NCBI GenBank assembly: GCA_001823545.1 | Contig: MHUV01000002.1 | Location: 1 to 57,206 of the forward strand | Direction of reading: 5' to 3' | From: Candidatus Yonathbacteria bacterium RIFCSPLOWO2_01_FULL_43_27 | GTDB lineage: Bacteria > Patescibacteriota > Minisyncoccia > Phycocordibacterales > UBA1550 | Length of the DNA stretch: 57,206 nucleotides | Shown here: positions 1 through 57,206 of the stretch, piece after piece | How positions within the stretch are numbered: the stretch's first letter is position 1 | Layout: every line of letters begins with the position of its first letter | The notes under the pieces: generated by a model | What the model was told of the DNA's origin: nothing | Databases searched by the model: none | What the model saw: the letters and a program-made list of their open reading frames with translations, nothing else | Translations under genes and position numbers: made by a program

Positions 1-317
1 CTGCACAAGGTACTGTAGGCCCTCTTACGAAAACCAAACTCAACCAACTCTACGGTTCCACTACCATCTCTACCACTTTCTATCGTAACCTCACCATTGG
101 TTCTAAAGGTGAAGATGTGAAGAAACTCCAACAGTTACTCAACACCGATATTGCTACCCGTATCTCTGCAACCGGTGCTGGTTCTCCAGGGAACGAAACG
201 ACGTACTTTGGTGCTGCTACCAGGGCTGCGGTAATCAAGTACCAAAAGAAGTACAACATCTCTCCTGCTTCTGGGTATGTGGGTCCATTGACGAGAGGGA
301 AGTTGGAAGGGAGGTAG
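1..317 (+). CDS. C-terminal part of a protein ending in a peptidoglycan-binding (PG_binding_1-like) domain; the 5' end lies outside the window
   Basis: The frame is open from position 3 to the stop at 317. The tail [18 protein letters not shown]...[35 protein letters not shown] matches the PG-binding repeat pattern (LQxxL...G.FG..T..AV..FQ....L..DG.VG..T). Confidence 0.55.
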
Positions 318-617
318 GGGAGGGAGAAAAGAGAAACGCATGAATTTCCCAGCTTATATGTCTCAATATTGTCATCCTGTAGGACAATGCATGTTGTCTG
401 TGTGTTGACTTTATTCTCCTATATGCTAGGATGCTCGTACTGGTTGAATAGATCAGTGATTCTGTTTCAATCCGTGTTTCTCCTTTTTGGTTCAATGATA
501 TTTGGTCTAAAAAGAATTAACGCGCGATATTAGACGGAACTATTCGTTAGGTGGTGAGCTGGTAAGGCTCGATGTAAGATTTTTTTGAACATTCCTTACC
601 GCAAACACTGTTTACTT

Positions 618-803
618 ATGGCAAAAACATCAACAATTGCACGCTCAGAGCGTAAACCAAAATTTAGTACACGTATCGTACGTCGTTGCTTTAAATGTGG
701 CCGCCGTCACGGCTATATGCGTGATTTCGATCTTTGTCGCATTTGTTTCCGTGAACTTGCTAATGAAGGTAAAGTTCCTGGAATTAAGAAGTCGTCATGG
801 TAA
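618..803 (+). CDS. rpsZ: 30S ribosomal protein S14 type Z (zinc-binding)
   Basis: MAKTSTIARSERKPKFSTRIVRRCFKCGRRHGYMRDFDLCRICFRELANEGKVPGIKKSSW has the CxxC...CxxC arrangement and the length of S14z. The track ORF at 585 is an upstream in-frame extension. Confidence 0.9.
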   Translation: MAKTSTIARSERKPKFSTRIVRRCFKCGRRHGYMRDFDLCRICFRELANEGKVPGIKKSSW

Positions 804-887
804 AGCTTATGAGCGATAAATAGAGAAGAATATAGTTTAAAAATATTTCATCGCGCATTGCTCCTAGAATTACCGTAGTAAAAAAAT

Positions 888-1274
888 ATGGATCATATCT
901 CAAACATGCTTATTGGTATCAAAAATGCAGGAAACGCCGGCAAGAGTTTTTCTTCAGTACCTTTTTCGAAGATGAAGGAGGAAATCGCATCAGTGCTTTT
1001 TAAACAGGGTTACATAGCTTCATATGCAAAGAAGGGAAAAAAGATTGCAAAGACGCTCGAGATTGGCATTGCGTATGATGGCAAGAAGCCACGTGTCGTC
1101 GAGGTTGCTCGTATGTCAAAGCCATCACTTCGTTCATACATAAAGGCGTCAGAGATTAAGCCAGTTAAACATAGTTTTGGTTTGATGGTGCTCTCAACCT
1201 CAAAAGGAATTATGACAGGAGAGGAGGCAAGAAAGGCACAGGTCGGCGGTGAGGCTTTATTTAAAATCTGGTAA
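888..1274 (+). CDS. rpsH: 30S ribosomal protein S8
   Basis: DHISNMLIGIKNA...FGLMVLSTSKGIMTGEEARKAQVGGEALFKIW is the S8 family signature. The gene sits in canonical S14-S8-L6 order. Confidence 0.95.
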   Translation: MDHISNMLIGIKNAGNAGKSFSSVPFSKMKEEIASVLFKQGYIASYAKKGKKIAKTLEIGIAYDGKKPRVVEVARMSKPSLRSYIKASEIKPVKHSFGLMVLSTSKGIMTGEEARKAQVGGEALFKIW

Positions 1275-1278
1275 TATT

Positions 1279-1812
1279 ATGTCACGACTTGGAAAAAAAG
1301 GAGTAAATATCCCGACGGGAGCTAACGTCACACAGGATGGAACAACCGTTACGGTAAAAGGCCCTTTGGGCGAGCTTACGCGAGATTTCCCTGGTTCAGT
1401 AGAGATCAAAATTGATGGTTCTGAGGTATCGTTTGTCCCTAAGAATAATTCAAAAGAATCACGTGCACTCTGGGGTACCTACGCATCACACGTTCTTAAT
1501 ATGGTGAATGGTGTAACCAAAGCATTCGAGAAGAAACTTCTTATTGAAGGTGTTGGATACAAGGTTGAAATGCAGGGTAGTACCTTGGTGTTCAGTTTGG
1601 GTTTTTCACACAAAGTTCCTCTTGAGATTCCTAAGGATGTGAAGGCGGTGGTAGAAAAGAACACCATCACGCTCTCGTCTCCAAACAAGGAGTCTGTAGG
1701 ACATTTTGCTGCAGTAATTCGTTCACACAAAAAGCCAGAACCATACAAAGGTAAAGGTATTCGTTACTCTGACGAAGTCGTTCGTCGCAAGCAGGGTAAG
1801 AAGTCCGCGTAA
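1279..1812 (+). CDS. rplF: 50S ribosomal protein L6
   Basis: MSRLGKKGVNIPTGANVTQDGTTVTVKGPLGEL is a typical L6 N-terminus. The in-frame start is downstream of the track ORF start at 1249. Confidence 0.95.
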   Translation: MSRLGKKGVNIPTGANVTQDGTTVTVKGPLGELTRDFPGSVEIKIDGSEVSFVPKNNSKESRALWGTYASHVLNMVNGVTKAFEKKLLIEGVGYKVEMQGSTLVFSLGFSHKVPLEIPKDVKAVVEKNTITLSSPNKESVGHFAAVIRSHKKPEPYKGKGIRYSDEVVRRKQGKKSA

Positions 1813-1829
1813 TAATACATTTATAAACC

Positions 1830-2180
1830 ATGACTATTAAACTTTCAAAAAACGAACAACGCCTCCGCCGTCATCGCCGTATTCGCGCAAAGGTCTCCGG
1901 TACCGCAGAGCGTCCTCGCCTCGCTATTTTCAAGTCACTCAACTACGTCTACGCGCAGATTATTGATGATACGAAGGGCGCAACACTTGTCGCAAGTTCT
2001 GATATGAGCGTAAAGGGTAAGACCAAGACCGAGCGCGCACGCCTCGCTGGTGAAGCACTTGCAAAAAGTGCAAAGGCAAAAGGAATCGCGAGTGTTGTCT
2101 TTGATCGTGGCGGATTTATTTACACAGGACGCGTTCGCTCCTTTGCTGAAGGCGCACGTGAAGGCGGTCTCGAGTTCTAA
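1830..2180 (+). CDS. rplR: 50S ribosomal protein L18
   Basis: RRHRRIRAKVSGTAERPRLAIFKSLNYVYAQIIDD...FDRGGFIYTGRVRSFAEGAREGGLEF matches L18. Confidence 0.9.
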   Translation: MTIKLSKNEQRLRRHRRIRAKVSGTAERPRLAIFKSLNYVYAQIIDDTKGATLVASSDMSVKGKTKTERARLAGEALAKSAKAKGIASVVFDRGGFIYTGRVRSFAEGAREGGLEF

Positions 2181-2196
2181 CTTTATATAATTTTTT

Positions 2197-2865
2197 ATGA
2201 CAGAAACTACGACACAACAGAATACACCAAACCAAACAGCTGCTCCTTCACCTGTGCGTGGAACATCGAGTCCTCGTTCTTTTGGTGGCCCTCGTGGTGG
2301 TGCACCTCGTGGAGGCGCACGTTCTGGCGGACCTGCAGGACGCGGAGGTGGCGCACGCGGTGGCGCTCCTCGCAAAGGTGGCCCACGTGGTGGCGGTTCT
2401 TTCGAACGTGTTCGTCCCGAGTACGATAGTAAACTCATTCAGATCCGTCGCGTAACACGTGTGGTCTCTGGTGGTCGTCGTTTCTCATTTTCTGTAGCGC
2501 TCGTTGCAGGGAATCGCAAGGGTTCTGTTGGTGTTGGTATCGGCAAGGCTGCAGATACTTCACTCGCTGTTGAAAAGGCAACAAAAAATGCAAAGAAAAA
2601 TATGATTAAGGTGCGCCTTACGAACGAGATGTCCATCCCTCACCGTGTTGAGGCAAAAGAAGCAAGTGCATGCGTAATGATTATGCCAGCACCAGGCCGT
2701 GGGATGGTGGCAGGAAGCTCGGTACGTAATGTCCTCGAACTCGCGGGTATTAAAAATGTAAGCGCAAAGATTCTTTCTGGTTCAAAAAATAAATTGAATA
2801 ATGCTCGCGCAGCGGTTAAGGCACTTGATCAGATTCAGACAAAGAAACCAGCTAAGACTGCATAA
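2197..2865 (+). CDS. rpsE: 30S ribosomal protein S5 with a roughly 70-aa N-terminal Arg/Gly/Pro-rich extension
   Basis: The core RFSFSVALVAGNRKGSVGVGIGKAADTSLAVEKATKNAKKNMIKV...GIKNVSAKILSGSKNKLNNARA is S5. The N-terminus (GGPRGGAPRGGARSGGPAGRGGGARGG) is an RGG-like low-complexity tail. Confidence 0.9.
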   Translation: MTETTTQQNTPNQTAAPSPVRGTSSPRSFGGPRGGAPRGGARSGGPAGRGGGARGGAPRKGGPRGGGSFERVRPEYDSKLIQIRRVTRVVSGGRRFSFSVALVAGNRKGSVGVGIGKAADTSLAVEKATKNAKKNMIKVRLTNEMSIPHRVEAKEASACVMIMPAPGRGMVAGSSVRNVLELAGIKNVSAKILSGSKNKLNNARAAVKALDQIQTKKPAKTA

Positions 2866-2882
2866 TATTCTTAGAGATTTTA

Positions 2883-3353
2883 TTGACGCTCAACTTATAC
2901 ACTACTATGCAAATTCATGAAGTAACATCAAAGACACAGTTTAAGACCAAGAAGGTTGTTGGTCGTGGCGGAAAACGCGGTAAAACTGCTGGTCGTGGAA
3001 CCAAAGGACAGAAGGCACGCGCAGGTCATCGCATCCGTCCTGCTATTCGTGACATCATTAAAAAGCTTCCTAAGCGCCGTGGTGAAGGTGTATCGGTTAA
3101 TCGTTTCAGTACACCGTACGCTCATACAGCAACAATCTACCTTGATGTACTCAGTGCTTCATTTGGTGCAGGTGAACGCGTAACTCCTAAGGCGCTTCTC
3201 GAAAAAGAACTTATTAAGAAGAGTGGTAATAAAATTCCTGCAGTAAAAATCCTCGTACGTGGTACGATTGATAAGAAGCTCATCGTGCGCGGATGTGCAG
3301 TTTCAGAAGGGGCAAAGACAGCAATCGAAAAGTTGGGTGGTACTGTTAAGTAG
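2883..3353 (+). CDS. rplO: 50S ribosomal protein L15. L30 is not encoded between S5 and L15.
   Basis: GRGGKRGKTAGRGTKGQKARAGHRIRPA is the L15 glycine-rich motif. The start may be the internal Met at 2907. Confidence 0.9.
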   Translation: MTLNLYTTMQIHEVTSKTQFKTKKVVGRGGKRGKTAGRGTKGQKARAGHRIRPAIRDIIKKLPKRRGEGVSVNRFSTPYAHTATIYLDVLSASFGAGERVTPKALLEKELIKKSGNKIPAVKILVRGTIDKKLIVRGCAVSEGAKTAIEKLGGTVK

Positions 3354-3359
3354 TCAATT

Positions 3360-4631
3360 ATGACAACTATCGTTCAAAAATTAAAACTTATTATCGGAGA
3401 CGCAACGCTCAGAAACCGAGTACTTTTTGTTCTTGGTGCGCTTGTTATTTTCCGCTTTTTTGCGAACATCCCAATTCCAGCTGCGCTCGGACAAAATCTC
3501 ACTGCACTCATTTCTCAGAATCAGGCACTTGGCTTCCTTAATCTTTTGACAGGAGGTGGCCTTTCTGCTGTTTCTCTCGTAATGCTTGGTGTTGGCCCCT
3601 ACATTACCGCATCGATTATTATGCAACTTCTTACGATGATGTCGCCAAAATTTAAGGCGATGCACAGTGAGGAAGGGGAATTGGGTCGTCGTAAGTTTAC
3701 TCAATATTCACGTTTACTTTCCGTTCCGCTTGCTATTACCCAAGGGTATGGACTTCTTGCGTACTTGAGCAGTCAGGGTATCCTTCCTGCACTCACACCA
3801 CTTGATTACTTAATCAATGTCTCGATCGTTGTAGGAGGTTCACTTTTCCTTATGTGGATAGGCGAGCTTATATCAGAGTTCGGTATTGGAAACGGTGTTT
3901 CACTGATTATCTTTGCAGGTATCATTGCACAACTCCCTACCACATTAGGACAACTTGTTTTTACGTTTGATGTGTCACAGATTCCTTTATACTTCGGCGC
4001 TCTTGTCGCTATTCTTTTAATTGTGCTCGCGGTGGTGTATATAACCGAAGCAGAGCGTCCGGTTCCTGTTACCTATGCAAAACAGTCGCGTGGGGGAAGA
4101 ACCACTGCTGGTGGAACAACATATCTTCCACTTCGTGTTAATCAGGCAGGCGTTATCCCTATCATCTTTGCGCTTTCAATACTCATTTTCCCTAACGTTA
4201 TTGCAAATGCGCTTGCTTCACTCGGAAATGAATCAGTGCAAGTTATTGCAACGTTTATTAAAGATGCACTCGCAAATATTTGGGTAAATGGCATTTTGTA
4301 CTTTGTCCTTGTTTTCATCTTTACGTATTTCTATACCGCTATCACCTTTGACCCTGACGCAATCGCTACCAACCTTCAAAAGAATGGCGCGTTTGTACCG
4401 GGTATTCGTCCTGGAACACATACTTCAGAATACCTTGCAAGGATTTTGACACGCCTCACACTCGTAGGTGCTGTATTCCTTGGTATCATTGCGGTGTTGC
4501 CACTCATTATGCAGGAGGTTACTAACGTGCAATCGCTTGCAGTTGGTGGTACAGGACTTCTCATCGTGGTGTCGGTAATCCTCGAACTCGTAAAGAAAGT
4601 GGATGCTCAGGTTTCAATGAGAGAATACTAA
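3360..4631 (+). CDS. secY: Preprotein translocase subunit SecY
   Basis: A 423-aa polytopic membrane protein with SecY motifs (LGQNLTALISQNQALGFLNLLTGGGLS...GVGPYITASIIMQLL), sited after L15. Confidence 0.95.
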   Translation: MTTIVQKLKLIIGDATLRNRVLFVLGALVIFRFFANIPIPAALGQNLTALISQNQALGFLNLLTGGGLSAVSLVMLGVGPYITASIIMQLLTMMSPKFKAMHSEEGELGRRKFTQYSRLLSVPLAITQGYGLLAYLSSQGILPALTPLDYLINVSIVVGGSLFLMWIGELISEFGIGNGVSLIIFAGIIAQLPTTLGQLVFTFDVSQIPLYFGALVAILLIVLAVVYITEAERPVPVTYAKQSRGGRTTAGGTTYLPLRVNQAGVIPIIFALSILIFPNVIANALASLGNESVQVIATFIKDALANIWVNGILYFVLVFIFTYFYTAITFDPDAIATNLQKNGAFVPGIRPGTHTSEYLARILTRLTLVGAVFLGIIAVLPLIMQEVTNVQSLAVGGTGLLIVVSVILELVKKVDAQVSMREY

Positions 4632-4648
4632 TTTAATATATTGTTTAC

Positions 4649-4690
4649 GGGGACGAAAAAAGGGAGCTATGGCTCCCTTTTTTCGTCCTC
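4649..4690. terminator. Rho-independent, probably bidirectional, terminator after secY
   Basis: GGGGACGAAAAAAGGGAGC-tat-GCTCCCTTTTTTCGTCCTC is an approximately 18-bp stem with one mismatch. An A-run and a T-run are built into the stem. Confidence 0.7.
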
Positions 4691-4926
4691 TCGGTTAATC
4701 TTCAAGGTAAAATGGGGATAGATACCATTATCATAACTTTTCTGGGTTTCAATATTACCTCATCTAATCATTTTTTGACGTCTCGGAGATTTCAGTGTTG
4801 ATTCAAGATGATTCCTTGATACTCATCTTTTCAACCCATGAGTTGCTGTCATGGGGGACATCCTTGTTTATTAAAACAAAGATCGCGTTGAGATCATCAG
4901 GTTTTTCACAATAATAACCCATTTTA

Positions 4927-4980
4927 TATATAACCCTAACGTATAAAATGCTATAGCATTTTATACGTTAGGGTTATATA
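4927..4980. repeat. 54-bp perfect palindrome in the secY-adk spacer
   Basis: TATATAACCCTAACGTATAAAATGC TATA GCATTTTATACGTTAGGGTTATATA was checked base by base and equals its own reverse complement. Confidence 0.9.
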
Positions 4981-5043
4981 GTTGAAGAATATGTGTGCGG
5001 GGACCACTTGCTCTAAAGGTTAAAAGCTAGTAAGCTGAGCATT

Positions 5044-5643
5044 ATGGACTTACAAACAATCATCTTTATTGGACGCTCTGGTGCGGGCAAAGGGGTTCAG
5101 TCGGCGCTCCTTCAAAAATTTCTCAATGAAAAAACTCCCGACGTTCCCATAATCTATTTTGAGACTGGTCAATATTTTAGAAAGTATATGCAGAGTGGTG
5201 GATACACATGGGATCGCGCGCGGGGTACTATTGTGAAAGGAGAGCGTCAACCTGATTTTCTCGCGGTGTGGATATGGGTAAATAATTTTATAGAAAAAGT
5301 TAAAGGGGGAGAACACCTGATTTTTGATGGTACACCTCGTTCGCTCTGGGAGGCAAAAATGCTTCATACGGCACTTCCTTTTTACGAGAGGATGCGTCCT
5401 ATGGTGATTCACCTAGAAATTTCGCGTGAAGAAGCTGAGAAACGTTTGCGAAATCGAGGGAGAGCTGATGATGTTGACGCTGATGCAATAGAGCGACGAT
5501 TTGCGTGGTATGAGCGTGATGTAGTCCCCGCAGTTGATTTTTACCGCGAGGACACAGCGTACCGTTTTCTTGAAATTAATGGTGAACAATCACCCGAAGA
5601 TGTTCATCAGGAAATCGTAGCGCGTTTGATGAGCGAGAAATAG
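5044..5643 (+). CDS. adk: Adenylate kinase (short type, no LID insertion)
   Basis: P-loop GRSGAGKG. ETGQYFRKYMQSG aligns with the STGDMLR NMP-binding motif. DGTPRS corresponds to DGFPRT. The gene sits after secY, as in the canonical operon. Confidence 0.8.
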   Translation: MDLQTIIFIGRSGAGKGVQSALLQKFLNEKTPDVPIIYFETGQYFRKYMQSGGYTWDRARGTIVKGERQPDFLAVWIWVNNFIEKVKGGEHLIFDGTPRSLWEAKMLHTALPFYERMRPMVIHLEISREEAEKRLRNRGRADDVDADAIERRFAWYERDVVPAVDFYREDTAYRFLEINGEQSPEDVHQEIVARLMSEK

Positions 5644-5656
5644 GGAACAGGGTGAT

Positions 5657-6466
5657 GTGTTTATGTTTGTGTCGGACTTTTCTATATTTATGAAACACGG
5701 AATGATAAAAACTCCAGAAGAGATTGCGATTTTGCGTGAGGGAGGTAAACACCTCGCGCGTATTTTGTATGCCGTAAAAGACAAGGTCGTGCCGGGTGTT
5801 TCTACGGGTTCGCTCGATGCTCTTGCAGAAAAACTTATTGAAGAATGTGGTGGTGTTCCCGCGTTTAAAAACTATACGCCTGAGGGTGCGCGCCATGCAT
5901 ACCCTGGGACGCTCTGTGTGTCGGTGAATGATGAGGTGGTGCATGGTATTGCTGGCGAGAAGGTTCTTAATGAGGGTGATATTATCGGTATCGATCTTGG
6001 TATGAGCTACAAAGGACTTTATGTGGATATGGCGATTACGGTTCCTGTGGGAAATGTTGATGCGCCAGCAAAAAAGCTTATGCAAGTTACCGAGAGCGCC
6101 CTCATGGTGGGTATTAATGAGGCACGTGAAGGGAAAACAGTTGGCGATATCGGATATGCTATTGAAGCGCACGTGAAGAAAAATAATTTTGTCGTCGTAG
6201 AGGAGCTTGGGGGACATGGGGTAGGGTATTCTCCACACGAAGATCCACATATTGCGAACTATGGCGAACGGGGGGAAGGGGTGAAGCTTCGTGCAGGGAT
6301 GGTGCTCGCCCTTGAGCCTATCGTGAATGAAGGAACGCGGTTTGTAAAAATTCTTTCTGATGGGTACACGTTTGTGACGCGCGACCACAAACGTTCCGCA
6401 CATTTTGAGCATACGATTCTTGTGACCGACGGAAATCCTGAAATTCTTACCAACGTTTCTTTTTAA
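5657..6466 (+). CDS. map: Type I methionine aminopeptidase
   Basis: ...GHGVGYSPHEDPHIANYG...MVLALEPIVNEGT... is the MetAP metal-ligand pattern. The true start is possibly at 5690 or 5702. Confidence 0.9.
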   Translation: MFMFVSDFSIFMKHGMIKTPEEIAILREGGKHLARILYAVKDKVVPGVSTGSLDALAEKLIEECGGVPAFKNYTPEGARHAYPGTLCVSVNDEVVHGIAGEKVLNEGDIIGIDLGMSYKGLYVDMAITVPVGNVDAPAKKLMQVTESALMVGINEAREGKTVGDIGYAIEAHVKKNNFVVVEELGGHGVGYSPHEDPHIANYGERGEGVKLRAGMVLALEPIVNEGTRFVKILSDGYTFVTRDHKRSAHFEHTILVTDGNPEILTNVSF

Positions 6467-6488
6467 TATTGTAATAATAAATTTATTT

Positions 6489-7760
6489 ATGAAATTTCAG
6501 AAAAAAGTGTTACCCAATGGGCTCAAGATGATTGTTGCTCCTATGGCAGACAACCCGACCGTAACGGTACTCGTGTTGGTGTCTGCTGGTTCGGACTATG
6601 AAGTAAAAGAAAAGAACGGCATTTCACATTTTCTTGAGCATATGTGTTTTAAAGGTACTACTACGCGCCCTAATACGAGCGATCTGTCGATAGAACTCGA
6701 TGCGCTTGGGTGTCAATATAATGCGTTTACCGGCAATGAATATACGGGATACTATGCGAAAGGGAAGAGTACCGACTTTGAGCATCTTCTTGATATTGTT
6801 TCCGATCTCTATCTCAACCCATTGTTAAAAAAAGAAGAAATTGAAAAAGAAAAAGGGGTAATTGTAGACGAAATCAATATGTATGAAGACCTTCCGATGC
6901 GCAAAGTACACGATGTATGGGCAGAGCTTCTTTATGGTAATACACCTGCGGGACGTTCTATTGCGGGAACTCGTGAGATCGTACGTGGGCTTAGTCGTGA
7001 GGATATCCTTAAGTATCGTACCGCGCACTATGTCGCACGCGCAACGACGGTGATTGTAGCGGGGAATGTAACGCCGAAAAACGCATTCAAGAGTATTACA
7101 AAGCAATTCAAGGGGATTCACGCAGGAAAGAAAAGTAGTAAAGAAAAAACAAAAGAGGTGCAGAGTTCACCAAATGTCGCAACACTCTATAAAGAAACCG
7201 ACCAAACTCACCTCGTTCTTGGGGTACGTTCGTTCTCGGTAAAAGATAAGAGAAATTTTGTGATGGCGGTACTTTCGGGTGTTTTGGGAAGTGGTATGTC
7301 GTCGCGTCTTTTTAGGAAACTCCGTGACGAGATGGGGGTAGGGTATTATGTGCGTGCCGAAAATTCATTGTTTACGGATCACGGACACCTTTCTGTTTCA
7401 GCAGGCGTTGCGAATGACCGCACGGAAGAAGTGGTACGCGCTATTCTCGCAGAGTTTGCGCTTTTAAAGAGTACACTCGTCGATGAATCCGAGCTCAATA
7501 AAGTAAAAGAACATCTCGTTGGACTGATGTATCTCGGGCTTGAGTCTTCTGATAGTATTGCAGAGTTCTGTGGCATCCAGGAGCTCCTTCTTGGGGAGAT
7601 TAAAACACCAAAAGAAAAAGAGCGCCTTATACGCGCGGTGACCGCCGTGGATGTAAGAACGATGGCGCGTAAAATTTTCACCGACAAGAACCTCAACCTT
7701 GCGCTTATCGGACCATTTAAAGACACTACTCAGTTTAAGAAAATGTTAACGTTGGCATAG
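6489..7760 (+). CDS. M16 family (insulinase/pitrilysin-like) zinc peptidase
   Basis: HFLEHMCFKGT is the inverted zincin motif HxxEH. There is a downstream E in NAFTGNEYTGYY. Confidence 0.85.
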   Translation: MKFQKKVLPNGLKMIVAPMADNPTVTVLVLVSAGSDYEVKEKNGISHFLEHMCFKGTTTRPNTSDLSIELDALGCQYNAFTGNEYTGYYAKGKSTDFEHLLDIVSDLYLNPLLKKEEIEKEKGVIVDEINMYEDLPMRKVHDVWAELLYGNTPAGRSIAGTREIVRGLSREDILKYRTAHYVARATTVIVAGNVTPKNAFKSITKQFKGIHAGKKSSKEKTKEVQSSPNVATLYKETDQTHLVLGVRSFSVKDKRNFVMAVLSGVLGSGMSSRLFRKLRDEMGVGYYVRAENSLFTDHGHLSVSAGVANDRTEEVVRAILAEFALLKSTLVDESELNKVKEHLVGLMYLGLESSDSIAEFCGIQELLLGEIKTPKEKERLIRAVTAVDVRTMARKIFTDKNLNLALIGPFKDTTQFKKMLTLA

Positions 7761-7772
7761 TATATTGAAATA

Positions 7773-7805
7773 AAAAAGCCCCGCGCAATCTCTGCGCGGG
7801 GCTTG
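7773..7805. terminator. Hairpin terminator between convergent genes
   Basis: AAAAAAGCCCCGCGCA-atctc-TGCGCGGGGCTTGTGTG. An A-run precedes the stem, so a T-run results on the minus strand. Confidence 0.7.
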
Positions 7806-7823
7806 TGTGACATTGCACATCAT

Positions 7824-8579
7824 TTACGTTGCCTCGAGGTAGGTAATTTCTACGGTGACAGGAACTCCTTCTAATTTATCTTCCGACGAAAAACCAACCC
7901 TCCTTACCCTTAAGAGCCCACGTACAGGACTTTCGCAGGGAAACACTTCTCCATCAGGACGAGCTTCGTGCACAATGACAGCGAGGCACCGTCCATTATA
8001 CCTGCTTGGAAAATCCCATCTGATATTGATGAGCTTTTCTGTTGGGGGAAGCGAAACTTCCTTGAAGGCGCCATACTCTGCGAGAATGGTCTCCTTCCTT
8101 GTTTTTTGTACCTCGACAGGTGCGTTCTGTGGAGCACGAGGCGCTGATACTTTCTTTGCAGGTTTGTTTTTGTCACCGCCTCCCTTAAACAAGTCTTTTG
8201 TCGCCGGTGTCGCCGCCAGAAGCGAAAAAATGATCATTGCGCTGATCGTGAAGATAAGCACCCTATCGATCTTTTTTCGCCATTTAGCGTCAACGAAGAG
8301 GATTACCCCGATGACAGCAAGAAGGGAGGGGAGGAATATTTTTGAATTCCACCACCACCTAAGTGCGTCCATCCAGTCCTCTCTTTTGCCGATGGCGTAG
8401 GAGAGGGTGAGGAGAAAGAGAATGAAGAGGAAGGTTGTATTCACCTGCCCGCTTCTCTTAAGAGATGAAAGAAGTTTTGGTCCCACTCCTCCAAACCCTG
8501 GTGTTGGTATTTTCCCCCCGTGCTTGATATAGAGAACGATCCCCAGCACAATAAGGAAAACGATAATTTGTATCAACAT
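7824..8579 (-). CDS. Membrane protein downstream of the SPFH protein; possibly an NfeD-like partner (speculative)
   Basis: Several N-terminal hydrophobic helices. A lysine-rich linker. A C-terminal beta-rich soluble domain. It is co-directional with, and 5 bp downstream of, the band-7 gene. Confidence 0.4.
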   Translation of the reverse strand: MLIQIIVFLIVLGIVLYIKHGGKIPTPGFGGVGPKLLSSLKRSGQVNTTFLFILFLLTLSYAIGKREDWMDALRWWWNSKIFLPSLLAVIGVILFVDAKWRKKIDRVLIFTISAMIIFSLLAATPATKDLFKGGGDKNKPAKKVSAPRAPQNAPVEVQKTRKETILAEYGAFKEVSLPPTEKLINIRWDFPSRYNGRCLAVIVHEARPDGEVFPCESPVRGLLRVRRVGFSSEDKLEGVPVTVEITYLEAT

Positions 8580-8584
8580 TTTCG

Positions 8585-9652
8585 TTACTCCTTTTTGTTT
8601 TTAAGTGCTTCTCCGAGGGCTGTTCCCATCGCCATGAGATCCTTGAATCCTTCTGATCCTACGATGATCGTTTTCTGTCCAGGGTTATTGGTGATTGCAC
8701 GCGCTGTTTCGGTGGAAAGGATCACCTCGGAGGGGAGATTAAGGTCTTCTTGCATTTTCTTTAGACCTAACGTCCTTCCGTCGAGTTCAGCTTTTATCGC
8801 GAATCCCTTACCTTCACCTTCGAGAATAGCTGCTTTCTTTCCAGCCTCTGCTTTGATCACACTCGCTTTGCCAAGTGCCGTTTCCTCAGCGATCTTTTGA
8901 ACGGTCTTATTAAGCTCATGTGAAAAGGAGATGTTTTTAATACGCACACTTTCGAGGACTATTCCCCATGTTGCAACGTTTGTTTGGATCTCCTCTGTTA
9001 GTTTTTTGTTGTAACTTTCGAAGTCTGCAATGACTTGAGCGGGGGTAACCTTGCCGAATTCTTCGCTCAAAACCGAAACACAGAGATCTTGAAGCTGGTT
9101 CAGTGCTTCGTCTACAGTCTTGATTACCGTAAGAAACGCGATGTAATCTGAAATACGGAACCTTACGATAGGGACTACCTCTTCAATCAGTCGCATATCA
9201 AGAGGGTCCTTTTCGAGAACGTCTTTAGGTGATCCTGTTGCAGTATCTTTTTTCTCTGGTTTTCCAAAGGGGATTCTGATCGGATGATATTTCCCCGCCG
9301 GAGGAAGACCTTCTCCTCGGTATATGTTCTCTGGATTATCGGGGAATTCCTTTTGTATGATCAGACGTGTTTCTTTGATAAGCTTGAAGAACCCAAACGG
9401 AACAAGTATGAACCCCGATGAGACTTGGTCAATGGGTCGACCAAGAAAGATCCGAGCTCCGAGTTCGGTTGGACCAACTTGATGGAGACTTACTGCAGTA
9501 TAGATTACCGCAGTAAGAGCAACCGCAAGTCCCCAGTTCCATTCAAGCTCCCCTCCAATAGTACTCGTGTAAAAGGCAAAAAAAACAGAAACAACAAGAA
9601 ATACAATGTAGATTATTGCGGTAATGCCCCAAAACTTTTTATTTATCTTCAT
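8585..9652 (-). CDS. SPFH/band-7 (stomatin/flotillin-like) membrane protein
   Basis: An N-terminal TM helix is followed by an SPFH-like domain. The C-terminal coiled region AEAGKKAAILEGEGKGFAIKAELDGRT resembles YqiK/flotillin. A GGGAGG Shine-Dalgarno precedes MKINKK, so the start is placed at 9652. Confidence 0.8.
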   Translation of the reverse strand: MKINKKFWGITAIIYIVFLVVSVFFAFYTSTIGGELEWNWGLAVALTAVIYTAVSLHQVGPTELGARIFLGRPIDQVSSGFILVPFGFFKLIKETRLIIQKEFPDNPENIYRGEGLPPAGKYHPIRIPFGKPEKKDTATGSPKDVLEKDPLDMRLIEEVVPIVRFRISDYIAFLTVIKTVDEALNQLQDLCVSVLSEEFGKVTPAQVIADFESYNKKLTEEIQTNVATWGIVLESVRIKNISFSHELNKTVQKIAEETALGKASVIKAEAGKKAAILEGEGKGFAIKAELDGRTLGLKKMQEDLNLPSEVILSTETARAITNNPGQKTIIVGSEGFKDLMAMGTALGEALKNKKE

Positions 9653-9807
9653 CTCCCTGCCTCCCTTAGAGTTTTTATATGATGTGCAATTGTCAAAGAA
9701 CGACAATTTATCCTATATATATTATAGCAAATTTATGTAAAATGTCAATAGTTCAATAAAGGTTAATGGATATTTCTTTCTTTAAGGATTTCATCAGATT
9801 ATTTGTG

Positions 9808-9887
9808 GGCACGGGGAGATTTGAACTCCCAACCCTTGCGGGATGCGCTTCTGAGACGCACGCGTATACCAATTCCGCCACGTGCCC
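9808..9887 (-). tRNA. tRNA-Leu (anticodon CAG), type II with a long variable arm
   Basis: The reverse complement reads GGGCACG-TG-GCGGAATTGGTATACGC-G-TGCGT[CTCAGAA]GCGCA-TCCCGCAAGGGTT-GGGAGTTCAAATCTCCC-CGTGCCC-A. The acceptor pairs fully. The D-arm matches bacterial tRNA-Leu. Confidence 0.8.
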
Positions 9888-10193
9888 ATATTGTATTTGT
9901 ATTGAAGAGGGAAGCGTGTCTATTTTTGTGCCGAGGAGAGGACTCGGTCAAGCGCTCGCTCGTCGTCACCACGTTTTTCGCTCTCTCCCTACAGGAGCAG
10001 TACACCTTTTGGCTCTTTTGTTTCGCCTGCTCACAAAACAGCTTAAAAGGTCTTGCGGAAGCTCCACGTATTCGCTTCCTTACCTGCTTGTGCGACCCAT
10101 CGAGCACGACGGGTACCCGCACTCGCTTTCGAGTCCTCTCCTCCGCCTACAAAATTTAGTTACGAAAAGCTACCACTTTTCGTTTCCAATTTT

Positions 10194-10236
10194 GTGCCGA
10201 GGAGAGGACTCGAACCTCCACAGGTTACCCCTTCCT
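10194..10236 (-). pseudogene. Orphan 3' portion of a Leu-type tRNA (variable arm, T-arm and acceptor 3' strand) with no contiguous 5' half
   Basis: The reverse complement reads ...GGGGTAACCTGTG-GAGGTTCGAGTCCTCT-CCTCGGC-A. It is nearly identical to the 3' part of tRNA-Leu(UAG). No matching GCCGAGG acceptor strand or valid anticodon stem lies in the adjoining 5' sequence. Confidence 0.5.
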
Positions 10237-10343
10237 AATGCCTGTTTCGCGTACGCTCAACAACGGCATTTGCGCATACGCGCACCGGATGAAAATCAAA
10301 GCAGTTTGATTTTCATTCCCGCGTCAGTTCGTCACGCGCAAAG

Positions 10344-10425
10344 TGCTGGGGAGAGGACTCGAACCTCCACAGGTTACCCCGACTGCTCCTAAGGCAGTTG
10401 CGTCTACCAATTTCGCCACCCCAGC
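10344..10425 (-). tRNA. tRNA-Leu (anticodon UAG)
   Basis: The reverse complement reads GCTGGGG-TG-GCGAAATTGGTAGACGC-A-ACTGC[CTTAGGA]GCAGT-CGGGGTAACCTGTG-GGAGGTTCGAGTCCTCT-CCCCAGC-A. Confidence 0.8.
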
Positions 10426-10437
10426 ACTTTAGGCGCG

Positions 10438-10467
10438 ACTTGCGTCTACCAATTTCGCCACCTCGGC
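10438..10467 (-). pseudogene. Orphan 5' portion of a Leu-type tRNA (acceptor 5' strand and D-arm only)
   Basis: The reverse complement reads GCCGAGG-TG-GCGAAATTGGTAGACGCAAG. The D-arm is identical over 21 nt to tRNA-Leu(UAG), then the sequences diverge. Its acceptor GCCGAGG is exactly complementary to the CCTCGGC of the 3' fragment at 10194-10236. Confidence 0.5.
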
Positions 10468-10957
10468 TTCTTCATAACAACTTACACTAAATAACAAGAA
10501 AAAGCGAGTTTTGAGATTGATCTGAATCTCGTTTAGTGACGTTTGTGGTCACAGATAATTTCCTCGCCGTCGCTCGGAAATTTCGCAGTCACAACTTTTT
10601 GCTCGACCGCCGTCTCGCAAAAGTCGCGACCCCTCCTCACTCGTTTTTCTTGCTAGAAAAACGAGTTCCGGCCTTGCGAAGCTCCATGTATTCGCTTCTC
10701 ACCTGGCTCGCTGTTTTGTTTTGCTAAACAAAACATGCTTCGCCTTGCACAAACTAAAAATCTGCCGCAGGCGCTGTTTTTCTTTACGTTTGAATTGCTA
10801 TTTTTGTGGTCACAAGTCACTAAGTCTACTCGTGCGAGTACGCACTGCGTGGACGTAAGTGCTCGCGACCCCGGCTCGTGGTTTTGTGTGCTCACAAAAC
10901 ATCACTGCGCCTTGCACAATGAGAAAATGGTGCGCAGGCACCATTTTCTTTTCATTG

Positions 10958-11030
10958 TGCACCCACCTGGACTCGAACCAGGGACCATCTCCTTAAGAGG
11001 GAGTTGCTCTACCAACTGAGCTATGGATGC
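10958..11030 (-). tRNA. tRNA-Lys (anticodon CUU)
   Basis: The reverse complement reads GCATCCA-TA-GCTCAGTTGGTAGAGC-A-ACTCC[CTCTTAA]GGAGA-TGGTC-CCTGGTTCGAGTCCAGG-TGGGTGC-A. The acceptor has one G-U pair. The anticodon stem has an A-A mismatch at 27-43. Confidence 0.7.
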
Positions 11031-11142
11031 AGACCTATATTCAAAGAGTATACACAAAAATAAAGATTTTGGAAGAGTTTGTGCTTTGAGTTTAATAATT
11101 AGAGGCAAGTAAGATTAACCTAAGTTTTTAAAATACACGAAA

Positions 11143-11205
11143 TCCGTATTAGCTCCTCGGCTCGGAAGTGAGAAAGATTACTTTCTCACTTCACTCGCTC
11201 TACGT
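11143..11205 (+). repeat. Dispersed roughly 60-nt repeat (family A), copy 1; it contains the hairpin GTGAGAAAG-atta-CTTTCTCAC
   Basis: GTATTAGCTCCTCGGCTCGGAAGTGAGAAAGATTACTTTCTCACTTCACTCGCTCTACGT. A near-identical inverted copy lies at 20281-20340. Confidence 0.8.
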
Positions 11206-11243
11206 CGCTAATAATATTGCTCGTAGTTCCTGATTTGTTTAGT

Positions 11244-11324
11244 GGGTCAGGAGGGAATCGAACCCTCAATCCTTTCGGCGGGAAATTTTAAGTTTCCTGT
11301 GTATACCATTCCACCACTGACCCT
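11244..11324 (-). tRNA. tRNA-Leu (anticodon UAA)
   Basis: The reverse complement reads GGGTCAG-TG-GTGGAATGGTATACAC-A-GGAAA[CTTAAAA]TTTCC-CGCCGAAAGGATT-GAGGGTTCGATTCCCTC-CTGACCC-A. Confidence 0.8.
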
Positions 11325-11326
11325 TT

Positions 11327-11803
11327 TTAGGATTTTTTCTTTCGATTAAGTCCTCGATGCGTTGGTTTTAAACTGTGGCAATTTGGACAAAGAATCCGAA
11401 GATTCTCTATTCTGTTGTCTGTTCTGTCCCCATTTATATGGTCAAGCTCAACTGGGATTCTACCATCAATCGACTTTTTCGCCCAGCCACATTCTTCGCA
11501 TTGTGAATTTTTTAAATTATCTTTGAAGAGTCGTCGTTTCAGCTTGTAGCTTTGGAAACGGCTATCTCTCGTAAGGATCTTATTGAGAGGTATGAGTGGC
11601 TTACCGATTCCCTTTAGTCCTTTACTCCATCCAATGCCAGTAAAGTGTTTAATATCCAGACCGTAATCTTTGACGGCATTGTTAATTTGCGCATAATTTC
11701 CTCCTGCCTCTTTTAGATTGAGTTTTTTGAGAACTTGCCGTACGCTTGTAGAGTTTTTAACAGCGACCCTCAATTGTTCTTCTGTCCAACTTCGTTTCCT
11801 CAT
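11327..11803 (-). CDS. HNH endonuclease (homing-endonuclease-like), free-standing within the tRNA island
   Basis: C-terminal ELDHINGDRTDNRIENLRILCPNCH is the classic HNH core, with an additional CEECGW zinc-finger pair. The N-terminal region (WTEEQLRVAVKNSTSVRQVLKKLNL...GGNY) looks like a small DNA-binding module. The start is placed at MRKRSW. The stop lies 3 nt from the tRNA-Leu(UAA) 3' end. Confidence 0.85.
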   Translation of the reverse strand: MRKRSWTEEQLRVAVKNSTSVRQVLKKLNLKEAGGNYAQINNAVKDYGLDIKHFTGIGWSKGLKGIGKPLIPLNKILTRDSRFQSYKLKRRLFKDNLKNSQCEECGWAKKSIDGRIPVELDHINGDRTDNRIENLRILCPNCHSLKPTHRGLNRKKKS

Positions 11804-11914
11804 GCATAAAAGTATACCATAATGGAAGGCATAGAGGAATACATGTACATAGTTGCCTACCTTTTTAATTAAGAAACTCAATTATATTGCAATTCTTTCT
11901 TGAGGCGTGGGCTC

Positions 11915-11980
11915 CTCTCGGTCACGAGTTACTAAGTGTGCTCGGGCGACTACGCCCTGTGCGCACTAAGTACTCTCGAC
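11915..11980 (+). repeat. Dispersed roughly 65-nt repeat (family R), copy 2
   Basis: GTCACGAGTTACTAAGTGTGCTCGGGCGACTACGCCCTGTGCGCACTAAGTACTCTCGACCCGGGCTCG. Its reverse complement recurs at 20641-20705 with a few substitutions. A diverged copy lies at 10806-10877. Confidence 0.8.
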
Positions 11981-12085
11981 CCGGGCTCGCTGTCGCTTTG
12001 CGACATGCTCCGCCTTTCGATTCTCGACGCAGGCAAAGCAGTTTGCCTGCTCCCACGCCAAGAAAATTCTCTAAGAATTTTCTTG

Positions 12086-12157
12086 AGGCGTGGGCGAGAA
12101 TCGAACTCGCGCATAGGGGATTTGCAGTCCCCCGCCTTACCACTTGGCCACCACGCC
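12086..12157 (-). tRNA. tRNA-Cys (anticodon GCA)
   Basis: The reverse complement reads GGCGTGG-TG-GCCAAGTGGTAAGGC-G-GGGGA[CTGCAAA]TCCCC-TATGC-GCGAGTTCGATTCTCGC-CCACGCC-T. The discriminator U73 is the Cys identity element. Confidence 0.85.
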
Positions 12158-12225
12158 GAACATTAATTTTTATAACCTAGAACCATTCTTCGCAATCAAG
12201 TTTGTATCAAAACCTAGCACTCATC

Positions 12226-12552
12226 TTATCCTTGATTGAGGAGCTCGTCAATTTTTTGACGATTGCGCTCACCTTCGTCAATTTTGATTTCAAGAACGGG
12301 GAGTGCGCGTAACTTTGCGTGCGTACCGATATACTCACGGAGCTCGGTACGCTTTCTTTTTGCAAATTCAAGCGCGTTTGCTTCTTCGCTGGTAGGGAAG
12401 GTAGTGATATAGATCGTTGCGCGCTTGAAGTCAGGCGAAATAGTTGCGTCGGTGATCGTGATGAGAGAACGTGGTCCTGCCTCGCGGGTAAAAAAGGTTG
12501 CCGCAAGTTCACGCAGAACCCCTCGCATTTTATCTTGTCGTTGAGAAGTCAT
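12226..12552 (-). CDS. rbfA: Ribosome-binding factor A
   Basis: RGVLRELAATFFTREAGPRSLITITDATISPDFKRATIYITTF matches the RbfA KH-like pattern. The gene lies downstream of infB. Confidence 0.85.
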   Translation of the reverse strand: MTSQRQDKMRGVLRELAATFFTREAGPRSLITITDATISPDFKRATIYITTFPTSEEANALEFAKRKRTELREYIGTHAKLRALPVLEIKIDEGERNRQKIDELLNQG

Positions 12553-12563
12553 ATAGATTGATC

Positions 12564-14087
12564 TTATTTTTCTATCATCATAAACGCCTCGAGGGTATCG
12601 CCCGGCGCAATTTCAATCTTTGATTCAACCATGAGCCCACACTCCATGCCTTCGCTTACTTTTTTGGCAGACACTTTTGATTGTTGAAGTTCGAGCACTT
12701 TGCCACGACCGACCTCGGTATCGCGACGAAGAATTTTAACCTGCGCATCAAGCACAAGTTCTCCCTTGGTAACCTTGCCTCCGATAACCTGCTTGTGTTT
12801 CATCGCACTAAAGGTCTTGAGGACTTTCAGCGCACCAACAGTTTCTTCACTCGTGAATTTTGGTGTACGACGAACAAGCTCTTCCTCAACCCATTCAAGA
12901 AGTTCGTAAATGATCGTGAATGTTTTAATTGTAGCGCCAAAACGAAGGGCGATATCTTGTGCGCTGCGCGAAACCTGTGTATTGAAGCCGATAATGATAG
13001 CACCGGGTGCACCCGACGCAAGTTTTGCATCATTTTCACCAACAGCTCCAATTCCTGAACTGATAATTTTGAGTGCTACACGTTCTTTTTTAATCTTGCT
13101 TAACTCCTTTTCTACTGCTTCGAGGGTTCCCGCAACATCTGTTTTGATAATTATCGGTACAACAAACACTCCGCTAGGGACAGAAGATGATGCCATTTCT
13201 TTTTTTGAAGACGGGGAAGCAACATCTGTTTGATTTTCTAAACGTGCTTTCTCCATTTCTTTTTTTGTTGCATACGCACGGAATGTTGCGCCTACACGAG
13301 GAAGAATGTCAAAACCTGTAATTTGGACAGGAGAAGAAAATGTTGCTTCAGGAATTTGTTTACCAAGGAAGTTTTCAATTGCGCGTACAGGAGCGGTACT
13401 ATCTTCGGCGACAATGAACATACCTTTTTTGAGGGTGCCGTTGGTGATAATGAGTGTTGCCGAGGTTCCACGAGCTGGTGCAACGTGTGATTCTACTACC
13501 ACACCTTCTGCCAGTAATTTGCTATCACCGAGGAGGTTGCTCATTTCGGCAACAAGGAGAACCATGTCGAGGAGTTCAGGAATGCCGGTGCCTGCTTTTG
13601 CGGAAACAGGAACAAACGGCACATCGCCACCAAATCCTTCGAGGTAAATTTCATTTTCAGCGAGATTTTGTTTCGTGCGCTCGATATTTGCGTTTGGCTT
13701 GTCGATTTTATTAATGGCGACAATGTAAGGTATGTTCGCCTCTTTGATAGCCGAGAGTGCTTCTTTTGTCTGCTCCTTAACGCCATCTTCTGCAGAAACA
13801 ACAAGAATAGCAATATCGGCAATACGAGCACCTCGTGCACGCATCTTTGAGAATGCGTGATGTCCGGGAGTATCGAGAAACGTAATACTGTCCGATTCGG
13901 CAGGAGTTTTTCCTTTGCGATAAACCTCATATGCAGAAAGATGTTGCGTGATACCGCCTGCTTCTCCTCCCACCACATTTGTTTTGCGAATGTAGTCCAA
14001 GAGTGTTGATTTTCCATGGTCAATATGCCCCATCACAACGACGATAGGAGGGCGGGGGATCAATGTTTGAGAAGTGGATTTTGTCAT
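12564..14087 (-). CDS. infB: Translation initiation factor IF-2 (short form lacking the long N-terminal domain)
   Basis: GHIDHGKSTLLD (G1), DTPGH (G3) and NKIDK (G4) are present. The C-terminal domains are typical of IF-2. Confidence 0.95.
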   Translation of the reverse strand: MTKSTSQTLIPRPPIVVVMGHIDHGKSTLLDYIRKTNVVGGEAGGITQHLSAYEVYRKGKTPAESDSITFLDTPGHHAFSKMRARGARIADIAILVVSAEDGVKEQTKEALSAIKEANIPYIVAINKIDKPNANIERTKQNLAENEIYLEGFGGDVPFVPVSAKAGTGIPELLDMVLLVAEMSNLLGDSKLLAEGVVVESHVAPARGTSATLIITNGTLKKGMFIVAEDSTAPVRAIENFLGKQIPEATFSSPVQITGFDILPRVGATFRAYATKKEMEKARLENQTDVASPSSKKEMASSSVPSGVFVVPIIIKTDVAGTLEAVEKELSKIKKERVALKIISSGIGAVGENDAKLASGAPGAIIIGFNTQVSRSAQDIALRFGATIKTFTIIYELLEWVEEELVRRTPKFTSEETVGALKVLKTFSAMKHKQVIGGKVTKGELVLDAQVKILRRDTEVGRGKVLELQQSKVSAKKVSEGMECGLMVESKIEIAPGDTLEAFMMIEK

Positions 14088-14166
14088 AATAGAAAAATTT
14101 CAAATACACACATAACATCTCGCGTGCGGCCTAAGATATTATTGGTGCTCGTTAACAACAGGATAG

Positions 14167-14631
14167 TTATTTCTTTGAAGCGCGCGTTACGGCTTCCTTT
14201 TCTTCTTCTGTCATTTCAAATTCAGAAGAAAAGTTTTTTACCGGTTTTGCAAAGACGCTGATGCGGTCACGTGCGTAAATGCTTGAAAGAACGGTACCGT
14301 CACCATTTTCAGAAAGAAGTGCGACGGCAAAGCTTTGATTGCCACCTTCGCCATTACCCTTGAATGCGTTGAAGCGAATTGTCTCGACACCCTGAATGCT
14401 TCGATGAAGGCGCTTTTCAATCGAGGCGATTTCTGTGTTTATAGAATCACGAAAAGTTTCAAGGGCGCGTACGTCCTTGCCGAGGGTACCAATAACATTT
14501 TCGAGACTCTCTGCGGTCTTGCCCGCAAGAAGCTTTTTTATGCGTTTTTCAAGTATATAGAGGCGCACACCCAACACAATGATAAAAAGGGTGAAAATAC
14601 CAATAACAACAAGACTGTTGAGAAACGTCAT
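14167..14631 (-). CDS. Membrane-anchored hypothetical protein (DUF4446-like)
   Basis: An N-terminal TM helix is followed by a coiled segment and the conserved RFNAFKGNGEGGNQSFAVALLSENGDGTVLSSIYARDRISVF block. The family name is from memory and not verified. Confidence 0.55.
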   Translation of the reverse strand: MTFLNSLVVIGIFTLFIIVLGVRLYILEKRIKKLLAGKTAESLENVIGTLGKDVRALETFRDSINTEIASIEKRLHRSIQGVETIRFNAFKGNGEGGNQSFAVALLSENGDGTVLSSIYARDRISVFAKPVKNFSSEFEMTEEEKEAVTRASKK

Positions 14632-14698
14632 ATACGCACCACAATACCTTATTTTCAAGCATTTTGCAAAGTTATCGGGGTGGGCTATGATAGGAACT

Positions 14699-15889
14699 AT
14701 GAAGAGAATATATATGGATTATGCGGCAGCAACCCCCGTTGACGAAAGGGTGGCACGGACGGTTTCTGTACTCAACAAGAAGCACTATGCCAACCCGAGT
14801 GGTCTTCACAAAGAAGGGCAGGAGACGCGCCGTGTTTTCGAGGAGGCGCGAGGTGCGGTTGCGCAGAATATGGGGGCGCACGCCGATGAAATCGTTTTTA
14901 CGAGTGGCGCGACTGAGGCAAATAATATCGCGATTCAGGGGGTCGTGCGCGCTGCGCGTGCGCGCGGTATTACACGCCCTCATATCATTGTTTCAGCGAT
15001 AGAGCACGCGTCTGTTCTCGAAACCGCGCGAATGCTTTCTGGAGAAGACGTGCGTGTTGAACTATTGCGCGTAGATCGTAAGGGAGTCGTGGATGTGCGT
15101 GAACTTCGTAAGATTATCACTCCTGAAACCGTGCTTGTTTCCGTGATGTATGCGAACAACGAGATCGGCACCATCCAACCTCTTCGTGAAATTGCAAAAG
15201 AAGTTCGTCATACACGGAAAATGCATGCTTCTCTTTATCCATATTTTCATACCGATGCTGCACAAGCATCCAACTATCTCGATACCAACGTTTTGCGATT
15301 GGGTGTTGACCTGATGACACTTTCGTCAGGCAAATCCTATGGTCCACGAGGTGTCGGTGTTCTTTTTGTAAAGCGTGGGGTGAACCTCGTGGCGCTTTCG
15401 TACGGCGGTGAGCATGAGCGGGGACGACGTCCAGGAACAGAGGTGGTGGCGCTTGCGTGCGGGTTTGCCGAAGCGCTCGTTCTTGCAGAGAACATAAAAC
15501 CCAAAGAAGTGCTACGAATAAAAAAACTCCGTGACACGCTTGCAGAAAAAATTCTCAAAAAAGTTTCAGGCGTAGTGGTTAATGGTGATCTCGCACATTC
15601 ACTTCCTAATCTTTTAAGCATTTCTCTCGAGGGGGTTGAGAGTGAAGCACTTATTATTTACCTCGACGCACAAGGGTTTGCAGTTTCAGGGGGAAGTGCG
15701 TGCAAGAGTGCTTCTGGTAAGATGTCGCACGTTTTGACGGCTATAGGATATACGAATGAAAAAAATATGGGGGCTATCCGTTTTTCACTCGGACGATTTA
15801 CCAAAAGTGAAGATATTACGCGTCTCGTGAAAGAACTTCCTGCGATGGTGAAGGTACTTCGTGACGCGCGAAAGAACAGTGATTTTTAA
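14699..15889 (+). CDS. Cysteine desulfurase (class V aminotransferase, IscS/NifS-like)
   Basis: MDYAAATPVDERV start. SGATEANNIAIQG. PLP-lysine region SSGKSYGPRGVG. Active-site cysteine region SGGSACKSAS. The start was moved to 14699 (MKRIYMDYAA). Confidence 0.9.
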   Translation: MKRIYMDYAAATPVDERVARTVSVLNKKHYANPSGLHKEGQETRRVFEEARGAVAQNMGAHADEIVFTSGATEANNIAIQGVVRAARARGITRPHIIVSAIEHASVLETARMLSGEDVRVELLRVDRKGVVDVRELRKIITPETVLVSVMYANNEIGTIQPLREIAKEVRHTRKMHASLYPYFHTDAAQASNYLDTNVLRLGVDLMTLSSGKSYGPRGVGVLFVKRGVNLVALSYGGEHERGRRPGTEVVALACGFAEALVLAENIKPKEVLRIKKLRDTLAEKILKKVSGVVVNGDLAHSLPNLLSISLEGVESEALIIYLDAQGFAVSGGSACKSASGKMSHVLTAIGYTNEKNMGAIRFSLGRFTKSEDITRLVKELPAMVKVLRDARKNSDF

Positions 15890-15946
15890 TAGAGAGAAAT
15901 TTTTAATTTCCTTTACAAACCACCGTGGCTTGTTACTATATTTAAT

Positions 15947-16519
15947 ATGTACGAAGCAAAAAATTACGAACAACTATTGGGTATCGAGGGGTTTTCTGAT
16001 TCATTACTCCGCAATCATTTCGTTCTTTACGAAGGGTATGTTTCCAATGTGAACAAGATTCTTGAATTTTTAAAAACTGCCGAGACAGGGACACCTCCAT
16101 TTAGTGAGATTAAACGCCGTTTTGGGTGGGAGTGGGATGGTATGCGTCTGCACGAACTTTATTTCGGCAATATGGGGAAGAATGGTAGTGAGCTTGATAA
16201 AAAGAGTGCATTCGTTAAAAAAATAACTGAAGATTTCGGTTCGTTTGAAGTATGGGAAAAAGATTTCAAAGCGATCGGTATGATGCGGGGAATTGGATGG
16301 GTTGCCCTTGTGCGAGATAATGAAACAAATCGTCTTTTTAATGTGTGGATTACCGAACACGATGGAGGTCACCTTACGGGAAGCACTATACTTCTCGTGA
16401 TGGATGTTTTTGAACACGCGTATGTTTCTGATTATGGTATCAAACGCCTTGATTATATTAATGTTTTTTGGAATGCGATACTATGGAGTGCGGTTGTTAG
16501 CCGGTTTTCTGGGAAGTAA
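15947..16519 (+). CDS. Fe/Mn superoxide dismutase family protein, with an apparently incomplete metal-ligand set
   Basis: C-terminal DVFEHAYVSDYGIKRLDYINVFWNAILW aligns with DVWEHAYYLxYQNRRPDYIxxFWNVVNW. The N-terminal HHxKHH region is replaced by LLRNHFVLYEGYV. The GGHxNH motif is absent. Confidence 0.7.
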   Translation: MYEAKNYEQLLGIEGFSDSLLRNHFVLYEGYVSNVNKILEFLKTAETGTPPFSEIKRRFGWEWDGMRLHELYFGNMGKNGSELDKKSAFVKKITEDFGSFEVWEKDFKAIGMMRGIGWVALVRDNETNRLFNVWITEHDGGHLTGSTILLVMDVFEHAYVSDYGIKRLDYINVFWNAILWSAVVSRFSGK

Positions 16520-16573
16520 ATTTGTGATATTATAAATGATAACAGTATTGTTTCTTGGCCAATGAACTAATAT

Positions 16574-17422
16574 ATGGAATACCTTACACGATCACAAATA
16601 ATACTCCTCGCACTCTTTGTGAGCTTCGTTTCCTCTATGGCAACGGGGGTGGTTGTGGTTACCCTGATGCAACAGTCACCCGAGCCTGTACGACAAATTA
16701 TTACGAACGTTGTAGAAAAGACCATTGAAAAAGTTGTTCCTACTATTGTAGAAAAACCCGGCAAAACGGTGGTGGTAAAAGATGAAGACTTGATGGTTTT
16801 AGCGATAGAGCGCAATGCAAAGAGTGTTGTTGCGTTTACTACTACGGGAGCAGAAGGGGAGATCTTTTCTGCTGGTGTGGGTGTCATTATTTCAAAGGAG
16901 GGGCTGATCATTACTGATAAAGCAAACTTCAATAGTGGACTTCTTGCGACAACGATCAATGATACGAAATACACTCTTGAGGTTGTACAAAATGCAAAAG
17001 AGGGTTCTTTGGTGCTCGGAAAGCTTGTACCGGCGACATCGCTCGCAAGTACGACTCCAGCACAGGTGTTCACTCCTGTTACCTTTGGTAATCCTGGGGT
17101 GCTCAAGGTAGGACAGACAGCAATCGTTATTGGTGGACGTGATGGCAAAACAGTTGCGACAGGGTTCATTAACCGCCTCGATACACACACCACCACCAAC
17201 AAGGAAACAAAAGAAGAAATTACTATTCTTGACAACATAGGACTTTCTCAGCGCTTCGCGGGAACTTCAAATGGTGCACCTATTATCACTCTTGCGGGGG
17301 AAGTAGTTGGTTTTGTAAGTCTTGACGAAGGTGCAGGAACACAGTCAGGCGTACTGGTTGTTGAGGCACAGAATTTACTTGACGAAGCGTCAAAATCAAG
17401 CGCACTTACCCCAAAACTATAG
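16574..17422 (+). CDS. Membrane-anchored trypsin-like (HtrA/S1C-like) domain protein, probably catalytically inactive
   Basis: GVGVIISKEGLIITDKANF aligns with GSGFIIS.DGYIVTNNHVV (the His is replaced). GTSNGAPIITLAGEVVGFVS aligns with GNSGGPLVNLNGEVIGIN. Confidence 0.55.
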   Translation: MEYLTRSQIILLALFVSFVSSMATGVVVVTLMQQSPEPVRQIITNVVEKTIEKVVPTIVEKPGKTVVVKDEDLMVLAIERNAKSVVAFTTTGAEGEIFSAGVGVIISKEGLIITDKANFNSGLLATTINDTKYTLEVVQNAKEGSLVLGKLVPATSLASTTPAQVFTPVTFGNPGVLKVGQTAIVIGGRDGKTVATGFINRLDTHTTTNKETKEEITILDNIGLSQRFAGTSNGAPIITLAGEVVGFVSLDEGAGTQSGVLVVEAQNLLDEASKSSALTPKL

Positions 17423-17525
17423 ATTGACAACTTTTTGTTTGAGTGCTACAGTTCATTTGTTAGCTCTATCGTTTTAAAGATATTTTGTGCGTTTTATTAG
17501 CGTTATCATAACACTCAATAATCTT

Positions 17526-20210
17526 ATGCCTCCAATAAACAATTTCACCACAAAGGCCCGCGATGTTATTCGCCGAGCGCATGAGCTTGCGGTAGAGCGG
17601 GGACAGAATCATGTGACGCCACTACATCTTTTGGCGGCTCTTTCGCTTGATGACGAAAGTGTTGTTATTTCACTTCTCGATAAACTTGGCGTGGATGGTA
17701 TCGCCCTTGCAGAAGAGCTTTTGGATACGATTGAGCCTTCTAAAGCACAAAATGTTATTTCACCTTCATATCAACTTTACCTTACTCAAGAACTCGGACA
17801 GATTTTGGGTGAGATTGCCCCTCGTCTTGCGAAAGAGATGAAAGATAGTCATATTTCATGCGAGCATCTGTTTCTCGCAATCTTCGACGTGCACGGACAA
17901 GCACGCGAGATTCTCATGAAGTATCGCGTCGAACGTGAGACAGTCGTAAAGGTTCTCGAAGAATTTCGTGAGCAAAATATTACCGACAGCACGCCACCAA
18001 AAAGAACAAAATCAATTTACAAATATACACGAAATCTCACCGAGCTTGCGTCTCAGGACAAACTCGACCCTGTTATTGGACGTGATAATGAAGTAGGACG
18101 TATTATTCAGATCCTCTCACGTCGTACAAAAAATAATCCAATTTTGATCGGTGAAGCGGGTGTGGGTAAAACCGCTGTAGCTGAGGGACTTGCTATTCGC
18201 ATGGCAAAAGGAGACGTGCCAGAGTCCCTTAAGGGTAAGGAGCTTGTTTCGTTGGATATTGGAGCACTTATTGCCGGCACAAAATACCGCGGTGAGTTTG
18301 AGGAACGCCTCAAGAAAATAATGAAGGAGGTTGAACAAGCTGAAGGGAAGATTATCCTTTTTATTGATGAGATTCATACGATTGTGGGTGCTGGTGCAGC
18401 TGAGGGTTCGATGGATGTATCTAATATGCTCAAACCAGCACTTGCGCGTGGTGAACTTCGTGCGATTGGCGCAACAACCTTGCGTGAATACCAAAAACAC
18501 ATAGAAAAAGATCCTGCGCTTACGCGTCGTTTCCAGCCGGTGTACGTGAATGAGCCATCTATTGAGGATGCCGTTGCTATCCTACGTGGACTTAAAGAAA
18601 AATACGAACTCTTTCATGGGGTTCATATTACGGATGATGCAATCATTTCTGCGGTCAGCTTGAGTAGCCGTTATATTTCAGACCGCTTTCTTCCTGACAA
18701 GGCAGTTGACCTCATTGATGAGGCAGCGTCTTCATTACGTATTTCATTGGAAAATAAACCACCGGTTCTTGAAGATGCACACCGTCGTATTATGCGCTTG
18801 GAGATAGAAAAAGAAGCGCTTAAGAAAGAATCAGAAAATACTGGCGAAACAGGAAAAAATGCAAAAGCACGCATTAAGAAAATTGATAATGAGATAAGTG
18901 ATCTTCGTGAAAAGACACAGGAAATAGAATTGAAATGGACGAACGAGAAAGAACTTGTGGTGGATATTCGCGCGATTAAGAAAAATCTCGAGACGGCACG
19001 TCTCGAAGCAGAGAATGCTGAAATGAAGGCCGACCTCGCGCTCGCCGCAGAGATTCGCTATGGACGTATCCCAGGATTTGAAAAAGAATTAGAACAAAAA
19101 ACATTGCGACTCAAGAAATTGCAATCATCTCGTCGTATTTTGAAAGAAGAAGTAACTGAGCAAGATATTGCGGAGGTGGTTGCGCGTTGGACAGGTATTC
19201 CCGTTACCAAGATGCTTGAAGAAGAAGCAGGTAAACTTGCTCAGATGGAGGAAGAAATAGGGAAGCGTGTGGTGGGGCAGAAAGATGCTATTCAAAGGGT
19301 TGCAGATGCGGTGAAGCGTTCGCGTGCTGGTATTGCCGACCCGAACCGCCCTATTGGCTCATTCCTCTTTTTGGGACCAACAGGTGTGGGTAAGACAGAA
19401 CTCTCAAAGGCGCTTGCGGAGTTTATGTTTAACGACGATAAGGCGCTCATTCGTATTGATATGTCAGAATATATGGAAAAGCATTCAGTTTCTAAAATGA
19501 TCGGCTCGCCTCCTGGATATGTTGGGCACGAAGAGAGTGGCAATCTAACTGAAATAGTGCGTCACCGCCCATACTCGGTACTTCTCTTTGATGAGGTTGA
19601 AAAGGCACACCCAGAAGTATTTAATATGTTGCTTCAAGTTCTCGATAACGGTCGCCTCACTGATTCGAAGGGTCGCGTGGTGAACTTTAAAAACACGGTC
19701 ATCATCCTCACGTCAAATATCGGCTCAGAGCACATTGATAAAATGCAATCAATAGGGTTTGGTGCACACAAGAGTGACACCGCTGATTATGCAGAAGCAA
19801 AAGAGCGCGTGAAAGAGTCCTTGAAAGATTTTTTTCGTCCCGAGTTCTTGAATCGCCTTGATGAGATTATCATTTTTGATATCTTGTCACCAGAGATCAT
19901 TCAGAAAATCGTTACACTTCAGATTGATATTGTAAAGAAGCGTCTCGTTGAAAAGGAAATCGTTATGAATGTTTCTCCCGAGGTGCTTGCGTATCTTTCA
20001 GAGAAGGGGTATGACCCACATTATGGTGCGCGCCCTCTCAAGCGTTTGATACAGAATAAAATTCTTACCCCGGTAGCGTCATTTATGATTTCTCAAGGTG
20101 TTCTTAAGGGAGGAAAAGTTTCTGTGACGATGGAAAAAGGGGAGATTGTTATCCGTGTCGAGAAAAAATCTGCCGTTAAGCCTCGCGGTCGCACAAAAGC
20201 AACCATGTAG
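17526..20210 (+). CDS. clpB: ATP-dependent chaperone ClpB
   Basis: Two AAA+ modules ([10 protein letters not shown] and [10 protein letters not shown]) are separated by a long coiled-coil M-domain, with a Clp N-domain upstream. The start was moved to [11 protein letters not shown]. Confidence 0.95.
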
Positions 20211-20247
20211 GGTACGGTTGAAAATCGAAGAAAAGTGTGATAAATTA

Positions 20248-20273
20248 AACAAGCGCTCTCGAGCGCTTGTTTA
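20248..20273. terminator. Perfect palindromic hairpin after clpB
   Basis: AAACAAGCGCTCTCGAGCGCTTGTTT. Confidence 0.7.
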
Positions 20274-20280
20274 ATTAGCG

Positions 20281-20340
20281 ACGTAGGACGAGTGGAGTGA
20301 GAAAGTAATCTTTCTCACTCCTGAGTCGAGGAGCTAATAC
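20281..20340 (-). repeat. Family A repeat, copy 2 (inverted), about 95 nt upstream of tRNA-Tyr
   Basis: The reverse complement of 20281-20340 matches 11143-11205 at roughly 90% identity, including the GTGAGAAAG/CTTTCTCAC hairpin. Confidence 0.8.
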
Positions 20341-20435
20341 AAGAGTGGATACCCAGCCCTCTGGGGCGGTAAATGTATGAGCGAAGCAAATACCTTTTGA
20401 AAGGGACTTATTCCCGGGTACACACTGCTTTTATT

Positions 20436-20519
20436 GCGTAGGTGGTAGAGCGGTCAATTACAACAGACTGTAAATCTGTCGCCCATTGGGCTACGCAGGT
20501 TCAAATCCTGCCCTACGCA
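20436..20519 (+). tRNA. tRNA-Tyr (anticodon GUA), type II
   Basis: GCGTAGG-TG-GTAGAGCGGTCAATTAC-A-ACAGA[CTGTAAA]TCTGT-CGCCCATTGGGCT-ACGCAGGTTCAAATCCTGC-CCTACGC-A. Confidence 0.85.
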
Positions 20520-20567
20520 CAATACAAAAAACGCCCCTCAAGGGGCGTTTTTTGTATTGTGCGTAGG
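20512..20567. terminator. Terminator hairpin embedded in a 56-nt perfect palindrome that includes the tRNA-Tyr 3' acceptor strand
   Basis: CCTACGCACAATACAAAAAACGCCCC-tcaa-GGGGCGTTTTTTGTATTGTGCGTAGG. The core hairpin plus T-run is at 20526-20553. Confidence 0.75.
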
Positions 20568-20640
20568 AGCGACTGAACTGCTTCAGTCGCGTGCAGGATT
20601 TGAAAGGCGGAACATGTTTTTGTAATCAAAAACAGTGAGC

Positions 20641-20705
20641 CGGGGTCGCGAGTACTTAGTGCGCGCAGGGCGTACCCGCCCGAGCACACTTAGTAACTCG
20701 TGACA
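20641..20705 (-). repeat. Family R repeat, copy 3 (inverted relative to copy 2)
   Basis: CCGGGGTCGCGAGTACTTAGTGCGCGCAGGGCGTACCCGCCCGAGCACACTTAGTAACTCGTGAC equals the reverse complement of 11915-11980 with a few substitutions. Confidence 0.8.
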
Positions 20706-20770
20706 AAATCCTACGCACAAAATCTTACCCCACAAAGCGAATGCTTTGCGGGGTAAGATTTTTGTAGCGT

Positions 20771-20801
20771 AACAAAAAACGCCCCTTAAAGGGGCGTTTT
20801 T
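20771..20801. terminator. Bidirectional rho-independent terminator (RNase J and the tRNA-Tyr-side element)
   Basis: AAAAAACGCCCC-ttaaa-GGGGCGTTTTT. It is a near copy of the hairpin at 20526-20553. Confidence 0.75.
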
Positions 20802-20818
20802 ATATACACGAGAATCTT

Positions 20819-22957
20819 TTACAATCCCAAAATCACAGGAATCACAATCGGGCGCTTTGCGGTTTCTTGGAAAAGGAAGCGTGCGACGGCGTCGGTGGTG
20901 TGGTCCTTGATGTAGTCAAAGTCAATCTGTTTTGAACCCGTAGAAAGCTCTTCGATAGAATTTTTTGCGATAACGCGTGCTTGGCGAAGAAGGTCTTGTG
21001 ATTCGCGAAGATAGACAAAACCACGTGAGATAATATCAGGGGACTTCGTAATTTTACCTGTAGTACGATCAATGGTGGCAATGATAACAAAGATACCGTC
21101 TTGTGAGAGCATTTGGCGATCGCGAAGCACCACCTCCTGAATACTGCCCACTGAGAATCCATCGACAAGCACCAGACCGCGTGGAGCAGTTTCTTTCAGT
21201 GCAACAATATTCTTTCCTTCGTTCTGAATCTCAATAACCATACTGTTGTCAGGAATAATGATGCGATCATCGGTCATTCCTGCCTCTTTCGCGATGTTGC
21301 CGTGTACGCGAAGGAGATAGTGGTATCCGTGAATAGGGATGAAGAAACGAGGTTTTACTTTCTGATGAATCCAGAGTGTTTCGTCGTGACATGCATGACC
21401 AGATGAGTGTACGTCAGCATTCTGGTAATGAATGATGGTTGCACCCTGTCGTGAGAGATTATCCTTGAGTTTCTGGACGCTCCTCTCGTTTCCAGGGATA
21501 ACGGAAGAAGAGAGGAGAATGGTATCACGTTTGTTAACTTTCAAGTATTTGTGGGTTTTGTTTGCTGCGCGCATGAGGGATGCAAACTCGTCTCCCTGTG
21601 CTCCTGTTACGAGCATAATAATGCGATCAGGTGGATAATTGTCCATTTCTTCGATAGGAATGAACGTCTCTTTCTTTGCGGTAAGGAACCCACTTTCACG
21701 CGCGATATCCACATTATTTTTCATACTGCGTCCATCAAGAACGATCTTTTTTCCGAGCACCTCTGCGGTGTCGATGATCTTGATAAGGCGCTCAAGAAGG
21801 GAAGCGAAGGTTGCTATAACGAGGCGTCCTTCAGTGTTGCGGATGATCGTTTCAATATTTTGAAGTACAATTCGTTCAGGGAATGAAAAGCCTGGGCGCT
21901 CTACGTTGGTTGAATCTGCCATAAGGAGAAGGTTTTGCGTATTCTCAATCCTTGCCCAATGATCTTCTTCGTCAAGTGTAGGCACACCATTATTGTGATC
22001 AAGCTTGAGGTCGCCTGTATGAATGATGTTACCGTACGGCGTTTCGATGATAGCCCCCATAGCATCAGGAATCGTGTGGGTCACCCCAAAGAACTCAACT
22101 TTGAAATCGCCAATCGTCGCACGCTCGTTTTTTTCTACCACGCGGATATCAAGTGCGGGAAGGTGAGGGAATTCATCTTGGCGCTTTTTGATGAGCAAGG
22201 TGCTGAGATTGCGTGAGTAAATAGGCGGGTTGCCGATTTTCTCCATAATGTAAGGGATGCTACCGATATGATCGAGGTGTCCGTGAGTAACGATAATCGC
22301 TTTTACTTTATGTTTGCGTTCCTCAAGATATTTGGTATTAGGAAGAATGTAGTCGACACCTGGGGTATTGTCCTCGCGGAACTGGAGGCCAGCGTCAATA
22401 ATAAGAATCGTATCTTTGTACTCAATACAGGTCATGTTGCGTCCGATTTCTTCAACGCCACCGAGTGGCACGATACGAATATCGCCGTCCTTAAGAGGGG
22501 GGATAATACTTTCGGTGTTTTGTGCAGGAAGTGGGATGCTCATACGTCGTGCATCAGCTTTCTCTCTTCCGGTAGTGTGCTTAACGCGTGAAGTGCTGCG
22601 AGGTATATTTTCTCCGTGGGAACCACGTGAACCGGGACGACTTCGAGAAGACATCCCTCCCTGAGGGCCCCTGCGCATGTCGCGCGGTTGACCGAGTGAT
22701 GCTCCACCACTTGGCGCCCTGTTGTCGTGTCGAGGGAACGAGCGATTATCCTGTGATGCAGGGAATGATGATCTCAATCCATGAGGTGCACTTGAAGACG
22801 CAGGTCGGTGACCTTCGTTTGTTGTTCCATATTGTGCCCTCTTTGATACCGCGCTTCGTGGTCCGCGCAGTGAGCGGTCTCGGCGGGGGAATCGACGTAC
22901 GTCATACCCGTCACCTTTAGGTCTCTGATTGTTTTGTCCTTCGTTGTTCGTCTCCAT
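20819..22957 (-). CDS. rnj: Ribonuclease J (metallo-beta-lactamase/beta-CASP) with a roughly 160-aa basic, RG/S-rich N-terminal extension
   Basis: IVPLGGVEEIGRNMTCIEYKDTILIIDAGLQF. HGHLDHIGSIPY. A beta-CASP region and a C-terminal domain. The N-terminus (NQRPKGDGYDVRRFPRRDRSLRGPRS...) is low complexity. Confidence 0.9.
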   Translation of the reverse strand: METNNEGQNNQRPKGDGYDVRRFPRRDRSLRGPRSAVSKRAQYGTTNEGHRPASSSAPHGLRSSFPASQDNRSFPRHDNRAPSGGASLGQPRDMRRGPQGGMSSRSRPGSRGSHGENIPRSTSRVKHTTGREKADARRMSIPLPAQNTESIIPPLKDGDIRIVPLGGVEEIGRNMTCIEYKDTILIIDAGLQFREDNTPGVDYILPNTKYLEERKHKVKAIIVTHGHLDHIGSIPYIMEKIGNPPIYSRNLSTLLIKKRQDEFPHLPALDIRVVEKNERATIGDFKVEFFGVTHTIPDAMGAIIETPYGNIIHTGDLKLDHNNGVPTLDEEDHWARIENTQNLLLMADSTNVERPGFSFPERIVLQNIETIIRNTEGRLVIATFASLLERLIKIIDTAEVLGKKIVLDGRSMKNNVDIARESGFLTAKKETFIPIEEMDNYPPDRIIMLVTGAQGDEFASLMRAANKTHKYLKVNKRDTILLSSSVIPGNERSVQKLKDNLSRQGATIIHYQNADVHSSGHACHDETLWIHQKVKPRFFIPIHGYHYLLRVHGNIAKEAGMTDDRIIIPDNSMVIEIQNEGKNIVALKETAPRGLVLVDGFSVGSIQEVVLRDRQMLSQDGIFVIIATIDRTTGKITKSPDIISRGFVYLRESQDLLRQARVIAKNSIEELSTGSKQIDFDYIKDHTTDAVARFLFQETAKRPIVIPVILGL

Positions 22958-23033
22958 TTTGTTCTTGTTATTTGATAATTTGATTTGTGTAATAATAATT
23001 TTCTATGACGTTTTGCAGATATTCATACGTACG

Positions 23034-24815
23034 TTATCTTGTAAATATGCTCCATACACTATCTGTCTCAATGTACCACCGATACACATTAAGGAAGCGT
23101 TCCGAGGGGATGGTGACAGATTCGAGGGAAACGCCGTTAATTTTTTGTGGTAGTAAATAGATAAATTCTGGTGCGTATAGCGGTATTGCGGGATTGTCGG
23201 TTGATGTCTCTTTAATAAAGCTTTTATAAAGTTTTAAGCGATCTTCCTCATCTTCTTCTCCGCGTGCATCCGTCAAGATGGTGTCCACACGCGTGTTGGC
23301 GTACAAGGCAATATTGAGACCAGGGTCACTTCGTTGACTTGAATGCCAGAACGGATAAGGGTCACTGTCGCGTCCGAGTACTTGTCCAAAGAAGAGCGCA
23401 TCAAACTTGCGGGGACGTACGATTGTTTCTTTAAAATCTCCGGTAGCAAATACCCGTATGTCGACAGGAACGCCTAGTTTTGCCCATGATGTTTTGAGTT
23501 CCTCAACTACTGCTCTTAGTTCAGGTGCTTCAGAAGTTGCGAGGGTAAAGCGGAGTACCAAGGTTTCTTTACTGGTTTTCTTTTGCCATACACCTTGTTG
23601 CTCGCTGAATGACCAACCTGCTTTCTGAAGAATCGTACGTGCTGTCGTGAGACGCTCTTCGAGAGGTTTTTGTTCCTTGGTTTTTTCATACCCAAGTGCA
23701 CCAGGGGGGAGGAGGGTGTCGAGAAGGACTCCGTACCCAGCAAGCGCTTTGTTAATGATTTCTTGTTTATCAATACTAAGGCCAAGTGCTTCGCGTACGG
23801 CGCTTTCCGCAAAGATAGGTGCTTCGTTTTGGTTAAAGAATACTGCAAGCACACGGGGGAGTGGAGTATGTTCTACACGGTAACCACTTTCTGAAAGTAT
23901 TTTTCCCTGCTCATGAGAAATTGAATTTATTGCATCAACGGTTCCATCTTTGAGCATTTTTACAAGGTCGTCCTCACTTTTTGCAAAAACAAATTTAATG
24001 GTGTTGACATAGGGTCTACCAAGGGCAAATTTTTTGAAAGAATTAAGCGTGTAGGAGACTGGAATTTCGTCACCGTCTTGGTTGGTTGTTTTAATAGCGT
24101 CAATCTTGTAGGGTCCCGAACCAATAGGTTCGCGGTTATATTTATTGGTATCAAAGCGATTAAAGTCAACATTTTCCCAAATGTGTTTTGGGAGTATTCC
24201 CATCGTAGTGTTTTCAAGGAAAGGGACGTAGGGTTTCTTGAGGGTAAAGAGCACAGTGAGGTCGTTTATTTTCTCAACTCCTACGCCATCCCAACTTGCA
24301 CGTTTGGGGCTTTTCATACGGCTGTCTTGTGCCGTTTTGATGGTAAAGACGATGTCGTCTGCGGTAATTTTTTCGCCATCGTGCCATTCAAGGTCTTCTT
24401 TGAGCCAAAATGTATAAGAAAGACCATCGTCTGATATTTCATAGCGCTCTGCAAGGTCAGGTACAAAATTTCCGTTTGCACCTGCGCGAAGGAGCCCTGA
24501 GTACACCAGCGCTGAAATATCGCGGTCTGCCTCTGAGCCGATTTCACCTCCTGCGAGAAGAGGATTTATGTGTGCAGGAGTGTTGAGTACTCCTTCAATA
24601 AGTGTTCCACCGTATGTTGGTACAGGAACAATGTATGATTTATTAACCCAGAGCATGAGTACAATGGTCGTCCCTACCAACACACCCATAGCGCCAAAGA
24701 AAATTTGTTTCTCTCTGTTTGAAAATGCAGCAAGCGCAAGTGTAAAACGTCCTTCGAATGGAAGAATGAATCGTTTACTGAATATTCTATTGAGTGATGA
24801 GAGAAGATTTTTCAC
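23034..24815 (-). CDS. ABC transporter substrate-binding protein, family 5 (oligopeptide/nickel type), with an N-terminal membrane anchor
   Basis: GTLIEGVLNTPAHINPLLAGGEIGSEADRDISALVYSGLL and the overall 590-aa architecture match SBP_bac_5. Confidence 0.8.
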   Translation of the reverse strand: MKNLLSSLNRIFSKRFILPFEGRFTLALAAFSNREKQIFFGAMGVLVGTTIVLMLWVNKSYIVPVPTYGGTLIEGVLNTPAHINPLLAGGEIGSEADRDISALVYSGLLRAGANGNFVPDLAERYEISDDGLSYTFWLKEDLEWHDGEKITADDIVFTIKTAQDSRMKSPKRASWDGVGVEKINDLTVLFTLKKPYVPFLENTTMGILPKHIWENVDFNRFDTNKYNREPIGSGPYKIDAIKTTNQDGDEIPVSYTLNSFKKFALGRPYVNTIKFVFAKSEDDLVKMLKDGTVDAINSISHEQGKILSESGYRVEHTPLPRVLAVFFNQNEAPIFAESAVREALGLSIDKQEIINKALAGYGVLLDTLLPPGALGYEKTKEQKPLEERLTTARTILQKAGWSFSEQQGVWQKKTSKETLVLRFTLATSEAPELRAVVEELKTSWAKLGVPVDIRVFATGDFKETIVRPRKFDALFFGQVLGRDSDPYPFWHSSQRSDPGLNIALYANTRVDTILTDARGEEDEEDRLKLYKSFIKETSTDNPAIPLYAPEFIYLLPQKINGVSLESVTIPSERFLNVYRWYIETDSVWSIFTR

Positions 24816-24945
24816 GAGAGTAATTATATAAAATCATTCTCTTTTTTCTAGGAGCTCACTAATATGAGCGCATAAAAAAACCTAGGATTTTATAATGATG
24901 GTTGGTGAGATAAAATACTAAACCTCCAGTTGTAGCTAAAAAGAG

Positions 24946-25179
24946 CTAACGGGAGATGTAAAGCATTACCAAAGCTGAACACGCAAAAAGTGTTGCGGTA
25001 ATGATGGTGAGGTAGAATAATACCTTCTCTGTCCCTCGACGAGTATAGTGAATACTGTCGTCGCTTCCTCCCATTGCGCCACCTACACCTGCTCCTGTTT
25101 GTTGGAGAAGGATTGATGCGATAAGTATAATTGAGAGAATGATCTGCGTCCATGGCAGAATCTTAACCAGAAATTCCAT
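24946..25179 (-). CDS. secG: Preprotein translocase subunit SecG
   Basis: ILSIILIASILLQQTGAGVGGAMGGS matches the SecG core (LLQ..KG.G.G..FGGG) between two TM helices. The track ORF extends to 25215. Confidence 0.75.
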   Translation of the reverse strand: MEFLVKILPWTQIILSIILIASILLQQTGAGVGGAMGGSDDSIHYTRRGTEKVLFYLTIITATLFACSALVMLYISR

Positions 25180-25232
25180 AAACCAAAGTATAGCAGAGAG
25201 TTGGGTAATGTGCAAGTCTTCTGTGTGTCTTC

Positions 25233-25709
25233 ATGAAAAGTTTTCCACACATTTTTATTCATCATACAAGAAAATTTGTTACACTATCTTGTATGGAAGG
25301 AGAACTTTATCAAACGATACAAAAACAAGAGCTACAAGGAATGCCCGTTACTGCCGTTGCGCCAGCGTTTCCAGATATTTCTTTCACGCCTCCTATGGAG
25401 GGAAAAGGAGCTTCCCATCGTCGTGAGGTTTGCGCCAAGATTGGTATCGCCGTGGGTGGCATTGCAATTATTTCATGGTTTGTTATCGCACTTGGAATTG
25501 TGTTCGCCATTTTAGGGACACTGTTTTCGTATTTTGGGTTACAGTCATCGCGTACAAAATATGCACGCATTGGTTTGTACTTGTCTTTAGTTGGAGGATT
25601 GCTCTCTCTCGTTTATGTGTTCGTGGTGTATGCAGGGTTCATAAATTATAATTTTTTTACGAACGAGCTCTGGGGAATTCCCTCAGGTGGGGTACAAAAG
25701 TTTGAATAA
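25233..25709 (+). CDS. Small membrane protein with two TM helices, hypothetical
   Basis: Hydrophobic helices (IGIAVGGIAIISWFVIALGIVFAILGTLFSYF and IGLYLSLVGGLLSLVYVFVVYAGF). The start is uncertain: internal Met residues lie at 25293 and 25341. Confidence 0.45.
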   Translation: MKSFPHIFIHHTRKFVTLSCMEGELYQTIQKQELQGMPVTAVAPAFPDISFTPPMEGKGASHRREVCAKIGIAVGGIAIISWFVIALGIVFAILGTLFSYFGLQSSRTKYARIGLYLSLVGGLLSLVYVFVVYAGFINYNFFTNELWGIPSGGVQKFE

Positions 25710-25728
25710 TTGATTAAAGAAAAGGGTA

Positions 25729-25773
25729 GGGGTAAAAACAAGGTCCGCGTTATGCGGACCTTGTTTTTACCCC
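25729..25773. terminator. Perfect 20-bp-stem hairpin terminator upstream of gyrA
   Basis: GGGGTAAAAACAAGGTCCGC-gttat-GCGGACCTTGTTTTTACCCC. Confidence 0.75.
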
Positions 25774-25840
25774 ATTTCACCTTATTTTCTAAACTTTAGA
25801 TCGTTTTAATTTTTACTTTTTTGTGATATAATAGTCATAT

Positions 25841-28315
25841 ATGGCACGAAAAGAAGGACAATCAAAATCCGCAGGAGAGGCTCCTCTCGATGCGGAACGG
25901 GTTTCTATTGTACCCATGGACATTAGTAAAGAGATGCGAGATTCGTATCTTGACTATGCTATGTCCGTTATTACCTCACGCGCCCTCCCTGATGCACGTG
26001 ATGGATTAAAGCCAGTACATCGTCGCATTCTTTTTTCTATGCACGAGATGGGGCTCACGGCTTCGGCAAAGTTTCGTAAATCAGCTGCTGTCGTTGGAGA
26101 TGTGTTGGGAAAGTATCACCCGCACGGCGATTCTTCGGTGTACGATGCTATGGTTAAACTCGCACAGGAGTTTGCCACACGCTACCCATTGGTTATTGGG
26201 CAAGGAAACTTTGGCAGTATCGACGGAGATTCTCCCGCAGCAATGCGTTACACCGAGGCAAAAATGTCGCGCGTCTCAGCAGAACTGTTGCGTGACCTTG
26301 AAAAAGAAACCGTAGACTTTCGTCCAAACTATGACGGTACCCGCAAAGAACCCGTAGTATTTCCTTCTTCGGTGCCAAACCTTCTCTTGAACGGTACCCT
26401 TGGTATTGCTGTTGGTATGGCGACCAACATTCCGCCTCATAATTTGGGTGAGCTTGTGGATGCAACTATTCACCTCATTGATGAACCTCAAGCAACCTCA
26501 GAAGATCTCCTTGCGTATGTAAAAGGTCCAGACTTTCCTACGGGTGGTATTGTGTTTGGGGAAAAAGATATGCATCATGCGTATACGACGGGTCGTGGTG
26601 GCGTGGTGGTCCGTGGAGAAGCAGAGATTATTGACGAAAAGAACACAAGTCAGATTATCATTACGTCACTCCCATATCGCGTTAACAAAGCAGAGCTCAT
26701 TGTTAAGATTGCGGATCTTGTTCGTGAAAAAAAGCTCGAGGGTATCAGAGGGTTGCGTGATGAATCCACCAGAGACATCCGCGTTGTCATCGATCTGAAA
26801 AACGGAGCATACCCGCAGGCGGTGTTAAATTTCCTCTATAAGCACACCGATCTTGAAAATTCGTTTCACTATAATATGGTGGCGCTCGTGGATGGTGTTC
26901 CTCAGACACTTTCACTCAAAGGACTTCTCTCAACCTTTATTGGGCATCGTCAGGTGGTGGTGCGTCGACGCACGGAGTATGATCTTCGTAAAGCAGAAGA
27001 GCGCGAGCATATTTTGCTTGGTCTTAAGAAGGCACTCGACCATATCGATCGCGTTATTACCATCATTCGTGGTTCAAAAGATACCGTTACCGCAAAAGTA
27101 AATTTGATAAAAGAATTCAAATTCTCTGATATTCAGGCAGTCGCCATTTTGGAGATGAGACTTCAGAAGCTCGCAGGACTTGAACGCAAAAATGTAGAAC
27201 TTGAGCTCAAGGAAAAACAAGAATTCATCAAGGAATGCAAAGAACTTCTTGCAAGTCCTAAGAAAATTTTGACTATTGTTAAAAAGGAGCTCGGGGAAGT
27301 GAAGGAAAAATATGGTGATGCACGCAAAAGTCGCGTAGTGAAGCATGGCGCGCAATCTATTTCCTTAGAAGATATGATTCCTGACGAGGAGTCGATGCTC
27401 GTGTATACAAAGGGCGGATACGTCAAACGAACGAATCCTTCTGAATACCGCAAACAAAATCGTGGTGGGGTAGGTGTCGTCGATCTCAATACCAAAGACG
27501 AGGATTTCATCACGCTCTTTATGTCAGCAACGACACATAGCGATATGCTCTTTTTCTCGGATCGTGGCAAGGCATACCAAATCAAGATGTACGATATTCC
27601 CGAAGGTAAGCGTGCTACCCGTGGCAAGTCTATTATGAACTTCATTGCGCTTTCTGGCGAAGAGAAAGTAACTTCAATTCTTGCAATGCCAAAGAGTGTA
27701 AAAGAAGGCAAACTTGCACTGTTTATGGTAACCAAGCAGGGAACTATCAAGAAAAGTTCCGCGGAAAGTTTCAAGGACGTACGCAGAAGCGGTATTATTT
27801 CAATCAAACTCGATCAGGGAGACGAACTTCTTGCTGCGCTCTTTACGGAAAAGGGTGATGATATTATTTTGACGACCGCAAAAGGTCAGGCTATTCGTTT
27901 TAAAGAATCTGATGTTCGCGAAATGGGACGCACGGCAGGTGGCGTACGCGGTATGAAGCTTGGTAAGAATGATTTCATTATCGGTGCTGATGTGGTAAAG
28001 AAAGACGCGGAAAAACCAGAACTTTTGGTTATGAGTGAAAATGGTTACGGCAAGAAAACCGCCATTAAGGAATATAAAATACAGAAACGTGGTGGTTCAG
28101 GTATTAAAACAGCAAAGATTACGGCAAAAATTGGTGCGCTTATGACGGCAAAGGTAGTAACCCCCGCATACGAAGAACTCGTTGCTATCTCTAAAAAAGC
28201 ACAGGTGATTCGCATTGATATTAAGGATGTGCCGACACTCGGTCGTGACACACAGGGTGTACGTATTATGAAATTATACGAAGGAGACGGTATTGCATCG
28301 CTCACGTGTTTGTAG
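25841..28315 (+). CDS. gyrA: DNA gyrase subunit A
   Basis: [26 protein letters not shown] has the active-site Tyr region. The QRDR-like segment and C-terminal beta-pinwheel repeats are present. Confidence 0.97.
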
Positions 28316-28333
28316 GGTCCCCACTTTGATATT

Positions 28334-29203
28334 ATGAAGAATCCTAATTTTAACAATGAAGGTTATGAGTCACTCAAAGTATCTGAAGTAGAGAATATTA
28401 CAAAAGTCGAATGGGAGAACATTAAGATTTTTCGAGTTCGTCATGGCGATACTCTATACAAGGAGCAATTGGGCGGTCTCAGTGAAGGTGTAATTGATCT
28501 TACAGAAAAAGGGATTCAGCAATTAGAAGATGCAGCTGATAAGATCGCTGAAAGGCTGGATAAGAAGACGGATGTTATTTCCATTATTTCAAGTCCTCGG
28601 CAAAGAACTAAAGACTCTGCTGGTATTATTAAGCGCGTTCTGACAGAGAGAGGATTTAGTGTTTGGGAGGATCCGAAAGCACGAGTAGAGCAAGATAGAA
28701 TTAGGAGCACTGATCTGTTTAATTCTGATGATGAAGTAATCCATGTTAGCGATCCTGAGTATGTTGAAGGCTGGTCAAAAATAGCCACAGATATGTCTCA
28801 GAAATTACAGCCAGGAGAGACAGGCGTTCAACTCTGGAAGCGAGGAGCCATTCCTTCTACTGAGAAAGCTGAAGATGTTAGTAATCGTTCCCGAGATCAG
28901 TTGACTTTTTTGACTCGAATAGCGCGACAGATACAACCTAAACTTGATAAGCATATTATTATTGTTCAAGTGGAGCACGAGGAGACTATGGATGATTTGT
29001 TAGAGTTTGCAAGTGAGGGGAAGTTGGGAATTGCGGCTGGTAATGGAGTGGAGAAAGGTGAAGTTATTGAACTTGATATACCTGTAAAAGGTAATGACAT
29101 CGTGGTCACCCCCATTTCAAGAGGTCTAGAGCCAACTACTGTTACGGTGGAGTTTGATCATTTAAAGCGCAAATTTAGAAGTAAAAAACATGAAATTGAA
29201 TGA
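28334..29203 (+). CDS. Histidine phosphatase superfamily (PGAM-like) N-terminal domain protein with a long C-terminal extension
   Basis: FRVRHGDT (the RHG catalytic motif) and SSPRQRTKDSA (equivalent to SSPLxRAxxTA). The remainder is unassigned. Confidence 0.5.
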   Translation: MKNPNFNNEGYESLKVSEVENITKVEWENIKIFRVRHGDTLYKEQLGGLSEGVIDLTEKGIQQLEDAADKIAERLDKKTDVISIISSPRQRTKDSAGIIKRVLTERGFSVWEDPKARVEQDRIRSTDLFNSDDEVIHVSDPEYVEGWSKIATDMSQKLQPGETGVQLWKRGAIPSTEKAEDVSNRSRDQLTFLTRIARQIQPKLDKHIIIVQVEHEETMDDLLEFASEGKLGIAAGNGVEKGEVIELDIPVKGNDIVVTPISRGLEPTTVTVEFDHLKRKFRSKKHEIE

Positions 29204-30206
29204 ACAAATCTATAGTTATTTCTCTGTAAAAAAGGAATCAGATGACGATTTCTTTATTAGTCTCCCTCCACTTCAAGAAGTTAAGGAAATCGGGAAAGGA
29301 TTGCAAAACGTAAATTACGAGCTACTCTTTGAGGGTAACTTAAAATATATTCTTCGCTTCAATACATGGAAAGGAGAAGATGTATACGGAGAAGTAGTTA
29401 GTATAAGAGATGAATTTGAAATATTAAAAGCATTAGAGTCATACTGCATAGCCCCAAAAGTTTTTTACTGTGATACTACGCGAAAAGCTTTGCCGTTCGA
29501 CTTTCTCATAGAGGAGTATTTATATAATGACGGAGAAAAAACTATTGAAGATTTTGAGAACTCTGTGAAGGTCGTTAAAAAAATACATAGTCTTACGCTG
29601 GATGATAAGGCACGGAAATTATTCAAAAGGAGTCCAGATGCCCCCCATAAAATTAATCGATATAAAAGATGGCAAGAAATAATTTTAAACGAGAGTGGTG
29701 ATCCTTTGGCTTTGTTGCTTGAGACGAATAAAGAGGTTTATTTTAAGTATGTTAATGAGCACGCATCTCTCTTAGAGGGGGACACCCCACTTCATTGCGA
29801 CTTATTTCCAGAGAACTTTCTTCATTATAATAATTCTTGGTTCTTAATTGACTGGCAAACCCCAGGGTTGGGTAATAAATATTGGGACATAGCTTTTCTT
29901 TTATGGAATTTTTCCTATCAATTTAGCTTGGGACGAGAATTGACGAACGAGGAAGAAAAGAAAATCATTAGCGCTTATTTTGAAGATGAAGGTGATCAAA
30001 AAGTCGCGCTACAAGAAATTAAAAAGTTATTACCAATTTTATATATTGACCTTTTTCAATTTTTACTTTACAAAAGTGTAGTCTTCAAGAGAGAGAAGCT
30101 CCCACTCTGGCTAAGGGATTTCCTTCAAAAACGACTCGAGGTGGCAAAAGACTTAATTTTAAAAGAAAAAACAGTTTCATACTGGTTTTTGCAGATGAAA
30201 CGCTGA
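29190..30206 (+). CDS. APH/choline-kinase-like phosphotransferase family protein
   Basis: The Brenner motif HCDLFPENFL (HxDxxxxN) and IDWQ (the D[FW]E metal-binding motif). It overlaps the upstream gene by 14 nt. Confidence 0.6.
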   Translation: MKLNEQIYSYFSVKKESDDDFFISLPPLQEVKEIGKGLQNVNYELLFEGNLKYILRFNTWKGEDVYGEVVSIRDEFEILKALESYCIAPKVFYCDTTRKALPFDFLIEEYLYNDGEKTIEDFENSVKVVKKIHSLTLDDKARKLFKRSPDAPHKINRYKRWQEIILNESGDPLALLLETNKEVYFKYVNEHASLLEGDTPLHCDLFPENFLHYNNSWFLIDWQTPGLGNKYWDIAFLLWNFSYQFSLGRELTNEEEKKIISAYFEDEGDQKVALQEIKKLLPILYIDLFQFLLYKSVVFKREKLPLWLRDFLQKRLEVAKDLILKEKTVSYWFLQMKR

Positions 30207-30329
30207 TTCGTAAGAAATTGATAGATCTTTTTCTTAAAAACAACTTACAAAACAAGAGTATCCTTATATAGGGTCATCTTTTTTTGATTGCGATGACATG
30301 AGTACTACGGTATACTGTAGTTACATAAT

Positions 30330-30869
30330 ATGAACGTAGAAAATTTTGCTAACCCGGAAGTAAACATTCGAGAGCTTGGTGTGTACGAAGGACAGGTTGC
30401 TGTCGATTTTGGCGCAGGGACTGGTACGTACACAATGTTGCTTGCTGAACGTGTAGGGGAGGGTGGTCGTGTGATAGCGGTTGAAGTGCAAAAAGAATTT
30501 CTTACAAATATCAAAAATGACGCTACGGCGCGCGGGTTCAAAAATATCGAAGTTATTTGGGGCGACATTGAACGTTCTCAAGGAACAAAAATTAAGGACG
30601 CTATTGCAGATGTAGCCGTTGTTTCTAACGTGCTTTTTCAAGCAGAGGATAAGGAGGGGCTTGTTCGTGAGGTAAAGCGTGTTTTAAAAACTCAAGGGAA
30701 GCTATTATTGATAGATTGGAAGGAATCTTTTGGTAACCTTGGTCCCACAGCAGACGCTGTTGTTTCAGAACGCACCGCCCTTGAGTTGTGTGAGCGCGAA
30801 GGATTTGTGGTGAAAAAAACATTTGCTGCCGGCGAGCATCATTATGGGATAGTGCTATATAAATCATAA
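30330..30869 (+). CDS. Class I SAM-dependent methyltransferase
   Basis: VAVDFGAGTGTYTMLLAERVGEGGRVIAVEV (motif I and post-I) and VVSNVLFQAE. Confidence 0.75.
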   Translation: MNVENFANPEVNIRELGVYEGQVAVDFGAGTGTYTMLLAERVGEGGRVIAVEVQKEFLTNIKNDATARGFKNIEVIWGDIERSQGTKIKDAIADVAVVSNVLFQAEDKEGLVREVKRVLKTQGKLLLIDWKESFGNLGPTADAVVSERTALELCEREGFVVKKTFAAGEHHYGIVLYKS

Positions 30870-30878
30870 GTTTAAGAT

Positions 30879-32192
30879 ATGAAATCTCCTAAATTATTTC
30901 AAATCGTGCTCATTGGTATTTTTGTAGTGTTCCTCGGTATTGGCATGCTTGCGTTTTCAGGTTATTTACCTACCCCAAGCGACCCGAAGGATGTTAACTA
31001 TGGTGAGGTGACCATGTGGGGCGTTTTACCATCGAGTGTCATGGATCCGCTCCTTTCATCGACGGGTCCAATTCGTAATGAAAAAATTATTATCAAATAT
31101 GTAGAAAAGAAAAAAGAAACGCTTGATCAGGAATTCATCGAAGCGCTTGCAAGAGGAGAGGGTCCTGACCTTATAGTACTTCCGCATTATAGTGTTGCGA
31201 AAAATCTCGACAAACTTACTATTATTCCGTTTGAGTCAGTGACGGAAAATTATTTTAAAAATACTTTTCTTGAGGAAGGAGAATTGTTCCTTCAGTCCAA
31301 GGGTACCGTAGCGCTTCCTTTTGTCATTGATCCAATTGTGATGTATTGGAATCGAGATATCTTTACGAACCTCTCTATCGTTACCCCTCCTACGAAATGG
31401 AAAGAATTTTATACCCTCGCGCCACGCGTTACCGTGCGTGATACCTCAGGAAACATTAAACAGAGTTTCGTGTCGTTTGGTGAGTACACTAATGTAAACA
31501 ATGCAAAAGATATTTTATCAATGCTCGTTTTACAATCGGGGAGCAAGATTGTTGAAGGTAATGAAGATTATATTTATTCTACGATTGGAAGATCGTCGAG
31601 CTCTGATGTTCCTCCTCCTGCGATGGGGGCAGTGCGCTTCTTTATGGAATTTTCTAAGCCAGATAAGGATTCATACTCTTGGAACCGTTCACTTCCAAAT
31701 TCACGCCGAATGTTTGAGGCGGGTAATCTTGCACTCTATTTTGGATATGCGAGTGAGTATGTGCCTATCGCACAAAAAAATCCCCACCTCAATTTCAGTG
31801 TAGCGGTGGTGCCTCAAGCAGAACAAACGACAGTAAAGAGTACTTTTGGAAAAATGGATGGCCTTGCGGTAGTGAAGGCGGGGAAGAACCAAAGTGGTGC
31901 ACTGTATGCTGCGCTCCTTCTTTCGCGCGCTGATGTACAGCAGGCTCTTGCGGAGAACATAAAACTTCCCCCTGTGCGCCGTGATCTTGTTTCTGTTCGT
32001 CCAAATGACGCCGTATCAGTTGCGTTTTATGATTCTGCGATCATTGCGCGAGGTTGGCGTGACCCATCACCAAAAGAAACTGACCAGATTTTCCGTGCGA
32101 TGGTCGAGGGTATTAGCTCAGGGAAGGTGCAAATTACCGAGGCACTCACCCTTGCACAGGGCGGTATCGATAAACTTTTACAGGGTAGGTAG
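30879..32192 (+). CDS. Extracellular solute-binding protein, family-1-like (orphan; no permease or ATPase adjacent), N-terminally anchored
   Basis: PFVIDPIVMYWNRDIFTNLSIVTPPTKWKEF aligns with the P....LyYNkDlf...G...PPkTWdEl region of SBP family 1. It has an N-terminal TM helix. Confidence 0.55.
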   Translation: MKSPKLFQIVLIGIFVVFLGIGMLAFSGYLPTPSDPKDVNYGEVTMWGVLPSSVMDPLLSSTGPIRNEKIIIKYVEKKKETLDQEFIEALARGEGPDLIVLPHYSVAKNLDKLTIIPFESVTENYFKNTFLEEGELFLQSKGTVALPFVIDPIVMYWNRDIFTNLSIVTPPTKWKEFYTLAPRVTVRDTSGNIKQSFVSFGEYTNVNNAKDILSMLVLQSGSKIVEGNEDYIYSTIGRSSSSDVPPPAMGAVRFFMEFSKPDKDSYSWNRSLPNSRRMFEAGNLALYFGYASEYVPIAQKNPHLNFSVAVVPQAEQTTVKSTFGKMDGLAVVKAGKNQSGALYAALLLSRADVQQALAENIKLPPVRRDLVSVRPNDAVSVAFYDSAIIARGWRDPSPKETDQIFRAMVEGISSGKVQITEALTLAQGGIDKLLQGR

Positions 32193-32209
32193 TACAGATC
32201 ATCATTGAT

Positions 32210-32590
32210 ATGAATAATATTTTACGAAAAACAGGAGGGGTAGTGCTTGCGAGTGGGATACTTGCTCTACCGTTGTTATCAATAGGTGCGAGTGATTTGA
32301 TTGTTTGTGGGGGTCTCGATTGTGGTTTTTATGATTTAATTAAATTGGCAAACGCTATCGTTAAGTTTCTTTTTATTGACATAGCAATTCCTCTCGTGGC
32401 GTTGGGGATTATGTATGCGGGTGCACGACTCATTATTTTTCAAAATAAAGAAAAGGAAAAAACAGCAGCAAAAGAAATGCTCACGAATATTGGATATGGT
32501 TTCGCGCTTATGCTCGGGGTATTTGTACTCGTAAAGTTTGTCCTCGCTCAGTTCCTTTCAGAGGGATTCACTACATTCCTCCTTGAATAG
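32210..32590 (+). CDS. Putative VirB2/TrbC-like pilin paralog 1
   Basis: Signal-peptide-like N-terminus, a hydrophobic helix, a charged loop (QNKEKEKTAAKEM) and a second hydrophobic helix. It is paralogous to the next four genes. Confidence 0.45.
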   Translation: MNNILRKTGGVVLASGILALPLLSIGASDLIVCGGLDCGFYDLIKLANAIVKFLFIDIAIPLVALGIMYAGARLIIFQNKEKEKTAAKEMLTNIGYGFALMLGVFVLVKFVLAQFLSEGFTTFLLE

Positions 32591-32623
32591 GAGTAGGGGC
32601 AGGGTGTATACTATTTATATTAT

Positions 32624-32959
32624 ATGAAAAAAATATTAGTGTCGCTAATTACCTTTTGTGCCGTGAGCGTTCCTGGTTCATTCGTTTTTGCTGAGGTGCT
32701 CAAAAATCCTATTAAGTACAACACATTTTCAGCGTTTGTTGCAGCAGTAACCAAGACGGCAGTTCAGGTTCTCATGCCGTTTGTTGTACTCGCATTTATT
32801 TATGCTGGGTTTTTGTTTGTGAAAGCGCAAGGAAATGATAAGACGTTAGGCGAAGCCAAGAAAGCGATGACATGGAGCGTGGTCGGAGCCCTCATTCTTT
32901 TTGGTGCATGGGGTTTTGCAGAGATGATTGGCAAAACTGTTGAGACATTTACTAAGTAA
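32624..32959 (+). CDS. Putative VirB2/TrbC-like pilin paralog 2
   Basis: MKKILVSLITFCAVSVPGSFVFA signal peptide. Helix, then loop KAQGNDKTLGEAKKAM, then helix WSVVGALILFGAWGFAEMIGKTV. Confidence 0.45.
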   Translation: MKKILVSLITFCAVSVPGSFVFAEVLKNPIKYNTFSAFVAAVTKTAVQVLMPFVVLAFIYAGFLFVKAQGNDKTLGEAKKAMTWSVVGALILFGAWGFAEMIGKTVETFTK

Positions 32960-32973
32960 CCTCATTATACTTT

Positions 32974-33396
32974 ATGAACATTGCTAAAAAAGTTTTTTCG
33001 ATAAGTTTAGTTGGGGTTCCTTCCGTTACTCTTGCGGCAGTGAATATTGGTACGCTTGATTTTAAAGGTCTTGTTGCGTATGTTCTTGAGGATTTTATTA
33101 AACCGATAACGGTAGTTATTCTTTCTTTGGCGGTAGTATATTTTCTTTGGAATATTTTTAATATAATTCGTGCGAGTAAAAAAGGGGAGGAACTTGCTGA
33201 CCTTAAAAGTAAAGCGTTGTGGGGGGTTATCGCTATTTTTGTAATGGTATCAATGTGGGGGCTCGTGAGTATTTTGGTAAACACACTTGCGCCAGGGGCA
33301 GGTATCCCTGTGGGGGGTGGTCCGGCAAACATTAACTTTAGTGGTTTTGATAATGAGGGTACGAGTACAGGAGGGGTTAAAAATTTTTTGAAGTAA
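32974..33396 (+). CDS. Putative VirB2/TrbC-like pilin paralog 3 (Gly-rich C-terminal tail)
   Basis: Signal peptide. Helix, then loop RASKKGEELADLKSKA, then helix LWGVIAIFVMVSMWGLVSILVNTLAPG. Confidence 0.45.
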   Translation: MNIAKKVFSISLVGVPSVTLAAVNIGTLDFKGLVAYVLEDFIKPITVVILSLAVVYFLWNIFNIIRASKKGEELADLKSKALWGVIAIFVMVSMWGLVSILVNTLAPGAGIPVGGGPANINFSGFDNEGTSTGGVKNFLK

Positions 33397-33493
33397 CTAT
33401 ACGGAGTCCTTGCCCTTTCGGGGTGGGTTTTATATAATTACCTAAAGACAAAATTAACGTCTGAATAATTATTAGTTAATAGTTTATACATAT

Positions 33494-33838
33494 ATGAAAA
33501 AAGTTATTGCACTTGGTTTAGCGCTTGCTCCTTCGTTTGCTTTTGCGGCAATTACAGACGTAAATAGCATTCTTAGTTTTGCTATGTCGCTCTTGAACTC
33601 AGCTACGGTGCTTATTATGGCGGCAGCGGTAGTATGGTTTCTTATTGGCGTGTTCCAGTTTATCAAAGCTGCGGGTGACGCAGCAGGAAAATCTGAGGGA
33701 CGTAACAAAATAATCTACGGTATCGTTGGTCTTGCTGTGATGGCTTCGGTATATGGTCTCGTAAATATTTTGGTTAACACCGTAGGTCCTGACAATAGAC
33801 CGATTACCCCACCTTCACTCCCCATACTTCCTCGATAA
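33494..33838 (+). CDS. Putative VirB2/TrbC-like pilin paralog 4
   Basis: MKKVIALGLALAPSFAFA signal peptide. Helix, then loop KAAGDAAGKSEGRNK, then helix IIYGIVGLAVMASVYGLVNILVNTVGPD. Confidence 0.45.
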   Translation: MKKVIALGLALAPSFAFAAITDVNSILSFAMSLLNSATVLIMAAAVVWFLIGVFQFIKAAGDAAGKSEGRNKIIYGIVGLAVMASVYGLVNILVNTVGPDNRPITPPSLPILPR

Positions 33839-33867
33839 TAGGTATTCTAAATAAATAATTTTTTACT

Positions 33868-34113
33868 GTGGACATTATTGAAAAAATCCAATCTGAAATC
33901 CTTGATCCCATCATCGTACTCCTTTTTGGTGTTGCTGTTGTTTATTTCCTGTATGGACTTTTAAAGTTTATACAGAATGCAGACAACGAAACTGCACAAA
34001 AGGAGGGTAGACAACATATGTTGTGGGGGGTAATCGGTATTTTCTTTATGATTGCGGTGTATGGAATATTGAATTTTGCTGCTAACGTTGTTGGCGCGCC
34101 ACGACCGTACTAG
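33868..34113 (+). CDS. Putative VirB2/TrbC-like pilin paralog 5 (no signal peptide, shortest)
   Basis: Helix, then loop QNADNETAQKEGRQH, then helix MLWGVIGIFFMIAVYGILNFAANVVGAP. Confidence 0.4.
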   Translation: MDIIEKIQSEILDPIIVLLFGVAVVYFLYGLLKFIQNADNETAQKEGRQHMLWGVIGIFFMIAVYGILNFAANVVGAPRPY

Positions 34114-34127
34114 AGAACGTTAGTGAG

Positions 34128-34179
34128 CTACAAACATAAAAGCGAGAATTCGTTAGAATTCTCGCTTTTATGTTTGTAG
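34128..34179. terminator. Long perfect-palindrome bidirectional terminator between the pilin array and tmk
   Basis: CTACAAACATAAAAGCGAGAATTC-gtta-GAATTCTCGCTTTTATGTTTGTAG (24-bp arms). Confidence 0.8.
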
Positions 34180-34184
34180 CGTCA

Positions 34185-34823
34185 TTATTTCCATCCACAA
34201 AGTTCACTTATAGCCTGGTACACTTCTTCATGAATTTCTTTAGGGTCACGATCTCCGCTAATGAGTAGAGTTTCATTCGGTAATTTTTCGGCGAAGGTTC
34301 TAAACCCCGCACGTGCGCGTTCGAAAAATTCAATAGGTTCTACGTCAAACAATGAGCGGGTACGCACCGCATCAGTGTTTACACGACGCTTTGCTTCAAC
34401 TGCAGATACGTCAAAGATGAGGTACAGAACGGGGTGATATTCCCCAAAAATATTATTGCGAATTTCCCAAAATAAATTTTCAAGTTCAAATCGTTGTTTC
34501 GTATGAATCTGGTATGCAAACAATGAAGAGTCTCCGCGTTCAGAAATTACGGGTGTTCCTTCTTTGAGGTTGGGAAGCGCGACTTCTTCGAGCCAGTGTG
34601 AGTGCGCCGCGGACAAGAGGAGAAACTGTGTACGTGCACTTGCTTGAACACCTTCGGGGGTAGAAAAAATCTGCCTAATTTTTTCTGAAAGGGGAGATCC
34701 GCCGGGTTCGCGGGTAAAGCAAATTTTATGCTCATCTTTCAAGCGTTCTTTAAGAAGTGCAGCTTGGGTGCTTTTCCCTGAACCATCAATGCCGTCAAAA
34801 ATAATAAGTGGTGTTTTTTTCAT
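34185..34823 (-). CDS. tmk: Thymidylate kinase
   Basis: IIFDGIDGSGKSTQAALLKERL P-loop and dTMP kinase family layout. Confidence 0.9.
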   Translation of the reverse strand: MKKTPLIIFDGIDGSGKSTQAALLKERLKDEHKICFTREPGGSPLSEKIRQIFSTPEGVQASARTQFLLLSAAHSHWLEEVALPNLKEGTPVISERGDSSLFAYQIHTKQRFELENLFWEIRNNIFGEYHPVLYLIFDVSAVEAKRRVNTDAVRTRSLFDVEPIEFFERARAGFRTFAEKLPNETLLISGDRDPKEIHEEVYQAISELCGWK

Positions 34824-34839
34824 AATGGTTATTATAACA

Positions 34840-36423
34840 TTACATTTTTCCTGGCGCAGAGATACCTAGTGTTGAAAGAACCTCCTCTAATGTTTTCTTT
34901 GCGGAACGCGCAAGGAGGAGTGCACCTTCGTCGTATTGTTCGTTTTCTATGATACGTACATCGCGATAAAATGCATTCGTAGCGCTCGCAAGTTCGGTTG
35001 CATATACGGTAAGTGTGTTTACGTTATACGTGAGCGCAATATCGGTAATCACTTCTTGAAATTCAATAATACGGGAGGCGAGTGTGTGTGCAGAAGGAAT
35101 GTTCATAAGTTCCAGAAACGTTGTTCTTGTATGTGGCGTCAGAAGACGAGTTTTTTCTTCAATCGATGCAATGCGTGCGTGTGCGTATTGCACGTAGTAT
35201 ACAGGGTTTTTCTCTGATTTTTCGCGTGCAAGTGCCATATCGAACGTCATTTGTGTCGAGAGAGCTTTTTCGTTAAAGAACCATCTCACAATATCTATAC
35301 CAAATTCTTCTACGAGATCGCGTAGTAATATTACGTTACCGGCGCGTTTAGACATTTTTTTTGAGACCCCATCTTCCTTGAGGGACACCATTTGAGCACA
35401 GAACACTATTGGCTGGAGCGTATCTCCATGAGGAGCCTTTGGCCAACCAAGGATTTGTCCTGCGGCTTGCATGCGCTTGATGTGACCGTGGTGGTCTGAA
35501 CCCCATACGTCAATAACAGTCGTGAATCCTCGTTCAAATTTCTTTTGATGGTAGGAGATATCGGCGACAAAATAAGTCATTGTGCCATCGGAGCGTACGA
35601 CGACACGATCCTCGTCATCGCCATACGCACTCGTCTTGAGCCAGAGCGCCCCTTCTTTTTCGTAGGTAACACCATGTTCTTTAAGGAGTGCGAGCATCTT
35701 TTCGTTAACTCCTGCACCGCGAAGTTCTGCATCCTCTGAATACCATACGTCAAAGTGCACACCGAGATTGTTCTCTATAAATGCGCGGTTGCTTGCTTGT
35801 ACTAACCCTGCGAGTTTCACCCCTGCTTCTTTAGGGGATAATCCTTCTACGTTAAGAGTACGCATTTTTTCTTCAAGTTCAGGAGTTTTATATTGCTCGC
35901 CAAGCCCGAGTGCTGTTTTACCGAGTTCATTGATTTGATTGCTGTCGCGCGAATCGTTGATATAAAATTCACGCGTTACGTTTGCGCCGGCGAGGGTAAG
36001 TACGCGTGCAAGTGTGTCACCATAAAAAGCACTTCGCGCGTGGCCAATATGGAGTTCGCCTGTGGGATTGGTCGAGATGAATTCAATATTAATGTTCTCA
36101 TTTTTACGAACCAACTCCTTTTCTTGTTCTTGCATGACCTCTTGCTCTAGGGTAGTGGGGGTGAGAAAAAAGTTCAAGAACCCAGGTCCTGCAACTTCTA
36201 TTTTTTCTATTTCTGGAGCAGGAATACGCATAAGATTTTCAGTGAGGCTTCCCGCAAGATCGCGCGGAGAAATACCCATCTTTTTACCATAGACGAGCGC
36301 TACGTTGGTGGTGTAGTCACCGTGAGAAGATGTCGTAGGACGTTCGATTTTTACCTTATGTACCTCGATACCTTGAGATTCTAGTGCTTCTGTGACGAGT
36401 GTTTCTATTCGTTTTCGTATCAT
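34840..36423 (-). CDS. argS: Arginine--tRNA ligase
   Basis: A class I HIGH region (NPTGELHIGHARSAFYGD). The N-terminal Arg_tRNA_synt_N-like domain and C-terminal DALR-type anticodon-binding region are consistent with ArgRS. Confidence 0.9.
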   Translation of the reverse strand: MIRKRIETLVTEALESQGIEVHKVKIERPTTSSHGDYTTNVALVYGKKMGISPRDLAGSLTENLMRIPAPEIEKIEVAGPGFLNFFLTPTTLEQEVMQEQEKELVRKNENINIEFISTNPTGELHIGHARSAFYGDTLARVLTLAGANVTREFYINDSRDSNQINELGKTALGLGEQYKTPELEEKMRTLNVEGLSPKEAGVKLAGLVQASNRAFIENNLGVHFDVWYSEDAELRGAGVNEKMLALLKEHGVTYEKEGALWLKTSAYGDDEDRVVVRSDGTMTYFVADISYHQKKFERGFTTVIDVWGSDHHGHIKRMQAAGQILGWPKAPHGDTLQPIVFCAQMVSLKEDGVSKKMSKRAGNVILLRDLVEEFGIDIVRWFFNEKALSTQMTFDMALAREKSEKNPVYYVQYAHARIASIEEKTRLLTPHTRTTFLELMNIPSAHTLASRIIEFQEVITDIALTYNVNTLTVYATELASATNAFYRDVRIIENEQYDEGALLLARSAKKTLEEVLSTLGISAPGKM

Positions 36424-36538
36424 AAAAACATCATAGCATAGGGCATACTAAAATTAAAAACCAATAAATAAAGATCTTTTGCCAGTCTTGCCGTAGATTT
36501 TTTGTGTTATTGCATATCGCGTGGTAGAATAATATATT

Positions 36539-37600
36539 ATGCAAGACAGTAAAAAAAATACCGTCATCTCTATTACTACCGGCACCCTCATTAAGGGGCT
36601 TGCGGTCATTGCTGGTTTTTGGGTGCTATACATTCTTCGTGATCTTATTCTTGTGGTGCTTACTGCGGTGATACTTGCATCTTCTATTGAGCCTGCCGTA
36701 AAGTTTTTTAAACGATATCGTATTCCTCGAATCCCGGCAGTGCTTACTATTTATCTCACCTTGGTGGGGTTTGTGGTGGGAATTGCGTATATCTTTATTC
36801 CTCCACTCTTCGGTGATTTTGCTGATTTTGCTCAAAAGCTTCCTGCTATTGCGTCTGAAGTTAATAGCAGTATTTTTGGCGAAAATCCAGAAGTGTACAA
36901 GAAGAGCCAGACGCTCATTACGCAAGTCTCTCAAGAAATTACGCCAAATGACCTTATCTCATCCTTGGGAGATATTTCTGATGCATCAAAAAGTATTACC
37001 GGTACTATTCGTGTTGTGTTTGGGGGAATCTTTAGTTTTATTTTAATTGTCATCCTTTCGTTTTATTTTGCAATGCAGGAGCGTGGAATTGAGAATTTTT
37101 TAAGAATTATTATTCCTTTTAGTAAGGAAGCGTACGCGATCGATCTCTGGGAGCGCTCAAGAAATAAGATTGGCAAGTGGATGCAGGGACAACTTCTTCT
37201 GGGTGTACTCATCTTTGTGCTGGTATATCTCGGGCTTACCATATTCGGGGTACCGTATGCACTTACCTTAGCGCTCCTTGCGGGGGTTCTCGAATTGATT
37301 CCTATTTTTGGCCCTATTATTGCGGCAATTCCTGCAGTTGCTATCGCATATACTTCAGGAGGAGCGGGCCTCTCGCTTATTATCGTCGGTTTTTATGTCT
37401 TAGTTCAGCAATTTGAAAGTCATTTGATTTATCCGCTCGTTGTGCGTAAAGTGGTAGGTGTGCCGTCTATCCTTGTTATTCTCGCGCTTATCATCGGGTC
37501 TAAACTTGCAGGTTTCCTCGGCATCCTAATTGCTATTCCTGTTGCTGCGGCGCTCATGGAAATAGTTGAAGATATTGAGAGAAAGAAGGGAATGAAATAG
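36539..37600 (+). CDS. AI-2E family transporter (UPF0118/PerM-like)
   Basis: Eight predicted TM helices and the conserved LELIPIFGPIIAAIPAVAIA segment. Confidence 0.8.
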   Translation: MQDSKKNTVISITTGTLIKGLAVIAGFWVLYILRDLILVVLTAVILASSIEPAVKFFKRYRIPRIPAVLTIYLTLVGFVVGIAYIFIPPLFGDFADFAQKLPAIASEVNSSIFGENPEVYKKSQTLITQVSQEITPNDLISSLGDISDASKSITGTIRVVFGGIFSFILIVILSFYFAMQERGIENFLRIIIPFSKEAYAIDLWERSRNKIGKWMQGQLLLGVLIFVLVYLGLTIFGVPYALTLALLAGVLELIPIFGPIIAAIPAVAIAYTSGGAGLSLIIVGFYVLVQQFESHLIYPLVVRKVVGVPSILVILALIIGSKLAGFLGILIAIPVAAALMEIVEDIERKKGMK

Positions 37601-37684
37601 GGTTTCTAAACGTTCGATATTTTGTAGTAGTAACATTTTGTCCGTCATCGTACGGCAGTATAGTAATGTGCGGTTAATTATTTT

Positions 37685-39226
37685 ATGAAATTTTATATTA
37701 CGACACCAATTTTTTATGCAAATGCGCGCCTCCATATGGGGCACACGTACACACTTGTTCTTGCGGATATTTTAGCGCGTTACCATCGCACCATTGGCGA
37801 TCAAACTTTTTTCTTAACAGGTTCTGATGAGCACGGCGAGAAGATTGCACGCGCAGCACAAAAGGAAGGTCTCGGACCTCAAGTTTTTGTAAACGGTAAA
37901 GCTGAATTGTTTCAAGAATTATTAAAAGAGCTTCATATTTCCAACGATACGTTTATTCGTACATCCGATCAGAAAAGACACTGGCCTGGCGCGGTGAAGC
38001 TCTGGCGTGCACTGGAAGCGTCGGGTGATATCTATCAGGGAATCTATCATGGTCTCTATTGTGTTGGATGTGAAGCATTCGTTACAGAAAAAGAACTCGT
38101 ACACGGAAAATGTGTACTCCATGATATGGTTCCAGAAAAAATCGAAGAGGAAAATCTGTTCTTTAAACTTTCTCGTTATTCGACAGAACTCAAACGACTT
38201 ATTGAAAGCGGGGAATTAAAAATTACGCCAGAAAGTCGAGGGCGTGAAATGCTCGCGCTTATTGGTGAAGGTCTTGCCGATGTGAGCATTTCACGTTTGA
38301 TGGGTGGGGTACCATGGGGTGTACCATTACCCTCTGACCCAAGTAAGGTTATGTATGTGTGGTGTGATGCGCTTTCGAGTTATCTCTCGGCGCTTGGATA
38401 CGGAAGTGATGACGAGACAAACGTGAACCTTTATTGGCCAGCAGATGTGCAAATTCTCGGCAAAGATATTTTGCGATTTCATGCACTTCTCTGGCCAGCA
38501 CTTCTTCTCTCGGCGCACCTTGCCCCACCTAAAGAGCTCCTGGTACACGGATTTATTACCTCTGGGGGTGCCAAGATGTCAAAGACACTCGGTAATGTTC
38601 TCGACCCAGAAGAATTCATCAAAGAGTACGGCATCGATGCACTCAGGTACTATCTTGCCCGTGAAGTATCTACTACGGAAGACGGTGATCTTACGCGAGA
38701 GAAATTTAAAGAAACCTATAATGCGAATCTTGCGAATGGGTTAGGGAATCTCGTTTCGCGTACGCTGAAAATGGCAACGCAGTATTTTAATGGCACCATA
38801 ACGAGCGAGCCATCGCGTGTGCCGCCACTTCGTGTGGACAATGCCACTCTGTCGGTTATTGGTGATCTCGAGGGGGTAAATATTCCCTATGTGATTATGA
38901 ATGATATTTTGCCACGCTACCATGCGCTGTTGCGTGCACATGAAATACCTAAAGCGATGGATGTCGTGTGGGAGTTGATAGGATACCTTGATGGATATAT
39001 TACGAGCTATGAACCATTCAAGCTTATTAAAACTGACCCGGAAATGACCGAGCGTGTTATTTGGGGTCTTGTGTACGGGCTCCACGAAATTGCAGAAATG
39101 CTTTTCCCAATGATGCCACTCACCGCAGGGAAAATCAAAGAACTCATTACCGTAAAAGAGGAGGAAGGTATTGTTACGTTTACTACTGCTTCGTTGTCCG
39201 CGCCGTTATTTATGAGAAAAGAATAA
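37685..39226 (+). CDS. metG: Methionine--tRNA ligase
   Basis: PIFYANARLHMGHTY (HIGH region), the zinc knuckle CVGCEAFV...HGKC and KMSKTLGN (the KMSKS motif). Confidence 0.95.
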   Translation: MKFYITTPIFYANARLHMGHTYTLVLADILARYHRTIGDQTFFLTGSDEHGEKIARAAQKEGLGPQVFVNGKAELFQELLKELHISNDTFIRTSDQKRHWPGAVKLWRALEASGDIYQGIYHGLYCVGCEAFVTEKELVHGKCVLHDMVPEKIEEENLFFKLSRYSTELKRLIESGELKITPESRGREMLALIGEGLADVSISRLMGGVPWGVPLPSDPSKVMYVWCDALSSYLSALGYGSDDETNVNLYWPADVQILGKDILRFHALLWPALLLSAHLAPPKELLVHGFITSGGAKMSKTLGNVLDPEEFIKEYGIDALRYYLAREVSTTEDGDLTREKFKETYNANLANGLGNLVSRTLKMATQYFNGTITSEPSRVPPLRVDNATLSVIGDLEGVNIPYVIMNDILPRYHALLRAHEIPKAMDVVWELIGYLDGYITSYEPFKLIKTDPEMTERVIWGLVYGLHEIAEMLFPMMPLTAGKIKELITVKEEEGIVTFTTASLSAPLFMRKE

Positions 39227-39236
39227 TATTTATTCT

Positions 39237-40055
39237 ATGGCACCTCGTTTTTTTGATATTCATACCCACCTTAACGATAAGACTTTTCACAATGACCGTG
39301 AGGCGGTTCTTTCAAGGATGCACGCACGCGATGTATGGGGAATTGTTGTTGGCACTGACTACAAGAGTTCTCAGGATGCGGTTATGATTGCATCGTTCTC
39401 TGGAGAGGGGATATTTGCAACCATCGGTGTGCATCCTATCGATACGCATACAGAAAATTTTAGAGAGCATTTTTTTGAGGAGCTTATCCAAAAGAAAAAC
39501 GTCATTGCGATAGGGGAGTGCGGGCTGGATTATTCTCATATCAGCAATGTTCCCGATATTGAAAAAGAAAAAGCGCGTCAGAAAAAACTTTTTGAAGATC
39601 AGATAGATTTTGCCATCACGCACGATCTTCCGTTGATGATTCATTGTCGCGATAGTGACAAGAGTCTTCAAGATGCCCACCATGACACCTTGGCACTTTT
39701 CCAAGAGAAGAAAAAAACTGCTGGCGAGCGCTTGCGGGGGAATGTTCACTTTTTTTCACAAACAATAGACATTGCGCGTGAGTATTTTGCGCTTGGTTTT
39801 ACTATTTCATTTACGGGCGTGATTACATTTTCTCGCGAATATGATGAAGTTGTTCGTGAGTCACCTCGTGATTTTCTTATGGTAGAGACAGATTGTCCCT
39901 ACGTTACGCCGGTGCCCCATCGTGGTACCCGTAATGAGCCGATATATGTAGAAGAGGTTGTTAAGAAAATTGCTGAAATTCGCGGGGAGGACTATGAGCT
40001 CGTCCGTGAATCTTTGGTCAAAAATGCGCTCAGAGTTTTTAATATTAACGAATAA
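39237..40055 (+). CDS. tatD: TatD family metal-dependent hydrolase
   Basis: FDIHTHLN, GECGLDY, HCRD, and the VETDCPY metal ligands. Confidence 0.9.
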   Translation: MAPRFFDIHTHLNDKTFHNDREAVLSRMHARDVWGIVVGTDYKSSQDAVMIASFSGEGIFATIGVHPIDTHTENFREHFFEELIQKKNVIAIGECGLDYSHISNVPDIEKEKARQKKLFEDQIDFAITHDLPLMIHCRDSDKSLQDAHHDTLALFQEKKKTAGERLRGNVHFFSQTIDIAREYFALGFTISFTGVITFSREYDEVVRESPRDFLMVETDCPYVTPVPHRGTRNEPIYVEEVVKKIAEIRGEDYELVRESLVKNALRVFNINE

Positions 40056-40097
40056 ATTGTGCACCTTTGCGTGAAAGAACGCAGGCCCCTTCGAACG

Positions 40098-40126
40098 TTG
40101 ACTTAGCAGACTTCTTCTGGTAGTAT
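40098..40126 (+). promoter_or_regulatory. Sigma-70-like promoter for the rpsF-ssb-rpsR operon
   Basis: TTGACT, a 17-nt spacer, then TAGTAT, about 60 nt upstream of the rpsF start. Confidence 0.45.
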
Positions 40127-40183
40127 GTGCGGGTTATTAGCGGATTATCAGGTAGTGGGGCATACCCCCAAATAAAGTAATAT

Positions 40184-40696
40184 ATGAATCATAACGAACA
40201 CACGGAGCCACGCATTTATGAGCTTGGCTACCACCTTGTACCGACGATTGCAGAGGAGCAGATCCCGCAGGTGTCGGGCGCCGTGCGTGGGATGATTGAG
40301 GCGATTTCCGGCAACATTATTGCCGAAGAAACACCTATATTCATTGATCTCGCGTACCAGATTGTTAAAACGGTAGAGCATAAGCACTATCGTTTCGACG
40401 ATGCGTATTTTGGTTTCATCAAGTTTGAGGCAAGTCCCGAGGGAATTGCGACACTTGAAGAGGCACTCAAGAAAGACGATAACGTTCTACGTTATTTAGT
40501 TGTTAAAACACTCAAGGAAAACACATTCCTTTCTAAAAAGTTTCCTTCAGCAAAAGTAAAAGAGCGTGAAGAAGAGGCAGTACCTCCCGTTGCGGAAGAG
40601 CAAATTCTTGTTTCAGAAGAAGCTTCGCTTGAGGTAGAGGCTCCTGCTGTTGCTTCTGATGAGCTCGACAAGGCTATTGATGAATTGGTTGCATAG
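40184..40696 (+). CDS. rpsF: 30S ribosomal protein S6 with an acidic C-terminal extension
   Basis: YELGYHLVP...LAYQIVKTVEHKHYRFDDAYFGFIKFEA follows the S6 pattern. It is the first gene of the rpsF-ssb-rpsR operon. Confidence 0.8.
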   Translation: MNHNEHTEPRIYELGYHLVPTIAEEQIPQVSGAVRGMIEAISGNIIAEETPIFIDLAYQIVKTVEHKHYRFDDAYFGFIKFEASPEGIATLEEALKKDDNVLRYLVVKTLKENTFLSKKFPSAKVKEREEEAVPPVAEEQILVSEEASLEVEAPAVASDELDKAIDELVA

Positions 40697-40758
40697 GAGA
40701 GAAGCATAGTGGTATCATGAAGAATAAAGGAAATTATTAACTATTAACTCATCTCATT

Positions 40759-41223
40759 ATGTACCTCAACAAAGCAATCGTGTACGGCAACCTTACGCGC
40801 GACCCAGAGCTTAAGGCGCTTCCTACGGGAAATAAGGTTACCAGTTTTTCTGTCGCGACAAATCGTGTTTGGAAGGACAAGAATGGTGCAAAGCAGGAAA
40901 GTGTTGATTATCACAATGTTGTTCTTTACGGAAAAATTGCAGAGCTTGCTGCACAGTATCTCAAGAAAGGTAATTCAGTATTGATTGAAGGACGTATGCA
41001 GACAAGAAGTTGGGATGACGCTTCCGGCAAAAAATACCGCACCGAGATCATTGCAGACAATATGCAGTTTGGCCCACGTGGTGGCGGAACGAGTACAGGA
41101 GGAAGCGGTCCATCAACAGGTTCTCCTTCCAGCGCTAAAGCAAATACTCCTTCAGTTCCCGAGCCACTTGAAACGATTGAATATCCCGAAGAGGATATCA
41201 ACCCAGATGACATTCCATTCTAA
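40759..41223 (+). CDS. ssb: Single-stranded DNA-binding protein
   Basis: An OB-fold N-terminus (MYLNKAIVYGNLTRDPELK...), a Gly-rich linker and the C-terminal DDIPF tip. Confidence 0.9.
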   Translation: MYLNKAIVYGNLTRDPELKALPTGNKVTSFSVATNRVWKDKNGAKQESVDYHNVVLYGKIAELAAQYLKKGNSVLIEGRMQTRSWDDASGKKYRTEIIADNMQFGPRGGGTSTGGSGPSTGSPSSAKANTPSVPEPLETIEYPEEDINPDDIPF

Positions 41224-41269
41224 GTAAAGAAAGAAATTATTTATTAGGTATTATTACATCATTAAAATT

Positions 41270-41470
41270 ATGACCCAATGTTACTTTTCAGCAAACAATG
41301 TAAAGCTTATTGATTACAAAGATGCTGAGATCTTGAAGAAATACATCAACCCCCACGGACGTATGATTGCAAGCAAGCATACTGGTGTGTGTGCAAAGCA
41401 CCAGCGCCAGTTGGCAAATGCAGTCAAGCGTGCGCGTTTTATGGCATTGCTTCCGTTTGTCGCAAAATAA
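41270..41470 (+). CDS. rpsR: 30S ribosomal protein S18
   Basis: IDYKDAEILKKYINPHGRMIASKHTGVCAKHQRQLANAVKRARFMALLPF. Confidence 0.9.
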   Translation: MTQCYFSANNVKLIDYKDAEILKKYINPHGRMIASKHTGVCAKHQRQLANAVKRARFMALLPFVAK

Positions 41471-41482
41471 AGATTGTTTACT

Positions 41483-41520
41483 AGCGGTGCGCCAATTACT
41501 ATAGTAATTGGCGCACCGCT
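41483..41520. terminator. Perfect 38-bp palindrome hairpin after rpsR
   Basis: AGCGGTGCGCCAATTACTA/TAGTAATTGGCGCACCGCT. Confidence 0.7.
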
Positions 41521-41555
41521 ATTTATTGAAACAGGACGAATTAATACAAAATATT

Positions 41556-42032
41556 ATGGCACATCCAAAAGAAGAAAAAACACTTATTATTATTAAGCCT
41601 GACGCTATCCACCGCGGGCTTCTTGGTGAGATCGTTACTCGTTTTGAGCGCAAGGGATTGAAAATTGTGGGGATGAAGATGCTTCAGCTTGAAGATGCCC
41701 TTCTTGAGGCGCACTACGCACATATTAAAGACAAGCCATTCTTTGTAGGAATAAAAAACTACATGAAATCTTCTCCTGTTGTGGTGATGGTACTCTCGGG
41801 TATCAATGCGGTATCCGCAACTCGCATCATTGTAGGTCCAACCAAGGCATATGAGGCAGATGCAGGTAGTATTCGTGGCGACCTCTCACTCTCAATGCAA
41901 TCAAACGTAGTGCATTCTTCAGATTCTGTGGAGTCTGGCGTAGCAGAAGTAACTAGATTTTTCTCTGAAGAAGAACTTTTTGATTACAAGAAAACAGATT
42001 TTGATTACATTTATGCAGACGAAGTATTTTAA
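41556..42032 (+). CDS. ndk: Nucleoside diphosphate kinase
   Basis: LIIIKPDAIHRGLLGEIVTRFERKGLKIVGMKM and the NVVHSSDS active-site region (NxxHxSD). The start was moved to MAHPKEEK. The track ORF start overlaps the terminator. Confidence 0.9.
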   Translation: MAHPKEEKTLIIIKPDAIHRGLLGEIVTRFERKGLKIVGMKMLQLEDALLEAHYAHIKDKPFFVGIKNYMKSSPVVVMVLSGINAVSATRIIVGPTKAYEADAGSIRGDLSLSMQSNVVHSSDSVESGVAEVTRFFSEEELFDYKKTDFDYIYADEVF

Positions 42033-42057
42033 ATTTATATTATAAATATTTTTTCTA

Positions 42058-42086
42058 CAAAATCCTTGCACATCGCAAGGATTTTG
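42058..42086 (+). terminator. Terminator after ndk
   Basis: CAAAATCCTTGC-acat-CGCAAGGATTTTG followed by a T-run. Confidence 0.7.
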
Positions 42087-42375
42087 TTTTCTAGTTACAT
42101 TTTCTTATTGCAAAAAATGTAATAGTGCGTATAGTTAGAGTAGGGTTATTTGATATATTGACTCCATAGTTATTGGCAAGGGATCCTGTATTTGTGTGCG
42201 CCGTGGTGCATACGTGAGGGAACCCACCTAGATTTTACTAGGGCCAGTATCCCTCAAATAGCCCCAAGAAAAACCCCTGCGCCTCTGCGAAGGGGTTTTT
42301 CTAATATAAGGGGTGCGCGGGGAATTATCAGCTATTTTGCTAGCTCCTTTTTATTCCTTTGTGTATACTGCTCAT

Positions 42376-42783
42376 ATGACACAAAGAAAATTTCCTTGGT
42401 TTCTTGCGGTAGCTCTTTTTATTATTACAGGAGTTAATAGTGTGGCGAATTATTATTCATGGTATTGGACCATTCGGTGGTTTGATATGCCTATGCATTT
42501 TGCGGGTGGTGCGTGGCTTGCGGGTGTTACCATATGGTGGAAGTTTTTTTCAGGTAGGCAGGATATGTCTTCGGTGGCGCCCACCATTACACGTTTGATC
42601 GTGTGGGGCGTGGGAGGAGCTTTTGTTATAGGATTAGGTTGGGAAGTATACGAATCTGTTGTTTCTTTTTTAACACAGGGACATATTAATAATATACAAG
42701 ACACCATCAGCGACCTATTCTTGGATATGGCGGGAGGAACGCTCGTGGCAATCTTGTATAATATAAGAAAACGTTATGCTTAA
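42376..42783 (+). CDS. Hypothetical integral membrane protein (Trp-rich, four TM helices)
   Basis: MTQRKFPWFLAVALFIITGV... then WLAGVTIWW... then LIVWGVGGAFVIGLGW... The track ORF starts at 42313, but an upstream hairpin suggests a start at 42376. Confidence 0.45.
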   Translation: MTQRKFPWFLAVALFIITGVNSVANYYSWYWTIRWFDMPMHFAGGAWLAGVTIWWKFFSGRQDMSSVAPTITRLIVWGVGGAFVIGLGWEVYESVVSFLTQGHINNIQDTISDLFLDMAGGTLVAILYNIRKRYA

Positions 42784-44131
42784 ACTTGGCTTTTACGGTG
42801 CTGCAGGGGAGGTGACTGGTTCAAATCATCTTTTAGAAGGTGCGGGTGCAAAAATTTTGATTGATTGTGGATTTTTTCAAGGGGTGAAGGTGTGTGATGA
42901 TAAAAATAGTGATCCTTTCCCCTACGACCCAAAAACAATTGATGCACTCTTTGTTACCCATGCGCACCTCGATCACATTGGGCGTATCCCTAAGCTCGTC
43001 TTGGATGGATTCAAAGGTAAAATATATTCTACGCCACCAACGAAACAAATTGCGCAGCTTATGCTCGAAGATACGTTGCGGGTTATTGCGCGTGAGGCAA
43101 AAGCGGACAACCACGAGCCACTCTATCTCGAAGAATCCGTACGGCAAACAATGTCCCGCTGGGAGACCGTGCCGTATGATCAAGAAGTTGTTATCGGGGA
43201 ACTCCATATACGATTTCGTGATGCAGGGCATATCCTCGGATCAGCGATGCTTGAGATAGAACATAATGGTAAAAAACTCGCATACTCAGGCGACCTCGGT
43301 AATTCTCCTGCGCCACTTCTTATGGATACAAAGTTACTTTCTGGTATTGATTATCTTGTCATGGAGGCGGTGTACGGTGATCGTACACACGAAGATCGCG
43401 AAAAACGCGTACATTTATTGGAAGAAATCATCAAAGAAACAATTGCTCGCGGAGGTACACTGATGATCCCTGCGTTTTCCATAGAGCGCACGCAGGATCT
43501 ACTATACGAATTGAATGAGCTTGTGGAAGGTCAAAAAATTCCAGAAATTCCTGTTTTTGTGGATTCACCACTCGCGATTAGAGTAACAGAGGTGTATCGA
43601 AAAAATGGTTCGTACTTTAATAAAGAAACCAAGGACGATATTAAAGGAGGGGATGATATTTTCAAGTTTCCCCGACTTCGTTTTACGGAACGCACTGAGG
43701 ATTCTATTGCAATCAAAGATGTCCCTGCTCCTAAAATAGTTATTGCGGGGTCCGGTATGTCAAACGGAGGCCGTATTCTCCATCATGAGCGTAATTATTT
43801 GGGTGACCCCAAAAGCATCTTGCTCCTTATTGGCTATCAGGCAGTCGGCACGATGGGACGTGCACTCCAAGAAGGGGTAACCTCAGTGCGAATTTTTGAT
43901 GAAGATGTTTCTGTACGCGCAAAAATAGCGGTAATTAACGGATATTCTGCGCACAAGGATACGAATGCACTCCTTGAATTTGTGGGAACAATGCAGGACA
44001 CGGTGAAAAAAGTGTTTGTGGTGCACGCTGAACCTGGCGCTGCGTTGTTTTTTGCCCAGCGTGTTCGCGACTACCTTGCAATCGATACGCGTATTCCAAA
44101 AGCAGGTGAGGTGGTGGAGATTGATATGTAA
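42776..44131 (+). CDS. MBL-fold metallo-hydrolase with a beta-CASP RNA-metabolising domain (CPSF73/RNase J-like)
   Basis: ILIDCGFFQG, THAHLDHIGRIPKL (HxHxDH), a beta-CASP region and an RMMBL-like C-terminus. Confidence 0.85.
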   Translation: MLKLGFYGAAGEVTGSNHLLEGAGAKILIDCGFFQGVKVCDDKNSDPFPYDPKTIDALFVTHAHLDHIGRIPKLVLDGFKGKIYSTPPTKQIAQLMLEDTLRVIAREAKADNHEPLYLEESVRQTMSRWETVPYDQEVVIGELHIRFRDAGHILGSAMLEIEHNGKKLAYSGDLGNSPAPLLMDTKLLSGIDYLVMEAVYGDRTHEDREKRVHLLEEIIKETIARGGTLMIPAFSIERTQDLLYELNELVEGQKIPEIPVFVDSPLAIRVTEVYRKNGSYFNKETKDDIKGGDDIFKFPRLRFTERTEDSIAIKDVPAPKIVIAGSGMSNGGRILHHERNYLGDPKSILLLIGYQAVGTMGRALQEGVTSVRIFDEDVSVRAKIAVINGYSAHKDTNALLEFVGTMQDTVKKVFVVHAEPGAALFFAQRVRDYLAIDTRIPKAGEVVEIDM

Positions 44132-44157
44132 TTAATAAGTAAATTAATTTTAAAAAT

Positions 44158-44547
44158 ATGGACACAAACAATAAAATCAAATGGATATTGCGCGTTGCCA
44201 TTTTTGGTGTGTTTTTTGGGCATGCAATGTTTGCACTCGATGGAAATCCAAAGTGGGTACAGTGGATAATGGATTTTGGCGGATGGGAAAAAGAGCTCGC
44301 AACGCAACTTCTTTTTATGGTTGGATTACTCGACACCTTTGTTGCCTTTGCTGTGTTAATAAAACCAATTCGTATTATCTTACTGTGGGCGGTGATATGG
44401 ACGACATGGACAGCTTTTATGCGGGTGTTGCCATTTATTGGTGATCCTATTTGGGATTTTGTGGAACGTTGGGCAAATATTGGCGCTCCACTTGCACTCC
44501 TTCTTCTTATTGGATGGCCAAGAAATTGGAAAGAATGGTTCAAGTAG
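44158..44547 (+). CDS. Hypothetical membrane protein (four TM helices, Trp-rich)
   Basis: Hydrophobic helices throughout. No recognisable catalytic motif. Confidence 0.45.
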   Translation: MDTNNKIKWILRVAIFGVFFGHAMFALDGNPKWVQWIMDFGGWEKELATQLLFMVGLLDTFVAFAVLIKPIRIILLWAVIWTTWTAFMRVLPFIGDPIWDFVERWANIGAPLALLLLIGWPRNWKEWFK

Positions 44548-44574
44548 GTTATAAATTTGTAAGAGTCATCTTTC

Positions 44575-45243
44575 TTGCTATACTGCACACATATGGGAAA
44601 CGAAAAACATCAGCATTTTAAATTGAAAATTTGTATATCAGGTGCAGCAGATACTACCTATTGTGGTGAGTCTGCAATGGAGGCAGCAAAAGAGCTCGGA
44701 CGAGAGATCGTACGACAAGGAGCAATTTTGGTAACAGGGGCGACAACAGGATTTCCTCTTTGGGCGGCAATGGGCGCAAAGGAAGCAGGAGGTATCTCAA
44801 TCGGGCTTTCACCTGCATCAACGGAAAAGGAACACGTCGAGGTGTATGGCTTACCGCTAGATTATTTGGATATTATTGTGTATACCGGTTTTGGATATTC
44901 AGGACGCAATTTACTCCTTACACGTGCCTCGGATGCCGTCGTGGTGGGTTGTGGACGTATTGGTACGGTGAATGAGTTTACGATCGCATTCGAAGATCAC
45001 AAGCCTCTCGGTGTCCTTCGCGGTCCATGGGATATGGATGAAGTACTAGAAGATATGCTTGAGAAAAGTCATCGTCGCGAAGAGGGAACGGTGGTCTTTG
45101 AAGAAACCCCTAAAGAACTTATTTCTAAAGTAATTGAGGTGGTTCAGACCACAAAAACGTGCGACTTGGGTGGGAAATGCCCCGTCTATGTATATGAAAA
45201 TAATGACGGCGTAGGAGGAAAGACAGGGGAGCGCATAATGTAA
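44575..45243 (+). CDS. TIGR00725/LOG-like (SLOG) Rossmann-fold protein
   Basis: ICISGAADT...GREIVRQGAILVTGATTGFPLWAAMGAKEAGGISIGLSP...VVVGCGRIGTVNEF matches the conserved core of the LOG/DprA-like Rossmann family. The start is uncertain. Confidence 0.55.
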   Translation: MLYCTHMGNEKHQHFKLKICISGAADTTYCGESAMEAAKELGREIVRQGAILVTGATTGFPLWAAMGAKEAGGISIGLSPASTEKEHVEVYGLPLDYLDIIVYTGFGYSGRNLLLTRASDAVVVGCGRIGTVNEFTIAFEDHKPLGVLRGPWDMDEVLEDMLEKSHRREEGTVVFEETPKELISKVIEVVQTTKTCDLGGKCPVYVYENNDGVGGKTGERIM

Positions 45244-45415
45244 AATAAATGCGGGTTTTGGCGATTGCGTGTGTTTTATCACTCTTGTATACTTTAACAA
45301 GTAAGAAGTTGCATAGTTCAGCGTCTTATGTAGTACGTATATTGTGCGTAATTTAATTACATTAAGGGATTAGATATGAGGTCATTATGACCATATATCT
45401 TGTCTGGTATATATT

Positions 45416-46378
45416 ATGAAAAAAGAACATATGGTATTGGTTGCAACGCTTGGTTTGGCACTGGTGGCAATCCCTGCTTTTGCAGATGATAGAATCAATT
45501 CGCTTCCTACGACAACGATAGGAACTTCAACAAACCACGTACAGGCTCCCGTTGTTAAACAAAAGAAATTGCAAGAGGTAAAACGTGAAATCGAAGAAGC
45601 GCGCAAAGAAACACGAAGCGAGGTGAAGGATATTCGTGAAAAAGCGCTCAAAGAGACCCACGAGGCACGCGAAGGGCTCCATGATGAAGTAAAAACACTT
45701 CGTCAGGGTGTGGCAAGTTCTACGGCAACGGGGACTGCTCCAATGTTCAAAAAACTCATCGAAGAGCGTCGAGAGCATTTTAAAAATCAACTCGAAGAAA
45801 GAAAGGATGAAGTAAAGAAAAAGATTGAAATTGAAAAACTCCGCCTTAACGAAAAACTTAAAACAATAAAGGACGAGCGAAAGAAACAAACGGTGCAGAA
45901 AGTTAATGCTGAGATTCAGGTAATCAACACACGAAAGCTCGAGCATTATTCAAATGTTCTCAATCAGATCGAGGAAGTATTGAAGAAGGTGGGAACTCGT
46001 GTGGATAATGCAGCAGTACGTGGGCTTAACGTAAGTAACGTACGAACAAATATCACTGCGGTAGAAACTGCAATTGCTACAGCACGTGCATCTATCGTAA
46101 CTCAGTCTTCAAAGGTCTACACGGTTACCGTTACCACCGAAGGAAACCTCAAGAATGATACAGGGGTAACTCGCAAAGCACTCCAGAAAGATCTCTCTGT
46201 GGTACAGGATTTGGTAAAGGCTGCCCATGATGCACTTCGCAAAACTGCGGTAAGTTTGGCGCAGGTACCTCGTATTAATGATACGAACGGCTCAGCAACA
46301 TCAACAGCTACCTCGATAGGACAGACCGAAACTACTACTACCGCAACATCAACAGCGACCTCGACTGCAACTAATTAA
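45416..46378 (+). CDS. Secreted coiled-coil protein with a C-terminal (T-A-T-S)n repeat tail
   Basis: Signal peptide MKKEHMVLVATLGLALVAIPAFA. A long K/E-rich heptad-like region. The tail is TSTATSIGQTETTTTATSTATSTATN. Confidence 0.6.
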   Translation: MKKEHMVLVATLGLALVAIPAFADDRINSLPTTTIGTSTNHVQAPVVKQKKLQEVKREIEEARKETRSEVKDIREKALKETHEAREGLHDEVKTLRQGVASSTATGTAPMFKKLIEERREHFKNQLEERKDEVKKKIEIEKLRLNEKLKTIKDERKKQTVQKVNAEIQVINTRKLEHYSNVLNQIEEVLKKVGTRVDNAAVRGLNVSNVRTNITAVETAIATARASIVTQSSKVYTVTVTTEGNLKNDTGVTRKALQKDLSVVQDLVKAAHDALRKTAVSLAQVPRINDTNGSATSTATSIGQTETTTTATSTATSTATN

Positions 46379-46401
46379 TAACTAACGAAGATACTTCTTA
46401 T

Positions 46402-46623
46402 ATGAACAACAAGATAATTTTTCTCATCGTAATCATCGCGCTCGCCGTGTTAGGGTATGTGTATCAGGATAAACTAGGAACCTATTTTACCCCTACGACA
46501 AAGGTTGAAATTACTATTCCAGCGGATACGACCGAAGTAATTAACACCGAGGTTCAGAATATCAATATTGGTGATCTTAATAGTGATTTCCAGTCAATCG
46601 ACAAGGACATTAGCACGCTCTAA
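46402..46623 (+). CDS. Small single-TM hypothetical protein
   Basis: A 73-aa ORF with an N-terminal TM helix (IIFLIVIIALAVLGYVY) immediately after the coiled-coil gene. Only the terminator at 46646-46681 follows. Confidence 0.4.
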   Translation: MNNKIIFLIVIIALAVLGYVYQDKLGTYFTPTTKVEITIPADTTEVINTEVQNINIGDLNSDFQSIDKDISTL

Positions 46624-46645
46624 TAATACGTCATTGTCTTATACC

Positions 46646-46681
46646 ACAGAAAAAGCGCATCATTTGATGCGCTTTTTCTGT
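46646..46681. terminator. Bidirectional perfect hairpin terminator
   Basis: ACAGAAAAAGCGCATCA-tt-TGATGCGCTTTTTCTGT. Confidence 0.8.
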
Positions 46682-46698
46682 ATCGAACGTGCTTTGTG

Positions 46699-47043
46699 TT
46701 ATTTTACCTCGTTTACAATGTTTGCAAATGTTTCTGGATTCTTCTCTGCAAGGAGTGCCATGATCTTTCGGTCAAGAATGATATTTTTTTTCTTGAGCGC
46801 GTCAATGAATTTTGAGTAGGAAAAACCAAGTGGGCGAAGTGCGGCATTCATCTTTACCGTCCATAAGCGACGAAAATCTGCTTTCTTGTCACGGCGGTGT
46901 GCAAATGCATATGCTCCAGCGTGTGAAATAGCATCCTGTGCCTGCACTTCTTTCTTGCTACGTCCAAAACGGTATCCCTTTACCTGTGAAAGGATGTTAC
47001 GTCGTGATTTTGCGGTGGTTGTTCCTCGTTTTACTCTTGTCAT
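46699..47043 (-). CDS. rplT: 50S ribosomal protein L20
   Basis: MTRVKRGTTTAKSRRNILSQVKGYRFGRSK. Confidence 0.95.
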   Translation of the reverse strand: MTRVKRGTTTAKSRRNILSQVKGYRFGRSKKEVQAQDAISHAGAYAFAHRRDKKADFRRLWTVKMNAALRPLGFSYSKFIDALKKKNIILDRKIMALLAEKNPETFANIVNEVK

Positions 47044-47064
47044 AGTAGTAGTGTTAAAAAATTA

Positions 47065-47253
47065 TTATACAAGTCCCGGTAAAAAGCGCGCCTGTTCCTT
47101 GTGGGTCATCTTGAGACTTGCAAGACGTTTCCCCGCGAGCTGGCTTGAGCGACTTGCTTTTGCGTTAAAGTGGTTCTGTCCTGGTACACGGCTAAGAATT
47201 TTGCCGGTTTTTGTTACCTTGAGACGGCTGGTGAATGATTTATTTGTTTTCAT
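47065..47253 (-). CDS. rpmI: 50S ribosomal protein L35
   Basis: MKTNKSFTSRLKVTKTGKILSRVPGQNHFNAKASR. Confidence 0.9.
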   Translation of the reverse strand: MKTNKSFTSRLKVTKTGKILSRVPGQNHFNAKASRSSQLAGKRLASLKMTHKEQARFLPGLV

Positions 47254-47283
47254 AAGCTTATGTAAGTAAAAACGTTAGTGTAC

Positions 47284-47823
47284 CTATTTTTTTGACGCTC
47301 GTTCCAGAATTACGGTAAGGCCTTTAGGACTTTTAAGAGGCTCTCCAGCGACTTTGTAGTCTTCGCTAATAAGATTCAAGATTCTTTCGAGACGCTCTTT
47401 TTTGAAATCCATATCCGTAAACTTTGAACGTCCAGTAAGGAAAAGGTCTACTTTAACCCGATGTCCTTCCTTAAGCCATTTTGAAGCATTTTTTGCTTTT
47501 AGCTCAAGGTCGTGCTCGGAAGTGCCAATCTTAACCTGAAGGGACTTTGTTTCGGTGGTATGAGTTCGCGCTTTTGCCTCCTTTTGTTTCTTATTCTGCT
47601 GATACTGAAACTTACCATAATCCATTATTTTTGCAATAGGGGGCACAGCCGCAGGGGAGATCTCGATAAGATCAAGTCCTAATGCTTGCGCTTTTGCTAG
47701 TGCTTCTGAGAGAGAGATAATTCCAAGGTTATCACCGGTTTCGGTAATAACGCGGAGCTCTTTCGCTCTAATGTGATGATTGATTTTTATTGAAGGAGTC
47801 AACGTGAATTGTTCAAACCGCAA
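47284..47823 (-). CDS. infC: Translation initiation factor IF-3
   Basis: INHHIRAKELRVITETGDNLGIISLSEALAKAQALGLDLIEISPAAVPPIAKIMDYGKFQYQ. IF-3 genes commonly use an AUU/AUA start, so the exact 5' end is uncertain. Confidence 0.9.
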   Translation of the reverse strand: MRFEQFTLTPSIKINHHIRAKELRVITETGDNLGIISLSEALAKAQALGLDLIEISPAAVPPIAKIMDYGKFQYQQNKKQKEAKARTHTTETKSLQVKIGTSEHDLELKAKNASKWLKEGHRVKVDLFLTGRSKFTDMDFKKERLERILNLISEDYKVAGEPLKSPKGLTVILERASKK

Positions 47824-47990
47824 GGAACCTGCGGAATGCTATATAATATATGGCATTTTGAATTAAAAGTCAATGGTAGCGTTTGTCGTTGATGGAAGGA
47901 GGAAGGGAGTAGAAAAATGTGTTTGAGGCGAGTTTTTTGATTGTTTTAGGATGGTGAATGAAAATAGAATAAATATTATGCTTTAAAAAC

Positions 47991-48102
47991 TTGACTTTTT
48001 CGTAATATTTGTTATATTGTATGTATGTGAGTGCGCGAGGGCAACCTCGGGCGATTCAACAAACGAATGTCTGCAAAAACCTCCGCGCAAGCGGAGTTTT
48101 TT
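47991..48102 (+). ncRNA. Candidate small RNA: a sigma-70-like promoter followed about 75 nt later by an intrinsic terminator, divergent from infC
   Basis: TTGACT (47991-47996), a 16-nt spacer, then TATATT (48013-48018). Then GUGAGUGCGCGAGGGCAACCUCGGGCG... ends in CTCCGC-gcaa-GCGGAG plus T6 (48081-48102). No ORF follows. Confidence 0.4.
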
Positions 48103-48254
48103 GTTTCTGTTTTTTCTTGGTATGTTTTGCTATACTCTTAATAAAGTTCCTGTGTTCTTTTGACTAGCGACTGCACTCACATATTTAGACATTTGTTGGA
48201 GTTCGCACTCGCTAGTCAAAAGAGTACGGGAAAAATATTTACATAAAGAATTAT

Positions 48255-48293
48255 AAAAAATTGCGCACAGATATCTGTGCGCAATTATTTTTT
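48255..48293. terminator. Perfect 28-bp palindrome flanked by an A-run and a T-run (bidirectional terminator)
   Basis: AAAAAATTGCGCACAGAT/ATCTGTGCGCAATTATTTTTT. Confidence 0.75.
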
Positions 48294-48414
48294 AATACGT
48301 GTACATTAAAATTATTTTTTAATTAATAAAAAATATTGAGAAATAAAATTAATTAATTTTTTATTTTTTTATTTTGTAAAAATATTTTAATAAATTTTTT
48401 TTACAAAAAAAAGT

Positions 48415-48423
48415 TATCCACAG
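48415..48423 (+). promoter_or_regulatory. Single consensus DnaA box inside a tract of about 90% AT
   Basis: TTATCCACA is an exact match to the DnaA-box consensus. The surrounding tract at 48300-48480 is almost entirely A/T. Confidence 0.3.
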
Positions 48424-48643
48424 TTTTTTTACAAAAAAGTATTGTAAATGATTTTCATATGCGTGATAATAATAGTAGATCAGTACACAGAGTATGAAAA
48501 ATATTTTCATACACGAATGATCCAATGATCAAACATGACAACACATTTTATTTTAATATATGTTGTCGGTCGAAGATTATTGTAAAAAATAATTTGCATA
48601 CAAATGTACATACATACGTGTATGTACATACGTACATAAAACA

Positions 48644-48715
48644 ATGGCAGCAAAAAAGAAGGCAAAGAAGGCAGCAAAGAAAGTAGCAAAGAAAGCAGCT
48701 AAGAAGCGCAAATAG
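48644..48715 (+). CDS. 23-codon micro-ORF encoding a Lys/Ala-only peptide (MAAKKKAKKAAKKVAKKAAKKRK), followed by a terminator
   Basis: Read directly from the sequence. A hairpin (AACCGCCC-cag-GGCGGTT plus T-run) lies at 48743-48765. There is no obvious Shine-Dalgarno. It could instead be the 5' region of an RNA. Confidence 0.3.
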   Translation: MAAKKKAKKAAKKVAKKAAKKRK

Positions 48716-48786
48716 TTTTTCAAGCACATAGTGTGCAGCAATAACCGCCCCAGGGCGGTTTTTGTTTTTTCCAGAGAAGCCTTACG

Positions 48787-51594
48787 TTGCTTGTGAAATA
48801 TGGTATACTTTATACATATATGGCACTATGGGGAGCACAACATCATGAAAGAGGGGAGCAAGGTAACTCTTTAGGGAATACAAAAAAATTTGAAACTCCC
48901 CACGAGGAGATTGCATATTTACGCGCACGTATCGAAGAACAGGAACAGGTGATGACACAAAATGGTCATACTATTGAACGACCGCATGTCGCGAAAGAAA
49001 AGATTTTAGAATATCGCGAGGAGGTTCCTGAAAAAATATTAAAGGAAACATATCAGATTAAGGCACAGGAAATAGAAGAGCGTGTACTTGGATTAGATAA
49101 AGAGCGTTCAGAAATGATTGATGAACTCGTGCGCATTATGATGGAACGTGGTATTAAAAATACACTCACCATACTTGAAAAGTTGCACAACCCTCGCCTC
49201 GAAGACGACTTCCATCGTTTTCTCGTGCAGTTTCTTTCAGACACATCGTTCACTTCAATAGTAAAAGAACGCGTACTCTTTCGTGCGCTTCGTATGCGTT
49301 TGTACGAGATCACCTTACCGCCGATTAATCAAAAAGGTGAAGCAAGAAGTTTTGCAGACCTCGTAACAGGAATGGAACAGTTTTATGCAGGAATGCTTTC
49401 CGTAGAGGCGACATCTTCTGTGTGGGGCGAAGTAAAAAATTACTTTACTCTTGAGCTCGCACTTTCAAATATTTCAAGCGAAGTGGTGTTTTATGCGGCA
49501 GTGCCTTTTGAATACAGCGACTTATTTGAAAAGCAAATACTTTCTGCATATCCAGATGCAAAAATTCGTGAGCATAAAGAAGACTACAATCCATTTAATG
49601 AAGCGGGAGTAACGCTTGCTTCTGTTGCTGAACCAGTAGGAAATCAGGTTTTTGCCATGAAGACGTTTGAAAAGTTTTCCCAGGATCCGTTAAATACACT
49701 TCTTGGTGCCTTTAGTAAGATAGAGCACGCAGGAGAGGGTGTTGCGATACAGTTTGTTATTGAGCCACAAGGAAAGGCGTTTAATGATGTCTATAAAAAT
49801 GCGAGAGAGGAAATTAAAAAAGGTATACCGGTAAAAAAAGCGCTTGAGAGTACCACGATGCGTTTTGCTACGGGTTTTGCCTCGGTAGCCAAAGAACTCA
49901 TGTTTGGTATTAAGAAGAATGAAGAACATATTGACCAAGAAGCGGTTGAGAGTATTACAGAAAAAATCTCTTCACCGGTAGTGGATACCAATATTCGCAT
50001 TGTGGTGTCGGCGGGGGATGAAGCACGCGCGACAGCACTTTTGAATGAACTTGAATCCACGTTTAATCAATTCAATAAACCACACGCTAACGGTATTAAA
50101 TGGCGTCGCCTTACGACGGGTGCAGAACTTGCAAAAACTATTTCTCAGTACTCGTTCCGTATATTTGAGAAGAATCAAAGTTTTCCGTTGAATCTTAAAG
50201 AGCTTACAACGATATTCCATTTCCCCGTAACAGAAGTATCCTCTCCTGAGCTCAAAGAATCCCGCGCGGGAGTTGCGCCAGCACCGCTCACACTTTCTTC
50301 TGAGGGTGTCGTACTTGGTGTAAATCGTTATCATAATAAAGAAACACAGGTGCATATGGGGCGCGAGGATCGCATGCGTCATTTATATGTCATTGGACAG
50401 ACGGGAACTGGGAAGACGAGCATTTTGAAAAATATGATTGTGCAGGATATCCGCAATGGTGACGGCGTCTGTTTCATTGATCCGCATGGTTCTGACATAC
50501 AGGATATTCTTGCCCTTGTGCCACCTGAACGTGCAGATGACGTCATTTATTTTGATCCTGCTGATACAGCGCGTCCTATGGGGCTCAATATGCTTGAGTA
50601 TGATAGAGAGAAGCCCGAACAAAAAACGTTTGTGGTGAACGAGATGATGAATATCTTCAATCAACTCTTTGATATGAAGGTTGGTGGTGGGCCAATGTTT
50701 GATCAGTATTTTAGAAATGCAGCAGCGCTCGTGATGGAGCATCCAGAATCTGGCTCTACGCTTCTCGAGATTACCCGTGTACTTGCGGATAAGGATTTTC
50801 GTGCAATGAAGCTTGCGCACTGTAAAAATCCTATCATCGCACAGTTTTGGACAAGCGCAGAAAAAACTACCGGAGATCAAGGGCTCGCAAATTTTGTGCC
50901 CTACATCTCGAGTAAGTTTGATAACTTTATTTCCAACGATATTATGCGTCCGATTGTGCTCCAGCAGAACTCGACGCTTAATTTTAGAAAGATTATGGAC
51001 GAGAAAAAGATTCTCCTCGTCAATCTTTCAAAAGGACGCTTGGGTGATATCAACGCCAATTTCATCGGGCTTTTGCTCGTAGGGAAAATAATGATGGCAG
51101 CTCTTTCGCGGGTAGATATGTTTGGTACGGGTACCACGCCAAAGGATTTTTATTTGTATATCGACGAATTCCAAAATGTGACGACGCCTTCTATCGCAAC
51201 TATTCTTTCCGAAGCGCGCAAGTATCGTCTCTCGCTCACCGTAGCGCACCAATTTATTGCACAACTTACCGATGAAATAAAAAATGCGGTATTTGGTAAC
51301 GTGGGTTCGATGGCGGTGTTCCGTGTTGGTCCCGATGATGCAAAATATCTCGAGAGTAAGTTTGCACCTACCTTTAGCGCTGAGGATATAACACGCCTCG
51401 ATAACTATCAAGCGTATCTGAGTCTTTTAATTAACGGTCAGCCAGGGAAGTCGTTCAATATTGCTACGTTGTCACCAGAAAAGGGTGACGCGTCTTCCGC
51501 AGAGCACATAAAAGAACTCTCTCGTTCGAAGTATGGACTTTCTCGAGAGATAGTTGAAGCGGAAATTTTTTCGCGTTTTGAGGCAGGGAAGTGA
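48787..51594 (+). CDS. VirD4/TraG-like (type IV coupling protein family) ATPase. It is soluble, with a roughly 500-aa N-terminal extension and no TM anchor.
   Basis: Walker A GQTGTGKT, then FIDPHGSD (compare the v.DPKGE motif). DVIYFDPADTARPMGLNMLE (compare the NPL motif). Walker B LYIDEFQNV. C-terminal EARKYRLSLTVAHQFIAQL resembles the TraG-D_C pattern RKyg..l....Q...QL. The start could be 48820 or 48952 (AGGTG before MTQNGH). Confidence 0.65.
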   Translation: MLVKYGILYTYMALWGAQHHERGEQGNSLGNTKKFETPHEEIAYLRARIEEQEQVMTQNGHTIERPHVAKEKILEYREEVPEKILKETYQIKAQEIEERVLGLDKERSEMIDELVRIMMERGIKNTLTILEKLHNPRLEDDFHRFLVQFLSDTSFTSIVKERVLFRALRMRLYEITLPPINQKGEARSFADLVTGMEQFYAGMLSVEATSSVWGEVKNYFTLELALSNISSEVVFYAAVPFEYSDLFEKQILSAYPDAKIREHKEDYNPFNEAGVTLASVAEPVGNQVFAMKTFEKFSQDPLNTLLGAFSKIEHAGEGVAIQFVIEPQGKAFNDVYKNAREEIKKGIPVKKALESTTMRFATGFASVAKELMFGIKKNEEHIDQEAVESITEKISSPVVDTNIRIVVSAGDEARATALLNELESTFNQFNKPHANGIKWRRLTTGAELAKTISQYSFRIFEKNQSFPLNLKELTTIFHFPVTEVSSPELKESRAGVAPAPLTLSSEGVVLGVNRYHNKETQVHMGREDRMRHLYVIGQTGTGKTSILKNMIVQDIRNGDGVCFIDPHGSDIQDILALVPPERADDVIYFDPADTARPMGLNMLEYDREKPEQKTFVVNEMMNIFNQLFDMKVGGGPMFDQYFRNAAALVMEHPESGSTLLEITRVLADKDFRAMKLAHCKNPIIAQFWTSAEKTTGDQGLANFVPYISSKFDNFISNDIMRPIVLQQNSTLNFRKIMDEKKILLVNLSKGRLGDINANFIGLLLVGKIMMAALSRVDMFGTGTTPKDFYLYIDEFQNVTTPSIATILSEARKYRLSLTVAHQFIAQLTDEIKNAVFGNVGSMAVFRVGPDDAKYLESKFAPTFSAEDITRLDNYQAYLSLLINGQPGKSFNIATLSPEKGDASSAEHIKELSRSKYGLSREIVEAEIFSRFEAGK

Positions 51595-51605
51595 CTCTCG
51601 GTTCC

Positions 51606-52181
51606 TTAGAAATTATTTTTTCCAACACGTTCTGTATATTCTCCTGAATCGGTATTGATACGAAGCACGTCGCCTTCATTGATAAAGAGAGGCACTAATA
51701 CTGTTGCGCCTGTTTCTAGCACAACTTGCTTCGAAGCACCTGTTGCGGTGTTGCCACGAACTGCAGGAGCAGCTTCTTTCACGAGAAGGTCTACTTTAAT
51801 AGGAAGGCGGACGCCGATAATTTTTTCATCAAAGATGACGGCAGTCACGATGGAGTTTGCTTTCAAAAATCCTTCCTTGCCTTCAAGAAGTTCTGTGTTA
51901 AGTGCAAAACGGTCTGATGGTTTTTCTGGGTCGCAGAACCAGGACTCGTTTTTGCTCGTATAGAGATATTTTACTTCGCGCGTTTCGATGTCAGCCTCTG
52001 GTACTTTGTCTGATGCATGAAAGGTTGCGGGAATAATTTTCCCCGAGAGGAGATTGCGAATCTTTGCTTGGTTCTGTGGTTTGCGCTGTTGCGTGCGTGC
52101 AATGTGAGCCTCGATCACTTCGTAAGGTTCATTTTCGAGGACAATATATTTTTTAGGTAGTATTTCATTGTAATTTAGCAT
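51606..52181 (-). CDS. efp: Elongation factor P
   Basis: Three-domain EF-P pattern (...VRGNTATGASKQVVLETGATVLVPLFINEGDVLRINTDSGEYTERV). Confidence 0.95.
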   Translation of the reverse strand: MLNYNEILPKKYIVLENEPYEVIEAHIARTQQRKPQNQAKIRNLLSGKIIPATFHASDKVPEADIETREVKYLYTSKNESWFCDPEKPSDRFALNTELLEGKEGFLKANSIVTAVIFDEKIIGVRLPIKVDLLVKEAAPAVRGNTATGASKQVVLETGATVLVPLFINEGDVLRINTDSGEYTERVGKNNF

Positions 52182-52289
52182 AATGGGGATATTTTATAGT
52201 TATAAAGGGAAAAAGTAAAGGATTGACTTTTGGTTTAATATATGCTACAATTGAATAAGATAAAAACTTATAATCAAAGGGGGTCGAAA

Positions 52290-52511
52290 ATGCAGCGTAC
52301 AGTACTTATCCCTGAAAAGGGAGGTAATGGGTCAGCAGTAGCACGAGAAAATATAGAGGAGGTGAAAGAGGTAACCTCAGAACATGAGTGCAACGAACGT
52401 CTCATGAATGGCTGGGGCCTTCTTGGTATTGTCCCTAAGGAATATTGGGACAATGACCGCGGGATCATAGTGCGTGGCATAGTGTATGTTATGTATCATA
52501 CTGTTATGTAG
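52290..52511 (+). CDS. Small hypothetical protein (73 aa) with a strong RBS and its own terminator
   Basis: AAGGGGGTCGAAA precedes the ATG. A hairpin lies immediately after the stop. The sequence MQRTVLIPEKGGNGSAVARENIEEVKEVTSEHECNERLMNGWGLLGIVPKEYWDNDRGIIVRGIVYVMYHTVM has no recognised motif. Confidence 0.45.
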   Translation: MQRTVLIPEKGGNGSAVARENIEEVKEVTSEHECNERLMNGWGLLGIVPKEYWDNDRGIIVRGIVYVMYHTVM

Positions 52512-52526
52512 TACGTTATCCCATAC

Positions 52527-52564
52527 ACAAAAGGTCGAGCAGAACATCTGCTCGACCTTTTTTA
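52527..52564. terminator. Bidirectional terminator between the small ORF and recA
   Basis: AAAAGGTCGAGCAG-aacat-CTGCTCGACCTTTTTT. Confidence 0.8.
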
Positions 52565-53590
52565 CTATTCCGTTTCTTTTAGTTTCTCTTTAATCTGTTT
52601 CAAGAGCTCGTTGCGTACCGCTTTGTTTTCTTTGTCTGCAAGGAATTGACACGCTGAGTCATAGCCACGACCGATTTTTACCTCGCCGTAGGTGTATGAG
52701 GATCCAGATTTTTGTAGAATCTCAAACTTTTCACCGAGTCCAAGAATTTCACCCTCCTGTGAGATACCTTTGTTGTACAAGAGGTCAAACTCTGCTTGTT
52801 TGAATGGTGCAGCGACTTTGTTTTTAACAACTTTTACCTTGATGCGCCCGCCAATGACGTCCTCACCTTTTTTTATTTGTGCGGTACGACGGATATCGAG
52901 ACGAACCGAGGTGTAAAACTTGAGTGCTTTGCCACCCGGCGTTGTTTCAGGATTGCCAAACATCACGCCAATTTGCATACGAATTTGGTTGATGAAAATA
53001 ACAATCGTTTTTGATTTGTCGACGATCGCGGTGAGTTTGCGGAGTGCCTGCGACATCAAACGTGCTTGTTTACCGACGTGGTGCGCGCCCATGTCACCTT
53101 CTATTTCATCTTTTGGGGTGAGCGCGGCAACAGAGTCAACGACGATAACATCGATTTTCCCCGAACGAACAAGGGATTCGGTAATTTCGAGTGCTTGTTC
53201 ACCGGTGTCTGGCTGAGAGATGAGCAAGTTATCGATGTTCACGCCGAGCTTGCGCGCATAATCGGGGTCCATTGCGTGTTCTGCGTCAACAAACGCACAA
53301 ATACCACCCATCTTTTGTGCTTCCGCAACGACGTGGAGCGAAAGCGTGGTTTTTCCAGATGACTCTGGTCCAAAGATTTCTACGATACGACCACGAGGAA
53401 GCCCGCCGACGCCAAGTGCATAGTCGAGGCCGATCGAACCTGTAGGAATGGCGTCTACTCCAACCTTTGGTTTGTCTCCAAGCTTCATAATAGAACCTTC
53501 ACCAAACTTTGCCTGAATGGCCTTGATGGTGTCTTCGATATTCGAGCTAGTTCCTTTTGGTTCTTTAGGAGCTTTTTTTGCTAGTGCCAT
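52565..53590 (-). CDS. recA: Recombinase RecA
   Basis: [17 protein letters not shown] (Walker A), IVVDSVAAL, and the L1/L2 loop regions. Confidence 0.97.
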
Positions 53591-53608
53591 AATATGTTTG
53601 TTGTGTTA

Positions 53609-54046
53609 TTAATTTGTTCCCGTTGATGTTGTAGTCGATGTTGCCGTTCCTCCTGTCTCGATAGTTTCAGTGATTGTGCTGGTACTTGCGGATGTTGCCA
53701 CCTTGGGTATCAGTATCATTTCTATTACTTCACTACCCGTGCGTCCGTAGCGGTCCCGTGCTTCAAGGGTCATTATATTATACCCCGAGGATAGGAGCAA
53801 TTGTTCGCTAAAATTTCCATCGAGATCAATGGTTGTGGTGGCGTTGTTGATAAAAAAGAGGTTTCCTCTGAGTACCCTTCCGGCAATAGTTATCATTGGT
53901 GTAGTGGTCGCGTATCCGGTTTGCGGGGTCGTGATATCAATACGTGGTCTGCGCAAGACGTCTTTTAATGCAAAGAATGAATACCCTACTACCATAAGTA
54001 TGCCGAGTATGATAAGTATTCTAATAATAAGATTTCGGGAGAGCAT
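53609..54046 (-). CDS. Membrane-anchored hypothetical protein with a Thr/Ser-rich C-terminal tail
   Basis: An N-terminal TM helix (IIRILIILGILMVVGYSFFAL), a soluble domain, and the tail TSASTSTITETIETGGTATSTTTSTGTN. Confidence 0.5.
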   Translation of the reverse strand: MLSRNLIIRILIILGILMVVGYSFFALKDVLRRPRIDITTPQTGYATTTPMITIAGRVLRGNLFFINNATTTIDLDGNFSEQLLLSSGYNIMTLEARDRYGRTGSEVIEMILIPKVATSASTSTITETIETGGTATSTTTSTGTN

Positions 54047-54065
54047 ATGGTTAGTGTCTTATATG

Positions 54066-56330
54066 TTAGATCCCGTCCGTCTCTTCCCCTGCTTTTATGA
54101 GAACTTGGCGTGGTTTTGCGCCGTCACCTGGTCCAATGATGTTGCGTTCCTCAAGCATATCCATAAGGCGTGCAGCGCGTGCATAACCGACTTTGAGGCG
54201 CCGTTGGAGATAGGAAGTTGATGCCTTACCTGCTTCAATGACAATCATTCGTGCATCTTCATATAAATCATCGTCATCGCCACCGTTATTGTCATCAAGC
54301 GTTGCTTCAAAAAGAGGGTCGCGATCGGTACTAATAGATCCTTGCGAGAAATTAATCTCGTCAGGAAGCTTGTCAGTTTCGAGGCCGGCAAGATATTTCA
54401 CAACAGATTTCACTTCCCCTTCGGACATAAAGGCAGATTGAATACGGGTCGGCTTCGACATTTCTCCCGATATATAGAGCATATCGCCGGCACCGAGAAG
54501 TTTCTCTGCACCCGAGGCGTCGAGAATGGTGCGTGAGTCTATCTGTGAGGCAACCTGAAGGGCAACACGGGCCGGGACGTTGGCTTTGATGAGACCGGTG
54601 ATGACATTCACCGAAGGACGCTGGGTTGAGAGAATGAGGTGAATACCGACAGCGCGACTCATTTGTGCGAGACGAACAATAGCACTTTCGAGTTCGCGAG
54701 GATAGCTCTGCATAATATCAGCAAGCTCGTCCAATATGATGACGATGTAGGGCATGCGCTCGGGTATCGTGACATCCATATCTGCACCCGCACTTGTTTT
54801 GTTGTTAGTTGTTTGTTGTTGGTTGTTTGTTTTCTTGAGTGCCGGTTCGAGGACATTCTTGTGGTATGAACTAATGTCGCGCACGGACTCGGCTTCGAGA
54901 ATATTGTAGCGACGATCCATTTCCTTTGCTGCCCACTTGAGCGCAAGGATTGCTTTTTTTGCATCCGTGATGACCGGCGTGAGGAGGTGAGGAATTTTGT
55001 TGTAGAGGGTCAGCTCGACACGCTTAGGGTCGATCATAATGAAGCGAAGATTTTCAGGTGCGTTCCTGTAAAGGAGGGAGTTTACGATGGCGTGAATCGT
55101 TACCGACTTACCTGAACCCGTAGCGCCTGCGATGAGCACGTGAGGCATCTTGGCGAGGTCCGCATAGTACAGTTTCCCAGAGACACCACGACCAAGAGCA
55201 AGAAGGAGTGGCTTTGGAGAATCGCGGTATTCTTCAGACGAAAAGAGGGTCCTCAAACCGACGACTGTTTTCGTGGAATTAGGAACTTCGATACCGACGA
55301 GTGATTGACCAGGGATCGGTGCTTCAATACGAATTGGGTGTGCGGCGAGTGCGTACGAGAGCTCGCTCTGCAGTCCTACGATGCGTGAAAGTTTTACTCC
55401 CTCGGCGGGTTTGAGTGCGTATCTTGTTACCGACGGACCGATGGAAACTTCGTCCATCTCGACCGTGATCCCGTACTGTCCGAGGGTGCGTTTGATGATG
55501 TTCGCGTTTGCTTTGATGTCACCAACACCGGGCTTTCCGCGATCGCCTTCAAGAAGTGAAAGTGGGGGAGGTGTGTAGCTTGTTCCAGAGAGTTCTTTAA
55601 AAGAAATTCCACCACCAAGTCCTTCAGTTTTTTTATCACTAATTTTTTGAACTGCCTGCGCAAGTTTTGATTGTTTTGGGTCCTCTTCTTTTGTCGGAAG
55701 GGGGAGGGTTGGGGCTTCCTCAGGAATGTCGATAATAACTTCCTCGTCTTCCTCTGCTCCTTCGTCATCCGCGCGCTTTCTCCAAAAGAGAAGTGAAGAA
55801 AAATTTGGTCGCGTATTGAACATGACGATGAACGAGATAAGGAGAAATGCGAGAAGGAGGATTACCGTAATGTAGGCATCAAAGAGTGCAATGAGGGGAG
55901 TCGAGATTGCCCATCCAATGATCCCCGCAGTGTCGTTGCCGGAGAAAATGTTAATGAGTCCAAGTGAAGAAAAAAGAAATAGAAATGCACCGACGGCAGA
56001 GGTGGTGGCGATGCTGGGACGCGTGCTACGAAAGAGAGAAATACTGAGAAGAAAAAAGAGGGTAGGGAGGATAAAATATCCGACACCAAAGAGATAGTTG
56101 AGCCCACCATAGAGTGTCTGTCCAAAGATCCCTGCCTTCCCAAAAGGAGCAGAAGAAAGTGCGATACCAAGTACTAAAAAGATAATAGCGAATACGGTAT
56201 GACGAATCTCATCTGCGAGCCCATTCATAAATGAGAGTGGTTTAAATGAAGTATCTTTTTTTGCTTCCCGTGGTTCTTTAACCGTTTGTTTTTTTGAGGA
56301 GCTCCCTTTCTTTCCTTGAGTGTTTGCCAT
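54066..56330 (-). CDS. ftsK: DNA translocase FtsK/SpoIIIE
   Basis: N-terminal TM helices, a linker, Walker A GATGSGKS, Walker B IVIILDELADI, and the C-terminal gamma winged helix (LYEDARMIVIEAGKASTSYLQRRLKVGYARAARLMDMLE). Confidence 0.95.
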   Translation of the reverse strand: MANTQGKKGSSSKKQTVKEPREAKKDTSFKPLSFMNGLADEIRHTVFAIIFLVLGIALSSAPFGKAGIFGQTLYGGLNYLFGVGYFILPTLFFLLSISLFRSTRPSIATTSAVGAFLFLFSSLGLINIFSGNDTAGIIGWAISTPLIALFDAYITVILLLAFLLISFIVMFNTRPNFSSLLFWRKRADDEGAEEDEEVIIDIPEEAPTLPLPTKEEDPKQSKLAQAVQKISDKKTEGLGGGISFKELSGTSYTPPPLSLLEGDRGKPGVGDIKANANIIKRTLGQYGITVEMDEVSIGPSVTRYALKPAEGVKLSRIVGLQSELSYALAAHPIRIEAPIPGQSLVGIEVPNSTKTVVGLRTLFSSEEYRDSPKPLLLALGRGVSGKLYYADLAKMPHVLIAGATGSGKSVTIHAIVNSLLYRNAPENLRFIMIDPKRVELTLYNKIPHLLTPVITDAKKAILALKWAAKEMDRRYNILEAESVRDISSYHKNVLEPALKKTNNQQQTTNNKTSAGADMDVTIPERMPYIVIILDELADIMQSYPRELESAIVRLAQMSRAVGIHLILSTQRPSVNVITGLIKANVPARVALQVASQIDSRTILDASGAEKLLGAGDMLYISGEMSKPTRIQSAFMSEGEVKSVVKYLAGLETDKLPDEINFSQGSISTDRDPLFEATLDDNNGGDDDDLYEDARMIVIEAGKASTSYLQRRLKVGYARAARLMDMLEERNIIGPGDGAKPRQVLIKAGEETDGI

Positions 56331-56417
56331 AAGTAATATTTTTGTATTGTATCAAAAAAACACTATAAAACAAAGGCTTTTATATATAAAAGACATATGT
56401 AAAGGACAAAAAATCAC

Positions 56418-56447
56418 TTGACTTTTTACCCCACTGTCCTTTATAAT
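56418..56447 (+). promoter_or_regulatory. Sigma-70-like promoter (TTGACT, 17 nt, TATAAT) overlapped by an inverted TAAAGGACA motif
   Basis: TTGACTTTTTACCCCACTGTCCTTTATAAT. The spacer and -10 element contain TGTCCTTTAT. Confidence 0.5.
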
Positions 56448-56623
56448 AAGAAAAGAATAAATGTCCGATAAGGACATACACTCAGTATTGTAAAGGACAC
56501 ATAAAAGACACGAATTAAGCAACAAATATTCTGCTTCTAAAAACAAAAAGACATTGAATATGGGATTTCAATATAGACGTTATTTTTAATAGTAAACAAC
56601 CGTAAAGCGAGATTTTTTTAAAC

Positions 56624-57206
56624 AATTTTCCAATGCCTCCTAAAGGACATAACTTACAGAACCAAGGTCAGTCACTCACTCCACATAAGGGGTCCTTTCT
56701 GAATTCTGGAAGCATGGATTCCTTCTCTATTTCTCTCGCAAAAAAATGTGAGCGCCTCGCGACTGCTGAATATCTCGTGACAAGTTTTTTATCAGACACG
56801 GAACCACTCAAGGCACGCCTTCGTGTCCTTTCACTCGATCTTGTGCGTGACGCATCACTCCTCCGGTTTGGTACGGTTGTGAGTGAGCTCGGTGCCTTCG
56901 AAACCCTCCGTGCGAATATCAGTGAGACGCTCTCTCTCCTTGAGCTCGCCTTCATTAATGGTCTCGTTTCAGAAATGAATTTCTCAATTCTCAAGCGTGA
57001 ATATGTCCACCTTCGTGACGCTATTGAGGTCAAAAAAGTTTCTCGCGAATCACGTTCGGATACCGCACTTGGGGATAATTTTTTTGAGAGCACGCAAGCA
57101 CTGTATTCTGCACAAAGTTCCACACTTCCTCTGGCTCCGCAGAACGTTCCGTTTGCAGGGAAGGAACGTGAGAATAATACACCATCTTCTATTGGACATT
57201 CTAAAG
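56624..57206 (+). CDS. 5' part of an unterminated ORF (at least 194 codons) running off the window end. It is not in the supplied track. Hypothetical, possibly a regulator.
   Basis: In frame from ATG 56624 (MPPKGHNL...MDSFSISLAKKCERLATAEYLVTSFL...LSLLELAFINGLVSEMNFSILKREYVHLRDAIEV...) with no stop to 57206. Its composition is protein-like. The listed antisense ORF 56668-57123 is Ser/Arg-rich. An alternative start is the Met at 56705. Confidence 0.4.

Follow-up and report, generated by a model that had tools for sequence, protein, structure and literature searches.

A clade-specific hairpin module with a 54-bp perfect palindrome inserted between secY and adk in a Parcubacteria genome

The window, meaning the whole stretch of 57,206 nucleotides analyzed here, includes the genes secY (3360–4631; PF00344) and adk (5044–5643; PF00406), followed by map, as an earlier note on this DNA had described. 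Clusters containing its Adk protein and a short open reading frame from the secY-adk spacer (ORF39, described below) carry the NCBI names Candidatus Yonathbacteria RIFCSPLOWO2_01_FULL and 'Azambacteria' GW2011_GWA1_44_9, which are Parcubacteria (CPR) from Rifle groundwater. The secY gene is followed by an intrinsic terminator of the bidirectional type (4651–4688, plus strand) with a 17-bp perfect stem. The strong terminator that had been proposed at 4649–4690 is real, and it is conserved in all ten lineages, where 94.7% of the alignment cells are paired and two compensatory double changes are seen. On the other side of the spacer, adk is preceded by a leader (5007–5043, plus strand; CTTGCTCTAAAGGTTAAAAGCTAGTAAGCT…ATG) that is present in every relative and directly abuts the terminator wherever the DNA described below is absent. 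The same leader block (CTTGCYCTAAAGRYYAAAARCTAGTAAGCT) is kept down to 71% adk nucleotide identity. It lacks a good Shine-Dalgarno sequence and holds a small AGCU-AGUA-AGCU hairpin, and it may represent the real adk promoter or leader. The 412-bp distance between the two genes was noticed earlier as unusually long, and this impression holds, given that the corresponding spacer measures 88–104 bp in eight relatives.

Within this spacer lies a 54-bp perfect palindrome (4927–4980, no assigned strand), whose 27-nt arms (4927–4953 and 4954–4980) are 100% complementary with no nucleotides between them, exactly as first reported. As a single strand, it can form a 25-bp stem capped by a TATA loop. The predicted RNA fold, with the same 25-bp stem and 4-nt loop, has a free energy of -34.8 kcal/mol (z = -12), and the DNA fold has a value of -23.8 kcal/mol. 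The arms are poor in GC (0.26), and the apical part is a weak 4-bp segment (AUGC-UAUA-GCAU). The earlier claim that such a structure is unlikely to arise by chance also stands. In twenty first-order Markov simulations of the window, the longest perfect arm reached only 8–11 nt, and the observed arm was matched in none of 100 shuffles. A search of Rfam returned sub-threshold matches to eukaryotic miRNA precursors only (no more than 36 bits, versus gathering scores of 56–245), which we regard as generic artefacts produced by long hairpins.

An identical 412-bp spacer is present in at least eight contigs from different samples, produced by SPAdes, MEGAHIT and JGI assemblies. Logan contigs, which are built with k=31, stop at positions 4951 and 4956, the points at which a perfect palindrome forces a de Bruijn graph to turn back on itself. 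This base-for-base agreement between independent assemblies, together with the fold-back ends of the Logan contigs, demonstrates that the palindrome is real, and an assembly artefact is ruled out.

The window otherwise encodes ordinary CPR housekeeping genes. No transposase, integrase, HUH or protelomerase gene was found in its 57 kb, and no gene for a regulator or transcription factor was found in the window near the palindrome. Its only mobile-type gene, 6 kb away from the palindrome, is an ORF for an HNH endonuclease (11330–11881, minus strand; PF13392/PF01844), which lies inside a cluster of five minus-strand tRNA genes (9805–12157) and may encode a free-standing homing-type nuclease. At the edge of the same cluster, a plus-strand ORF of 208 codons (9766–10392) has no Pfam match and overlaps the minus-strand tRNA-Leu genes at 9805–9887 and 10343–10425, and so is probably spurious. 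Also in this region is one copy of a two-copy compound hairpin repeat (11165–11192 and 20294–20321) of the form G[AG]AGTGAGAAAG-4 nt-CTTTCTCACT[TC]C, with ATTAGC … GCTAAT flanking each copy. Both copies are non-coding and reside beside tRNA genes (one in the tRNA-Lys/tRNA-Leu cluster and the other upstream of tRNA-Tyr), and the pair has the look of a small palindromic repeat of the dispersed type, with no relation to the 54-bp palindrome. Farther along, small ORFs resembling T4SS pilins occur at 32624–33835, and a 963-bp AT-rich non-coding gap (47824–48786; GC 0.33) carries palindromes or inverted repeats at 48140–48239, 48255–48290 and 48368–48412. This gap is located upstream of a 935-aa ORF with a weak match to a T4SS coupling protein.

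The secY-adk region was recovered from ten other lineages by using Adk homologues. In eight of these (L026, L029, L012, L028, L022, L025, L023 and L024), whose adk genes range from 94.5% down to 71% nucleotide identity with that of the window, the site is empty. There, the conserved adk leader begins immediately after the terminator (…CCCTTTTTTCGTCC^CTTGCTCTAAAGG…, where the caret marks the junction). Because the terminator abuts the leader in all eight relatives, the window must carry a clean insertion of 316 bp (4691–5006, no assigned strand) relative to an empty site of the form …TTTTTTCGTCC^CTTGCTCTAAAGG…, and the comparison thus establishes both the polarity of the change and its exact junctions. 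The insert begins 2 nt past the end of the secY terminator and finishes where the ancestral leader begins. We found neither a target-site duplication nor terminal inverted repeats for the 316-bp insert, and the flanking bases are all kept. One candidate pair of terminal repeats (4696–4705 and 4982–4991; 10 nt, 90% identity) has unequal offsets from the two ends and was treated as a chance match. The possibility that the right end of the insert was copied from DNA located just upstream of the secY terminator (ATATTGTTTACGGGGAC vs ATATGTGTGCGGGGAC) was likewise rejected. For this pair, 46 of 1000 shuffles attained the local alignment score of 17, and other parts of the window score higher.

Outside the window, the palindrome is present in two lineages only. 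One of these (L027) has an adk gene with 99% nucleotide identity to that of the window, and its right arm, including the TATATA segment, is identical; its Logan contig breaks at the center of the palindrome. The other (L021; JGI 3300038404 Ga0393997) is more distant, with 92.7% nucleotide identity in adk and about 92.5–93% identity overall. Its insert is only 188 bp long and is located at the same nucleotide position, with the same junctions, as the insert in the window. The three carriers fall into one clade with 200/200 bootstrap support. The window, L021 and the empty-site lineage L026 also form a clade with 200/200 support, within which the branching order is split among 78, 75 and 47 of 200 replicates. 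The history of the insert is consequently either one gain followed by one loss in L026, or one or more gains inside the clade. Lineage L026 has ten extra nucleotides exactly at the insert position (2494–2510; TTTTTTCGTg TTTTTTCATc CCTTGC), which could be a tandem duplication or the deletion scar of an L021-type insert, and both origins explain these nucleotides equally well.

Only a small portion of the inserted DNA is common to the window and L021. In BLAST alignments of the two, homology is lost at 4688, which is the end of the terminator, and is regained at 4923. The shared portion consists of a 42-bp palindrome core (4933–4974, no assigned strand; ACCCTAACGTATAAAATGC TATA GCATTTTATACGTTAGGGT), which is 100% identical in L021, and the 26 nt to its right. 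This right flank of the insert (4981–5006, plus strand; GTTGAAGAATATGTGTGCGGGGACCA) is identical in L021, carries one substitution in L027, and ends precisely at the ancestral junction with the adk leader (…ACCA^CTTGCTC). There are no differences between the window and L021 in the core, nor in the 40 nt past the outer arm (4981–5020), whereas four-fold degenerate sites of secY, adk and map have diverged by 22% between them. Counting the palindrome as 21 independent nucleotides only, the probability of observing no differences is ~2e-7 at this neutral rate and ~0.006 at the average rate of 8%. All differences in the module are confined to the outer arms. The outer 6 bp on each side of the core (TATATA/TATATA) add six more symmetric base pairs and are specific to the window and L027, whereas the corresponding nucleotides in L021 (TGTATG/GTATTT) are unpaired.

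The remainder of the insert has a different character. The left part in the window (4691–4922, no assigned strand; 232 bp) has no homology to the left part in L021 (2776–2878; 103 bp), which places the palindrome at the boundary between conserved and completely non-homologous portions of the insert. No homologue of either left part was found in the rest of the window, the fetched loci, phages, plasmids or viral contigs; six plasmid matches at E = 1 span just 25–49 nt and are attributable to chance. Gene finders called a 39-aa ORF here (ORF39; 4803–4922, minus strand) that starts 5 nt from the palindrome. Among 5.8 billion proteins, its only match is itself, and Pfam and PHROG provided no match. 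ORF39 always appears in one and the same context, has no counterpart in L021 and is preceded by a poor ribosome-binding site, and we conclude that it is probably not a gene. An overlapping 39-codon ORF on the plus strand (4795–4914) begins with GTG, has a GGAGA sequence 6 nt upstream, and ends with a double stop 12 nt before the palindrome. Neither this ORF nor any other open frame of at least 18 aa in the left parts of the window and L021 has a homologue, and the idea that the insert is the remnant of a known gene is unsupported. The only sigma-70-like match near the palindrome (4888–4915, plus strand; TTGAGA-16-AATAAT, 10 of 12 positions) resides in the window-specific portion of the insert. 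It faces the palindrome and adk, stopping 12 nt short of the former. Promoter-like matches in this region are no more common than in shuffled sequences, and the sigma-70-like match is absent in L021.

These findings indicate that the palindrome is a clade-specific inserted hairpin module and not a conserved regulatory site. We favor, with a probability of roughly 40%, a model in which the insertion is young and the part that has been under selection is a long hairpin, similar to the many hairpins in this genome that resemble terminators or insulators. The insertion would have occurred at the exact boundary of the secY terminator and the adk leader, either in the ancestor of a tight Yonathbacteria/Parcubacteria clade or soon afterward. 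Its conserved part would then have been retained as a nucleic-acid hairpin belonging to the same class as the long gene-end hairpins of this genome. Transcripts of either strand are predicted to form a stem of 19–25 bp that leads into a U/A-rich tail (in the window, UUAUAUAGUU; in L021, GUAUUUAGUU). Such a stem might stop or cap transcripts that leak past the secY terminator or that start inside the insert, and it would also insulate the ribosomal protein operon from the adk-map unit.

Long perfect hairpins are numerous in the window. A total of 19 have arms of 12–27 nt (with a cutoff of at least 12), compared to a chance maximum of 8–11, and thus very long perfect hairpins seem to be normal in this genome. 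Several of them span 40–56 bp, and most are intergenic, are positioned at the ends of protein or tRNA genes, and have A-rich 5′ and T-rich 3′ feet. Examples include those located after tRNA-Tyr (20512–20567), at 25729–25773, between convergent genes (34127–34180), and after rpsR (41482–41521), the last of which has a CTATAG center with no spacer. Most of the 19 resemble bidirectional terminators, with an A-tract on one side and a T-tract on the other. Bona fide hairpins of the clade also exhibit the same conservation of their stems. For example, the stems of the terminator at 7776–7804 are identical in the window, L021 and L022, and the loop and flank alone differ.

Several other observations are consistent with retention as a terminator-like or insulator-like hairpin. 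The distribution fits, with eight empty-site lineages and all three carriers in a single 200/200 clade, and the core and flank are invariant between the window and L021 despite the 22% divergence at four-fold sites. A consensus scan flagged the L021 version as terminator-like, with 19 pairs and a T-rich tail (GTATTTAGTT). Signs of mobility were not seen: the module is present as a single copy in the 57 kb and in all fetched loci, Logan contigs cross its right flank and break at the palindrome only, and phages, plasmids and viral contigs yielded no match. Other features dampen our enthusiasm for this model. The stem is AT-rich and its apical part is weak. The version in the window has no canonical U-tract (after the 42-bp core, the tail reads TATATAGTT) and was not flagged by the terminator scan. 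A strong terminator already exists 240 bp upstream, and the sole predicted promoter able to drive transcription into the hairpin has no conserved counterpart in L021. Moreover, the model requires a second event to account for left DNA that is unrelated in two lineages even though both junctions are common to them.

The earlier note had listed an operator for a dimeric regulator or a cruciform upstream of adk-map among its candidates. In this explanation, which we judge to be very improbable, the palindrome binds a dimeric or tetrameric regulator, or acts as a cruciform-dependent site, at a promoter for adk-map or for the divergent ORF39. Its dyad symmetry is perfect, it precedes adk and directly adjoins the upstream side of the minus-strand ORF39, its core is strongly conserved between two lineages, and a sigma-70-like match ends just before it. 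However, the palindrome is absent in 8 of the 11 lineages, all of which keep the adk leader. The operator hypothesis fails this comparative test because the leader is the same with or without the palindrome. The palindrome is not an ancestral regulatory site of adk. The absence from close relatives that had been put forward as a way to refute a local regulatory role was indeed found, but the spacers are not otherwise identical, as that proposal had envisioned, and the whole insert is missing as well. An unbroken symmetry of 42–54 bp also far exceeds what a dimer operator needs, promoter-like matches are not enriched and none falls in the TATATA arms where a -10 element had been suspected, ORF39 is an ORFan that L021 lacks and that is poorly equipped for translation, and no gene for a DNA-binding regulator is nearby. 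Thus, the operator interpretation is mostly not supported. The other two suggestions made at the outset, a recombination site or a remnant inverted repeat, are still viable given the location of the palindrome at the boundary between conserved and non-homologous DNA. A dispersed repeat, which had been raised as well, would predict many copies, and this is not borne out, as no second copy exists in the 57 kb or in the 29 fetched loci. In a further explanation, the palindrome is a functionless by-product: replication template switching or fold-back repair created an inverted duplication in one step within junk DNA acquired by illegitimate recombination, the palindrome persists through the organism's tolerance of palindromes, and the identity between lineages reflects recent exchange. 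Template switching is known to generate perfect hairpins in one step (bioRxiv 10.1101/2023.04.19.537475), and the rest of the insert has no recognizable function or homologue. In addition, where the window and L021 differ, the changes are concentrated at the foot of the hairpin, where six symmetric base pairs were gained by the former or lost by the latter. We nevertheless consider this explanation improbable. Zero substitutions in 82 nt, against a neutral divergence of 22%, call for selection or very recent transfer, divergence limited to the outer arms is not what a recent transfer would produce, and the right flank outside the palindrome is equally invariant. A neutral origin explains the perfect symmetry but fails to account for a core, and a right flank outside the palindrome, that are both invariant.

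The remaining alternative, to which we assign a lesser but real chance, is that the 84-bp module (4923–5006) is the conserved terminus by which an enzyme recognizes a small, non-autonomous element of a mobile or cassette-like kind, and that this element inserts site-specifically, with no target duplication, where the foot of the terminator (…CGTCC) meets CTTG. Under this scheme, the inserts of the window and L021 would be two different members of one element, or two outcomes of cargo exchange, and a transposase or recombinase acting in trans would recognize the hairpin in single-stranded DNA, in the manner of HUH-type IS91 or IS200/IS605 ends. This alternative explains most directly how two unrelated inserts came to have both junctions in common, since the left parts differ completely and yet share the left junction (with a 2-nt ambiguity) and the right end. 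The lack of a target duplication fits, as does a mosaic pattern in which the end is kept and the interior is unrelated, as in IS families. The same is true of the patchy presence in the trichotomy clade, where the empty site of L026 implies one loss or two gains. Members of the IS91 family insert adjacent to a CTTG, GTTC or GTCC tetranucleotide without target duplication, carry subterminal palindromes, require only a right end of ~82 bp for function, and can have a variable far end as a result of one-ended transposition (PMC13181058). The insert in the window ends with …ACCA^CTTG and is preceded by GTCC. The ends of known HUH elements are short, imperfect hairpins, and the perfect hairpin of 42–54 bp described here is unlike them. 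Furthermore, a hairpin is present at one end only, and terminal inverted repeats are lacking. A second copy was not seen in the 57 kb of this genome or in 29 loci, the window encodes no transposase, integrase or HUH protein, and searches of phage, plasmid and viral collections gave no match. The Logan graphs do not branch at the edge of the module, nor do their contigs stop there, which suggests that the flank is single-copy in those samples. The sample also amounts to two inserts at one locus. Overall, there is a minority chance that the palindrome marks an undescribed mobile element of CPR bacteria. A more specific proposal is that the 42-bp palindrome and the 26-nt flank constitute the recognition end of an undescribed CPR mobile or cassette-exchanging element, which homes to the gap between a terminator and a gene (…GTCC^CTTG…) and swaps its cargos at the hairpin by an HUH-like process that leaves no target duplication. 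This specific scheme is unlikely.

A striking palindrome in front of adk has the look of an operator, but comparison with relatives shows that one small clade gained it recently as a passenger and that it plays no part in spc/adk control. If it is a selected terminator or insulator, then the locus demonstrates the fast gain and fixation of new structured intergenic DNA in reduced CPR genomes. Should it prove to be one end of an element with site-specific insertion, then it would be among the very few mobile-element signatures described in Parcubacteria, and one of an unusual type, in that its hairpin is long and perfect, its target is not duplicated, and that target adjoins a terminator.

Comparisons with known systems place the module near several classes. 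Like REP/BIME sequences, MITEs and Correia-type elements, it is a short intergenic sequence that can form a hairpin and is located just past a terminator; unlike these repeats, it has no further copy in the 57 kb even when 3 mismatches are allowed, and it has neither terminal inverted repeats nor a target duplication. Integron attC sites and their cassettes similarly have a palindromic site beside interchangeable short DNA that bears ORFs. The putative core sites GTTAGGG/CCCTAAC match the GTTRRRY/RYYYAAC consensus at 6 of 7 positions but fail at the R/Y end position. The pairing in our palindrome is 100%, with no extrahelical bases or unpaired central spacer, and the site is single, with no array or integrase in the window. 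Targets of protelomerases are perfect palindromes of ~42–56 bp that are accompanied by a protelomerase gene and a hairpin-ended replicon. The length of our palindrome fits this description, but contigs read through it in at least eight assemblies and the window has no such gene, and we rejected this assignment. The telRL site of phage N15 presumably has a TATAC/TATAA motif in common with the palindrome, but in a different register relative to the center. A dif/Xer site, which is ~28 bp long with an asymmetric center of 6–8 bp and lies at the replication terminus, was also rejected, as the symmetry is unbroken over 54 bp with no central spacer and the GC skew does not turn at 4.9 kb.

The similarity to the ends of IS91 and IS200/IS605 elements and their PATE derivatives lies in a palindrome positioned ~26 nt from the end and in a conserved end of ~84 bp joined to an unrelated interior. 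In IS91 elements, oriIS has one or more imperfect subterminal palindromes, and terIS has a second palindrome together with CTCG/GTTC. As at an oriIS end, the insert lacks a target duplication and lies beside a CTTG that may have the orientation of an oriIS-type end (…CGTCC^insert^CTTGCTC…). Its left end begins with TCTCGG, which contains CTCG, but forms no hairpin, and the left end in L021 is different. The palindrome also departs from HUH hairpin ends by being perfect and 2–3 times longer, and by occurring at one end only; neither an HUH transposase nor further copies were seen in the 57-kb window or the fetched loci.

The final comparison is with the bidirectional terminator hairpins of the same genome. 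The palindrome differs from these in that its stem is far more AT-rich and, in the window, lacks a clean U-tract, and in that it follows only short ORFan ORFs and no recognizable gene, and is carried on a lineage-specific insert below a strong terminator, the one conserved after secY. It shares with them a perfect stem of more than 19 bp, a 4-nt loop, A/U-rich feet, an intergenic location and an invariant stem. Within its own genome, the palindrome is therefore unusual mainly in its low GC content (0.26) and its position, rather than in its length or conservation.

Follow-up and report, generated by a model that had tools for sequence, protein, structure and literature searches.

Free-standing homing endonuclease genes occur in the tRNA gene regions of phages, as with SegB of T4 and the HNH endonucleases of T5. 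GOLLD and ROOL are large, ornate, structured non-coding RNAs of unknown function, supported by covariation and typically located beside tRNA genes. The genomes of Patescibacteria are among the smallest bacterial genomes. In this phylum, tRNA group I introns have been described as structured insertions in the anticodon loop, which match RF00028 and some of which come with HNH genes (PMC13011429).

The DNA analysed here, a stretch of 57,206 nucleotides referred to below as the window, belongs to a tiny groundwater bacterium. Part of it holds a cluster of tRNA genes, an endonuclease gene and spacers rich in repeats.

The tRNA operon and its HNH endonuclease gene

The five minus-strand tRNA genes named in a first-pass annotation are found by both ARAGORN and the Rfam tRNA model, the latter with scores of 57–68 bits. 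They are listed here with the protein gene that lies among them.

12085..12157, minus strand: tRNA-Cys(GCA), opening the conserved operon on the downstream side of rbfA
11327..11806, minus strand: free-standing HNH endonuclease gene, 159 aa, with ATG at 11806 and a stop ending at 11327 (Pfam HNH_3/HNH, PHROG 10822)
11242..11323, minus strand: tRNA-Leu(TAA), its allele replaced relative to the closest relative, L219
10957..11030, minus strand: tRNA-Lys(CTT)
10343..10425, minus strand: tRNA-Leu(TAG), intact, acceptor GCTGGGG
9805..9887, minus strand: tRNA-Leu(CAG), last gene of the operon

In a synteny comparison of relatives, the gene order IF2-RbfA-Cys-Leu(TAA)-Lys-Leu(TAG)(-Leu CAG) is kept across Paceibacteria and remains constant while the spacers vary from about 3 nt to several kb; they are only about 3–60 nt long in L041, L036 and L029. 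In L023 and L062 tRNA genes are inverted or duplicated. The cluster, first described as a tRNA island, is an ordinary conserved operon, and the variation is confined to the contents of its spacers. Nor does it carry "all three" tRNA-Leu isoacceptors, because relatives have a fourth, Leu-CAA, elsewhere, and Leu-GAG is present in related metagenome loci. All 23 of the 23 contigs of the species are identical across the tRNA region, so there is no strain polymorphism.

The HNH gene ends 3 nt from tRNA-Leu(TAA), as annotated. Its product matches Pfam HNH_3 (32.1 bits) and HNH (25.8 bits), both above the cut-off, as well as PHROG 10822 (7e-45), and contains the HNH catalytic motif with its zinc-binding core, CEECGW...DHINGD...N...CPNCH. 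Cleavage activity is predicted for this protein. The family has more than 7000 homologs, with identities of 66–91% across classes versus about 50% for IF2. In 12 of 12 loci (the window and 11 others) the gene lies directly against the 5' end of tRNA-Leu(UAA). It is found in about 6 of 60 syntenic loci; among relatives its presence is polymorphic, the window and L222 having it and L219, L221 and L011 lacking it. Sporadic occurrence at one conserved site, with identity above that of host genes, is what is expected of a homing endonuclease.

The HNH gene is linked to tRNA-Leu(UAA), and the linked tRNA has been replaced: tRNA-Leu(TAA) of the window shares 78% identity with its L219 counterpart, against 100% for both tRNA-Cys and tRNA-Lys. 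As the HNH gene is missing from L219, this difference points to homing-type co-conversion, with a single close genome pair (window and L219) as its support. The suggestion that the cluster had been invaded by homing endonucleases or small mobile elements was broadly right, although the HNH gene is separate from the spacer repeats and is, throughout Patescibacteria, a cassette associated with the 5' flank of tRNA-Leu(UAA).

Structured elements behind tRNA genes

The spacers contain two families of elements of ~90–230 nt, situated 13–90 nt downstream of tRNA or tmRNA genes and on the same strand. In each element a conserved three-way junction has on one side an inverted copy, and on the other a direct copy, of the T-loop-to-3'-end segment of its own tRNA. 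The order is the intact tRNA with the original segment (repeat R1), the inverted copy (R'), the core, and a displaced direct copy (repeat R2), and the junction between gene and element falls in the T loop, in most cases separating T55 from C56. In type 1, P2 has a GGA/GA internal loop and the base of P3 is a conserved GGUCG/UGACC with a G·U pair, while in type 2 P2 is long and P3 is short and has a GUA loop. The elements of the window and the tRNA fragments between them are as follows.

11896..12084, minus strand: type-1 element behind tRNA-Cys (model R1 match 11902-12027, 71.8 bits)
12052-12095, minus strand: 20-bp palindrome of the Cys element, the tRNA 3' end and flank joined to their complement
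12031-12048, minus strand: CTGC-loop hairpin of the Cys element
12016-12026, minus strand: inverted T-arm copy CGAGAATCGAA of the Cys element, followed by the three-way-junction core
11896-11912, minus strand: direct copy GCCCACGCCTCAAGAAA of the Cys element, a 17-nt perfect direct repeat
10790..10956, minus strand: hairpin (10923-10956) and type-1 unit behind tRNA-Lys (model R1 match 10790-10922, 62.6 bits)
10541..10757, minus strand: second, composite unit (model R1 matches of 34.7 and 9.9 bits, with alignments)
10686-10757 and 10541-10554, minus strand: P1-P2 and end GTGACCACAAAC of the outer type-1 unit of the composite
10569-10684, minus strand: inner type-1 unit, interrupting the outer one after the GGT of P3
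10678-10698, minus strand: hairpin GAAGCGAATACATGGAGCTTC of the composite unit, the 40-nt motif of the first-pass annotation
10427..10465, minus strand: 5' piece (positions 1-26) left from an older tRNA-Leu(TAG), acceptor GCCGAGG as in the relative L011
10233..10342, minus strand: trailer of the nested tRNA-Leu(TAG), with element-type hairpin modules and a CTGC-loop hairpin at 10289-10316
10194..10232, minus strand: 3' piece of that older tRNA-Leu(TAG), from the anticodon loop through the 3' end and lacking 5 nt
9923..10193, minus strand: hairpin (10154-10193) and composite element of the older tRNA-Leu (fold z = -6.2)
20436..20723, plus strand: tRNA-Tyr (20436-20520) and its type-1 element, outside the region first noted (model R1, 74 bits)

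Most tRNAs in the window carry an element. That behind tRNA-Cys (fold z = -8.2) has orthologs in L219 and L221, and across these three species, whose RbfA is 79–95% identical, compensatory changes are seen in the distal P3 hairpin. The Tyr element (20521-20723), a sixth copy located 8 kb away and missed at first reading, consists of a palindrome with 27-nt arms, then GCAGGATTTGAA as the inverted T arm, the core, and CCTACGCAC as the direct copy. This core shares 84% identity with the Cys core, although the tRNA-derived arms of the two elements differ. The intact tRNA-Leu(TAG) is nested between two halves of an older copy, with 13-nt inverted flanks at 10331-10351 and 10419-10439, and the 3' fragment of the older gene (10194-10232) is 95% identical to the intact tRNA. 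The element of the older tRNA-Leu has an inverted copy at 10130-10153, in an inverted repeat with 24-nt arms, a direct copy at 9928-9946, and a diverged type-1 core (model R1, 13.8 bits) that holds a 141-nt insert. This insert comprises a type-2 core at 9984-10054 (model R2, 32.6 bits) and the hairpin GAAGCGAATACGTGGAGCTTC at 10058-10078.

The repeats noticed at first reading can be placed on this map. The ~40-nt repeat is GAAGCGAATACRTGGAGCTTC, found at 10058-10078 and 10678-10698 where 0.01 occurrences are expected. Of the repeat assigned to three sites, TTGTGCAAGGCG is present at 10741-10752 and at 10908-10919, the start of the Lys element, but the copy at 10031 has only the GCTCACAAAAC part. 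The repeats are not due to chance, and they form whole and nested copies of two structured families and not a random mosaic. The reported tRNA fragments were borne out as a 5' piece of tRNA-Leu (10427-10465) and 3' pieces (10194-10232 and 9928-9946). The open reading frames across 9766-11108 had been judged probably not to be genes, in agreement with their location on the plus strand, over tRNAs and structured RNA, and with their lack of Pfam support. The two covariance models of the elements also account for false ORF predictions and for the "tRNA fragments" of public annotations.

The same layout recurs in other genomes. A copy of the tRNA's own 3' 16-mer lies downstream of 30 of 243 tRNAs and upstream of none, and a perfect 15-mer copy accompanies 67 of 427, at a distance of 60–330 nt in 66 of the 67. 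The direct repeats are about 10 to 47 nt long, and in 12 of 31 clean cases the direct copy begins immediately after GGTT, most others beginning within 1–2 nt. The 5' arm of the element is complementary, by Watson-Crick pairing, to the 3' strand, and this extends to the T-loop bases, which are not palindromic (TTCAAAT yields ATTTGAA); in one comparison it was this complement, and not the tRNA's own 5' strand, in 2 of 3 informative cases. Where repeat R2 has decayed, R' still matches the live tRNA. The discriminator base is paired in the palindromic cases, and the long gapless palindromes of the Tyr and Cys elements are not general. The cores form conserved sequence families of their own, without relation to tRNA.

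Covariation supports the fold. RNAalifold on MAFFT alignments gave compensatory changes in 10 of 17 and 14 of 19 pairs. For model R1 (39 hits), 94% of cells are paired versus 69% after shuffling, 22 of 23 pairs have double changes, and the covariation of 0.565 compares with 0.05–0.09 when slid, with G·U in 28 of 39; for model R2, 92.7% are paired and covariation is 0.43. Of the best matches to model R1, roughly 30 of 33 have a same-strand tRNA within 150 nt upstream; for model R2 the figure is roughly 21 of 27.

Such a structured appendage, 100–200 nt long and built from the tRNA's own 3' end, accompanies about a quarter of the tRNA genes sampled. A separate metagenome scan gave more than 120 loci, with tRNAs of at least 30 anticodons; 80 tRNAs and 3 tmRNAs were upstream on the same strand, versus 1 on the opposite strand. 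Viral contigs yielded 2 matches in 2.9 million, and the elements are chromosomal in Paceibacteria. Their occurrence is patchy: the Cys slot is empty in L011 and the Leu(TAA) slot in L222, while the Lys slot is filled in all five relatives compared. They form a family specific to tRNA loci, but being patchy and not simple terminators they are not the ordinary promoter or terminator signals, common to all such loci, that the first-pass annotation had named as a refuting outcome. Comparison of filled and empty sites shows the original flank standing after repeat R2. One slot may hold different core families in different genomes, nested, tandem and decayed copies occur, and the element copy in L222 tracks the changes in its own tRNA. 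Some copies are found behind rplL or beside 5' tRNA fragments, and elements are also present in loci without HNH.

Possible origins of the elements

With Rfam 15 at E up to 5, only tRNA passes, the rest being miRNA-like hairpin noise; there is no match to GOLLD, ROOL, HEARO, group I or II introns, self-cleaving ribozymes or tmRNA. A literature search found no description of such elements, and the family is apparently undescribed. The window encodes no transposase, integrase, reverse transcriptase, TnpB or other recombinase. Several known classes were considered and set aside. A group I intron in a tRNA gene is contradicted by the intactness of all the tRNAs (ARAGORN, Rfam) and the absence of an RF00028 match. 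In a MITE the terminal inverted repeats would be conserved among copies and the target-site duplications would have a fixed length, whereas here the arms equal the local tRNA 3' end and differ among the Cys, Tyr, Leu and Lys copies, and the direct repeats vary in length. An IS200/IS605 element or a TnpB/IscB guide RNA does not agree with the direct repeats or with a window that has no TnpA, TnpB or IscB gene, nor a retron RNA with a tRNA region and window free of reverse transcriptase.

We lean towards an explanation in three layers, comprising a vertical tRNA operon, a homing HNH cassette and small selfish elements specific to tRNA and tmRNA genes. The first layer would be vertically inherited: in this Yonathbacteria-like Paceibacterium, infB-rbfA is followed by the conserved operon of Cys, Leu-UAA, Lys-CUU, Leu-UAG and Leu-CAG tRNA genes. 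In the second, the cassette directly 5' of tRNA-Leu(UAA) would spread between Patescibacteria through cleavage and repair and carry the neighbouring tRNA-Leu(UAA) allele along. In the third, the selfish ~90–230 nt elements, of at least two families, would fill the remaining spacers and the tRNA-Tyr trailer. Their insertion would regenerate the tRNA 3' end, and they would be read through from the tRNA promoter and co-transcribed with the tRNA, with selection preserving the way the tRNA-sense RNA folds. Further copies would land in T-loop-like GGT|CG sites inside older ones and would therefore produce the nested and tandem arrays that were first perceived as a repeat mosaic. Transcription of the elements and their selfishness or mobility are presumed here. 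Several observations speak against this explanation: neither the window nor the interval within any direct-repeat pair holds a transposase, integrase, reverse transcriptase or TnpB gene, no autonomous version was found, direct repeats of about 10–47 nt are unlike a transposase footprint, and the contigs of the species do not vary across the tRNA region. The long retention of the Cys element and the occupancy of the Lys slot fit a host function as well as selfishness. We know of no mechanism that gives direct, inverted and direct target copies around a conserved insert.

It is possible, and is proposed tentatively, that the elements are RNA-based genetic elements of a new class, or else an RNA-guided system. 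The three-way junction would serve as a protein-binding or catalytic scaffold, and R' as a 13–25-nt antisense match to the 3' terminus of one given tRNA or tmRNA. By pairing with that gene, with its RNA or with attP-like copies of foreign origin, R' would direct insertion, processing or targeting; the direct copy would be a built-in competitor or a relic. If true, this would be tRNA-templated mobility or targeting without known precedent, widespread in Paceibacteria.

More doubtful is a host-beneficial trailer RNA, in which the elements would be vertically inherited cis-acting modules for maturation or insulation, for example pseudo-substrates with an acceptor/T-stem-like helix that recruit RNase P, RNase Z or RNase III, or stable 3' caps, with local gene conversion homogenising the arms with the neighbouring tRNA. 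This is in line with the strict co-orientation and proximity to tRNA, the RNA-type covariation including the conserved G·U, the orthologous Cys element with its compensatory changes, the elements at most tRNAs of the window and the L222 copy that follows its own tRNA; a streamlined genome would also be expected to purge junk. However, the elements are patchy even among close relatives (Cys in L011, Leu(TAA) in L222, the short spacers of L041, L036 and L029), unrelated core families share a slot, and copies are nested, tandem, decayed, behind rplL or beside 5' tRNA fragments. The paired discriminator base of the palindromic cases is unlike an RNase P substrate, and a processing role needs no sequence identity with the adjacent tRNA.

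Scars of integrase-mediated islands or prophages, with the repeats as attL and attR at the T loop and nearly all contents lost, are improbable. Integrases reportedly fall into sublocation classes (Williams 2002) with a loop-to-3'-end repeat and a restored tRNA, and the targets here are likewise tRNA and tmRNA genes, at the T, anticodon and D loops. A tRNA 3' direct repeat indeed flanks the element, the tRNA is restored and the displaced repeat R2 decays, but neither the elements nor the window hold an integrase or recombinase. None of the 67 perfect repeats, nearly all of which are 60–330 nt apart, encloses an integrase, and no ORF fits this length. The interior consists of an RNA fold that is conserved, covaries and recurs at hundreds of loci, not of random remnants, and an inverted copy is no feature of att sites. 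Decayed tandem tRNA duplicates produced by unequal, possibly HNH-stimulated, recombination, with no distinct element, are highly improbable: the outer part does resemble a tRNA cut to acceptor stem, one hairpin and extended T stem, real tRNA halves flank the nested tRNA-Leu and L023 and L062 have inverted or duplicated tRNA genes, but the 5' arm complements the 3' strand with its T-loop bases, the cores are not tRNA-related and loci without HNH carry elements.

Comparison with known systems

Like prophages, ICEs and genomic islands that integrate in tRNA or tmRNA genes, the elements use loop-position targets and keep the gene intact through a supplied or duplicated 3' segment, the displaced segment being a direct repeat that starts in the T loop and takes in the 3' end and a few flanking bases. 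Unlike them, they measure 60–330 nt and not kilobases, encode no integrase or any other ORF, and combine an inverted target copy with a conserved covarying RNA three-way junction. With MITEs, Correia/NEMIS, RPE and REP/BIME they share a small size, lack of coding capacity, multiple copies, hairpins, patchiness and nested or tandem arrangement. The inverted repeats of the present elements are, however, copied from the target tRNA and not element-encoded, the duplication is 10–47 nt and not fixed, and the copies lie nearly always behind tRNA or tmRNA genes in a single orientation.

Compared with GOLLD and ROOL, the elements are much smaller, chromosomal instead of phage-borne, built from the tRNA 3' end and without an Rfam match. 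As in the group I introns of Patescibacteria (PMC13011429), structured RNA is inserted at tRNA genes of the same phylum, but here RF00028 is not matched, the tRNAs are intact and the element lies behind the gene. If mobile, the elements would colonise essential RNA genes harmlessly, with no encoded enzyme and with target-derived inverted repeats, which to our knowledge are explained by no described transposition or integration pathway. If functional, they would indicate that this uncultured phylum has a new step in the maturation or surveillance of tRNA or tmRNA. In both cases the two covariance models provide a ready, testable RNA family.

The HNH gene resembles T4 SegB and the T5 HNH genes as a small stand-alone endonuclease gene between tRNA genes and, like phage tRNA-region homing endonucleases, has a patchy distribution and a replaced neighbouring tRNA allele. 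It differs from them in being chromosomal in Patescibacteria and in its fixed site, which even in very distant lineages adjoins or overlaps tRNA-Leu(UAA) at the 5' end, with cleavage predicted. The HNH-tRNA-Leu(UAA) cassette would be a clear-cut natural case of a chromosomal tRNA gene co-converted through homing.

The tRNA cluster and its spacers

The five minus-strand tRNAs proposed in the first-pass annotation were recovered as the same set by ARAGORN and the Rfam tRNA model; an HNH open reading frame lies among them and a sixth tRNA elsewhere in the window.

9805-9887, minus strand: tRNA-Leu-CAG
10343-10425, minus strand: tRNA-Leu-TAG
10957-11030, minus strand: tRNA-Lys-CTT
11242-11323, minus strand: tRNA-Leu-TAA
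11327-11806, minus strand: HNH open reading frame, 159 aa from ATG (Pfam HNH_3 and HNH above threshold)
12085-12157, minus strand: tRNA-Cys-GCA
20436-20520, plus strand: tRNA-Tyr

That the cluster holds all three tRNA-Leu isoacceptors was an over-statement, tRNA-Leu-CAA being found elsewhere in relatives. The dispersed repeats that had been named are real and exceed chance expectation, and the plus-strand reading frames placed across the tRNAs, already doubted as genes, lack family support. Public assemblies call a 208-aa protein gene at 9766-10392 on the plus strand, antisense to two tRNAs and to structured elements; this call, which has no Pfam support, is almost certainly spurious.

IF2 homologs place the window within Paceibacteria, the best GTDB relative being a Yonathbacteria genome with 72% identical IF2. 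The gene order IF2-RbfA-Cys-Leu(TAA)-Lys-Leu(TAG) recurs in about 35 related loci, and the cluster is therefore an ordinary conserved operon, of which the spacer filling is the variable part. Its spacers range from about 3 nt up to several kb across these loci. Those of the window have a G+C content of 50-60%, compared with 29-39% in the flanking AT-rich intergenic DNA, and fold much better than shuffled sequence (z of -4.5 to -10). The rest of the window contains housekeeping genes (ribosomal proteins, SecY, ClpB, RNase J, GyrA, ArgRS, MetRS, RecA and FtsK), and no mobility genes are present within its 57 kb. The window and GCA_001825065.1 represent one clone, and no strain-level empty/filled polymorphism is seen in this species, all 23 contigs being identical.

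Directly after tRNA-Leu(CAG), a perfect sigma-70-type promoter (9721-9748, minus strand; TTGACA, 16 nt, TATAAT, with TG upstream) precedes an SPFH/Band-7 gene. In several Paceibacteria (compared loci L008, L015, L016, L023, L042, L056 and L062), single tRNA genes, or the Cys/Leu/Lys/Leu cluster as a unit, lie in inverted orientation or as head-to-head duplicates with respect to infB-rbfA, which suggests that local inversions are frequent. Judged from domains read by eye, L060, L055 and L061 have housekeeping genes (glutamate racemase, alanine racemase) between Leu(TAA) and Lys, and LAGLIDADG-like reading frames occupy other cluster spacers (L056, 12107-12748; L040, 12024-12791).

The HNH gene beside tRNA-Leu(TAA)

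The HNH reading frame matches the phage HNH family PHROG 10822 over its whole length (7e-45); among solved structures no informative match was found. The end of its stop codon and tRNA-Leu(TAA) are 3 nt apart, exactly as first described. Clear homologs of 158-164 aa fill the same slot in L024, L050, L060, L061 and L070, where they lie between tRNA-Cys and tRNA-Leu(TAA) and end at the latter. In five distant contigs with unrelated neighbour genes, the HNH gene adjoins tRNA-Leu(TAA) each time, with its stop placed anywhere from an 18-nt overlap of the tRNA 5' end to 9 nt upstream. A database search returned more than 7000 homologs, the best 120 of which, from Paceibacteria, Moranbacteria, Daviesbacteria, Levybacteria and Liptonbacteria, have identities of 55-91%; the protein is thus better conserved than IF2, which was compared over a much smaller phylogenetic span. 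The window shares the gene with its close relative L222, where it is arranged likewise at tRNA-Leu(TAA), whereas the close relatives L219 (RbfA 95% identical), L221 and L011 lack it. When the window is compared with L219, identity is 100% for tRNA-Cys and tRNA-Lys but only 78% for tRNA-Leu(TAA), which differs in the acceptor and T stems.

Such patchy occurrence at one fixed site, together with excess conservation and an exchanged neighbouring marker, typifies free-standing homing endonucleases, and the protein would be expected to cleave DNA. It belongs to an already known kind of gene. A link between the HNH gene and the structured elements was rejected, since the elements are found without HNH and HNH without the elements.

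A conserved RNA-type fold behind tRNA genes

The elements have a conserved RNA-type fold on the tRNA-sense strand, lie directly behind tRNA or tmRNA genes and are flanked by inverted and direct repeats derived from their target. Read from the sequence, one plan is shared behind tRNA-Cys (minus strand) and tRNA-Tyr (plus strand). The tRNA 3' end is followed by a hairpin, the acceptor 3' strand of that tRNA in reverse complement, a small CTGC-loop hairpin, and the reverse complement of the T stem and T loop (CGAGAATCGAA for Cys, GCAGGATTTGAA for Tyr). Then comes a common core, comprising GAAAGGCGGARCATG, a hairpin, CAGYGAGCCNGGGTCGNGAG, a long hairpin and CTCGTGAC, and last the tRNA 3' end in direct copy, which for Cys is a 17-nt perfect repeat including 7-8 nt of flank. 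As to whether the 5' arm represents the tRNA's own 5' strand or the complement of its 3' strand, two of the three informative cases favour the complement. L011, the closest GTDB relative, is built alike behind Leu(TAA) and Lys, though around a different core.

Eleven cores of this kind (type 1) align well, with compensatory changes in 10 of 17 pairs (RNAalifold). Type 2, a second core family with a long P2 helix and a short P3 helix bearing a GUA loop, has compensatory changes in 14 of 19 pairs. The type-1 covariance model, R1, matches 39 times in 1.1 Mb; 31 of these matches have E < 1e-3, and four lie in the window. In the alignments built with the models, which are biased towards the model structure in a way that MAFFT/RNAalifold results are not, type 1 has 94% of cells paired (69% when shuffled), double changes in 22 of 23 pairs and a covariation score of 0.565 (0.175 shuffled, 0.05-0.09 with partners slid), and type 2 has 92.7% paired and a score of 0.43 over 38 matches. 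A G·U pair is retained in 28 of the 39 type-1 sequences, which assigns the type-1 fold to the tRNA-sense strand. Rfam scans, at gathering and permissive thresholds, returned tRNA only, and the elements match no family.

A same-strand tRNA is found no more than 150 nt upstream of about 30 of the 33 best R1 matches and of 21 of the 27 best matches to the type-2 model, R2. In 81 sequences, 30 of 243 tRNAs have their own last 16 nt copied 76-317 nt downstream and none upstream; in the full set of loci a perfect 15-mer copy accompanies 67 of 427 tRNAs, and all except one of these copies are 60-330 nt away. The direct repeat begins directly after the T-loop GGTT in 12 of 31 clean cases, with most others starting at most 1-2 nt from there, and runs through the discriminator into 1-32 nt of flank. 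An independent test set was obtained by scanning metagenome contigs for the type-1 core signature alone, giving at least 120 loci; the scan of viral contigs gave 2. Among the 124 matches listed, 71 lie at most 200 nt behind a same-strand tRNA, with at least 30 anticodons represented, and another 18 sit at contig edges. Among the matches listed by nhmmer, a same-strand tRNA is upstream of 80 and another unit before 8; among the metagenome matches listed, a tmRNA precedes three and an opposite-strand tRNA one.

The remaining matches include further tmRNA 3' ends and several variants. Type-1 cores stand behind the tRNA-like 3' end of tmRNA genes (L081, L130, L156, L195) and, in two contigs (L161, L116), right after the stop of rplL (ribosomal protein L7/L12), where a local hairpin replaces the tRNA-derived helix. 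In L135, L194, L144, L132 and L148 the usual arrangement is mirrored, a duplicated tRNA 5' fragment that reaches the T stem, anticodon stem or D loop preceding the core, with the intact tRNA downstream. Behind tRNA-Tyr (20521-20800, plus strand) its own type-1 element is followed by two further hairpins, the last of which, AAAAAACGCCCCTTAAAGGGGCGTTTTT, duplicates the terminator-like hairpin directly 3' of the tRNA; the RNase J gene (20819-22957, minus strand) converges on it. A separate 68-nt hairpin repeat, ATTAGCGACGTAG...AGTGAGAAAGTAATCTTTCTCACT...GAGCTAATAC, occurs behind tRNA-Leu(TAA) (11140-11215, minus strand) and ahead of tRNA-Tyr (20270-20345, plus strand). Its copies are about 92% identical, with a compensatory stem difference from A-U to G-C; among 223 loci it is confined to this species, and it has no match in Rfam.

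Probable insertion and turnover, and related systems

The elements occur patchily, in nested copies and as several core families. The Leu(TAA)-Lys spacer of L222 measures 58 nt and contains the Lys promoter, and in L221 that promoter region comes after the displaced second copy of the tRNA 3' segment (R2), so that all sequence between the copy in the intact tRNA (R1) and R2 is extra. The Cys slot is likewise empty in L011 and filled in L219, L221 and the window. The same slot may carry different cores.

Core types by tRNA slot
Tyr slot: type 1 in the window, L026 and L051; type 2 in L009 and L010
Cys slot: type 1 in the window, L059 and L031; type 2 in L021 and L045
Lys slot: type 1 in the window, L060 and L040; type 2 in L030, L026 and L031; a third core in L011

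The Cys and Tyr cores of the window are 84% identical, their tRNA-derived arms being different, and core similarity is only modestly higher within genomes than between them (0.61 compared with 0.51), a difference too small to be decisive. Units are nested in the window: at 10541-10757 the outer P3 is broken by the inner unit at a T-loop-like site, just behind GGT, and at 9923-10153 a 141-nt insert contains a type-2 core. In units with a decayed R2 (the window Cys unit, L025, L026, L031) the inverted copy (R') has remained complementary to the live tRNA; in the window Cys unit P1 is broken and R' is the exact complement of TTCGATTCTCG. Empty and filled sites, differing cores per slot, the likeness of the Cys and Tyr cores, nesting and the tracking by R' together favour repeated insertion and turnover.

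The intact tRNA-Leu(TAG) is nested in an older copy of the gene, which was broken at position 26/27 when a 230-nt insert brought in a complete replacement tRNA. This follows from fragments at 10427-10465 and 10194-10232, whose acceptor GCCGAGG/CCTCGGC is that of the L011 tRNA-Leu(TAG) and is matched by the composite element at 9923-10153, and by the intact tRNA between them, which differs from the older copy by two compensatory acceptor pairs and shares with it 31 identical nt in the variable and T arms. A group I intron or split tRNA was rejected: no intron model matches, the inner tRNA is complete, and 5 nt are deleted from the outer one.

In the proposed mechanism, the tRNA promoter would read through into the element, which would insert at the T loop and thereby regenerate the tRNA 3' end; the element would persist either through a fold needed for its propagation or through one that the host tolerates or uses. 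The Cys element is orthologous in three species, its distal hairpin showing compensatory changes, and no enzyme gene is associated with the elements, either inside direct-repeat pairs or in the 57-kb window. This orthology, the absent enzyme gene and the variable length of the direct repeats argue against a purely selfish reading. The main rival to insertion, in which the element would be a maturation module of the host that gene conversion keeps matched to its tRNA, is plausible though less likely. A fold-back origin at a terminator hairpin, suggested by perfect 20-27-nt palindromes at Cys and Tyr, fits these two cases and is not general, because gapless palindromes are no commoner at tRNAs with an element than at those without one.

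A search for directly repeated tRNA 3' ends up to 9 kb apart revealed no autonomous element. The sole long one, at tRNA-Trp of L054 (4213-5030, 726 nt apart), encloses an Asp/Glu-racemase-like reading frame on the opposite strand and no mobility gene.

A full-text literature search found no description of the elements, the nearest paper being on group I introns in Patescibacteria tRNAs (PMC13011429). That they constitute a new RNA-based mechanism is a tentative and somewhat doubtful proposal. The elements resemble miniature tRNA-targeting integrative elements on the one hand and MITEs on the other, yet by the defining tests of each class they stand apart from both.

Follow-up and report, generated by a model that had tools for sequence, protein, structure and literature searches.

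How does a complete tRNA gene come to lie between two pieces of another tRNA, and what are these pieces? The question is raised by the tRNA-Leu(UAG) locus on a chromosome segment of a Rifle groundwater member of the Patescibacteria (CPR), a stretch of 57,206 nt from Candidatus Yonathbacteria that is here called the window. A tRNA fragment beside a tRNA gene is usually taken for the scar that a large integrative element has left. The scars described here are tiny and structured; they are tailored to the individual tRNA and conserved among distant members of the Patescibacteria, and in several genomes a working tRNA sits exactly at the place of the anticodon arm of its broken twin. The gene neighbourhood consists of ordinary housekeeping genes (infB, rbfA, clpB, RNase J and a nifS-like gene); infB-rbfA is followed downstream by a minus-strand cluster of tRNA genes for Cys, Leu(UAA), Lys(CUU), Leu(UAG) and Leu(CAG), and ARAGORN counts six tRNAs in the window as a whole.

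The locus can be trusted as assembled. Contigs of GCA_001825065.1 and of several metagenomes from ENA and JGI encode an identical IF-2 protein, and seven contigs (three complete, four partial) from different samples and assemblers agree at 100% identity in all the parts of the 3.2-kb cluster region that they span; an assembly artefact is thereby excluded. The contigs of the closest relatives (IF-2 86-99% identical) all stop before Leu(UAG) and supply no intermediate state of the locus, and repeats within the tRNA clusters probably explain why the relatives' assemblies break there. A search with homologues of the downstream Band_7 gene gave no usable comparison locus. Gene callers place a spurious 208-aa protein across the Leu(UAG) locus, and this reading frame, used as a search query, matched nothing except itself.

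All parts of the locus lie on the minus strand. In the direction of the tRNAs, it opens with an outer 5' piece, O5 (GCCGAGGTGGCGAAATTGGTAGACGCAA, 10440-10467), comprising the acceptor strand GCCGAGG and a complete D-arm (tRNA nt 1-28); it is preceded by the motif TTTAGTGTA, which also precedes the L020 and L160 genes discussed below. There follow the 5' strand of a clamp helix, S5 (GTCGCGCCTAAAGT, 10426-10439; inverted repeat I4), which extends the inner acceptor stem, the intact inner tRNA-Leu(UAG) (10425-10344, or to 10343 by ARAGORN) and the 3' clamp strand S3 (CTTTGCGCGTGAC, 10331-10343), recognised as an inverted repeat and in the RNA fold, in which S5 pairs with 10331-10344 and the clamp forms a 13-bp helix of 6+7 bp around one C.C mismatch. 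An 11-nt linker (10320-10330) leads to three hairpins: hp1 (GGAATGAAAATCAAA CTGC TTTGATTTTCATCC, 10287-10319), a 14-bp stem with the loop CUGC that an earlier, sequence-only reading of this DNA had already noticed; hp2 (GTGCGCGTATGCGCA, 10271-10285), drawn from alignment A2 and RNAalifold; and hp3 (ATGCC...GGCAT, 10238-10269), drawn from nhmmer matches and compensatory closing pairs. The hairpins form a module that ends in TAGGAA (10232-10237), an instance of the conserved TAGGRR, and is followed by the outer 3' piece, O3 (GGGGTAACCTGTGGAGGTTCGAGTCCTCTCCTCGGCA, 10195-10231), with variable arm, T-arm, CCTCGGC and A73. Behind O3 lies a trailer element (9922-10194; inverted repeats I1 and I3, direct repeat D1) with the same architecture as downstream of many Patescibacteria tRNAs, namely a hairpin, an antisense copy of the tRNA 3' end (10157-10128), a core and a second sense copy that starts from the T-loop (9946-9922).

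Together, O5 and O3 occupy 273 nt on one strand and enclose one tRNA. The insert between them (10439-10232) measures about 208 bp, close to the 200 nt estimated earlier, and is non-coding; about 126 nt of it is non-tRNA. The intact tRNA-Leu(UAG) that had been placed in this gap is called by both ARAGORN and the Rfam tRNA model (57.6 bits, E=5e-11), has the acceptor GCTGGGG/CCCCAGC and discriminator A73, is 95% identical to a Kaiserbacteria gene in L069, and is presumed to be functional. Both orphan pieces proposed by the sequence-only reading are real, with tighter limits: the 5' piece has 28 nt in place of 30 (10438-10467), and the 3' piece 37 nt in place of 43 (10194-10236), the extra bases 10232-10236 (GGAAG) belonging to the conserved TAGGRR end of the hairpin module and lying outside the tRNA. 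Likewise, the TTAGGA beside O3 is module and not an anticodon-loop remnant, because TAGGRR terminates every module copy, including those in tRNA-Tyr and tRNA-Ser contexts. The sequences adjoining the halves, recognised at the outset as forming no valid anticodon arm, are parts of the clamp helix and the hairpin module.

The identity of the outer pieces follows from comparison with their neighbour and with a relative. A generic tRNA covariance model, which is underpowered on pieces of 28-37 nt, gives no match to isolated O5 and 12.5 bits (E=2.4, truncated mode) for isolated O3. Direct comparison with the inner gene finds O5 identical at 26/28 positions to its first 28 nt (repeat family D2, 93%) and the O3 repeat, 38 nt with the base after A73, identical at 36/38 (family D1, 95%); a chance origin is untenable because a real tRNA of nearly the same sequence lies at 42 and 149 nt from the two pieces. 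All four differences concern acceptor pairs 3-70 and 5-68 and are compensatory, and the outer strands GCCGAGG and CCTCGGC pair along their full length, as the sequence-only reading had stated. Outside the acceptor the outer pieces show zero decay. They are, furthermore, non-overlapping, collinear and in gene order (nt 1-28 and about 45-76), and the sole gap between them, nt 29-44, is the anticodon arm.

The comparison of orthologous loci that had been proposed as a check reveals an intact counterpart. In L020, a sister Yonathbacteria genome whose IF-2 is 72% identical, the tRNAs follow the same order, Cys-Leu(UAA)-Lys-Leu(UAG)-Leu(CAG), in compact form, and the syntenic site (5101-5185) holds a single, uninterrupted tRNA-Leu(UAG) with exactly the orphan-type acceptor GCCGAGG/CCTCGGC. 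The first 27 nt of O5 are identical to this orthologue, and the upstream TTTAGTGTA motif is similar; the truncated copy is nearly identical to both the neighbouring and the orthologous intact tRNA. Intact genes with the same acceptor and a CCCATGG variable arm also occur, among the matches listed, in L133, L173 and L203, and the distribution indicates that GCCGAGG/CCTCGGC is the ancestral acceptor state. The intact L020 gene with its orphan-type acceptor and similar motif points to the outer pieces as the two ends of a resident gene copy, and their collinear, non-overlapping arrangement with only the anticodon arm absent argues that this copy was split by the 208-bp insertion. The reading that we favour, at a probability of roughly 0.6, is that the outer pieces are a resident tRNA-Leu(UAG) copy split by a composite insert, that the inner gene decodes, and that the shell serves as its leader and trailer. 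The earlier suggestion that insertion or recombination had disrupted or duplicated a tRNA gene is thereby supported by the intact orthologue and by the recognisable inserted parts.

In a different history, the 5' and 3' pieces would have arisen independently, one event at each end of the resident gene, either by integration of small elements that left attL/attR-type remnants or by tandem duplication and subsequent deletion; the pieces would then be complementary only because the same tRNA was copied twice. Tyrosine integrases prefer tRNA stem-loops as integration sites, and the breakpoints at the T-loop and the anticodon region fit this preference. One-sided versions are also common, with 3' copies downstream of about 30 tRNAs and 5' copies upstream of several, and tandem trailer arrays follow the tRNA-Lys of the window. 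We nevertheless consider two independent partial duplications improbable, as the pieces do not overlap and jointly lack exactly the anticodon arm, which is what one split gene predicts, as a single event would leave the intact gene with a mismatched hybrid acceptor stem, and as an integrase gene was not seen near any element inspected.

Could splicing, in cis or in trans, instead unite the pieces in the RNA to give a second functional tRNA-Leu? The product of such a joining (nt 1-28 and about 45-73) would lack the anticodon stem-loop. An Aragorn search that allowed introns of up to 400 nt, the intron-tolerant search called for earlier, detects the inner gene alone, and cmscan of positions 9000-13000 at E up to 10 gives no group I intron match; the non-tRNA part of the insert, at about 126 nt, is too small for a group I core. 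To our knowledge, bacteria lack the archaeal splicing endonuclease system, and we know of no bulge-helix-bulge system in them. On the other side stand the perfect acceptor complementarity and the clamp helix, which unites the two sides in a manner superficially like the leader/trailer pairing of archaeal split tRNAs. Archaeal split tRNAs of the Nanoarchaeum type and permuted tRNAs share with this locus two complementary pieces and an extra helix able to unite them, but here a single locus contains both pieces, which surround a complete tRNA in normal order and yield no anticodon arm on joining; the locus is not a permuted tRNA either. Within the same phylum, tRNA genes of Patescibacteria often contain group I introns (PMC13011429), with the intervening sequence likewise at or near the anticodon region. 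The present insert differs from these introns (PMC13011429) in that no model matches it, its non-tRNA part is too short, the anticodon arm is deleted rather than interrupted, and a whole tRNA is contained in it. Because the joined pieces lack an anticodon arm and no intron or splicing signature was found, a split or intron-containing tRNA is rejected as highly improbable, in keeping with the low rank that the sequence-only reading had given to it.

Beyond that reading, the hairpin hp1 turns out to be one part of a conserved module of three hairpins, which is found again inside disrupted tRNA copies. In the window, hp1-hp2-hp3-TAGGRR lies in tRNA orientation inside the truncated tRNA copy. An nhmmer profile built from the module copies of the window, L016 and L019 returns these three (E-values of 3e-20 for the window, 3e-22 for L016 Leu(UAG) and 3e-19 for L019 Tyr) and two additional full copies, both in L119 at tRNA-Ser (about 7e-7 each); all further copies lie beside tRNAs, and a weaker match in L056 (5.6e-4) falls within a trailer element after an intact tRNA-Lys. 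Across the five copies, from four genomes and three tRNA types, compensatory changes affect 13 of the 25 predicted pairs (alignment A2, RNAalifold), and profile matches and covariation indicate that the copies are homologous and share the predicted structure. The L016 module sits within a copy of tRNA-Leu(UAG) that is truncated and shares the GCCGAGG acceptor; in L019 (tRNA-Tyr) and L119 (tRNA-Ser) the module follows D-loop G18/G19 of a truncated copy, with the intact gene downstream of that copy. At the L119 locus the D-loop of tRNA-Ser continues immediately behind the module, and the unit is present as three tandem repeats. Ten other hairpins with a AACTGCTT loop, in the window and seven other loci, adjoin tRNA genes in tRNA orientation; two more AACTGCTT regex matches look like chance.

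The insert, the modules and the trailer elements of the window and five other loci have no meaningful Rfam match that would assign them to a known RNA family; at positions 9000-13000 and E up to 10, the non-tRNA matches are at chance level only. A phage origin is rejected, as blastn against phage records returned only matches of tRNA length. Two scans of viral contigs gave no match to the inner tRNA and one chance match of the module in coding DNA.

The nested layout, too, is found elsewhere, in at least four other loci: L101, L165 and the Leu(CAG) genes of L020 and L133. L101, L165 and a further locus, L160, came from a metagenome scan with the tRNA-Leu 5' sequence, in which the matches listed were mostly unrelated intact tRNA-Leu genes. 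In each nested case the outer acceptors are complementary at 7/7 positions and specific to the locus (GGGCGAG/CTCGCCC in L101, GCCCGGG/CCCGGGC in L165, GAGCGTG/CACGCTC in L020 and L133 Leu(CAG)), and in the window, L101 and L165 the inner tRNA takes the place of the outer anticodon arm. Clamp-type helices of other sequence flank the nested tRNAs of L101 (TTCTACACAAAGT/ACTTTGTGTAGAA), L165 (TTCACAAAGT/ACTTTGTGAA) and L020 and L133 Leu(CAG) (CTGAACTGAG-type helices). The clamp was present in just the two nested genes out of 15 GCTGGGG-type tRNA-Leu genes among the matches listed. A partial layout, with a 5' orphan and an intact gene, occurs in L016, L019, L160 and L062. Complementary outer halves as such were observed three times against two to four times in shifted controls, a count that says nothing for or against enrichment, and the nested cases rest instead on extended tRNA-like sequence. 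On this sequence comparison the nested layout recurs, which argues for a systematic phenomenon and not for a one-off accident.

A rival possibility is that the outer pieces are maintained for a function, as a tRNA-like shell of acceptor stem, D-arm, variable arm, T-arm and A73 that would enclose inner tRNA and module in the primary transcript. Processing might be guided or regulated by such a putative shell, which might also shield both ends of the transcript or be a tRNA-like RNA in its own right, and in principle it might be recognised by enzymes that read acceptor/T-arm minihelices. Specifically, when the DNA of L020 and L133 is compared, the only alignable parts are the tRNAs and the nested Leu(CAG) unit (86.7% over 324 nt). 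Its trailer hairpins differ by compensatory changes (CATC/GATG versus TGGC/GCCA), and its outer acceptor is identical in the two genomes, whereas the inner acceptor has changed at pair 2-71. An extended -10-like box, TGCTAGAAT, which precedes the 5' piece by about 12 nt, and a terminator directly after the 3' piece bracket the unit exactly. The conservation of its outer parts with compensatory changes hints at function rather than junk. Additionally, the outer acceptors stay complementary in all nested cases although other parts are heavily rearranged, and the 276-nt unit of the window has a predicted fold (-118.4 kcal/mol, z = -5.3) with outer acceptor, clamp, inner cloverleaf and three hairpins. 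Against this, the modules of L016, L019 and L119 sit in truncated, tandemly duplicated tRNA copies that have no 3' half, which has the look of selfish or neutral turnover, and complementary ends are expected anyway of a recently split gene. We therefore regard a functional nested precursor as rather unlikely for the window, while giving it clearly more weight than two separate duplications.

The absence of decay bears on this choice as well. The derived states A27, CCTGTGG variable arm and G57 are common to the outer pieces and the inner gene and are absent in relatives. Together with the undecayed outer pieces, these shared states imply that a foreign cassette within a dying pseudogene would need gene conversion, or else that the shell is under selection. 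If a resident gene was split, as we favour, its anticodon arm would have been replaced by a 208-bp composite insertion (10439-10232), whose first part would be an entire gene for tRNA-Leu(UAG) within a leader/trailer helix of 13 bp and whose second part would be the three-hairpin module of a repeat family found inside disrupted tRNA copies of other Patescibacteria. Decoding would then be supplied by the inner gene, since the outer shell, having no anticodon arm, cannot decode; the shell would survive as the leader and trailer of the inner tRNA transcript, whose probable start lies upstream of O5. Gene conversion between short repeats is the simplest way in which inner and outer copies may have stayed identical in their interiors, and the acceptor ends, lying at the edge of homology, would have been spared by conversion and hence still differ. 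The inserting process would be mobile or recombinational and would target tRNA loops, and an insertion would presumably be tolerated only if an intact tRNA copy was restored. Sequence inspection found no direct repeats at the junctions (10440/10439 and 10232/10231), and no transposase or integrase that would identify the insertion mechanism was seen near the elements inspected.

Fragment-bearing DNA accompanies almost every tRNA in the clusters examined. In these loci about 30 tRNAs are followed, at a distance of 77-318 nt, by a sense copy of their own last 16 nt with 0-2 mismatches. Such sense copies close a trailer element in which a hairpin, often terminator-like, is followed by an antisense fold-back copy of the tRNA 3' end, a core and the sense copy, which usually begins at T-loop C56/G57. 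In some trailers an hp1-type hairpin interrupts the antisense copy. The core, within an element of about 100 nt, runs AAGCCGGAG, hairpin, CGAGGCGGGGTCG, hairpin, GTGAC, at the RNA level GCCGGAG...CGAGGCGGGGUCG...GUGAC. Its strict motif occurs 27 times in 1.86 Mb, and 23 of these occurrences lie just downstream of a tRNA on the same strand (24 with L217, whose tRNAs are absent from the list). In the window, trailer elements follow Cys, Tyr, Lys (in tandem) and O3. A hammerhead, HDV or twister-like ribozyme as the trailer core is unsupported by eye.

Several smaller observations concern the same sites. Some substitutions in the antisense arm would, by eye, preserve G.U pairing with the tRNA strand, a hint of a role at the RNA level. 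At T-loop sites of this kind, L053 and L062 carry putative small GIY-YIG reading frames, translated by eye, and an HNH gene occurs sporadically between Cys and Leu(UAA). A Y1 transposase adjoins tRNA-Tyr in the relative L217; its flanking repeats are unlike the modules, and a link to IS200/IS605 or RAYT elements is therefore rejected.

How does this compare with what is known? Partial, non-canonical tRNA genes are known in prokaryotes, with fragments that derive from integrative elements (PMC9897764), and tRNA fragments made by such elements are the nearest known kind. The likeness to attL/attR remnants lies in partial copies beside an intact gene, breakpoints in loops, an intact gene that is always restored, and tandem accretion at the same tRNA. 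The differences are that the intervening DNA here spans 100-300 bp with no integrase seen, that 5' and 3' pieces both enclose an intact gene, that the inserted DNA consists of conserved hairpin modules, and that many trailer elements add an antisense fold-back copy of the tRNA 3' end. The window locus itself has a 208-bp non-coding insert and no junction repeats, and a direct repeat of the tRNA 3' end is confined to the trailer element. In the archaeon Caldiarchaeum subterraneum, a 5' fragment of tRNA-Thr upstream of an intact copy of the same tRNA has been attributed to insertion of a mobile element and recombination, and proposed as a route to disrupted tRNA genes (PMC3293823). The 5' fragment upstream of an intact copy is shared with the present locus, but that case is archaeal, involves a 1.8-kb element with a recombinase and leads to intron-containing or split products and archaeal splicing (PMC3293823), whereas the present one is bacterial, with a non-coding insert and a shell that has no anticodon arm. 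In shape only, the locus resembles the tRNA-like domain of tmRNA, in which the RNA ends form acceptor and T-arm around a large insert with no anticodon arm; here a tag reading frame is lacking, the interior consists of another tRNA, and ARAGORN reports no tmRNA in the window. In the literature searched, neither the nested layout nor the fragment-bearing modules are described. The Leu(UAG) locus is a variant of a known event and part of a recurrent pattern in Patescibacteria tRNA clusters that is apparently undescribed.

We tentatively suggest, as a conjecture with less weight than the split gene itself, that Patescibacteria of the Paceibacteria lineage have an undescribed, systematic organisation of tRNA genes, in which functional tRNAs lie within tRNA-derived shells and beside structured modules templated on tRNAs. 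The modules concerned may be the three-hairpin D-loop module and the trailer element of about 100 nt, with arms templated on the adjacent tRNA. These may represent new tRNA-targeting mobile elements that persist only by regenerating or carrying an intact tRNA, or the organisation may be a precursor architecture in which a tRNA-like shell hosts a tRNA where its anticodon arm would otherwise stand. Should the modules be mobile, they would have a route by which to invade single-copy essential tRNA genes in minimal genomes while the host survives; if the shells are functional, they would constitute a new kind of tRNA precursor or tRNA-like RNA.

In the minus-strand tRNA cluster downstream of infB-rbfA, which comprises the genes for tRNA-Cys, Leu(UAA), Lys(CUU), Leu(UAG) and Leu(CAG), a trailer element of roughly 100-270 nt lies 3' of every tRNA except Leu(UAA) and Leu(CAG). 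Specifically, trailer elements follow tRNA-Cys (11896-12084), tRNA-Lys (10548-10956, where two to three copies are stacked) and the 3' orphan piece that belongs with Leu(UAG) (9922-10194), all on the minus strand, and another follows tRNA-Tyr on the plus strand (20521-20725). In order, the layout consists of a hairpin, an antisense copy of that tRNA's 3' end, a conserved core (AAGGCGGAGC...CGAGCCGGGGTCG...GTGAC) and a sense copy of that 3' end. The element behind tRNA-Cys has at each side one copy of a 17-nt exact duplication (11896-11912 and 12079-12095; GCCCACGCCTCAAGAAA on the minus strand), which consists of the tRNA-Cys 3' end plus trailer sequence. The family also occurs downstream of tRNAs in many Patescibacteria loci, and a comparison with Rfam returned no meaningful match.

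The clamp helix that extends the acceptor stem of the intact inner tRNA-Leu(UAG) (10426-10439 paired with 10331-10343) has a foot, GTCGCG...CGTGAC, identical to that of the last hairpin of the trailer core. Because of this identity, the sequence hints that the inner tRNA may occupy what was formerly a trailer-element hairpin. A nested arrangement is also found for tRNA-Leu(CAG) in two further species, the sister Yonathbacteria genome L020 (5212-5491) and the Patescibacteria locus L133 (1610-1908). In both, the tRNA lies between outer pieces GAGCGTG.../...CACGCTC and is accompanied by a clamp helix and by a structured trailer about 140 nt long. The unit is kept in the two species with compensatory changes, and a -10-like box and a terminator lie on either side of it. 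In the window, public annotations place a hypothetical protein across the Leu(UAG) locus, a 208-aa plus-strand ORF (9766-10392) listed under the name Candidatus Azambacteria GW2011_GWA1_44_9. It runs antisense to tRNA-Leu(CAG), the trailer element, the 3' orphan piece and part of the inner tRNA, a homologue search for it returned only its self-match, and it is almost certainly spurious.

The window also carries a 184-aa HNH endonuclease gene on the minus strand (11327-11881), 3 nt upstream of tRNA-Leu(UAA). The equivalent Cys/Leu(UAA) interval holds a homologue in three other loci (L033, L069 and L070), as does the equivalent position after tRNA-Cys in L217, and L059 and L079 have homologues somewhere too; the gene is missing from the close relatives L092 and L094 and from L020. 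Such sporadic presence and absence is the usual pattern for free-standing homing endonuclease genes.

At 2639-2988 of contig L009, whose IF-2 is identical but whose downstream region differs, tRNA-Cys carries the 3' end of tRNA-Gly(CCC), with the junction within the T-arm common to both, and this hybrid reflects either a genuine rearrangement via tRNA repeats or a chimeric assembly. The relative L217, whose IF-2 is 93% identical, has a 224-aa Y1 transposase gene (IS200-like, RAYT-like; 2832-3506) immediately 3' of tRNA-Tyr, the place at which the window has a trailer element. The gene lies between perfect 36-nt inverted repeats, which bear no resemblance to the tRNA-linked modules. In L053 (7759-8076) and L062 (about 15036-15380), small frames of about 90 aa, GIY-YIG-like as judged by eye, sit at the T-loop of tRNA-Gly. 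The frame in L053 lies between an intact upstream tRNA-Gly and a 20-nt downstream 3' copy, and that in L062 between a degenerate upstream 5' copy and an intact downstream gene. These frames may be related to the small tRNA-linked elements and represent autonomous forms of them.

Follow-up and report, generated by a model that had tools for sequence, protein, structure and literature searches.

A contig of a Yonathbacteria-type genome that duplicates the 3' ends of several of its tRNA genes around short inserts raises the question of what put those duplications there. The original prediction, made on this window (the whole stretch of 57,206 nt), read them as att-like scars of decayed, tyrosine-integrase or MITE-like elements that had kept a common repeat R. 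All three tRNA-3'-end repeats that it listed are present in the sequence as described, and far above chance. At the Leu locus, TTTTGTGCCGAGGAGAGGACTCG occurs exactly at 9924-9946 and 10190-10212 (0 of 100 dinucleotide-preserving shuffles matched, even with 3 mismatches tolerated), with an inverted partial copy that spans 10128-10153. At Cys, TTCTTGAGGCGTGGGC lies at 11897-11912 and 12080-12095 (no chance occurrence expected), and the exact direct repeat comes to 17 nt (11896-11912 / 12079-12095). At Tyr, CCTACGCACAA lies at 20512-20522 and 20710-20720 (expected count 0.02) and additionally in inverted form at 20557-20567, while the copy AAATCCT..ACGCACAA with its 5-nt deletion is found at 20706-20720. 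Repeat R itself was also recovered (11921-11993 vs. 20632-20704, 73 nt, 92% identity), and the core of the claim, short inserts with a common repeat bracketed by duplicated tRNA 3' ends, stands. To this we can add: 1) inverted tRNA-end copies at the Cys and Tyr loci; 2) two more R copies behind tRNA-Lys, at 10809-10912 and 10548-10745; 3) the assignment of the 10190-10212 copy to a disrupted tRNA-Leu in place of the annotated tRNA-Leu(tag); and 4) the recognition of the insert 9947-10127 as a diverged long R variant.

The three repeats are one architecture, found at five tRNA loci of this genome: Cys, Tyr, Lys (two copies) and an outer Leu in the window, and Gly(ccc) in contig L009. Read on the tRNA strand, the order of a unit is X1 (the tRNA 3' end), a terminator-like hairpin, X', R and X2. 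The R module, of about 105 nt with termini AGNCG... and ...CTYGTGAC, consists of P1 (a 3-bp helix), a variable hairpin hp2 and P3, an irregular hairpin of about 30 bp that ends in GTGAC, with a conserved base, a covarying middle and a free tip. X' repeats, in inverted orientation, the stretch from T54 through the tRNA 3' end and its trailer; where the acceptor stem meets the T stem it is often interrupted by a small hairpin, hpC, with the loop AACTGCTT. X2 repeats the tRNA 3' end in direct orientation, from either the T-loop C56 or the acceptor end (C72/A73) onward. The features of the window are as follows.

12085..12157, minus strand: tRNA-Cys(gca), by ARAGORN, Rfam and sequence; T54 at 12105, C56 at 12103, discriminator at 12086
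12079..12103, minus strand: Cys X1, C56 to the tRNA 3' end and the trailer CAAGAAA; template of the repeats
12060..12085, minus strand: Cys trailer hairpin h, CAAGAAAATTCT-TAGA-GAATTTTCTTG
12016..12059, minus strand: Cys X', inverted copy of the tRNA 3' end
12052-12059, minus strand: Cys X'a, GGCGTGGG
12027-12051, minus strand: Cys hpC hairpin, AGCAGGCAAACTGCTTTGCCTGCGT, separating X'a from X'b
12016-12026, minus strand: Cys X'b, CGAGAATCGAA
11921..12015, minus strand: Cys R module, AGGCGGAG, hp2, CGAGCC and P3 ending in GTGAC; covariance-model match 100.8 bits
11896..11920, minus strand: Cys X2, direct copy CGAGAGGAG-GCCCACGCCTCAAGAAA
20436..20520, plus strand: tRNA-Tyr(gta); C56 at 20502, A73 at 20519
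20520..20559, plus strand: Tyr terminator-like hairpin
20560..20604, plus strand: Tyr X', made of X'a TGCGTAGG, hpC AGCGACTGAACTGCTTCAGTCGCGT and X'b GCAGGATTTGAA
20605..20704, plus strand: Tyr R module; covariance-model match 105.5 bits
20705..20722, plus strand: Tyr X2, AAAATCCT-ACGCACAAAA, direct copy minus 5 nt
20772..20805, plus strand: second copy of the Tyr terminator, 82% identical, 3' of X2
10957..11030, minus strand: tRNA-Lys(ctt)
10809..10912, minus strand: Lys R copy 1, with acceptor-end junction ..TTGTGCA/AGGCG ... GTGAC/CACAA; covariance-model match 96.9 bits
10548..10745, minus strand: Lys R copy 2, a long variant with extra hairpins, then CACAA; covariance-model match 27.1 bits
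10430..10475, minus strand: 5' part of the disrupted outer tRNA-Leu, GCCGAGGTGGCGAAATTGGTAGACGCA...
10343..10425, minus strand: tRNA-Leu(tag), intact, nested inside the disrupted tRNA-Leu
10190..10212, minus strand: X1 of the outer (disrupted) tRNA-Leu, C56 to the 3' end plus CAAAA
10128..10154, minus strand: Leu X', TTTTGTAGGCGGAGGAGAGGACTCGAA
9947..10127, minus strand: Leu diverged long R variant, ending in GCTTGAC, which covariance model R1 does not detect
9924..9946, minus strand: Leu X2, exact 23-nt direct copy

In the Cys X2, the acceptor part and trailer are exact and the T-stem part is altered; X2 is too degenerate to pair at both the Cys and Tyr loci, and in several units (window Cys; L127) X' pairs better with X1 than with X2. 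The Tyr terminator hairpin and its flanks form a perfect palindrome with 27-nt arms (20512-20567). The Leu R variant and Lys copy 2 have GAAGCGAATACRTGGAGCTTC in common. The counterpart of the outer tRNA-Leu is intact in a relative (L032), and the acceptor stem of the nested tRNA-Leu(tag) is lengthened by a 14-bp flank helix (10331-10351 / 10419-10439).

How precisely the copies are joined differs between the two sides of the repeat. In the T-loop class, the junction between R and X2 is exact (offset 0), with X2 beginning at C56 and the junction reading GGTT/C56, whereas the distal end varies, giving repeats of 20-29 nt that end 1-9 nt beyond the tRNA. Repeats of the acceptor-end class are just about 5 nt, with P3 followed by (C)ACAA, the discriminator-plus-trailer found in real tRNAs. 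X' reaches T54, two bases past the nick that a target-site duplication would have at 55/56, and hpC is placed exactly at the 7/8-65/66 junction of the predicted tRNA-like fold. The inverted arms X' and X2 are local tRNA copies, different at every locus. Most copies are 100-250 nt long and geneless; X'-R-X2 is found at nearly every full unit, and accessory genes, where carried, sit on the X1 side, between X1 and X'.

Scans with R patterns yielded 70 loci in genomes and over 118 in metagenomes, and all the named ones are Patescibacteria. Co-oriented tRNA or tmRNA genes lie within 330 nt upstream of 109 of 144 distinct R ends (background 3.1%, P ~1e-132), and among the genome loci lacking a tRNA, 8 have a co-oriented tmRNA gene upstream of R. 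At least 18 tRNA isotypes plus tmRNA carry R, the orientation of R is always that of the tRNA, and every R that we located adjoins a tRNA, a tmRNA or cargo. The association with tRNA 3' ends on which the original prediction hinged holds decisively: more than 40 named genomes, as well as many metagenomes, have R tied to tRNA/tmRNA 3' ends, and dozens of further tRNA loci show the flanking duplication again. Among T-loop-class units, X2 agrees with its own tRNA at a median of 14/18 positions (at least 15/18 in 27 of 56) vs. a median of 9/18 with foreign tRNAs (at least 15/18 in 0.2%), and in 38 of 56 units X' contains 10 nt or more of exact inverted match (controls 2.4%); four tmRNA loci have an X2 that does not copy the tmRNA end. 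Within one genome, near-identical R modules occur at many different tRNAs, with the repeat matched to each. R units are a large, previously uncatalogued family on the tRNA/tmRNA 3' ends of Paceibacteria-type Patescibacteria, and our literature search found no description of the R element.

R is also a conserved structure. In 60 sequences, P3 shows 7 pairs with double changes at positions left free in the search pattern, P1 covaries as well through compensatory changes, and the folding z-scores of whole units run from -6.7 to -13. Of 92 R cores, 86 give a better fold on the sense than on the antisense strand, which favors a single-stranded, strand-specific form and disfavors a symmetric cruciform. 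R is hence not decaying filler. Unrelated loci share one position of hpC relative to the tRNA, which looks like the outcome of selection on a tRNA-like shape and not like a by-product. P3 is about 85% identical across genera, and barely more alike within genomes (0.878) than between them (0.854), so a constrained host function fits as well as an active element; recent within-genome bursts were rejected on the same figures. Units start just past canonical A-tract/GC-hairpin/T-tract terminators, and for the tRNAs there are separate TGnTATAAT promoter boxes, an arrangement that argues against routine co-transcription. We saw no recognizable promoter for the R units, the promoter/terminator scanner being uninformative for unit regions.

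R occupancy differs at orthologous tRNAs of the Cys-Leu-Lys-Leu-Leu cluster in five related genomes, and the junction class can vary at the same tRNA between related genomes. Units also occur in tandem (window Lys, L048, L070, L033 and L018). Cargo of up to 3 kb lies between X1 and X'-R-X2 and includes an OLD-family nuclease with an XRE regulator, a toxin-like ImmA/IrrE + DUF4411 pair, a GNAT and an ART-PolyVal protein; L181 has an SF1 helicase between tRNA-Glu and the R copy, L020 is an array of two cassettes, and cargo genes inside units have their own promoters. By a 5'-arm search, nearly all copies keep both R arms and a few are 3'-truncated (L128/L130/L161, L133), while others consist of only the R 3' arm and the junction (L055, L063, L031, L035). 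Accordingly, no clear 5'-truncation bias, the signature of reverse transcription, is seen. Partial tRNA copies free of R exist too, as 5' tRNA-Leu partials, as the split tRNA-Leu of the window and, in L030, as a 3' pseudo-half behind tRNA-Leu(tag). Neither an excised form nor a circular junction nor an empty/filled polymorphism within a population came to light, and the metagenomes searched lack the empty site predicted for Tyr. Population polymorphism was dismissed, as all strain contigs with identical IF-2 have an identical tRNA region; the sole deviant among the strain contigs, L009, is a chimeric assembly.

Several identities for R and its mobilizer could be set aside. None of the Rfam 15 families fell on R at gathering or E-value thresholds in the window and 17 loci, the matches there (tRNA, tmRNA, LOOT and group I intron) all lying off R, which disposes of a known RNA family. 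A group I/II intron, a ribozyme and a split-tRNA intron were rejected: no model matched on R, the organism is bacterial (RbfA, IF-2, SecY), the tRNA is already completed by the first X copy, and X2 is often defective. A phage attP was rejected as neither of two arm patterns matched R in 2.9 million viral contigs (IMG/VR). A retroelement primed by mature tRNA, with an LTR-type primer-binding site, is contradicted by X', which complements the genomic trailer and not CCA, and extends beyond A58 as far as T54. The HNH gene at 11327-11803 was dropped as mobilizer, its homologues being unlinked to R (190 loci) and missing at the same place in relatives. No integrase or other recombinase, reverse transcriptase or transposase was recognized in the 30 window ORFs and 10 cargo proteins scanned, and no tnpA/tnpB was seen in the loci examined; any catalyst is for this reason hypothetical.

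Taken as a whole, the R system looks like an undescribed recombinase-less insertion/gene-cassette system, not like ordinary prophage scars. We tentatively favor, at somewhat less than an even chance, a reading in which R units, anchored at tRNAs and dependent on structure, are non-autonomous insertion or cassette elements working as single-stranded DNA. On the folded sense strand, X' would pair with X2, so that the stem would reproduce, as a duplex, the 3' end of the targeted tRNA gene, with R as a structured cap. A recombinase encoded elsewhere may recognize this X'-R-X2 hairpin and carry out strand exchange with the tRNA gene at the T-loop (55/56) or the acceptor end; replication would then fix the insert, and the integrated form would read tRNA-X1-(cargo/terminator)-X'-R-X2, with the tRNA intact. 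The model alone leaves the matching of X and X' to at least 18 tRNAs unexplained, and therefore needs an extra template-switch step; the simplest way to fit X' to each new tRNA would be hairpin-templated (snap-back/template-switch) copying across R. Also against the model are the recombinase, excised form and empty site that did not turn up, the tRNA-defined place of hpC, the similar P3 identity within and between genomes, the units in which X' pairs better with X1, and the four tmRNA loci with a non-matching X2. A bolder version, which we regard as possible though rather doubtful, is an insertion/cassette system with a programmable attachment site, in which R is flanked by an antisense and a sense copy of the local tRNA or tmRNA 3' end, R being either a folded single-stranded att that re-templates its own stem on every new target or a guide-RNA-like scaffold for an undiscovered CPR recombinase or nuclease. 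For the guide-like form, R would be followed by an 18-25-nt tRNA-matching segment beside GGTT.

Other explanations have to be weighed against single-stranded cassettes. R units might be a host-beneficial, tRNA-like structured RNA serving as processing signal, decoy or primer, in which X'a-X2 would be the acceptor stem of the neighbor tRNA and X'b-X2 the T stem, with R replacing the T-loop and hpC standing for the D and anticodon arms; such an RNA would come from read-through or a start of its own and be trimmed by RNase P, RNase Z and the CCA-adding enzyme. The tRNA topology of the predicted fold with hpC at 7/8-65/66, the covariation and strong sense-strand preference, the constant co-orientation, the conservation of P3 at about 85% across genera and the (C)ACAA of the acceptor-end class all speak for it. 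We nonetheless consider it unlikely, given that the units start past intrinsic terminators with no recognizable promoter, behind tRNAs with a TGnTATAAT of their own, that up to 3 kb of cargo may part the tRNA from X'-R-X2, that occupancy at orthologous tRNAs is patchy with truncated and degenerate copies, and that X2 is often too degenerate for pairing (window Cys, Tyr); nor is there a reason for an RNA to need the acceptor sequence of whichever tRNA is upstream. A true target-site duplication, which we judge quite unlikely, would have one strand nicked at 55/56 or the acceptor end and the other a few bases past the tRNA, with R then joined or copied in, by SINE-like target-primed reverse transcription of an R RNA (reverse transcriptases are common in these bacteria) or by a Cas1/casposase-like integrase; fill-in would duplicate C56 to the 3' end while the tRNA survives, and snap-back at the R hairpin or palindromic terminator would make X'. 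This route accounts, with no extra assumptions, for a repeat that matches the local tRNA at 18 or more targets, and it agrees with the precise junction of R with C56 and the variable distal end (20-29 nt; 1-9 nt past the tRNA), with an X' that reaches T54 as limited strand displacement would give, and with the copies that hold just the R 3' arm and junction (L055, L063, L031, L035); a precedent exists in the casposons, which reportedly duplicate tRNA 3' ends (PMC6614799). Against it, R has neither a linked reverse transcriptase or endonuclease nor a 3' tail, of poly-A or another kind, 3'-truncated copies (L128/L130/L161, L133) leave no clear 5'-truncation bias, cargo genes with their own promoters suit a DNA cassette better than a retrocopy, acceptor-end repeats are only about 5 nt, and casposon/Tn-type terminal inverted repeats are absent.

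The reading from which we began, attL/attR scars of classical double-stranded integrative elements or prophages that decayed but kept a common arm R, is partly supported in its att-like aspect and, as a full explanation, very improbable. Direct repeats from the T-loop or 3' end are a textbook footprint, these being reportedly the two sublocations that tRNA-targeting tyrosine integrases use (Williams 2002); tmRNA is a classic target, and tandem arrays and cargo islands at tRNAs are typical. What fails is the decayed integrase element itself: no integrase was found in the window ORFs scanned or the cargo-bearing copies examined, R is absent from 2.9 million viral contigs, and the same 105 nt would not be expected from independent decay. 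Moreover, one genome has near-identical R at many tRNAs, each with a perfectly matched repeat, and since one R serves at least 18 isotypes and tmRNA in this manner, a single attP cannot explain it; R is covarying and strand-specific and abuts C56 exactly in every case, and an inverted target copy is present on its other side. Least probable in our view is that there is no element at all, only replication template switching at highly transcribed, structure-prone tRNA genes, with R as a locally spread stable hairpin. The R-free partial tRNA copies (tRNA-Leu 5' partials, the L030 pseudo-half and the split tRNA-Leu) and the perfect long palindromes centered on terminators are what such switching would leave, but a 105-nt sequence kept at about 85% from genus to genus, and at dozens of unlinked loci, is not, and the covariation of R, its precise junctions and the R-bounded cargo cassettes would go unexplained.

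The genomes of Patescibacteria are tiny, and the ways in which genes enter and leave them are poorly understood. The R family marks out a route, widespread and recombinase-less, along which small cassettes, some bringing defense-type or toxin-type genes, appear to be parked behind intact tRNA/tmRNA genes. R together with the precise junction at T-loop position 56 is a marker searchable by sequence, of use for finding the missing enzyme, mapping variable islets in metagenome-assembled genomes and correcting tRNA-fragment annotations. If the hairpin-att or the guide-like reading were true, it would amount to a new chemistry of site-specific DNA insertion, with the specificity written in the copy of the target.

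Among known systems, REP/REPIN and MITE elements are likewise short, non-coding, multi-copy, hairpin-forming, intergenic and presumably moved in trans, yet R lies strictly at tRNA 3' ends in fixed orientation, with no GTAG/CGTC tag and, at the loci examined, no RAYT-like gene flanked by R copies. The MITE label of the original prediction fits the small, non-coding, multi-copy inserts but not their ends, as conserved, element-borne terminal inverted repeats and a short target duplication of fixed length (here about 5 nt or 20-29 nt) are both absent. Casposons and non-LTR retroelements share a long, length-variable target duplication with one junction precise and one variable, whereas R units have no terminal inverted repeats, Cas1/casposase, reverse transcriptase or 3' tail, and contain cargo genes with their own promoters. 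For IS200/IS605 and PATE elements, the GGTT/C56 junction and a strand-specific hairpin would fit, but the R target is duplicated and the tRNA intact. The delocalized homing crRNA of a CRISPR-associated transposon joins a structured RNA scaffold to a copy of a tRNA-gene segment and rides in an element inserted just behind that tRNA, at its far end (PMC11656645); common to both are a structured scaffold followed by an 18-25-nt tRNA copy and a tRNA site preceded by GGTT, while R differs in having no Tn7-like ends, tns/cas genes or similarity to a CRISPR repeat, in an acceptor-end class that matches only about 5 nt, and in a would-be guide that is paired with X'.

Tyrosine-integrase islands and prophages resemble R units in their tRNA/tmRNA targets, in a direct repeat made of the tRNA 3' segment from the T-loop or 3' end, in keeping the tRNA intact, and in tandem arrays and accessory cargo; R units differ in that no integrase was found in those examined, one R module serves 18 or more isotypes, and an inverted target copy and a covarying single-strand structure are added. 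Integron attC sites share the imperfect, strand-specific hairpin with conserved lower stem, irregularities and variable tip, as well as the derivation of the sequence right of the junction from the target, and integron cassettes likewise carry small accessory ORFs (GNAT, toxin-antitoxin-like) and can be empty. In contrast, R has no RYYYAAC/GTTRRRY consensus and no adjacent intI/attI/Pc, its outer stem is an 18-25-nt target copy, and its platform is any tRNA/tmRNA gene, with no integrase nearby. CTXphi-type IMEX target dif through a folded single-stranded attP, in which two inverted dif-like sites make a hairpin, and rely on the host XerCD for catalysis. The R target is instead a tRNA/tmRNA 3' end, with no Xer-type core recognized; its loop is a conserved 105-nt module, and no phage genome or single-stranded replication genes were seen. 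The layout is nevertheless the same, target copy - cargo - inverted target copy - loop - target copy, and in both the folded strand has a stem that imitates the target duplex, and an element-encoded recombinase is not needed.

The window is cellular genome and not phage, with Pfam matches to IF-2, ClpB, RNase J, GyrA, RecA, FtsK, aminoacyl-tRNA synthetases and ribosomal proteins, and it carries six tRNA genes. Exact protein matches put it on contig MHUQ01000003.1 of GCA_001825065.1 and on identical contigs from groundwater metagenomes.

tRNA genes in the window (ARAGORN and Rfam)
9805-9887, minus strand, tRNA-Leu(cag)
10343-10425, minus strand, tRNA-Leu(tag)
10957-11030, minus strand, tRNA-Lys(ctt)
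11242-11323, minus strand, tRNA-Leu(taa)
12085-12157, minus strand, tRNA-Cys
20436-20520, plus strand, tRNA-Tyr

CCA is not encoded in the tRNA genes of the window or of the related loci L024, L030 and L080; CAA directly follows four of the six window genes and is common in relatives as well. A TGnTATAAT-like box lies ~12-14 nt 5' of the tRNA-Lys genes in the window and the same three loci, and many tRNA genes are closed by a bidirectional terminator whose arms begin at the first trailer base.

The three repeats that the original prediction had reported at tRNA 3' ends are all in place, and no shuffled window reproduced any of them. Read on the tRNA strand, they have a common layout: X1, the 3' end of the tRNA itself, starting at T-loop C56 and with a few trailer bases; a trailer hairpin, which at Tyr is a canonical terminator; X', the same segment of the tRNA inverted; R, the conserved folded module, ending in GTGAC; and X2, the tRNA 3' segment once more, in direct orientation. 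At the Cys and Tyr loci hpC, a 25-nt hairpin with loop AACTGCTT, divides X' into acceptor and T-stem parts. A covariance model of R, built from 60 copies, detected no R in the window besides the copies at Tyr (105 bits), Cys (101 bits) and Lys (97 bits) and a longer, second Lys copy (27 bits). The 23-nt repeat at 9924-9946 and 10190-10212 keeps this layout, but its R is diverged and long, and its owner is a disrupted tRNA-Leu and not the annotated tRNA-Leu(tag). A further R unit was seen behind tRNA-Gly(ccc) on a chimeric contig of the same organism; metagenome contig L009 is chimeric at 2690-2920, joined at GAGTTCGATTCTCG, a sequence that tRNA-Cys has in common with X' in the tRNA-Gly(ccc) unit, and such repeats can mis-join short-read assemblies.

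Several other features adjoin these units. A tRNA-Leu(tag)-type gene at 10196-10475 (minus strand; acceptor GCCGAGG/CCTCGGC), which the relatives L032/L102 carry intact, is interrupted after position 26, with the intact tRNA-Leu(tag) nested between its halves; the two have identical D and T arms and acceptor stems that differ in a compensated manner. The nested acceptor stem is lengthened by a 14-bp flank helix (GTCGCGCCTAAAGT / ACTTTGCGCGTGAC) resembling the base of P3, the long helix of R; next comes a 110-nt spacer that contains a CTGC-loop hairpin. Partial 5' copies of tRNA-Leu (~17 nt) lie just 5' of real genes in L024 (1700-1790), L030 (4380-4500) and L032 (minus strand, ~1080-1180), some with a CTGC-loop hairpin inserted in their D-arm part, and L030 has an additional 3' pseudo-half of tRNA-Leu without R. 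A 67-nt repeat family, S, has copies with 91% identity at 11146-11212 (minus), after tRNA-Leu(taa), and 20274-20340 (plus), before tRNA-Tyr, both oriented the same way with respect to the tRNA strand. S is similar to the 5' module of R (AGAGCGAG-hairpin-CGAGCC) but lacks P3. Perfect intergenic palindromes with 20-27-nt arms occur at 4927-4980, 25729-25773 and 34127-34180, the second of which matches the covariance model weakly, presumably just because it is a hairpin.

The proposed association of R with tRNA 3' ends held up across genomes, since 109 of 144 distinct R ends, among the matches listed in two pooled scans, have a co-oriented tRNA or tmRNA gene no more than 330 nt upstream, against a background of 3.1% (P ~1e-132). 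Scanning one genome per species with the R 3' arm (CGAGNANACTTAGTRACTYGTGAC) yielded 74 matches in 70 loci, all with record titles from Patescibacteria (Yonath-, Nomura-, Paceibacterota, Minisyncoccia, some labelled Saccharibacteria). A co-oriented tRNA, of many isotypes, lies at most 460 nt upstream in 49 of the 74, and in eight of the other loci a tmRNA gene of matching orientation lies upstream; most other matches fall at the edge of a locus or follow either cargo genes or a tRNA interrupted by a group I intron. The metagenome scan with the R 5' arm found at least 118 stretches with similar tRNA linkage. R matched no Rfam family and was absent from IMG/VR viral contigs. In L074, a group I intron (4871-5081; Rfam, 66 bits) sits just upstream of two tandem R units, its host probably being a tRNA gene missed by ARAGORN. 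At the tmRNA loci of four genomes (L018, L027, L035, L043), R is followed by a conserved CGATGAACC.. that is not copied from the local tmRNA 3' end; X' matches that end in L018 and L027, where it is visible, and L018 has three tmRNA units in tandem.

Analysis of 99 non-redundant units revealed two junction classes. In class T (56/99), GTGAC is directly followed by CGA or CAA, corresponding to T-loop C56-R57-A58, and X2 runs on through the T-stem 3' strand, acceptor 3' strand, discriminator and 1-9 trailer bases; in class D (34/99), confined to tRNA-Arg, -Lys, -Ala and -Glu, GTGAC is followed by CACA(A), corresponding to the last acceptor base, discriminator and trailer. Class T X2 agrees with its own tRNA at a median of 14/18 positions vs. 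9/18 for foreign tRNAs, and 38 of the 56 class T units have an exact inverted X' match of at least 10 nt (controls, 2.4%). X' extends as far as the complement of T54 (...TCGAA), which is two bases past the start of X2. In most units an A-tract/GC-hairpin/T-tract terminator follows the tRNA, and X' prolongs its palindrome into the tRNA 3' end, giving perfect 27-nt arms at Tyr. Copies without X' (L028) and copies with only the R 3' arm (L055, L063) also exist. At the window Cys unit (11912-11920), L064, L070, L072 and L093, X2 begins with CGAGAG(GAG) in place of the tRNA's own T-loop/T-stem bases and is an exact copy from the acceptor strand on, which could represent a third type of junction at the 65/66 boundary, also the position of hpC.

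The sense strand of R reads AGNCGSAG - hp2 - CGAG-N'-C - GGGGTCGMGAGYACTTAGT-S-C-N-C-R-CAG - variable tip - CGAG-N'-A-S'-ACTTAGT-R-ACT-Y-GTGAC. In P3, RNAalifold predicts 21 pairs, seven with double compensatory changes (e.g. CG:32/GC:27; GC:30/UA:18/AU:10) at positions left free by the search pattern. P1, a 3-bp helix GNC/GN'C with variants GGC/GCC, GCC/GGC, GAC/GTC, ACC/GGT and GTC/GAC, has all of its pairs in 38 of 63 motif-anchored cases (shuffled partners, mean 15), and hp2, hpC and the P3 tip keep the hairpin while their sequence is free to vary. Whole units fold with z-scores of -6.7 to -13. In the predicted fold, the outer stem, formed by X'a and X2, is the same as the acceptor stem of the tRNA; the inner stem is formed by X'b and X2, with hpC branching off at the acceptor/T boundary, and R is the cap. 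The R core folds 5.9 kcal/mol better as sense than as complement in 86 of 92 units, copies that share ancestry and are not independent observations, and its sense strand has twice the G-U pairs of its complement; the terminator-plus-X' part folds nearly symmetrically. These predictions show that the consensus structure is a property of one strand of R.

The window, L030, L080, L024 and L032 share the syntenic cluster Cys-Leu(taa)-Lys(ctt)-Leu(tag)-Leu(cag), in which R occupancy varies tRNA by tRNA among these five genomes. R is found behind Cys in the window, L030 and L080; behind Leu(taa) in L030 and L080 only; behind Lys in the window (two copies) and L024, with a degenerate T-loop-class unit in L080; and behind Leu(tag) in the window and L032. 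At Leu(tag), L024 and L080 show just a plain spacer or terminator, and L030 no more than a partial copy of the tRNA. Units stand in tandem in the window (Lys), L048, L070, L033 and L018. P3 identity is ~85% between genomes and just slightly higher within them, and no within-population polymorphism of units was found. Several loci carry cargo genes between X1 and X'-R-X2: an OLD-family ATPase-nuclease with an XRE regulator (L054), an HTH-ImmA/IrrE protein with a DUF4411 PIN-like protein (L058), a GNAT (L084), ASCH-domain and pyrophosphatase-like proteins (L012), and unknown proteins (L039, L090). L020 is a two-cassette array (tRNA-Ser - ORF - X'-R-X - ORF (ART-PolyVal) - terminator - X'-hpC-R*-X), and L181 has an SF1 helicase between tRNA-Glu and an R copy, the sequence after which is not shown to be a copy of that tRNA. 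No recombinase, transposase or reverse transcriptase is among these cargo proteins.

Two other genes of the window deserve mention. A free-standing HNH endonuclease gene (11327-11803, minus) separates the Cys-unit X2 from tRNA-Leu(taa), with only 3 nt between its stop codon and that tRNA; it is missing at the corresponding place in L030 and L080, and the sole other homologue among 190 loci is just 5' of tRNA-Thr (L088). At 48787-51594 (plus), adjoining an AT-rich stretch (48-49 kb, GC 0.33), a 935-aa protein weakly matches the coupling proteins of type IV secretion (TraG/VirD4, TrwB) and could belong to a conjugative or DNA-uptake system.

The original prediction had read the duplications as tyrosine-integrase att scars, which accounts for the direct repeats but for little else. 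The precise junctions, the copies matched to at least 18 tRNAs plus tmRNA, the patchy occupancy, the tandems and the fixed cargo position indicate that R units are a site-specific insertion or cassette system and not filler or simple scars. That they are a functional tRNA-like RNA is a less probable alternative, kept in play because hpC recurs at the tRNA-defined 65/66 boundary and that the fold has tRNA-like topology. We consider single-stranded DNA likelier than an RNA gene because the structure covaries and is specific to one strand, because the units begin just past terminators with no visible promoter, and because the tRNAs have their own TGnTATAAT boxes.

The order target copy, cargo, inverted target copy, loop, target copy is the one left by integration of a folded single-stranded att hairpin, e.g. 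CTXphi at dif. Given this order, the attC-like hairpin, the features of an insertion system and the points in favour of single-stranded DNA, we propose with modest confidence that R units recombine as a folded strand, and we infer every step beyond the structure and its junction position. The folded X'-R-X2 would mimic the duplex of a tRNA 3' end with R as cap; an unlinked recombinase would swap strands, with 55|56 or the acceptor end as the exchange point; and replication would then fix the insert. The weakest point of this folded-strand model is the matching of X and X' to each new tRNA, which would be supplied by hairpin-templated copying across R or by staggered-cut insertion with a true target-site duplication.

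R units share single features with tRNA-targeted integrative elements, with folded-att systems (CTXphi, attC), with REP/MITE-type repeats and with long-target-duplication elements (casposons, non-LTR retroelements); the R hairpin, with its conserved base and variable tip, recalls integron attC. A single-feature likeness also extends to the delocalized homing crRNA of CRISPR-associated transposons, which consists of a scaffold and a tRNA-matching segment (PMC11656645). R units lack at least one defining feature of each known family that could be tested, and a search of the literature found no description of the R element. We rate R units as a variant, so far undescribed, of known kinds of site-specific elements, and give a new mechanism a lower but real probability.
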